A DNA stretch of 26,764 nucleotides from Alphaproteobacteria bacterium. Its GTDB lineage: Bacteria > Pseudomonadota > Alphaproteobacteria > Rickettsiales > UBA1997. Position 1 is the stretch's first letter; every line of letters begins with the position of its first letter. The notes below the pieces were generated by a model. The model did no database searches, had not been told where the DNA came from, and was given only the letters and a program-made list of their open reading frames with translations. The stretch is from positions 1-26,764 of the forward strand of contig VGDJ01000001.1 in NCBI GenBank assembly GCA_016869775.1. Reading direction: 5' to 3'. Made by a program: the position numbers and the translations under genes. Below, in pieces: positions 1 to 26,764 of this stretch.

Positions 1-154
1 CGACGCTCGTGATTTTTACCAGTCGCGCTAAAGCGACGACACGATTTTTGCAATAAAAATCTTTAAAAAATGAAGCTGTATGGATATACAGCTGGGGGCG
101 GTGTCGCTAAGTTAGGTGCGACTTTTTTATATCTTCGTTGAATTAGGTGCGACT
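1..154. repeat. Cluster of short GC-rich palindromes and repeats (REP-like), probably truncated by the window start
   Basis: GTCGC(22-26)-GCTAAA-GCGAC(33-37) hairpin; AGCTGTAT(74-81)-GGAT-ATACAGCT(86-93) perfect 8-bp stem; GTCGC(103-107)..GCGAC(118-122); direct repeat TTAGGTGCGACT at 112-123 and 143-154. The repeats are seen directly; the REP-like label is inference. Confidence 0.45.
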
Positions 155-307
155 AGAAAAAATAAAGCTTAATTTAAAAATCCTAGTTGGTTCATTTATT
201 AATGGAAGTGGGATAAGATACTCATCAAAGTAATAATCTTTTCTAAAATTTAGATCAAAAAAACCTCTAAAGAATTATTGCTTTGCTTGGAAATTTAAAA
301 GATTTTT

Positions 308-2896
308 TTAGCTAAAAAAATATTTGATTTCACTTTTCAAATCGTAATAAATTTTTTTCATCTCTTCAAACCAATTATTACTCAAATCGCCTTCTTTAAT
401 TTTAGTTTCAATCATTTTACAAAAATAATATAATCTATCAGCGCCAATATTAACTGCCGAACCTTTTACAGAGTGAATGTATGATAGAAGTATTTTTTTA
501 TCGTTAATTTCTATTGCTGAATGAATTTTATCCATAAAATCGTCTATATCTCTAATAAACATTTGCAAAATAGCGCTCTGCTTTTCGCGATCAAAGTGAT
601 TTCCTAAAATTAATTGATTAAGATTAACAATCTCACTTGTTTCACTTCTTACTACTTTAGTGTAGTCTACCTTATTTATTTTGACGGGTTTTTTAATCAA
701 ATAGATGCTAATTATTTTAATAAGTAATTCTGGATTTGAACCTTTGATAAAATAATCAGTTAGACGGCAATTAAAATAATTACGAATATCATTTAAAGAA
801 CCATTTCCGGTTAGAGCAATAATTGGAATTTCATCATGATAACCAATTTTGTAAGAAGCTTCAATTTCTCTAACTTTAAGACTACATTCATCTCCACCAA
901 CGTAAGGCATACTTATATCGGTTAATATAATGTCAAAATAAGAATTACCTTCATTATCAAGACTTTGTTTGTAAATATTAATCATCTCGATACCGTCGCT
1001 TGCTTCAACAACAAATGCACCACACAATTCTAGATGCCTCTTAATTAAAACTCGGTTAATTGGCTGATCATCTGCCACAAGAATTTTTTTATTAATGAGT
1101 ATTTTACTATATTCATCTTTATCGCCGACATATTTTATATCATCATCGAAATCAACAAACCACTTGGTTATGCTTCGATAAAATATTCTTTCAAGAGATG
1201 ATTTACTTAAATAACCGCTAAAATTATTCAAAGCATTCTCAGTCAAAATTAATTTGTTAAATGTATCTTTATCAAGGGAAGTTAATGCAATAATTGGAAC
1301 CTCTTGATTAAATTCACGAATTTTTTTACTGGCTTGGATACCATCAATTTCAGGCATTTGAATATCCATTAAAACTAAATCGTAACCATTGTTATTGATA
1401 AATTTATCAATCGCTTCTTGACCTCCCCTAGCAACATCGCACTTAATTTTTGATAAATTCTTGTTAATTCTTGCCTGACCGGTAAGTAGATTTATAAGTT
1501 GATCATCAACCAAAAGAATTTTTTTCTCACCGCGCTCAATTTGAACTCTTGCAATATCTTCTTGCGCTAAATGAGGAAATAGTAATGAAAATTTTGTCCA
1601 TTTACCAAATTCAGATTCACAAATAATATCTCCACCAAACATCAACATATTTCGTTTACAAAATGCTAATCCTAGACCAGTTCCATCAATTTTACCTGAG
1701 GTATAAAAATCATCAAATAATCGAGAAATAGAATTTGCAGGAATTCCTGGGCCATTATCTAGGATATAAACTGAGTTATAATCAACTCCATCAAAAAGCC
1801 TTTTTTCGATACCTATGTTGATGATAAAATCATCTGATTTATTGTAATAAAGAGCATTTTTTAATAAATTAAAAATGATGTAATTAAACCTTTCAGGCAC
1901 AATTTTTAAAAATATACTGCTATCATTACTGTAGTGATATTTAATTTTTTTCTTCTCATCTTCATTTTTATAAACATATTTTTCTAAAATCTCTGGCAAA
2001 ATATTATCTGGATTTAAATATTTTATTTCATGCGGATATATTTGTTTTTCACTTAAATCATTAAGAATAATATTAATTATGTTATTGGCGTTATTAATTG
2101 ATTCACTGATTTTCTGAGTCAGATTTTGGATGTTTGCTGTACCCAATAGGTTTTGATTTATCGAACCAGCGCATGGCTCTATTTGGTTATTTTTTTGTAT
2201 TTTTGTAGCCGTGTCTTTTATTTCCAATCCAATTAGATTTATAGCATTAAGGGGGTTTTTAAGCTCATGAGCAATTGAGCCAGCAAGAGATTTAAATATT
2301 TTTGCTCTTTCTTGCGATGCTAGACCTTTTGCATTACTATAACTAAAAATAAGTCCTGCCATTATCGCAAAAATAAAAGTAAAAACATATAGCAGAAAAT
2401 CCAATTGGGCATTGTAGGAAAATACTAAGGGATCAAAAATCGCTCCCCCGAATAAAAAGCTATGACAAAACAATGATAATAAAATTCCAACAAGCAAATC
2501 AAAAGTAAACATTAACCAATGTGGAACAAACATCATTAATAAAAATATCATGATTACCTCCCACAAAAACCAAGTTTTCACAAAAGAATTATTTAGGGCC
2601 GTTAAGGTGATTAAAAAAGGGAGATTATATATAAGCATGAAGTGCCAATAAAAGGAAAAAAATGGCTTTATTTTTTTTGGCCATTTATTTTTCGTGAGAA
2701 GAATTAAACAAATAATTCCACCCCAAACTTTCAAAGTTATGCTGTCCCAAGGCATTTTAAATAAATAGATGTGCAACACAGCAAACAATTGGTGTCCAAA
2801 CGATCCAATTACTGCTGCTGACCTTAAATTGAAGTCATTAATGGATGTACCTTTATTAAAAGCTTCCCTGATGTATTGCTTTAGATTAAATTTCAA
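308..2896 (-). CDS. Hybrid sensor histidine kinase, CqsS/LqsS-like membrane sensor + HisKA + HATPase + REC + REC + Hpt (receptor 1)
   Basis: About 190-aa hydrophobic N-terminus; H-box SIAHELKNPL; N-box NLLKNALYY; G-boxes DNGPGI and GTGLGLAFC; REC1 LLVDD..LMDIQMP; REC2 LVADD..LTDISMP; Hpt IHSVKGSAVNIGA. TTG start. The CqsS likeness rests on recalled motifs (YNLPF, W..E-IMIFL, KNALYY, CESEFGKWTKF). Confidence 0.9.
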   Translation of the reverse strand: MKFNLKQYIREAFNKGTSINDFNLRSAAVIGSFGHQLFAVLHIYLFKMPWDSITLKVWGGIICLILLTKNKWPKKIKPFFSFYWHFMLIYNLPFLITLTALNNSFVKTWFLWEVIMIFLLMMFVPHWLMFTFDLLVGILLSLFCHSFLFGGAIFDPLVFSYNAQLDFLLYVFTFIFAIMAGLIFSYSNAKGLASQERAKIFKSLAGSIAHELKNPLNAINLIGLEIKDTATKIQKNNQIEPCAGSINQNLLGTANIQNLTQKISESINNANNIINIILNDLSEKQIYPHEIKYLNPDNILPEILEKYVYKNEDEKKKIKYHYSNDSSIFLKIVPERFNYIIFNLLKNALYYNKSDDFIINIGIEKRLFDGVDYNSVYILDNGPGIPANSISRLFDDFYTSGKIDGTGLGLAFCKRNMLMFGGDIICESEFGKWTKFSLLFPHLAQEDIARVQIERGEKKILLVDDQLINLLTGQARINKNLSKIKCDVARGGQEAIDKFINNNGYDLVLMDIQMPEIDGIQASKKIREFNQEVPIIALTSLDKDTFNKLILTENALNNFSGYLSKSSLERIFYRSITKWFVDFDDDIKYVGDKDEYSKILINKKILVADDQPINRVLIKRHLELCGAFVVEASDGIEMINIYKQSLDNEGNSYFDIILTDISMPYVGGDECSLKVREIEASYKIGYHDEIPIIALTGNGSLNDIRNYFNCRLTDYFIKGSNPELLIKIISIYLIKKPVKINKVDYTKVVRSETSEIVNLNQLILGNHFDREKQSAILQMFIRDIDDFMDKIHSAIEINDKKILLSYIHSVKGSAVNIGADRLYYFCKMIETKIKEGDLSNNWFEEMKKIYYDLKSEIKYFFS

Positions 2897-2940
2897 ATTT
2901 AAATTTATTTATTTTTAGATAATTTTTTTATTAATACAGG

Positions 2941-2955
2941 TTGTGGTAACCGCAA
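2941..2955. promoter_or_regulatory. Quasi-palindrome in the divergent promoter region, possible regulator binding site
   Basis: TTGTGGTAACCGCAA has 6 of 7 positions paired around a central A. It is a GC-rich spot in a very AT-rich 370-bp intergenic region, 45-60 bp upstream of receptor 1. Confidence 0.25.
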
Positions 2956-3273
2956 ATTCGTTTTACTTTTTTTTTATTTATAGTCTAAACATCGTTGATA
3001 AAAATATTTTGAGTTCATGACAAATCAATATCAACTTAAATTAATTTTAAAAATGAATAACAAAAAAAATATATTAAATTTTACAACTAGTTTATCTATC
3101 ATTCATTTCAATAATTCATTTTATAACAAATTTTGTAGATTAAAATGATCATCTCATATTTTCTTATTAAGAAATATATTTTTTATGCTTACAAACTGAC
3201 AATCTTATTTATATTTTTAATTAAGTTTTGTAGTAAAATAAAAAAGTAATAACTGAATTATTATTTGTTAAAC

Positions 3274-4461
3274 ATGACAGAAAAAAATCTTGAATTAAAA
3301 CACTATATTTCACCGGATGAAATAAGAGATAGCTTACCCAAAAGTGGCGGTATGGGTTTTTTATTTCATTCTACAGATTGGAAAACCCTTTCATTCGCTT
3401 ATAATAATGTTAAAAATAGAAGTCCATCTTTTGAAATGGAGCTCTGGAACACCCCACCATTTATAGCTTCCAAAATGTATGTTGGTAATGAATTTATTGG
3501 CGTTAACATAGCAATGCCCGTTCCAATCGATATGTGGATAGGAAGTTCTGGTGGCCTCAGAGAGTTTCGTAAAAAACAATTTTTTCCTGCACTTGAACTT
3601 GCTGCAAAATGTAATTTAAAAATGGTAGCAATTGGCGCATCCACTCCATATGTATGCAATTACGGCAAGCTTCCGAGACCGTTAGCAAATCCATTTATAA
3701 CAACTGGCCACGCTGCAACTGTCGCAACATTAAAGAAATGGGCAGTTTATGCCGCAAAAAAAACAAATTGTGATTACAAAAAGATAAAGTTAGCAATATT
3801 TGGGGCCGCAGGGAGACTTGGAAAAGCAGTTAGCCAATTTATTGCATACTCTGAAGCTCCGCAAGAAATAATCCTAGTTGATCTATACAACAAGATGGCC
3901 TTACTAAAAACACAAGCTCAAGAGATGAAAAAAATAACCAAACGCAATGATTTAAAGATTTCCACTTATTGTTATGAGGCTTCAACTTTAATGCCAAGAT
4001 TTGATGGTGCAATTTTAGTAAGTAATAACAGCGTTCCTTATCTGACAAAAAATGACTTAAAAAAAGCAAAATTTTGGATTGATGATTCTCACCCCCGGGC
4101 TGCAAGCCTTGAGGCCGAACTCGGATCAAGAAATGATACTCTTTATATCGAATGTTATGCAAAAGGACCAGAAGGTTTTAATACAAACTTTCCTTTTAGA
4201 CTTCCGACAATTCAGGATTGTTATACTTGCTGTGCAGAAGGCTACGTTTCTTGGAAGGAAGGGATTAATGAAGATTTTGTTACTGGTATACCAGATGTTA
4301 AAAAGGTTGATCTCGTCGATAAATTGCTTGATAAGTATAATTTTCAACTTGGGCCATTCTCTGGAAAAAATGGCGATCTAATTCTTAAAATTCCAATACA
4401 GAAAAAAATTTTACAACCTACCCAAATCGAGGTCGAAGCTTTCGGCGATATGATCGACTAA
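3274..4461 (+). CDS. Acyl-ACP reductase-like NAD(P)-dependent oxidoreductase (COG5322 / cyanobacterial AAR-like)
   Basis: GFLFH N-terminal motif; VAIGAST; ITTGHAAT (AAR TTGNTHT); Rossmann IFGAAGRLGKAV (AAR VVGATGDIGSAV); DDSHPR; YTCCAEG matches the AAR catalytic-Cys motif FACFAE. ATG at 3274 preferred to the TTG at 3265. Confidence 0.7.
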   Translation: MTEKNLELKHYISPDEIRDSLPKSGGMGFLFHSTDWKTLSFAYNNVKNRSPSFEMELWNTPPFIASKMYVGNEFIGVNIAMPVPIDMWIGSSGGLREFRKKQFFPALELAAKCNLKMVAIGASTPYVCNYGKLPRPLANPFITTGHAATVATLKKWAVYAAKKTNCDYKKIKLAIFGAAGRLGKAVSQFIAYSEAPQEIILVDLYNKMALLKTQAQEMKKITKRNDLKISTYCYEASTLMPRFDGAILVSNNSVPYLTKNDLKKAKFWIDDSHPRAASLEAELGSRNDTLYIECYAKGPEGFNTNFPFRLPTIQDCYTCCAEGYVSWKEGINEDFVTGIPDVKKVDLVDKLLDKYNFQLGPFSGKNGDLILKIPIQKKILQPTQIEVEAFGDMID

Positions 4462-5463
4462 CTTTTCATTTACTTTTCCACTTACTGCTTTAAGTGCTTC
4501 TTCTCTGGTCATAAAACCCTCTCTAACATCTCTAGCAAGTGGAATAATATAAGGATGAAGATTGTATTTCTTCTGATGAATTGCAATACCAAGAGAATTT
4601 AGCTGACAATTAGTTGAACAAGAATCTGTGCTTTTTGTTCTTCGCCAATCTAGCTCTCTTTCAATCGTTTCATAAACTTCATGCTCATTGTACTTGTTAT
4701 ATTCAAAAAAAGGAACGAGATTCATTCTAGCAATTTTTAATTTTTTCCACAAAGAAATATCCAGAGCATTTATTGCATCTTTTTTTCCGAGAGTTTTTAA
4801 AAGATTTATCATTGGCGCAATCATATGTTTGTCAACATCCACTAAACCATTGAATTTTGATTTAAGATCATATTTCTTTTGCCTTAATTGACCTGGTGTG
4901 GTCCCAACCACAACATTTGGAATATTTTTTTCGGAGGCTAATTTAAAGGAATGTAAAGCAATTTGAGTAAAACACGGCCAACATGCGTGACCGATCATAA
5001 ACGCTAATTCTTTTGATCTTTTATGAATTCCAGAGTTTTGAAAACTTGCATTAAAAATTGTTTTATTGAGATTCCACGAAGGTTTGTAAACAATGTGATC
5101 AACATTAATTTTTTTCAAAACCCTATCAATATTTGCATAGGTTTCAGGTGGTATAAAGTGGTTATCAAAGGTGAAGGCCAGAACTCTTAATTTATAATGG
5201 TTGGCTAGCTTGTATAGCATATAAGTACTGTCTTTGCCACCGCTATATAGAACCATACAATCATAAGGATGCTTGCTACCAACTTTTAGTGTTGAGATCA
5301 TTTTCTTTTCAAGAGCTTGATAGTCTCGATCGAGATATTTTTTTTCTTCGTCATATTCATGACAAAAATTACAAACACCATTGCTATCGAATTTAATATT
5401 TGGAACCTGAGATGTTAAGATACACCTCGTACAAGTTTGAATTTTTTCTGATGAATTTACCAT
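4411..5463 (-). CDS. PP-loop adenine-nucleotide alpha-hydrolase (AANH), 'N-acetyl sugar amidotransferase' (WbuX-like) family
   Basis: N-terminal CTRC..CNFC metal site; PP-loop YDCMVLYSGGKDSTY; FTFDN; central CWPC; C-terminal DSCSTNCQLN and VREGFMTREEAL. Confidence 0.8.
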   Translation of the reverse strand: MVNSSEKIQTCTRCILTSQVPNIKFDSNGVCNFCHEYDEEKKYLDRDYQALEKKMISTLKVGSKHPYDCMVLYSGGKDSTYMLYKLANHYKLRVLAFTFDNHFIPPETYANIDRVLKKINVDHIVYKPSWNLNKTIFNASFQNSGIHKRSKELAFMIGHACWPCFTQIALHSFKLASEKNIPNVVVGTTPGQLRQKKYDLKSKFNGLVDVDKHMIAPMINLLKTLGKKDAINALDISLWKKLKIARMNLVPFFEYNKYNEHEVYETIERELDWRRTKSTDSCSTNCQLNSLGIAIHQKKYNLHPYIIPLARDVREGFMTREEALKAVSGKVNEKLVDHIAESFDLDLGRL

Positions 5464-5646
5464 AAATTAATTGGGAATTGATAAGTTTTATTAAAATTTG
5501 AACACCGTTAAAATAATGTATTTTAAAATGAGTTATAGAATAATATTTTTTTTAATATGTATTATTAGTTGTTGTTTATTTTTGGAGCAATTTATAACAA
5601 ATTTATTAATATAAAATTTGCTTCACAAGATCTTAAAAATCCTTTT

Positions 5647-5672
5647 AAAAAAATTAATCAAAAAAATTAATC
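5647..5672. repeat. 13-bp tandem duplication
   Basis: AAAAAAATTAATC twice, head to tail. Confidence 0.7.
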
Positions 5673-5736
5673 AAATGCTAATGAAAAAAATAAATAGTAA
5701 AATTTTTAAAAACCCCCGCGTTTTATTTCCTTTTTT

Positions 5737-5922
5737 ATGGCGCTCATAATGGCTTTCATTATGTCTGGAGTCTTGACTTTTATCAATGTGGGCATGATCG
5801 AAGGCTTCTTATTTAGATGGCTTAAATCATTTTTTTATGGATTGCTGATTGCTTTTCCAACCGCTTTTTTTGTTGCCCCCTTGGTGAATAAAATTGTTCA
5901 AAAAATTATCTCCAAAACTTAA
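5737..5922 (+). CDS. DUF2798-family small membrane protein; true start may be ATG 5681 in another frame
   Basis: MALIMAFIMSGVLTFINVG..FLFRWLKSF..AFPTAFFVAPLV resembles DUF2798. ATG 5681 reads MKKINSKIFKNPRVLFPF and would join this ORF if the T6 run at 5731-5736 had one more T. Confidence 0.65.
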   Translation: MALIMAFIMSGVLTFINVGMIEGFLFRWLKSFFYGLLIAFPTAFFVAPLVNKIVQKIISKT

Positions 5923-5925
5923 CTA

Positions 5926-5949
5926 AATCTAAAATTTAATCTAAAATTT
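5926..5949. repeat. 12-bp tandem duplication
   Basis: AATCTAAAATTT twice, between the DUF2798 gene and regB. Confidence 0.7.
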
Positions 5950-5978
5950 TCATAATTTTTTAAAAAATTTAATAACCA

Positions 5979-7232
5979 ATGATGATTAGCTTTTCAACAA
6001 TAAGTGTTAATAAAGGAAATCTAAAACTCCTCATAATTCTTCGAATAATTGCCATTTTTTCACAAATTGCGACTATTGGATTTGTATATTTTTTATTAAA
6101 AATAACTTTACCAATATTACCAATGATTTTAGCGATTGGATTTTTAGCGATCGTTAATATCCGCGCCTATTTTAAATTCAAAAAAAATATCATTACTGAT
6201 AAAGGTTTATTTTTGGAATTATTGTTTGATGTATGTATTTTTGCCCTACAAATTTATTTGAGCGGAGGAGCATCAAATCCATTTATCTCACTTTTTTTAA
6301 TTCAGATAATAATAGCGATAATCTTGCTAAGACCTTTATTTTATTGGCTTATTGCAATAATATCTGTAATTTTTTATGTTCTTTTGGGTAAATTTTATTA
6401 TCGTAATATTGACCTTCAAACACATAACCATCATCAAGGTGATTTTAGTTTACACCTTCAGGGCATGCTTTTTAGCTATCTAATCTTGGCAATTTTGTTA
6501 ATAATTTTTATTGGAAAAATTATTCGCAATATTCAACTTGAACAACAAAAAATTTATACCCTCCAACAACAATCACTTCAAGAAAAACATCTTGTAGAAA
6601 TGGGTTTATTTGCTACAAATTCAGCCCATAATTTAAGCACTCCCTTATCCACAATATTGTTGTCAATTAATCATTTAAAAGAGAATTTAAATTATAAAAA
6701 ATTTGACGATGATTTTAAATTAATCGAAAAACAAATCTTTCGGTGTAAAAATATTATCTCGGATATTTTGAATTATTCAGGCGCCCAGAGACTTGAAAAC
6801 TCAGAATCCTTAAATCTTCGTCAATCTTCAATTCAATTAATAGAAAATTGGCATAGTCATTCGCTTGTTAAAAATTTGCACATTAATTATTTTGGCGATT
6901 CTAAAATCAATTTTTCATTCGATAAAACCTTAGCAAATGCAATTTATAATATACTTGATAACTCTTTTGAGTCATACATAAATGAGATTATAATAACAAT
7001 TTACAACGATCAAAAAAATATAATTTTTAGTATTATTGATGATGGTAAGGGTTTTGAAAAACGAATTTTAAAAAAACTTGGGCAAAAAAATATTTCTACT
7101 AAAAATAGTAATGGTTTGGGAATTTATTTAACCATCAATACTTTAGAAAAAATTGGCGGAAATTTTATTGCTCTAAACCTTAAAGATAAAGGCTCTATGG
7201 CTAAAATAATTATTCCAATTAACCATGATTGA
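5979..7232 (+). CDS. regB: RegB/PrrB/RoxS-family redox-sensing histidine kinase
   Basis: Multi-TM N-terminus with quinone-binding SGGASNPF motif; FSLHLQGM; H-box variant AHNLSTPL; redox Cys QIFRCK; DDGKGF and NGLGIYL ATPase boxes. Confidence 0.85.
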   Translation: MMISFSTISVNKGNLKLLIILRIIAIFSQIATIGFVYFLLKITLPILPMILAIGFLAIVNIRAYFKFKKNIITDKGLFLELLFDVCIFALQIYLSGGASNPFISLFLIQIIIAIILLRPLFYWLIAIISVIFYVLLGKFYYRNIDLQTHNHHQGDFSLHLQGMLFSYLILAILLIIFIGKIIRNIQLEQQKIYTLQQQSLQEKHLVEMGLFATNSAHNLSTPLSTILLSINHLKENLNYKKFDDDFKLIEKQIFRCKNIISDILNYSGAQRLENSESLNLRQSSIQLIENWHSHSLVKNLHINYFGDSKINFSFDKTLANAIYNILDNSFESYINEIIITIYNDQKNIIFSIIDDGKGFEKRILKKLGQKNISTKNSNGLGIYLTINTLEKIGGNFIALNLKDKGSMAKIIIPINHD

Positions 7233-7773
7233 CAACAATAAAATTTTAATAGTTGAAGATGATTTGGATTTGGCAAATATTTTAAAAAAATCTTTCCAAA
7301 AAATTAATTTTGAGGTTGAGATAATCGACAATTTTAATCAATGCGAAAAAATTCTAAATAATTTTAATCCAAATTTTGCTTTGGTTGATTTAAAAATTAA
7401 TGGGCAATCGGGTTTAGAGGTTATTAAATTGATCAGTAGCTATAATTCATCAACTAAAATTGTAGTTTTGACGGGTTTTGCAAGTATAACAACTACTATA
7501 TCTGCCATAAAATCTGGGGCATGTTATTATTTAGCAAAACCAGCTACTTTTGAGATGATAACTAGTGCATTTGAAATTTATTGCGACTTGCCGAAAAATA
7601 ATTATACAAAAGCAATTTTTGGTAAAAAAACATCAATTAAAAATATCGAATGGGAACACATCAACACCATTTTAGAAGAAAATAATTTTAATATTTCTAA
7701 AACTGCCAAATCATTAAATATGCATCGCAGGACATTAGTTCGTAAATTACAAAAAAGTGTAATAAAAAATTAA
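7225..7773 (+). CDS. regA: RegA/PrrA/RoxR-family response regulator
   Basis: REC (LIVEDD, LVDLK, LTGFASITT, YLAKP) plus Fis-type HTH EWEHI..NISKTAKSLNMHRRTL. Overlaps the regB stop. Confidence 0.9.
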   Translation: MIDNNKILIVEDDLDLANILKKSFQKINFEVEIIDNFNQCEKILNNFNPNFALVDLKINGQSGLEVIKLISSYNSSTKIVVLTGFASITTTISAIKSGACYYLAKPATFEMITSAFEIYCDLPKNNYTKAIFGKKTSIKNIEWEHINTILEENNFNISKTAKSLNMHRRTLVRKLQKSVIKN

Positions 7774-7789
7774 TATTCTAGAAAGTATT

Positions 7790-10459
7790 TTAATTTGTTG
7801 ATGATTTTAAATGATTTTTTAACTCTTCGATCAATTCAAGATATAGAGATTCTATTTGAAAAACAGCTTGATTGACCATTTTTTCATCGCTTTTAAGAGC
7901 TAAATCTAATTTTTTAATAAAATTTGCAAATTTTTCAGCGCCGATATTTGCAAGAATTCCTTTAAGAGAGTGAACATATGGGTTGAGCATTTTAATGTTA
8001 CCCTCTTCAGTATGCTTTTTTATTTTGCCAATTATTTCTTGACTGTCTTCAATAAATAACTCGATTATTTTATTTTTTTCTTCAAATGAAAAATTGTTTA
8101 TAAAATTGGCATTAAAAACCAATTCTTCATTGGAGTTTTGTTTTTCAGAATGTTGATCTAAATCTATCGATTCTGCATATATACTTGGGTCGATTTTAAT
8201 GAAGAAATTCGCTATAATTTTTATTAGATTATCGAAATTATTGCCTTTAATAAAATAATCATCGATTCCAGCTCTAAAAAAACTTACAATCATTTCATTA
8301 GATCCGTCCCCACTAAGAGCAATAATTGGGATTCTATTTCCATAGTAAATTTTATTTTTTTCTTCAATTTTCCTAATTTCCAATGAAGCATCCTCTCCCG
8401 ATACATAATTCATATTTATATCGGTAATTATTGCATCAAAACTCGAACAACCTTTTTCATCGATGCTTTTATTATAAAGATTAATAACCTCACTACCGTT
8501 TCTTGCTTCGACCACAATAATTCCGTATTTTTCGAGAATTTTTCTAGTTATTACCCGATTTAAATCTTGATCATCAGCTAAAATAATTTTTTTACCCACC
8601 AAAATTGAAATGATTTTATTTTTATCAATTCCAAGATATAAAAAATTATCACTATAGTCAGTTATATTTTTAGCAATTGTTCTGATCAAATGATTGTTGG
8701 GCGCCACTTTGCTGATATAATCAACAAAATTATTTCTCGCTTCTCTTTTATCAAGTTCGCTGATAAAAGTTTCGTAAGATAGTGATGTGGCGGCAATAAT
8801 TGGAACGTTATTTCTAATTCTTTTAATTCTATGACTAGCCTCAATGCCATCAATATGAGGCATTTGAATGTCCATCAGAACTAGGTTATATCGATAAGAT
8901 TCAGACATTAAAATTGCTTCCTTGCCACTATTAGCGATATCACATGATATTCTGGGCATTAATTTCTCAATTTTAGTTTTTAAAGCGATTAGGTTTATTT
9001 TATGATCATCAACTAGTAATATTTTTTTTAATTTACTAATCTCTTGGGCCCTTTGAAGCTCTTCATTGGTCGGATAACTGAATAACAATGAAAATTTTGT
9101 CCAGCCCTGCCCGCCATAACCATATTCAGATTCACACATGATATCACCGCCAAGGATTTTCATGTTCTTTTTACAAAAAGCTAGACCAAGTCCAGTTCCA
9201 CCTTTTTTACTAAAAGTTGTAAAATCTTTAAATAATTTAGTAATTTTTGAAGCCTGAATTCCAGGTCCGTTATCGGTAAAACTGATAATATTATATACCC
9301 TATTATTAATAAATTGCTGATCAAAACTAATCTTGATAGTCATATTTGGAAATTGATGCACATAGTAAAGAGCATTTTTGATGATATTATTGAAGATAAA
9401 ATAAAATCTTTGTTTGGTTATTTTAAAAAACAGATTTTCTATTTTAGTATCTTTGGGGGCTTCAAATATTATTCTATTTGCATATGAGGATTGAGGATAA
9501 TGTCTTTGAATTAATTCAATTATTTCAGTTGTATTTGCATAATAATATTCAGTCTCATCGATATTTTTTTCTCGTAAATCACTTAATACCAGATCAATAA
9601 TATCATTGGCATCTTTGGATGATTTTGATATTGAGTCGACAAATTCAATTAATGAATTTCTTTCACTATCGGCCAAATTGGAGTTCTCAACAATTTTTTT
9701 GACCAAATCGTCGTTATAAAGATTTTTTTTAACTAATATAATCTCGTTTTCACTTAAGGTAGTTCTTTGAACCTGATTAATCAGGTTTTCGATTTGAACA
9801 ATAACCGCATTAATACTATTCAAAGGATTTCTAAGTTCGTGGGCAATTGAACCAGCTAATGATCGAAAAATAGTTGCTTTTCTTTTTTCAAAATCACCTT
9901 GTTTAGCTTTTTCTAAAAATAAAGTACCACAAATAAGTGCCAGTGGTAAAAGTGTAATAGCATACCGAAGTTCATGAATTGGAATCGAAATAGTGTTAAA
10001 GCTATTAATCAAAAAAAAATAATAACCAAGATAAACGCCCAGTGATAGAACCACAGAAATTACCACAAAATTTGTAATAAAAAGAATAACTAGAAAAATC
10101 ATAATAGTTTCAGCCACTATCCACATAATAGAAACATCATTCATTAGCATGATATAAGTATAAGTTATCGGCAAAATCCACATAACCCACAAATACCAAT
10201 AAATCATGAATAGCGGTTTAAATTTTTGGTAATTTCGTTCAGTTTTATATAAAAAAAGTATAACCAACAATGAGCACAAACTGGAGCTAAATCTAAAAAA
10301 AACGCTATCGAACTTTTCGTTCAGCAAATAGACATTTACCGCCCAATAAAATGGGTGACCAACAAAAAATATGATTGAGCCAAAGAAAATGTTGTATCTA
10401 CTCCTCTCATAATCTTCATTGAGAAATTGTACAACTCTTTGGAATAGCTGATTGAACAT
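7790..10459 (-). CDS. Hybrid sensor histidine kinase, CqsS/LqsS-like sensor + HisKA + HATPase + REC + REC + Hpt (receptor 2, paralogue of receptor 1)
   Basis: IMLMNDVSIMW closely matches recalled Vibrio CqsS MMLMNDWSTIW; VGHPFYW resembles CqsS LGFPAYY; SIAHELRNPL; IKNALYY; DNGPGI; GTGLGLAFC; LMDIQMP; ITDINM; Hpt VHSLKGILANIGA. Confidence 0.9.
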   Translation of the reverse strand: MFNQLFQRVVQFLNEDYERSRYNIFFGSIIFFVGHPFYWAVNVYLLNEKFDSVFFRFSSSLCSLLVILFLYKTERNYQKFKPLFMIYWYLWVMWILPITYTYIMLMNDVSIMWIVAETIMIFLVILFITNFVVISVVLSLGVYLGYYFFLINSFNTISIPIHELRYAITLLPLALICGTLFLEKAKQGDFEKRKATIFRSLAGSIAHELRNPLNSINAVIVQIENLINQVQRTTLSENEIILVKKNLYNDDLVKKIVENSNLADSERNSLIEFVDSISKSSKDANDIIDLVLSDLREKNIDETEYYYANTTEIIELIQRHYPQSSYANRIIFEAPKDTKIENLFFKITKQRFYFIFNNIIKNALYYVHQFPNMTIKISFDQQFINNRVYNIISFTDNGPGIQASKITKLFKDFTTFSKKGGTGLGLAFCKKNMKILGGDIMCESEYGYGGQGWTKFSLLFSYPTNEELQRAQEISKLKKILLVDDHKINLIALKTKIEKLMPRISCDIANSGKEAILMSESYRYNLVLMDIQMPHIDGIEASHRIKRIRNNVPIIAATSLSYETFISELDKREARNNFVDYISKVAPNNHLIRTIAKNITDYSDNFLYLGIDKNKIISILVGKKIILADDQDLNRVITRKILEKYGIIVVEARNGSEVINLYNKSIDEKGCSSFDAIITDINMNYVSGEDASLEIRKIEEKNKIYYGNRIPIIALSGDGSNEMIVSFFRAGIDDYFIKGNNFDNLIKIIANFFIKIDPSIYAESIDLDQHSEKQNSNEELVFNANFINNFSFEEKNKIIELFIEDSQEIIGKIKKHTEEGNIKMLNPYVHSLKGILANIGAEKFANFIKKLDLALKSDEKMVNQAVFQIESLYLELIEELKNHLKSSTN

Positions 10460-10575
10460 TTAGGGATGATTTTAATGAGTTTTTATAATCATAAAAATTT
10501 GGATTATAAATTACTACCAACAAATATTGCCGATTTATTCAACTCTGTTGAAAATATAATCTAAAAAATACCAAT

Positions 10576-10613
10576 AAAAAAGGTTCCTCAACTTAAATTG
10601 AAGAACCTTTTTT
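10576..10613 (-). terminator. Rho-independent terminator downstream of fadL
   Basis: AAAAAAGGTTC(10576-10586) / GAACCTTTTTT(10603-10613) inverted repeat with inner TCAA/TTGA pairing. On the minus-strand RNA the single mismatch is a G-U pair, followed by a U6 tail, 25-60 bp past the fadL stop. Confidence 0.8.
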
Positions 10614-10638
10614 AGTAAGCTAATAAAATATGATTTTT

Positions 10639-11898
10639 CTAAAACTGCTTTTTAATTGCTAATGAAATCACATCAACCGAAGTATGATATTGTCCACTTA
10701 AAGTACCTTCAATGTTGTTACTACCCATGCTCTTAATATCAATTCTGCCGGTTTTATAAAATTGATGAACATATGCCAAATCTAATTCTAAATCATTGTC
10801 AAATTTATGATTTAGACCAGCACTTAGCCAATATTTATTTGAAGCTGGCACTCTCGGCTCACGATTTCTATTGTTAATAGCTTCTTTTTCGTAAGCCAAA
10901 CCAGCTCTGAGTATATTTTTATTATTTAAGCTATAATTCGCACCGATCGAGTAAAGAATTGAATCGTTCCAATTGAAGTTAGATGAAGAGCTAAACAATG
11001 GATTGTCGTAGGCATTAAGGCTTAATTTTTCTAATTTTGACCATCTAGTCCAAATTGAATCGGCAACCAATTGAAAGTCTTTAGAAAAATTATGCGATAA
11101 GCCTATTGATAAAGACTCTGGGGTAGAAGTTTTAGACTTAAAGCGTGAGGAGGCGACATTTTGCAATTCTGTGCTGCCCTTAATATTATGAACAATCTTT
11201 GAACGATAACCCACGCCAATTTTTGTGTCTTGATTTATTTTGTATGTGGCACCTAAGTTAAAACCATAGCCCATATCACTTCCTGAAACTTCTCCGATTT
11301 GATCAGCATAAGTAGTTGGATCTTTTGAAAGAGTAGAAAGTTTAACTTCATAACGTTGCGCAACTAACCCAGCACCAACCGATAAATCATCGGTAATTTT
11401 GTAGGCCAATGATGGATTAAAATTTAGAGTTTTAATTGAACTGTTTAAAGCACGATATTTACCGGTCCAATCGGCTCGATATGATGTTTTTAAACCAAAA
11501 GGTGAAGTAAGGGCAAAATTTAAAGACAACTTATTAGAGATTGGTGAAGAAATATAAAAAGCTGGAATTAAGTTTTCACTACCAATATTGCTTGGATCAC
11601 GACCATTTGTTGAACCAAAAGCATTTGAACCAGTCATGTTATCAGGGTCAATTTTTAGATTTAAATAGCTCATCGAGAGTATAGCTTCATTTTTCTTGGC
11701 TCCAGCTGTTATGGATGGATTAAAAAAACTATCACTAACATCGTGAGAACCAGTGGTTGAGCCTGCATAACTATTGCCAAGACCTGAAGTTGAATAAATA
11801 TAAGTAGAATATCCTCCAGCAAAAGCGCTAGAATAAATTGATGATGAGAGCGCAATCGAAAGCACGGCTTTTTTAAAGTGTTTTGTATAATTTTTCAT
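10639..11898 (-). CDS. fadL: OmpP1/FadL-family outer-membrane channel for hydrophobic molecules
   Basis: Signal peptide ending SSAFA; hatch motif STSGLGNSYAG; FFNPS (NPA variant); FGLKTSY; LNFNPSLAYKI; REPRVP; C-terminal Phe. Confidence 0.88.
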   Translation of the reverse strand: MKNYTKHFKKAVLSIALSSSIYSSAFAGGYSTYIYSTSGLGNSYAGSTTGSHDVSDSFFNPSITAGAKKNEAILSMSYLNLKIDPDNMTGSNAFGSTNGRDPSNIGSENLIPAFYISSPISNKLSLNFALTSPFGLKTSYRADWTGKYRALNSSIKTLNFNPSLAYKITDDLSVGAGLVAQRYEVKLSTLSKDPTTYADQIGEVSGSDMGYGFNLGATYKINQDTKIGVGYRSKIVHNIKGSTELQNVASSRFKSKTSTPESLSIGLSHNFSKDFQLVADSIWTRWSKLEKLSLNAYDNPLFSSSSNFNWNDSILYSIGANYSLNNKNILRAGLAYEKEAINNRNREPRVPASNKYWLSAGLNHKFDNDLELDLAYVHQFYKTGRIDIKSMGSNNIEGTLSGQYHTSVDVISLAIKKQF

Positions 11899-12312
11899 AG
11901 TATTAATATTTTATAATAAGATTTGATGATATTTGAATTTATTAAAAACTTTTCGTAATTATTATAGTCTTTTATTACAAATTTAAATTTAAATATTTTT
12001 TATAAACATACATTTTGCTCCTTATTGGAACGCAAAAAAACTTTTAAAACACATAGAACCAAACTTAACCAAAAATTTATAAATAGGCTCCTGAGGCTCT
12101 TGGCAGGGTTATGCAATATTTGGCATTTCATCTCAAAAATAAGCTTAATCAAAAAAATAAATCAAAATTTACATTTTATTTTTATAAATTATAAAATACT
12201 CAGAATTGATGATTTACATTGTTCGACCGCTATTCAATCTAGTTTTTGACATAATTAAATTCTTATTAAATCACATTTTCGTAAACAAATTTTACAATAA
12301 AATTATTAATTT

Positions 12313-13344
12313 ATGCAATTTATTGATGAAGCCAAAATTCATGTTCAATCCGGCAATGGTGGAAATGGAGCTTCAAGCTTTCGTAGAGAAAAATTTATTC
12401 CACGCGGAGGACCAGATGGTGGCGACGGTGGTCGCGGCGGTAGCGTAATTTTTCGATGCGTTAAAAATCTCAATACTTTGATTGACTTTCGTTTTAAACA
12501 ACATTTTTTTGCTAAAAACGGTGAGTCTGGAAGAGGTCGAAATCAAAACGGCCTATCAGGTGAAAATCTTATCTTGAATGTTCCGATCGGTACGCAAATT
12601 TTTAATGAGGAGAATCATGAATTAATTGCCGACCTAATGAATGATGGCGAAGAAATTATCATCGCCAAGGGTGGACGAGGCGGACTTGGCAACTCAAACT
12701 TCAAAAGCTCGACAAATCGCGCACCAACTTATGCTCAAAAAGGTGAAGAAGGTGAAAAATTTTGGGTCAGACTTCAATTAAAACTTCTCTCGGATGCAGG
12801 ATTGCTCGGCATGCCTAACGCTGGCAAATCAACATTTTTATCGGTAACAACTCGAGCTAAACCTAAAATCGCCGATTACCCTTTTACAACATTAAAACCT
12901 CAATTAGGAGTTGTTTACGTTGATAATAAGGAATTTGTTCTAGCCGATATTCCTGGTTTAATCGAGGGCGCAAGTGAGGGTAAAGGTTTGGGCGATAGGT
13001 TTTTAAAGCACATCGAAAGGTGCGGTGTTTTGCTTCATCTTATTGATGCAACTGCTGAAAATATTGTTGAAAATTACAATATTATTCGTCAAGAATTGGC
13101 CGGTTATAATGAAGAATTACTTACCAAGCCCGAAATTATTGCTCTAAATAAAATCGATATGATTGACTCAAAAGATTTAACTAAAAAATTTAATCAACTT
13201 AAAAAATTTGTTAGCAAAAACCACAATCAAGCTCCGCAAATTTTTAAAATTTCAGCACTCACTAATGATGGAATTGATGAAGTTTTACGCGCTCTTCTTC
13301 AGCAAATTAAACTATATCACGATAACAATGACCAATCAAACTAA
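12313..13344 (+). CDS. obgE: GTPase ObgE/CgtA
   Basis: [19 protein letters not shown]; [12 protein letters not shown]; G1 GMPNAGKST; DYPFTTL; DIPG; NKID. Confidence 0.98.
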
Positions 13345-14080
13345 ACAATGCGCCCTAATAACGGGCGGTAGTCAAAGAATTGGTAAAGAAATGGCAATAT
13401 TTTTGGCACAAAATAACTATGATGTGGTTATTCATTATAATAAATCAGAAAAATCTGCACAAGAATTGTTGAAATTTTTAAAACAACAATATCGCATTAA
13501 TGGAGGCATAGTTGGTGGAGATTTAAGCGATAAATCCTCGACCCGTGAAATTGCAAATTACATGATCAACAACTTTCCGAACTGGAATTTACTAATCAAC
13601 AATGCTTCAATTTTTAATAAATCAAAATTCATCGAAAATATCGAGGATGAGTTCGAAAAAAACCTCGCAATTCACCTAATTTCGCCAACTTTTCTAAGTT
13701 ATTTTTTCGCTAAAAATGTTATCAATAACAACATTTCTGATGCCCAAATTATTAACATGATCGACAAAAATATCGCTCGTTACGATACCATAAATTTTTA
13801 TTATCTTTTATCAAAAAAATGTTTAGCAGAATTTACCAAAATGTTAGCTCTTCAATTGGCACCCATGGTCAGAGTTAACGCTTTAGCACCAGGATACATT
13901 TTGCCTGCAACCGATTCATGCATAAACCACGCTCATATCACTTCAAAAATAATTCCAGTTAAAAAAATTGGACACCCTAAAAATATTGTTCAAACTCTCG
14001 AATTTTTACTCAAAAACGATTTTATCAATGGACAAATTTTATCAATCGATGGGGGCGCTTCTTTAAATCATGCTGGATAA
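13328..14080 (+). CDS. Short-chain dehydrogenase/reductase, pteridine reductase (PTR1/FolM)-like
   Basis: TGGSQRIG; LINNASIF; NMID; YLLSK (YxxxK); VNALAPG. ATG 13328 preferred to the track start at 13208. Confidence 0.8.
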
Positions 14081-14903
14081 TTCAAACCTTTTTCCAATCT
14101 CTATATTCGCAGGACGCGGTCAATTGCCAAAAATATTAATCGATGATTGTTTAACCAAAAATCGGCGCTTTAAATTATTTTTATTGCATGGCGAAAATTA
14201 TGAAATTGATTACTCAAGATATAATCCAATAACTCTCGGCTACGGTGAAATTGAAAAATTTCTTAAAATACTTAAAGATGAAAATTTGAAACATATTGTT
14301 TTTATCGGAGCGGTTACTAAGCCAAACTTTGCAAGTTTGAAGGTAGATAAAAAGGGTGCAATTTTACTTGGCAAAATTATCGCCAACAAAATTTTAGGCG
14401 ACGATGCAGTTCTTCGAACAGTTATAAATTTCTTTGAAAAAGAGGGTTTAAAAATTATTAGAATTGATGAACTACTCGATTGCGTTATATCAACAAAAAC
14501 AACTTTAACAAAAATTTTACCAAATACTCAAAATTTGATCGACATCGAAATTGGTGCCAAAGCAATCAAGCATTTTTCAAAATTCGATGTTGGACAATCG
14601 ATCGTAGTTTCACAAAAACAAATTATTGCGGTTGAAGCGCTTGAAGGAACAGATGAAATGATTGCAAGATGCTCTAAGCTTGAAGCTGAATTTGCCAAAA
14701 ATGCCATTTTAATTAAAATGAAAAAAATTTATCAAACTACTAAGGCTGATCTTCCAACAATAGGAGTTGAAACTATCGAAAAATGTGCCAAAGCCAAAAT
14801 AATTGGAATTGCCATAGAAACCAATAATACCTTAGTTTTAGACAAAGAAAATGTTATCAAAAAAGCCAATGAATTGGGTTTATTTTTAACCACCATAAAA
14901 TGA
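14070..14903 (+). CDS. lpxI: UDP-2,3-diacylglucosamine pyrophosphatase LpxI
   Basis: IFAGRGQLP; DVGQSIVV; AVEALEGTDEMI; DLPTIG. Confidence 0.92.
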   Translation: MLDNSNLFPISIFAGRGQLPKILIDDCLTKNRRFKLFLLHGENYEIDYSRYNPITLGYGEIEKFLKILKDENLKHIVFIGAVTKPNFASLKVDKKGAILLGKIIANKILGDDAVLRTVINFFEKEGLKIIRIDELLDCVISTKTTLTKILPNTQNLIDIEIGAKAIKHFSKFDVGQSIVVSQKQIIAVEALEGTDEMIARCSKLEAEFAKNAILIKMKKIYQTTKADLPTIGVETIEKCAKAKIIGIAIETNNTLVLDKENVIKKANELGLFLTTIK

Positions 14904-16138
14904 TTTTAGAAACCGAAAAATCTTTAATTTTATCTAAACTTCCAAACGAAACTCGAATAATTTTTAATATCTTTGGTGATAATATTCGTTTGGTTGGAGG
15001 ATGTGTTCGAGATTTGTTATTAAATCATCAAATCAATGATTTTGATTTCGCCTGCATATTTGAACCCAAAAAAGTTCAAGATTTACTTTTGCAAAATAAT
15101 ATTAGATCAATTCCTACCGGCTTAAAACATGGAACAATCACCGCTTTGGTTGGTAAATTTCAATTTCAAATTACCACTTTACGACGAGATATACAGCATT
15201 TTGGTCGCAATTGCGAAGTAGCTTTTACCGATGATTTTATCGAAGACGCAAAAAGAAGAGATTTTACAATTAACGCTCTTTATCTTGATAGATTTGGCAA
15301 TATTTATGATTATTTTAACGGCATAAATGATTTAAATAATAAAAGGGTTTGCTTTATTGGCGACCCAAAACAAAGAATACAAGAAGATTCCTTAAGAATT
15401 TTAAGATTTTTTAGATTTTCAAGTTATTTCAGCAAAAACCTTGATGAGCAAGGTTTGCAGGCTTGCATTGATTTAAAAGAATCCCTCAAAATTATTTCAA
15501 AGGAGCGCGTTCGTGATGAATTTTGCAAAATTCTAAAATCACCTGATCACCAACAATTAAATAAAATTTTACAACTCATTAATCACGAAAATTTTGATCA
15601 AATATTATGGCAATCAAACATCGATAATCTTGGCTTTGAAAGACTTTTAAATTTTACAAATCTTATTCCTCAAAAAAACTTGTTTTTAAGCAAAATAACT
15701 ACAATTTTTGTGAATAGTAATTTTGACAAAAAACTTTTTTATGAAAATTTTAGAGCTAAAAATTTTGAAAAAAAATTTATCCAACTTTATCAAAATTTTC
15801 AAAATGAGCTTATGATTAATAATTTTGATTTAACAAAAATTAACCTATTTTTAATAGAATTTTCAAAAGATATTTTGGTTAGTTTTTTTGTAATTTTTTT
15901 TGCCAAAAATCCTTCGAAGCATTCAGAAAATGACTTGGAAAATATAATTAGTTACATTATAAATAAGCCAATACCGTTGTTTCCAATCACCATAAATGAT
16001 TTAATCGCAATTAATTGTCCAAAAAACAAGCTTTCTAAGGTACTTAAAAAGTTAAAAATATTATGGGCCAAAAATGATTTCAAAATATCTAGCCAAGATA
16101 TTCTAAAATCATACAATTTAGTAAATGATTTATCTTAA
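14900..16138 (+). CDS. cca: CCA tRNA nucleotidyltransferase (class II, short type)
   Basis: LVGGCVRDLLL..DFDF; EDAKRRDFTINAL; RIQEDSLRILRFFRF. ATGA overlap with lpxI. Confidence 0.9.
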   Translation: MILETEKSLILSKLPNETRIIFNIFGDNIRLVGGCVRDLLLNHQINDFDFACIFEPKKVQDLLLQNNIRSIPTGLKHGTITALVGKFQFQITTLRRDIQHFGRNCEVAFTDDFIEDAKRRDFTINALYLDRFGNIYDYFNGINDLNNKRVCFIGDPKQRIQEDSLRILRFFRFSSYFSKNLDEQGLQACIDLKESLKIISKERVRDEFCKILKSPDHQQLNKILQLINHENFDQILWQSNIDNLGFERLLNFTNLIPQKNLFLSKITTIFVNSNFDKKLFYENFRAKNFEKKFIQLYQNFQNELMINNFDLTKINLFLIEFSKDILVSFFVIFFAKNPSKHSENDLENIISYIINKPIPLFPITINDLIAINCPKNKLSKVLKKLKILWAKNDFKISSQDILKSYNLVNDLS

Positions 16139-16156
16139 AAACTTAAAATAAATACC

Positions 16157-16462
16157 ATGGCAACTTCAAAGCAAGAGCAATTATACAACGAAATCATTCA
16201 ATATTATGATTTTGCTGAAAAACTGGTTCAAATAACTGAGAATAGCCAAGATGAAATAGCCGAACAGCAATTCGAAATTATTCAAGAGGCCATCGAAAGA
16301 TTTGAAAAATGCGCCGATTTTCTCGCTAATCAATATATTGAATATGTCAAAACTGGTGAGAGTTCACAATTAGTTGACGCAACTCGTTCATCACTTCGAG
16401 ACATATCTGCAAAACTTGAAGAATGTCGCAATAAAATTCTGATTCTTCATAACAAAGACTAA
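16157..16462 (+). CDS. Hypothetical acidic helical protein, 101 aa
   Basis: ATG ORF fitting exactly between cca and ispB on the same strand (18-bp and 2-bp gaps); amphipathic helical pattern; no motif recognised. Confidence 0.7.
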   Translation: MATSKQEQLYNEIIQYYDFAEKLVQITENSQDEIAEQQFEIIQEAIERFEKCADFLANQYIEYVKTGESSQLVDATRSSLRDISAKLEECRNKILILHNKD

Positions 16463-16464
16463 GG

Positions 16465-17457
16465 ATGCAAAAAATTAACCAAATCACCAATTTATACTCA
16501 TCAGAACTTAATGCTGTTAATGACATAATCTTATCCAATAGCGTTGGCAAATCTGATTTAATTCAGGAAATTACCAAAAATCTTATTAATTCTGGAGGCA
16601 AAAGAATTCGACCGCTACTACTTATTATTACTTCAAAATTATGTGGCTCAACAAATCCTGAATCATATCTCAACCTAGCTTCTGCCGTTGAAATGATTCA
16701 CAACGCCACCCTGTTGCATGATGACGTGGTCGATATGAGCGAAATTCGTCGTGGTAAAAAAACTGCCAATGCGATTTGGGATAACAAAGCTTCAATCTTA
16801 GTGGGTGATTATCTATTTTCTTTATCTTTTCAATTAATGGTCAAAAGCCAAAATCTCGCGGTCTTGGAATTATTATCAAAAACCTCTTCAATTATTGCTG
16901 ATGGAGAAGTTCTTCAACTTCAAAACTCTCACAATATTCATATTTCCACTGATAAATATTTTGAAATAATTTTCGGTAAAACTGCCGTTTTATTTTCAGC
17001 TTGTTGTGAGGTTGGAGCATTAATAAATAATCTTCCAAACCAACAAATTAAAAATCTCAGAGATTTCGGCAAAAACATTGGAATGATATTTCAAATAGTT
17101 GACGATATTTTAGATTATTCGTCAAACCAAGAAACTCTTGGCAAAGATTTGGGTAACGATTTTTTTGAGGGCAAAATAACTTTTCCAATTATCAAAACCT
17201 TGCAATCCGCCAATTCACAAGAACAAGAATTTATTTCCGAAACTTTCACAACAAATCTTCATCAATCACAAAAAGATTTAGCATCATTTGAAAAAGTTTT
17301 AGCAATTATAAAAAAATATGACGCTCTCAATCAGTGCAAGAAATTAGCGAGTCAAATTGCAGTTGAAGCTTCAAACAATCTAAGTTTTTTTGAAAATAAT
17401 ACCTTTAAAAATCAAATGCTTGAGATTCTCGAATATTCACTTCATAGAATTTCATAA
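16465..17457 (+). CDS. ispB: Octaprenyl/polyprenyl diphosphate synthase
   Basis: GGKRIRP; FARM LHDDVVD..RRG; GKTA; SARM FQIVDDILDY; GKITFP. Confidence 0.93.
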   Translation: MQKINQITNLYSSELNAVNDIILSNSVGKSDLIQEITKNLINSGGKRIRPLLLIITSKLCGSTNPESYLNLASAVEMIHNATLLHDDVVDMSEIRRGKKTANAIWDNKASILVGDYLFSLSFQLMVKSQNLAVLELLSKTSSIIADGEVLQLQNSHNIHISTDKYFEIIFGKTAVLFSACCEVGALINNLPNQQIKNLRDFGKNIGMIFQIVDDILDYSSNQETLGKDLGNDFFEGKITFPIIKTLQSANSQEQEFISETFTTNLHQSQKDLASFEKVLAIIKKYDALNQCKKLASQIAVEASNNLSFFENNTFKNQMLEILEYSLHRIS

Positions 17458-17477
17458 TTTTTACAAATTTATAAATC

Positions 17478-26764: not shown

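Follow-up and report, generated by a model that had tools for sequence, protein, structure and literature searches.

A CqsS-type receptor paired with an AAR/TAD-fold enzyme in a lake-water Rickettsiales bacterium: a candidate lipid-signal cassette

A locus of a lake-water Rickettsiales bacterium codes for two sensor kinases resembling CqsS (R1 and R2) and, between them, for an AAR-like reductase and a PP-loop enzyme, with no CqsA, which raises the question of whether these enzymes make a different signal and whether both receptors read it. We analyzed the window (the whole stretch of 26,764 nucleotides) together with related loci from genomes and metagenomes, and all eight genes listed by the first-pass annotation were re-found with the same coordinates and strands (Table 1). 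In our judgement, there is about an even chance that R1 and the AAR/TAD-fold enzyme, joined in this lineage by the PP-loop enzyme, make up a synthase-receptor cassette that works without CqsA, its signal being derived from a fatty acyl group and probably containing nitrogen.

Table 1. Features of the locus, with positions in the window
Feature	Position	Strand	Description
R1	308-2896	-	Hybrid histidine kinase: CqsS-type membrane sensor, HisKA-HATPase-REC-REC-Hpt (domain matches)
R1/reductase divergent intergenic region	2897-3273	.	AT-rich; presumed promoter site for both genes
AAR-like enzyme ("reductase," COG5322 type)	3265/3274-4461	+	Discrete AAR/TAD-fold NAD(P)H-dependent enzyme, 395 aa
PP-loop enzyme	4411-5463	-	ATP-pyrophosphatase, WbuX/PseA (N-acetyl sugar amidotransferase) superfamily
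DUF2798	5737-5922	+	
regB	5979-7232	+	
regA	7225-7773	+	
R2	7790-10459	-	Paralogous CqsS-type hybrid kinase, domain order same as R1
fadL	10639-11898	-	FadL-family outer-membrane channel for hydrophobic molecules; PF03349, 267.5 bits

The PP-loop gene and the reductase gene share 51 nt at the 3' end of the former, and 179 nt upstream of R2 lies fadL, which has the same orientation. Two parts of the original description were not supported. The DUF2798-regB-regA block, counted as part of the locus, is an insertion, L032 having a cluster that is identical except for its absence, and FadL, regarded as a fixed component, was found at only ~4 of 12 distinct loci. The fadL-R2 pair is also present in L032, fadL adjoins R1-type kinases in L026 and L030 and lies near one in L017, and no fadL was found beside the R2 orthologues of two genomes of the same genus (G116 and G266). 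FadL is a recurrent, not a constant, neighbour of these receptors, and its linkage is sporadic.

Receptors and their ligand pockets

Residues 1 to 230 of a bona fide CqsS (Vibrio campbellii, L136), used as the query, matched both kinases along the whole membrane domain, with CqsS residues 2 to 199 aligned to R1 (E value, 1.6e-10) and residues 8 to 230 to R2 (E value, 3e-13), and their earlier description as CqsS-like was well founded. In this homology they resemble the sensors of the Vibrio CqsA/CqsS (CAI-1) and Legionella LqsA/LqsS/LqsT (LAI-1) systems, as they do in having an H-box that immediately follows the last helix, and the presence of several paralogous receptors in one genome recalls Legionella LqsS and LqsT. 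Unlike CqsS and LqsS, the alpha- and betaproteobacterial forms have an extra second receiver domain and an Hpt domain.

The pocket has diverged in both receptors. At the residues that contact CAI-1 in CqsS, taken from the paper on the CqsS-CAI-1 cryo-EM structure (PMC13729885), R1 has H26, F29, H33, K47, I87, and W103, where CqsS has F, Y, W, R, F, and S, while R2 has H26, N33, R47, and A103. The W33/R47/S103 set of CqsS is kept in neither, the equivalents being H/K/W in R1 and N/R/A in R2. All 8 CqsA-linked kinases have this set, the reductase-linked kinases of the beta and gamma groups have H26/C87/T103/V158/C162 (differing from CqsS in T103 together with H26, C87, and C162), and the Rickettsiales type has H33/K47/W103 in 11 of 11 kinases. 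The last is the only type with the PP-loop gene, a correlation that amounts to a single evolutionary event with no independent replicates. In the kinase tree, which came from a quick search and has long branches and an uneven composition, a branch (SH-aLRT, 87) separates the CqsA-linked kinases from the rest, R1 falls inside the Rickettsiales reductase-linked clade, and R2 is a deep branch of that clade.

It had been proposed that both receptors read the product of the two enzymes, which is not supported for R2, as its orthologues (56% identity) are also found in G116 and G266, both of which lack the reductase and CqsA. Because it is present in genomes without both enzymes, R2 is better read as an orphan, and its distribution suggests that it is probably a receptor weakly linked to the enzymes and without a synthase of its own.

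Linkage of enzyme and receptor across genomes

The conserved linkage expected from the window was confirmed for R1. The reductase adjoins a CqsS-like kinase in all 80 genome loci, from three classes, a count that stands for perhaps 5 to 8 independent lineages, as most of the betaproteobacterial loci come from close relatives. The carriers are Rickettsiales MAGs, Burkholderiaceae, Porticoccaceae, and "Ca. Thiosymbion," and with the metagenomes included, ~90 loci from three proteobacterial classes have the reductase instead of CqsA beside the receptor. The linkage is obligate. In distant taxa, no neighbour is conserved besides the enzyme and the kinase, and the gene trio is also found in metagenome loci with unrelated flanks rich in mobile elements. 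Both genes are co-directional at 72 of the 80 loci, with a median gap of ~50 nt and some stop/start overlaps, and the remaining 8 are divergent, like the window, with a median gap of ~357 nt. At one locus (L091), enzyme and kinase are fused into a single ORF of 1282 aa. Trees of the enzyme and of the kinase recover the same three groups.

The PP-loop gene was also linked as predicted, although in one lineage, being present in all Rickettsiales-type loci (10 of 10 genome loci, plus 4 metagenome loci) and in none of the other types. A two-gene cassette of biosynthetic and receptor genes is also the arrangement of CqsA/CqsS and LqsA/LqsS. Since the R1 receptor is always beside the reductase, and not CqsA, the linkage points to an undescribed lipid-signal system. 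Culturable Paraburkholderia are among the carriers of the pair, for example P. graminis, P. fungorum, and P. xenovorans.

The two enzymes and the proposed signal

The AlphaFold model of the reductase (3274-4461 product; pLDDT, 85.7) predicts an AAR/TAD fold. Foldseek placed it closest to the TAD, the putative terminal amidation domain of carmabin CarI (PDB 9E4S, 9E4X, and 9E50; E value, 6e-20; TM, 0.65 to 0.70), followed by cyanobacterial AAR (E value, 6e-15; TM, 0.65 to 0.78), with CER1/CER3 and the PigE N-terminal domain as further relatives. TAD is also the best PDB match by sequence (profile E value, 5e-15), although the identity is only 18 to 20%, and both carry ITTGH and DDS-P. In both, the second Rossmann strand is followed by an Asp, suggesting that NAD(H), not NADPH, is the cofactor. 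TAD itself is a C-terminal NRPS domain acting on a peptidyl carrier protein, whereas the window enzyme stands alone as a protein of 395 aa, and genes for an NRPS, a PKS, or a carrier protein are absent from its surroundings. The activity of TAD was never demonstrated; its affinity for NAD(H) is micromolar, and it gave no turnover in vitro (bioRxiv 10.1101/2024.10.28.620694). The enzyme shares its three-part fold with AAR (PDB 6JZQ/6JZU), the C-terminal domains of plant CER1/CER3, and the PigE N-terminal domain, all of which act on fatty acyl thioesters, and it has a conserved Cys where Cys294 of AAR is expected, its catalytic role being assigned from conservation and position only. However, it scores 22 bits against the AAR equivalog model (cut-off, 449.7), has no ADO partner and a more NAD(H)-like cofactor signature, and, unlike these relatives, is always paired with a sensor kinase. 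It is a candidate signal synthase, in the place held in the known systems by CqsA or LqsA, which are PLP-dependent AONS-fold acyltransferases. A lipid context is also suggested by its sister subfamilies, whose genes precede one for a fatty-acid desaturase.

The PP-loop enzyme carries an N-terminal CxxC..CxxC motif and SGGKDS, features of the WbuX/WbpG/PseA family, which converts an amide carbonyl to an amidine in an ATP-dependent manner. It aligns with the family model TIGR03573 over nearly its full length (150.5 bits, under the cut-off of 203.2; E value, 8e-44) and with PDB 8WEX (E value, 2e-8). Unlike the loci of that family, the window contains neither glycan genes nor an ammonia donor of the HisH/HisF type, and the enzyme's own subfamily (at least 46% identity) is found beside AAR-like proteins and membrane kinases, not in sugar loci. 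Relatives from other phyla with 48 to 59% identity adjoin an AAR-like protein and a membrane kinase on three contigs from metagenomes, of which one belongs to an Omnitrophota MAG; ketosynthase and ACP genes are present in two of the three, one of which adds a FabA-like dehydratase gene. Relatives at 30 to 34% identity lack such neighbours. The PP-loop enzyme is a candidate for the second biosynthetic step in the Rickettsiales version.

We infer the substrate, the product, and the role of the product as R1 ligand as follows. The AAR/TAD-fold enzyme would take the fatty acyl group from its thioester with ACP or CoA onto the conserved Cys, probably C322, and release it with NAD(H) as an aldehyde or, in the manner of TAD, the nearest relative with a solved structure, as a primary amide. 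The PP-loop enzyme would then adenylate the carbonyl oxygen and add or rearrange nitrogen, giving a head group of the amidine or nitrile type. Such a hydrophobic product could enter the membrane and bind the CqsS-type pocket of R1, with head-group contacts remodelled to match, and its binding would switch the His-Asp-Asp-His relay. The chemistry first suggested for the locus (acyl-ACP to aldehyde, followed by ATP-dependent amide or thioamide formation) remains plausible and is favoured by the finding that the nearest homologue with a solved structure is a putative terminal amidation domain.

Adjacency fits equally well a kinase that regulates the enzyme or is regulated by it. The enzymes could be an output or signal-processing partner of R1 and not a synthase, which we consider unlikely but worth weighing. 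The kinase would then sense an external lipid and control the expression of an enzyme modifying, detoxifying, or inactivating it, as in a quorum-quenching or lipid-stress module, or the enzymes would make a membrane or envelope lipid that the kinase monitors in a feedback loop. Genes under the control of a sensor kinase often adjoin its gene, the divergent promoter layout of the window fits co-regulation, sister enzyme subfamilies are followed by a fatty-acid desaturase gene (a lipid-remodelling context), and the recurrence of FadL nearby suggests that an outside molecule is taken up. However, the kinases have no DNA-binding output and no conserved response regulator lies beside the pair, tight translational coupling and in-frame fusion are seen more typically in a synthase and its receptor, or in partner proteins, than in a regulator and its target, and the pocket residues change along with enzyme content.

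Somewhat less likely still, the AAR/TAD-like protein may be a cytoplasmic regulatory partner that binds the intracellular domain of the kinase and reports NAD(H) or acyl-thioester status. CqsA, which forms a tight inhibitory complex with the intracellular domain of CqsS (PMC13729885) and inhibits it independently of catalysis, is an analogue, as are H-NOX and NosP, which control neighbouring kinases. The 1:1 operon, the stop/start overlaps, and the L091 fusion fit a physical complex, and so does binding of NAD(H) without turnover by TAD. Against this, the catalytic-type residues (the Cys of DCYTC, ITTGH, and DDSHP) are invariant in 26 diverse sequences, as is GAAGxxG, and the membrane pocket is conserved and changes together with the enzymes, an argument for the importance of a ligand in the membrane. 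Such binding would also be compatible with the synthase-receptor cassette, CqsA being both synthase and binder.

The alternative of the first-pass annotation, in which the receptors are orphans eavesdropping on other species, is improbable; they would read alpha-hydroxyketones or other lipids from such species or from a host, and the two enzymes would be unrelated neighbours. In this order, CqsS-like kinases are common (33 of 301 genomes, with up to 9 copies each), while few genomes have CqsA (1 of 301) or the reductase (2 of 301), and for R2 alone, with its orthologues in genomes that have neither enzyme, eavesdropping is the best reading. For R1, linkage in every genome locus and in metagenomes across three classes is not chance adjacency, and the CAI-1 head-group contacts are replaced in both receptors.

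CqsA and a third receptor in the same genome

The reported lack of CqsA stands for the window, where no AONS-fold gene was found (PF00155 is absent from the whole contig), but not for the genome, where the search proposed in the first-pass annotation recovered a split cqsA orthologue with an adjacent receptor of its own, R3. Its halves lie at contig ends (C91:4416-5012 and C138:2430-3128) that overlap by ~149 nt with a 1-nt indel; they score 281 and 353 bits against NF005526, each under the cut-off, and their best PDB match is V. cholerae CqsA (E value, 3e-70). A LuxI family search of the genome gave no match and proves little, as it matched no control genome either.

The reductase-kinase module is independent of CqsA, which exceeds the cut-off in 9 of 32 module-bearing genomes; the best CqsA scores of the other 23 are at most 204 bits, typical of HemA, Kbl, and BioF paralogues, and absence from a MAG can be an assembly artefact, as with the split cqsA here. 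It is very doubtful that the two enzymes tailor a CqsA product, for example by reduction or amination of the diketone or enaminone intermediate, to give R1 another variant of the signal to read: CqsA is present in this genome and an NADPH-dependent reduction is needed after CqsA in the maturation of CAI-1 in Vibrio, but 23 of the 32 genomes lack CqsA and the fold relatives of the enzyme use thioesters, not free ketones.

R3, a third CqsS-like kinase, starts 7 nt after cqsA and retains all three CAI-1 head-group contacts (W33/R47/S103). The R1 cassette would then operate alongside a canonical CqsA-CqsS(R3) system, with R2 as a related receptor. Judging from these genes, the genome holds an ordinary cqsA-cqsS pair beside the R1 cassette, a coexistence that sets it apart from the known systems.

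The reductase-kinase cassette and its distribution

Every gene listed by the first-pass annotation for this locus was recovered in ORF listings and in Pfam and NCBIfam scans of the window. The annotation had proposed a signal locus of two receptors and two enzymes. Comparison with other genomes upholds part of this, as the CqsS-like hybrid kinase R1 and both enzymes (an AAR/TAD-fold reductase and a PP-loop enzyme) form a conserved, CqsA-independent cassette, while the paralogous receptor R2 probably falls outside it.

Features of the window, of other contigs of the same genome (C-numbers) and of comparison loci (L-numbers)
Feature	Position	Strand	Remarks
R1	308-2896	-	HisKA, HATPase, two receivers, Hpt
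Reductase, 395-398 aa	3265/3274-4461	+	weak Rossmann match, weak AAR match
PP-loop enzyme	4411-5463	-	nearest model TIGR03573 WbuX (E 8e-44, 150.5 bits, cut-off 203.2)
Overlap of convergent reductase and PP-loop 3' ends, 51 nt	4411-4461; L015:8472-8522; L017:8476-8526		
DUF2798	5737-5922	+	strand from the earlier listing
regB + regA	5979-7773	+	strand from the earlier listing
R2	7790-10459	-	same architecture as R1
fadL	10639-11898	-	PF03349, 267.5 bits (cut-off 29.7), profile positions 4-421 of 421
243-aa protein	19577-20308	+	DSPc match, 32.1 bits, just under the 33.5 cut-off
Overlapping ORF pair	23664-24131, 24091-24972	+	both MFS transporter family
ORF running off the end	25888-26763	+	weak otubain (Peptidase_C65) match, E 1.8e-4, 21.5 bits (cut-off 24.3)
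cqsA-cqsS (R3) pair	C91:4416-5012 (L014) + C138:323-3128 (L013)		canonical, assembly-split
Cross-phylum PP-loop loci	L141:5068-9561; L142:3183-9515; L143:2758-13035		
Reductase and kinase as one 1282-aa ORF	L091:7905-11753		Paraburkholderia sp. BL9I2N2
Locus of an enzyme subfamily not linked to kinases	L174:56-2313		desaturase gene next

Within the order, the reductase was found in 2 of 301 sampled genomes and is absent from three genomes of the same genus, and its homologues at 55-61% identity come from Paraburkholderia, Cupriavidus, Ralstonia, Oxalobacteraceae, Porticoccaceae/SAR92 and "Ca. Thiosymbion". Scanning a single genome from each of 185,579 species with a family alignment returned 104 relatives, and 80 loci were kept. 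A gene for a CqsS-like sensor kinase directly adjoins the reductase gene in all 80, fragmented in one case (L037). It lies downstream on the same strand in 72 loci, a median of about 50 nt away, and in the Porticoccaceae the stop and start codons of enzyme and kinase overlap; in the other 8, all of Rickettsiales type and arranged like the window, the kinase is divergent. The single ORF of Paraburkholderia sp. BL9I2N2 is either a natural fusion or the product of a stop codon lost in assembly.

At 50% clustering the kinase-linked enzymes form one representative among 1.84 billion, and only 14 representatives reach E 1e-30. In neighbouring enzyme subfamilies a fatty-acid desaturase gene follows instead of the kinase. 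The nearest subfamilies not linked to kinases (L174, L175 and L176) have a gene for this membrane desaturase (PF00487, E 6e-26) next to them, with overlapping stop and start codons.

Between distant taxa, no further conserved gene was found in the 8-kb flanks of the cassette. On metagenome contigs the trio of receptor, reductase and PP-loop genes is constant and sits amid recombinase, resolvase and defence genes that vary from locus to locus, so the cassette seems to be mobile as a whole. The enzyme and kinase trees both recover the Rickettsiales, gammaproteobacterial and betaproteobacterial groups. Serine recombinase and resolvase genes flank the trio in two loci (L015 and L017), and in L017 a SMODS plus HNH (CBASS-like) gene set lies between the trio and fadL, which suggests a location in mobile or defence-island DNA.

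Enzymes and receptor pocket

The best Foldseek match of the AlphaFold model of the reductase (pLDDT 85.7) is the TAD domain of the carmabin synthetase CarI (9E4S, 9E4X and 9E50; E 6e-20, TM 0.65-0.70), followed by cyanobacterial acyl-ACP reductase (AAR; E 6e-15, TM up to 0.78), with further matches to the C-terminal domains of plant CER1/CER3 and the N-terminal domain of PigE. The Swiss-Prot AAR structural match reached E 9e-16, and a profile search concurs (TAD E 5e-15, AAR E 1e-6). The predicted structure places the protein in the AAR/TAD superfamily, with its three-part fold and dinucleotide-binding domain; it lies outside the AAR equivalog TIGR04058, scoring 22 bits against a cut-off of 449.7 and covering the Rossmann segment alone. 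The motifs ITTGH, GAAGRLG, DDSHP and DCYTC are kept, as is the Asp after the second Rossmann strand seen in TAD. Both C319 and C322 are invariant in 26 sequences, and C322 alone is retained in distant homologues (L141 and L143). The candidate counterpart of the catalytic AAR Cys294 or TAD Cys2238 is C322, which falls at the place of AAR residue 294 in a near-linear Foldseek mapping.

TAD is an AAR-like, NAD(H)-specific domain whose catalytic cysteine is reached by the carrier-protein arm, and it has been proposed to release thioesters as primary amides, although neither the activity nor the nitrogen source could be demonstrated (bioRxiv 10.1101/2024.10.28.620694). Some TAD clusters have an adjoining NAD synthetase (PP-loop) gene, and one TAD sequence cluster consists of discrete proteins (bioRxiv 10.1101/2024.10.28.620694). 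TAD is a C-terminal domain of NRPSs and is fed by a carrier protein, whereas the window reductase is a separate protein of 395 aa, and the window was found to contain no genes for NRPS, PKS or PP-binding proteins. Its counterpart in that study may be "cluster 4", which is made up of discrete proteins.

The alignment of the PP-loop enzyme to the WbuX model is full-length, yet its score lies below the cut-off. It contains an SGGKDS motif and an N-terminal CxxC..CxxC four-Cys motif, and its sole solved relative is the N-acetyl sugar amidotransferase 8WEX (E 2e-8). More similar proteins (48-59% identity) belong to other phyla, among them an Omnitrophota MAG. In all three of the loci examined, a distant AAR-like Rossmann protein (E 5e-16 in L143) and a HisKA_7TM membrane kinase are encoded next to them, and response regulators elsewhere in the locus. 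Two of them (L142 and L143) also contain ketosynthase and ACP genes, and L143 acyltransferase and FabA/ApeI-like genes as well. These loci argue that the pairing of an AAR/TAD-like protein, a PP-loop enzyme and a membrane kinase is older and wider than its CqsS-type version. Relatives at 30-34% identity, taken from a metagenome scan as a negative control and not as a census, had neither an AAR-like nor a kinase neighbour in nine long loci among the matches listed; their neighbours were AMP-binding, NAD-synthase, GNAT, aminotransferase and radical-SAM genes.

As the CqsS sensor is not represented by any Pfam or NCBIfam model, we took as reference the genuine cqsA-cqsS locus in the Vibrio campbellii chromosome II record (L136). 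Read from MDAIRK, this CqsS gives the same residue numbering as the 2026 cryo-EM study of V. harveyi CqsS, in which W33, R47 and S103 hydrogen-bond the head group of CAI-1 and F26, Y29, L83, F86, F87, F158, F162 and F166 hold its acyl tail (PMC13729885). CqsS residues 1-230 match both R2 (E 3e-13, residues 8-230) and R1 (E 1.6e-10, residues 2-199), which supports homology of the whole membrane sensor. Both receptors have the CqsS/LqsS-type layout, a multi-pass membrane sensor followed at once by the DHp H-box, and H190, E191 and P195 align in 38 of 38 kinases. When protein clusters were searched with the R1 sensor, the matches were all to generic membrane-domain clusters and scored below 0.9.

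The pocket differs between these receptors, with the alignment less certain for TM4-TM6 than for TM1-TM2. All eight CqsA-linked kinases, including R3 (the third CqsS-like kinase of the genome), have W33/R47/S103. The reductase-linked kinases of beta- and gammaproteobacteria have W33/R47/T103 together with H26, C87, V158 and C162. The head-group triad is altered in R1 (H/K/W) and R2 (N/R/A): the R1 type has H26, F29, H33, K47, I87 and W103 in 11 of 11 Rickettsiales sequences, and R2 has H26, N33, R47 and A103. In the representatives read, the residue after position 103 is Glu in reductase-linked kinases and R2 (Gln in Porticoccaceae L079), Phe in V. campbellii CqsS and Tyr in R3. The triad is replaced exactly in the lineage that carries the PP-loop gene, of which no homologue was found in five cassette-bearing beta- and gammaproteobacterial genomes; as this amounts to a single evolutionary event, the correlation is suggestive and not statistical.

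In a tree of 38 kinases built from sensor and kinase core, a branch with SH-aLRT 87 has on one side the eight CqsA-linked proteins, including V. campbellii CqsS and R3, and on the other all reductase-linked kinases, R2 and two kinases from a Rickettsiaceae MAG. Within the reductase-linked side, support is 99 for a Rickettsiales clade and 95 for a beta/gamma clade. Because the tree search was a quick one, with long branches and biased composition, it gives moderate support to the reductase-linked receptors being a subfamily of their own.

A candidate fatty-acyl signal

The cassette of R1 and the two enzymes most likely makes and senses a fatty-acyl-derived signal. By analogy with the fold relatives of the reductase, a thioester would be captured on its cysteine and the acyl group released as an aldehyde or amide, with ATP-dependent nitrogen chemistry following in the Rickettsiales lineage. 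Alternatively, the enzyme may be a regulated output of the kinase. It may also be a binding partner of the kinase, as CqsA is; a complex prediction with two copies of the R1 intracellular domain (residues 190-450) and the reductase returned a score of 0.00, which speaks neither for nor against binding. In a third alternative, R1 may be an orphan receptor that eavesdrops.

Tentatively, and with somewhat more doubt than confidence, we propose a second, CqsA-independent class of CqsS-type quorum sensing that includes the PP-loop and cross-phylum versions. Its autoinducer synthase would be the AAR/TAD-fold thioester-offloading enzyme and its product a fatty aldehyde or a primary amide of a fatty acid. 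The dedicated PP-loop amidotransferase of freshwater Rickettsiales would convert this to an amidine or nitrile type head group, the receptor pocket being remodelled to fit. In the deeper cross-phylum version, both types of enzyme would be joined by HisKA_7TM kinases and by ketosynthases and ACPs encoded by dedicated genes.

To our knowledge, bacterial autoinducers fall into few chemical classes, each tied to one synthase family, and we know of no bacterial signal made by AAR/TAD-fold thioester-offloading enzymes. In Burkholderiaceae from soil, Porticoccaceae from the sea, symbionts of worms and Rickettsiales from lakes, the well-studied CqsS/LqsS receptor family has an obligate partner in a different enzyme family that is uncharacterised. 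If the proposal is true, the orphan TAD/AAR-like "discrete" proteins would acquire a physiological role for the first time. The reductase would also serve as a stand-alone model for the putative terminal amidation domain family, possibly together with its missing nitrogen-handling partner. Our literature search found no paper describing the pairing of a CqsS-like kinase with this reductase. Since many carriers are Paraburkholderia that can be cultured and are genetically tractable, there is a testable route to a new signal molecule.

CqsA, orphan receptors and other genes of the host genome

The MAG (1.285 Mb in 211 contigs, 98% complete, about 31% G+C) has close protein relatives in MAGs labelled Rickettsiales or Rickettsiaceae, and DNA nearly identical to it is present in many lake-water metagenomes. 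The window is its entire contig C1. In all, the genome contains three CqsS-like receptors and one each of reductase, PP-loop enzyme, cqsA and fadL. No LuxI family member was found in it, a weak blank, as control genomes were equally silent in the same search.

The first-pass annotation had reported no CqsA, which is true of the window: PF00155 and NF005526, the model for alpha-hydroxyketone autoinducer synthases, have no match on C1, and neither R1 nor R2 adjoins cqsA or lqsA. It does not extend to the genome. A PF00155 scan with hits classified by NCBIfam recovered HemA, Kbl, BioF and a cqsA fragment on contig C138 (353.3 bits to NF005526, model positions 171-399), and the N-terminal half lies at the end of C91 (281.4 bits, positions 13-215). 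An overlap of about 149 nt is shared by these contig ends, with a one-base difference in an A-run, which points to a single cqsA gene broken by assembly and explains why each fragment scores below the whole-protein cut-off of 428. The closest solved relative of the split gene's product is V. cholerae CqsA (E 3e-70), followed by serine palmitoyltransferase (2e-24), and it shares the PLP-lysine motif SLAKTF with V. campbellii CqsA. R3 (699 aa) starts 7 bases downstream of this cqsA, keeps W33, R47, S103, F87 and F158, and has Cys at position 166, like V. cholerae CqsS. As CqsA was found in this genome alone among 301 of the order, an alpha-hydroxyketone system is itself unusual in Rickettsiales. 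A reduced-genome, probably host-associated member of the order could run two parallel lipid-signal circuits, comparable to Legionella Lqs.

The rest of the proposed locus is less constant. In the comparison locus L032 the order is R1, reductase, PP-loop, R2, fadL, so the DUF2798-regB-regA trio is an insertion in the window and is no part of the module. The full-length PF03349 match makes the fadL product a member of the FadL/OmpP1/TodX family, but its gene lies beside or near R1-type or R2 genes only in L017, L026, L030 and L032, and it is rejected as a constant member. Two genomes of the same genus code for orthologues of R2 (56% identity, 890 aa) but have no reductase, CqsA or adjoining fadL. 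CqsS-like kinases are widespread in the order, present in 33 of 301 genomes with up to nine copies, so most of them are orphans. Genomes such as G081, G118, G098, G234 and G261 code for five to nine paralogous CqsS-like kinases of about 900 aa and no CqsA or reductase; these Rickettsiales paralogues are a large family of orphan lipid-type receptors.

CqsA scored above the curated cut-off in 9 of 32 cassette genomes (2/9 Rickettsiales-type MAGs, 6/17 Burkholderiales and 1/6 gammaproteobacteria). The best NF005526 score in the other 23, several of them isolates with megabase contigs, was at most 204 bits, the level of the HemA, Kbl and BioF paralogues, which argues that the cassette is independent of CqsA. 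On the same count, the idea that the cassette mainly serves to tailor what CqsA makes was rejected.

The remainder of the contig is housekeeping (obg, adh_short, lpxI, polyprenyl synthetase, eptA-like and aconitase-family genes, among others), apart from the minor features in the table. The two overlapping MFS ORFs may be one frameshifted or split gene, and DSPc is a eukaryote-like domain, here in a probable host-associated bacterium.

Follow-up and report, generated by a model that had tools for sequence, protein, structure and literature searches.

Genetic organization of the locus

The window, i.e., the whole stretch of 26,764 nucleotides analysed in this work, encodes a discrete enzyme of the AAR/TAD superfamily, two paralogous sensor kinases (HK1 and HK2), a PP-loop ATP pyrophosphatase, and a FadL/TodX-family channel (Table 1). 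The open reading frame of the enzyme extends from 3265 to 4461 on the forward strand, and the ATG at 3274 is its likely start. At E<=1e-3, we have found 134 homologues. Identity with the enzyme is 74-85% for those in MAGs of freshwater Rickettsiales-like bacteria and 55-60% for those of Paraburkholderia, Ralstonia, and Cupriavidus, and 75 columns are invariant in an alignment of 20 sequences. Because of this number of homologues, these identities across lineages, and these invariant columns, sequence comparison indicates that the gene is real and under selection. All the close homologues have 340-420 aa, and some distant relatives are fusions to PlsC acyltransferase or START-like lipid-binding domains.

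The family is found in proteobacteria, and the homologue set shows that it is not cyanobacterial. Neither an even sample of 400 Pseudomonadota genomes nor 300 genomes from the family of genome G256 yielded a member, the plasmids searched by tblastn gave no match, and the matches in the ESM Atlas were limited to generic COG5322 and Shikimate_DH-type clusters. The host genome is small and belongs to a freshwater Rickettsiales-like organism; it also encodes an otubain-like effector.

HK1 consists of a membrane sensor of the CqsS/LqsS family (approximately residues 1-195, nt 2312-2896), an H-box with His210, a HATPase domain, two REC domains, and an Hpt domain. The Hpt domain is fused to the kinases of the alpha lineage, and one beta-type kinase that was scanned gave no Hpt match.

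Table 1. Features of the window and conserved motifs of the AAR/TAD-superfamily enzyme.
Feature	Position	Strand	Remarks
HK1, hybrid sensor kinase, 862 aa	308..2896	-	divergent from the enzyme gene
Intergenic region HK1-enzyme, 377 nt	2897..3273	.	divergent, AT-rich, presumably holds both promoters
AAR/TAD-superfamily enzyme, discrete, 395 aa	3274..4461	+	residues 378-395 are a non-conserved, low-confidence tail
TTGH motif (T143-H146)	3700..3711	+	invariant in the family alignment; equivalent to TAD Thr2042-Thr-Gly2044 and AAR TTGN
GAAGRLG dinucleotide-binding motif, residues 177-183	3802..3822	+	GxxGxxG spacing, as in AAR; TAD has GxGxxG
Asp203, end of Rossmann strand beta-2	3880..3882	+	equivalent to TAD Asp2102; alignment 'lidl' vs 'LCDVY'
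DDSHP loop, residues 270-274	4081..4095	+	equivalent to TAD Asp2169-Asp-Ser-Gly-cisPro2173; AAR has Gly at the TAD Asp2170 position
DCYTCCAEG, residues 315-323	4216..4242	+	C319 is the putative acyl-accepting Cys
PP-loop ATP pyrophosphatase, WbuX/PseA amidotransferase type, 350 aa	4411..5463	-	TIGR03573, PDB 8wex
HK2, 889 aa	7790..10459	-	paralogue of HK1, which it matches in sensor type and in the order of domains
FadL/TodX-family outer-membrane channel for hydrophobic molecules	10639..11898	-	adjoins HK2

The enzyme shares its fold with AAR and with the TAD of CarI

The AF2 model of the enzyme (pLDDT 89) matches two structures: the TAD of CarI, the carmabin NRPS (348 residues aligned at Z 34.0, model 8-379 vs TAD 1913-2299), and AAR (6jzu; Z 33.9, rmsd 2.6 Å, 315 residues). 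The next-best fold has a Z of 13.7. Foldseek gave E-values of 7e-19 for TAD and 4e-14 for AAR, the latter being the structure search that an earlier note on this DNA had proposed. That note had recognized AAR-type motifs, a Rossmann fold, and a putative catalytic Cys from the sequence, a description borne out by the fold match and by the YTCCAEG motif, which lies in register with C294 of AAR. The resemblance to AAR is not due to chance, and the shikimate/glutamyl-tRNA-reductase-type fold, named in the same note as the competing one, was rejected with a Z of 12-13 vs 34.

At the sequence level the two relatives are not equivalent. With the family profile, the E-value was 1e-14 for TAD and 1.5e-6 for AAR 6jzu, and the equivalog model of AAR, TIGR04058, gave 22 bits over residues 142-214 only, far under its cut-off of 449.7, so that the enzyme is not an AAR orthologue and is nearer in sequence to the TAD. 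Moreover, model residues 8-25 form an additional N-terminal strand and helix (strand at 8, helix 14-20) that is present in TAD and missing from AAR. The enzyme thus has the architecture of TAD, in which a macrodomain-like N-terminal domain precedes a Rossmann domain at the C-terminus.

The homologues are named 'predicted amino acid dehydrogenase' at JGI and NCBI, following COG5322, and the dehydrogenases of Phe, Leu, and Glu do appear as weak structural matches. However, these matches have a Z of 12-14 and an rmsd of 5-6 Å, vs a Z of 34 for AAR/TAD, and the automatic name derives from the COG label and not from an experiment. We have rejected this function, which seems to us hardly credible.

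Conserved motifs suggest an NAD(H)-dependent enzyme with an acyl-accepting cysteine

The TTGH motif aligns with 'ITTGH' of TAD and 'FTTGN' of AAR. The dinucleotide-binding motif aligns without gaps with 'GATGDIG' of AAR, whereas a gap of one residue is required to align it with 'GL-GSVG' of TAD. At least 90% of the family members have Asp in the column of Asp203, and the TAD residue in this column is Asp2102, as counted from TAD G2081. In TAD, where the role of the TTG motif has also been described, Asp2102 confers selectivity for NAD(H) against NADP(H) and CoA (Rankin et al., bioRxiv 10.1101/2024.10.28.620694). The location of Asp203 at this NADP(H)-excluding position suggests that the enzyme binds NAD(H) and not NADPH.

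Three cysteines (C294, C316, and C319) are invariant in the family, C294 and C316 being further, family-specific ones. The YTCCAEG stretch comprises residues 317-323 (nt 4222-4242), and the register of FACFAE of AAR (with its C294) and CYTCFAEG of the family (C319) points to C319 as the catalytic residue. In the AF2 model C319 begins helix 318-328, as Cys2238 of TAD begins helix alpha-12 and C294 of AAR a helix that faces the nicotinamide, and the residue offsets of the structure alignment are consistent with C319 being the equivalent of Cys2238. When the C-terminal 101 residues alone served as the phmmer query, only chance matches were obtained, and thus this equivalence rests on the register with AAR, the helix position, and the residue offsets.

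These data also bear on the possibility that the enzyme is a true AAR-type acyl-ACP reductase feeding a fatty aldehyde to a non-adjacent partner that would produce a hydrocarbon, an alcohol, or a wax. The extent of the fold match, the AAR-like GxxGxxG spacing, and the CFAE motif common to both would fit with it. However, the TIGR04058 score and the TAD-type DDSxP loop argue against it, Asp203 occupies the site that receives the 2'-phosphate in NADPH enzymes, and the family lies outside the cyanobacteria. In addition, neither ADO, luxAB, nor an aminotransferase is encoded among the flanking genes, as the earlier note had observed, and a search of the entire genome, which is 98% complete, gave no match for ADO (PF11266), while its control detected PF11266 in Synechococcus elongatus. 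A true AAR is therefore, in our opinion, very unlikely.

The enzyme gene is paired with a sensor kinase gene

A gene encoding a multi-pass membrane histidine kinase is located at <=1.5 kb from the enzyme gene in 51 of the 63 loci that were fetched. The other 12 have no kinase, but seven of them have no flank on the expected side, and a single close homologue with adequate flank (L013, with full flanks) is devoid of it. The paired loci belong to alpha-, beta-, and probably gammaproteobacteria, and their organization differs between lineages: the two genes are divergent and 116-509 nt apart (ORF coordinates) in the alpha loci, and in tandem and 0-35 nt apart, frequently with a 4-nt overlap, in the Paraburkholderia-type loci. 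The identity between the alpha and beta groups is 57% for the enzyme and 26-29% for the sensor domain, and the enzyme tree mirrors the sensor tree. The module is patchy, being present in four of 22 same-genus genomes, a distribution that is common for accessory signalling modules.

The beta-type loci contain an additional REC-HisKA-HATPase gene, and in three of them a phospholipase A1 gene is found upstream. The cluster contains no carrier protein or acyl-activating gene and no DNA-binding response regulator that could tie the kinase to the enzyme promoter, and there is no NRPS gene in the window. No conserved motif was detected in the intergenic regions of 16 alpha loci, and the promoter and terminator scans gave background levels.

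The PP-loop protein carries an N-terminal CxxC...CxxC zinc ribbon and the SGGKDS motif. It aligned over its full length with TIGR03573 (150.5 bits, below the subfamily cut-off of 203.2), its nearest PDB entry is 8wex (E 2e-8), and no sugar-nucleotide genes were found near its gene, which therefore has no glycan-locus context. Relatives of the PP-loop protein include PilZ fusions. The PP-loop and enzyme genes are convergent, and their 3' ends overlap by 51 nt. Strict orthologues of the PP-loop protein are encoded in exactly the five of 60 relatives that have the enzyme, and they are adjacent to it there. The earlier note had suggested that this protein may take part in the pathway of the enzyme, and in the alpha lineage it is indeed a true partner; strict co-occurrence is, however, restricted to that lineage, and the gene is absent from all the Paraburkholderia-type loci, so it cannot be the core partner. 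The FadL gene adjoins HK1 in several relatives.

The sensor of HK1 belongs to a separate branch of the CqsS/LqsS family

The sensor domain has no model in Pfam or NCBIfam. A profile built from the enzyme-linked sensors (A2) had matches in 15 of 400 other Pseudomonadota genomes, with E-values from 6e-43 to 1e-19 to kinases, and a PF00155 CqsA/LqsA-like gene was present in six of the nine neighbourhoods fetched from other genomes, together with an LqsR-like REC gene in some of them. By these sequence criteria, the sensor of HK1 is a member of the CqsS/LqsS family. Since the adjoining kinase has this type of sensor, the enzyme sits at the usual place of CqsA. The likeness to CqsA is of genomic position only: a CqsA/LqsA-type synthase (fold-type I PLP, AONS family) was rejected, as the enzyme has no PF00155 match and its fold is that of AAR/TAD. 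No CqsA-like gene was found within 10 kb in any enzyme-linked locus, including more than 20 Paraburkholderia-type loci.

A quick tree placed the alpha HK1 and HK2 sensors and the enzyme-linked sensors of the beta group on one side of a branch with moderate support (SH-aLRT 89), the labels being biased since the loci were gathered via the enzyme. The CqsA-linked sensors fall outside this branch, and among them is a third sensor encoded by the genome of the window, a genome that also holds a canonical cqsA and a Vibrio-type cqsS (contigs C138 and C91). The two groups differ as well in individual residues. The enzyme-linked sensors have His35 and Glu113, where most CqsA-linked sensors have Phe and a hydrophobic residue, and they are devoid of a Ser that is invariant in the CqsA-linked sensors. 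The conserved W-x-x-S-F motif of the ligand region, located at residues 100-104 in Vibrio-like CqsS, retains Trp109 in HK1-type sensors, with the Ser replaced by W, A, or T and Glu in place of the Phe. W104 and S107 of CqsS have published roles.

The presence of cqsA and cqsS in the same genome suggests another function, namely that the enzyme modifies or inactivates the CqsA signal at its diketone, enaminone, or hydroxyketone head, HK1 and HK2 sensing the derivative. In Vibrio, the conversion of Ea-CAI-1 to CAI-1 reportedly needs an unassigned NAD(P)H-dependent step, an observation ascribed to Wei et al. 2011, and this would also favour such a role. However, thioester chemistry and not ketone reduction is to be expected from the invariant Cys and the AAR/TAD architecture, and the absence of cqsA-like genes within 10 kb in the more than 20 Paraburkholderia-type loci argues against it. 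We regard this function as quite unlikely. HK1 and HK2 themselves could in principle sense the CqsA product, by analogy with LqsS and LqsT, which both sense LAI-1.

A candidate lipid-signal synthase

The earlier note had assigned the product of the enzyme to an unknown pathway. Since the enzyme adjoins a kinase of the CqsS/LqsS family, its near-universal partner, this pathway is most likely the production of a signal and not bulk lipid metabolism. We propose that the enzyme is a signal synthase non-homologous to the known ones, forming with the CqsS/LqsS-type kinase a two-gene module, and we assign to this proposal a probability of roughly one half. The mirrored trees, the fusion of distant relatives to PlsC or START-like domains, and the FadL gene beside the kinases speak in its favour. 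The much stronger conservation of the enzyme than of the sensor domain, the kinase-free locus L013, the canonical cqsA-cqsS pair of the genome, and the lack of a carrier protein or acyl-activating gene in the cluster speak against it. Alpha-hydroxyketone signalling (CAI-1, LAI-1), which in Vibrio and Legionella governs virulence as well as switches of the life cycle, has so far been defined by the CqsA-type synthase, and a search of the literature available to us found no paper linking CqsS with AAR or TAD.

The location next to the kinase gene is also compatible with the enzyme being a regulated target. The kinase would then sense another lipid or membrane cue and control lipid remodelling by the enzyme, providing aldehydes, alcohols, or amides for the envelope. 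Adjacency alone cannot tell a synthase from a target, the fusion of distant relatives to PlsC-type acyltransferases suggests bulk lipid metabolism, and the phospholipase A1 gene of the three beta-type loci is in line with it. Against this, the characterised sensors of the CqsS/LqsS family detect the product of the adjacent gene (PMC5289986, PMC3285556), the translationally coupled beta operons and the mirrored trees follow the cqsA-cqsS pattern, and the cluster has no DNA-binding response regulator. A regulated target appears to us rather unlikely.

As a signal synthase, the protein would be a cytoplasmic NAD(H)-binding enzyme acting on acyl thioesters and taking the position of the PLP enzyme CqsA/LqsA in the alpha-hydroxyketone systems. 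By analogy with AAR and TAD, the acyl group would move from acyl-ACP or acyl-CoA to Cys319. Two chemistries are plausible for its release: hydride transfer, which would yield a fatty aldehyde as in AAR, or attack by nitrogen, which would yield a primary amide as proposed for TAD. The conversion of the thioester to the primary amide by the CarI TAD has been proposed, and its activity has never been reconstituted (bioRxiv 10.1101/2024.10.28.620694); hence, the amide as a product rests on that proposal. The aldehyde-making reductase of the earlier note is thus only one of two plausible chemistries, the sequence being nearer to the NAD-dependent TAD than to the NADPH-dependent AAR. In either case an alkyl chain bearing a small polar head would result, the type of ligand that CqsS/LqsS receptors bind within the membrane. 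In the alpha lineage, the WbuX-type PP-loop enzyme would probably modify the head group further; enzymes of this type adenylate an amide oxygen, and an amidine or a nitrile might be formed. FadL would pass the hydrophobic molecule across the outer membrane.

More tentatively, we suggest that discrete TAD/AAR-type enzymes may constitute a new class of non-PLP autoinducer synthases, whose fatty aldehyde- or amide-derived signal, possibly converted by the PP-loop enzyme to an amidine or nitrile in the Rickettsiales-like lineage, would be read by the His/Glu branch of CqsS/LqsS receptors. Transfer would have carried the module between alpha-, beta-, and gammaproteobacteria, with cultivable Paraburkholderia among its carriers, and it could coexist with CqsA/CqsS in one cell. 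If this is true, an additional type of signal synthase exists, the lipid signals read by CqsS/LqsS receptors comprise a second chemical class, and the TAD family gains a stand-alone member that is small and soluble and has a biological read-out of its own. The carriers in Paraburkholderia, Ralstonia, and Cupriavidus are cultivable, and thus the pair is open to genetics and mass spectrometry.

Comparison with known systems

Among solved structures, the TAD of CarI (PDB 9e4s/9e4u/9e4x/9e50/9e56) is the best sequence match, at about 19-20% identity. Both proteins have the TTG motif, the NAD-selecting Asp, the DDSxP loop, a Cys opening the equivalent helix, and the N-terminal extension. They differ in that the enzyme stands alone and its gene lies in a signalling context, whereas the TAD forms the C-terminus of an NRPS module, following its carrier domain, in a biosynthetic gene cluster; the enzyme has GxxGxxG and DDSHP where TAD has GxGxxG and DDSGP, and its invariant C294 and C316 are extra relative to TAD. 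A group of discrete proteins, mostly from Burkholderia, has been described as TAD 'Cluster 4' (UniProt A0A109EIG7), which may or may not be the family of the window enzyme (bioRxiv 10.1101/2024.10.28.620694).

With AAR of Synechococcus elongatus (PDB 6jzq/6jzu/6jzy) the enzyme shares the two-domain fold, the Cys motif (FAC294FAE in AAR, YTC319[CF]AEG in the family), TTG, and GxxGxxG. It differs from AAR by the NAD-type Asp in place of an NADPH-compatible site, by an Asp instead of Gly in the nicotinamide loop, by the N-terminal extension, and by its proteobacterial origin. Proteins of the PigE/KecF type, in which a COG5322 thioester-reductase domain is joined to a class III aminotransferase, are members of this superfamily too, and a role in the conversion of thioesters to aldehydes has been proposed for them (PMC6498172). 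PigE (4ppm) gave a weak but full-length match (E 0.17, profile positions 35-379), a likeness far below that of TAD, and the enzyme has neither an aminotransferase domain nor an aminotransferase neighbour.

Finally, the module resembles CqsA/CqsS of Vibrio and LqsA/LqsR/LqsS of Legionella in the sensor family and in the location of the enzyme gene directly beside the receptor gene, although its enzyme bears no relationship to CqsA, which is PLP-dependent. The kinases of the module differ from CqsS/LqsS in having two REC domains, to which an Hpt domain is added by fusion in the alpha lineage. The two paralogous receptors of the window recall LqsS and LqsT, and the Rickettsiales-like host, likely host-associated, is comparable to Legionella; two parallel lipid-signal systems in this organism would suggest a density- or host-dependent regulation like that of Legionella.

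The Enzyme Gene and Its Neighbors

The window has a G+C content of about 30%, and the genes around that of the 395-aa enzyme encode two hybrid histidine kinases (HK1, divergent from it, and its paralog HK2), a PP-loop enzyme, regB/regA-like proteins and FadL. The remaining window encodes housekeeping functions, i.e., obg, lpxI, a CCA/poly(A) polymerase-type enzyme, a polyprenyl synthase, an eptA-like gene and yebC. No terminator-like hairpin was found between the enzyme gene and the PP-loop gene.

Coordinates of the features discussed (positions in the window unless a locus or contig is named)
Feature	Location	Strand	Remarks
HK1	308-2896	-	Hybrid sensor kinase
Enzyme ORF	3265-4461	+	First ATG at 3274, 395 aa
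Overlap of enzyme and PP-loop genes	4411-4461		Convergent 3' ends, 51 nt
PP-loop enzyme	4411-5463	-	N-terminal CxxC...CxxC zinc ribbon and SGGKDS
61-aa hydrophobic ORF	5737-5922	+	Just 5' of the regB-like kinase gene
HK2	7790-10459	-	Paralog of HK1
fadL	10639-11898	-	
243-aa ORF	19577-20308	+	PF00782 dual-specificity phosphatase, sub-threshold (32.1 bits, cut-off 33.5); eukaryote-like domain in a Rickettsiales-like genome, possible candidate effector
ORF at window end	25888-26764	+	Open-ended
cqsA-cqsS pair of the same genome, G000 (L094, L095, L096)	C138:323-3125 and C91:4407-5003		
L092 (high-GC genome), 848-aa CqsS-family hybrid kinase	G256:C22:32000-43000, ORF 3946-6492	-	150-aa ORF upstream, without Pfam match
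L092, REC-HisKA-HATPase gene	2780-4057	-	Follows the kinase, like the Paraburkholderia-type module
L013	JACCDM011391357.1, 5000-17500		Unrelated ORFs upstream, 1692-aa ORF downstream
ORFs of one cluster directly upstream of the enzyme gene, three Paraburkholderia-type loci	L046:2120-3496, L051:8185-9594, L044:904-2226		L046 ORF (the one scanned): outer-membrane phospholipase A1 (PF02253)

The earlier note had claimed motifs of the cyanobacterial acyl-ACP reductase (AAR) in the enzyme, and both GAAGRLG (residues 177-183) and DCYTCCAEG (residues 315-323) are indeed present. The sole Pfam match was a sub-threshold Ldh_1_N over the Rossmann part, and the NCBIfam AAR model TIGR04058 reached 22 bits, its cut-off being 449.7. 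The same note had reported that neither aldehyde-deformylating oxygenase (ADO), luxAB nor an aminotransferase lies next to the gene. This was confirmed by the Pfam and NCBIfam content of the flanking genes, among which no ADO, luciferase or aminotransferase was found. ADO (PF11266) was also not found in the whole 1.285-Mb, 98%-complete genome by a search that detected the Synechococcus elongatus ADO as control.

Fold and Active Site

The AF2 model of the enzyme (pLDDT 89.2, pTM 0.88) is disordered only in the tail, residues 378-395, which is overlapped by the PP-loop gene, is not conserved and has low model confidence. Foldseek ranked first the terminal amidation domain (TAD) of the carmabin NRPS (E 7.5e-19, TM 0.70) and second AAR (E 3.9e-14, TM 0.68), followed by shikimate, Phe and Glu dehydrogenases (E about 1e-6, TM about 0.35). 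VIA-align gave Z 34.0 for TAD (348 residues, model 8-379) and 33.9 for AAR (315 residues, model 26-371), versus 13.7 for the third-best entry. The AAR-type fold is thus upheld over that of an unrelated dehydrogenase, since TAD and AAR score far above the next fold. The relatives that carry any name bear the COG5322 label "predicted amino acid dehydrogenase"; with these structural scores, an amino-acid dehydrogenase is hardly credible.

By sequence, TAD is clearly nearer than AAR, both for the single sequence (phmmer E 1.4e-6 vs. 1.8) and for the family profile (1.1e-14 vs. 1.5e-6). TAD, about 400 aa long, ends NRPS modules whose products bear a terminal amide, and its invariant Cys2238 lies within reach of the phosphopantetheine arm of the carrier protein (Rankin et al., bioRxiv 10.1101/2024.10.28.620694). 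A Thr-Thr-Gly motif is likewise invariant, and Asp2170 of an Asp-Asp-Ser-Gly-cisPro loop, a position where AAR has Gly, stacks on the nicotinamide; reconstitution of amide formation failed. The same study describes a "Cluster 4" of discrete proteins "dominated by Burkholderia" and notes that a few TAD clusters adjoin a gene for NAD synthetase, which is also a PP-loop enzyme.

In the profile alignment, T143-T144-G145, D203 and D270-D271-S272-H273-P274 of the enzyme are in register with their TAD counterparts, D203 being aligned with the Asp at 2102 (counted from G2081 in the TAD sequence as printed). C319 starts helix 318-328 as Cys2238 starts helix alpha-12 of TAD, and with VIA residue offsets of 1905 (N-terminus) and 1920 (C-terminus) its position corresponds to about residue 2238. 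C319 is also aligned with Cys294 of AAR (YTC319CAEG vs. FAC294FAE), and the glycine motif GxxGxxG aligns to AAR without a gap, whereas one gap is needed to fit the GxGxxG of TAD. Two further invariant cysteines, C294 and C316, are specific to the family, the latter making up a CxxC pair together with C319. Because it combines TAD-type residues in register with an AAR-like GxxGxxG, the enzyme is read as a mosaic leaning to TAD, predicted to be a discrete thioester enzyme of the NAD type that depends on a Cys. A genuine AAR whose product enters an unlinked pathway would agree with the aligned cysteine, but given D203, the TAD-type loop and the failure to find ADO in the genome we regard it as very unlikely.

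A Small and Rare Family

Among 5.8 billion proteins searched, 134 relatives were found, none with a Pfam domain. Those with 74-85% identity come from freshwater "Rickettsiales" or alphaproteobacterial MAGs, those with 55-60% from Paraburkholderia, Ralstonia, Cupriavidus and Oxalobacteraceae, and a few are gammaproteobacterial (Porticoccaceae, Ca. Thiosymbion). Relatives without the COG5322 label have no protein name. The alignment of 20 members has 75 invariant columns, including TTGH (143-146), FGAxG (176-180), G183, DD.HPR (270-275), E293-C294 and D315-C316-Y317-x-C319-..-E322-G323, and the enzyme thus represents a real, conserved protein family. The subfamily is small: an exhaustive search of 1.84 billion cluster representatives gave only 14 clusters at E<=1e-30 to the profile, mostly fragments, and scores fell sharply from 175 to about 120 bits. 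The gene is also rare, being found in 0 of 400 evenly sampled Pseudomonadota genomes and in 5 of 60 relatives, 4 of them among the 22 of the same genus.

Relatives further away, scoring about 75-100 bits, are either discrete proteins or fusions with a PlsC-type acyltransferase, a START/polyketide-cyclase lipid-binding or a PilZ domain. The lipid-related fusions are consistent with an acyl substrate. They would also suit an enzyme that is a regulated target in lipid remodeling, a possible, if unlikely, alternative to set beside the linkage to a sensor described below.

Pairing With a Sensor Kinase

All seven genome-derived relatives show the same gene order, with HK1 divergent from the enzyme gene and the PP-loop gene convergent with it. 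In metagenome loci with Paraburkholderia-type copies (57-60% identity, 62-65% G+C), an HK1 homolog in the same orientation lies 0-35 nt 3' of the enzyme gene, and the two genes often overlap by 4 nt. The alignment of this homolog begins at HK1 residue 10 and therefore includes the membrane sensor. These beta-type loci have an extra conserved convergent REC-HisKA-HATPase gene. Two lower-GC loci with 410-aa ORFs (L028 and L060) have a short, LqsS-like kinase, whose non-hybrid architecture was confirmed by Pfam for L028 only. The fadL gene adjoins HK2 in the window and HK1 in several relatives.

By HMM counts, a sensor lies within 1.5 kb of the enzyme gene in 51 of 63 loci. Among the other 12, seven end before the expected side, four hold distant relatives (identity <=41%, or fragments) in other contexts, and one, L013, is a true exception: this close homolog with full flanks keeps the PP-loop gene without an adjacent kinase.

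The Sensors Form a Distinct Branch of the CqsS/LqsS Family

The HK1 sensor domain (about 195 aa, several hydrophobic segments) was not covered by any Pfam or NCBIfam model. A profile, A2, built from 12 enzyme-linked sensors matched 15 of 400 other Pseudomonadota genomes (E 6e-43 to 1.6e-7), and in 6 of 9 fetched neighborhoods a PF00155 gene (AONS-type, CqsA/LqsA-like) lies beside the sensor. One neighborhood, with a 681-aa kinase and a 393-aa PLP enzyme on the second replicon of a genome of about 5 Mb, shows the Vibrio pattern; several others, in which a kinase of about 430-455 aa is accompanied by a PLP enzyme and a REC protein, show the lqs pattern of Legionella. One HK1 relative was automatically named CqsS by JGI. 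Judged by these matches, the enzyme-linked sensor belongs to the CqsS/LqsS family. Neither a TAD/AAR-like enzyme nor a CqsA-like gene was found within 5 kb of the L092 kinase.

Among 65 sensor domains placed in a maximum-likelihood tree, the enzyme-linked ones (alpha HK1, HK2, beta and low-GC clades) all fall on one side of a branch with moderate support (SH-aLRT 89), the linkage labels depending on sampling because loci were collected through the enzyme. CqsA-linked sensors lie outside this branch. The enzyme tree reproduces the major groups of the sensor tree and many of its sub-groups, so the enzyme-sensor pair is inherited as a unit.

Nine enzyme-linked and eight CqsA-side sensors were compared in HK1 numbering. 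Position 35 is His in 9/9 versus Phe in 6/8, and position 113 is Glu in 8/9 (Gln in one) versus Y/F/F/A/M/H/L/V; position 112 is W, A or T versus Ser in 8/8. Trp109 and Asn103 are common to both. Vibrio-like CqsS has the motif W100-x-M-S103-F104, which we take to be W104/S107 of V. cholerae CqsS, implicated in head-group recognition. Ligand preference of CqsS is set by single residues in the last transmembrane helix (PMC3285556). The His and Glu, being embedded in the membrane, point to another kind of ligand head group, one that is more polar or basic.

The third sensor of this genome, a 699-aa Vibrio-type CqsS-like kinase on contig C138, groups with the Vibrio type (support 96). Directly beside it is a cqsA-like PLP enzyme gene, split by the assembly over the ends of C138 and C91. 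The organism has, then, a canonical cqsA-cqsS pair besides the enzyme/HK1/HK2 locus, and the lack of CqsA is true of the locus, not of the genome. With a CqsA at hand, the enzyme could modify the CqsA-made signal, which we consider quite unlikely.

The PP-Loop Neighbor

The PP-loop enzyme matches TIGR03573 (WbuX, N-acetyl-sugar amidotransferase) over its full length with 150 bits, below the 203-bit cut-off, and its nearest solved structure is 8wex (E 2e-8). The relatives with a strict ortholog (E below 1e-200) are the same five that carry the enzyme, and the two genes are adjacent there. Uncharacterized homologs of 45-60% identity, some PilZ-fused, come from unrelated lineages, Omnitrophota among them. 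The reaction of WbuX and PseA turns an acetamido into an acetamidino group, and that of QueC, a PP-loop enzyme, an amide into a nitrile; in both, an amide oxygen is adenylated. By analogy, a primary amide from a TAD-type enzyme might be a natural substrate. The gene is absent from the Paraburkholderia-type metagenome loci, and since the beta-type module works without it, the PP-loop enzyme would be an accessory tailoring or helper step.

PilZ (c-di-GMP-binding) fusions were seen in two distant enzyme relatives (P0270, P0224) and one PP-loop relative (P0327), a hint that COG5322-type and PP-loop families may cooperate under c-di-GMP control in other lineages.

Proposed Function and Comparison With Known Systems

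We propose, with a probability of about 0.5, that the enzyme replaces CqsA without being homologous to it, i.e., that it is the synthase of a lipid signal sensed by the adjacent His/Glu-type CqsS-family kinases. An acyl chain would be loaded on Cys319 and released as an aldehyde or a primary amide, in either case a small-headed lipid, which in the alpha lineage might be tailored by the PP-loop enzyme. The product would be sensed by the adjacent kinases, with HK2 as a putative second receptor, and FadL could provide outer-membrane passage.

A literature search found no paper tying CqsS/LqsS receptors to AAR/TAD-type enzymes. The enzyme constitutes a new, discrete branch within an already known superfamily, and the enzyme-kinase module is new within a type of signaling that is already known.
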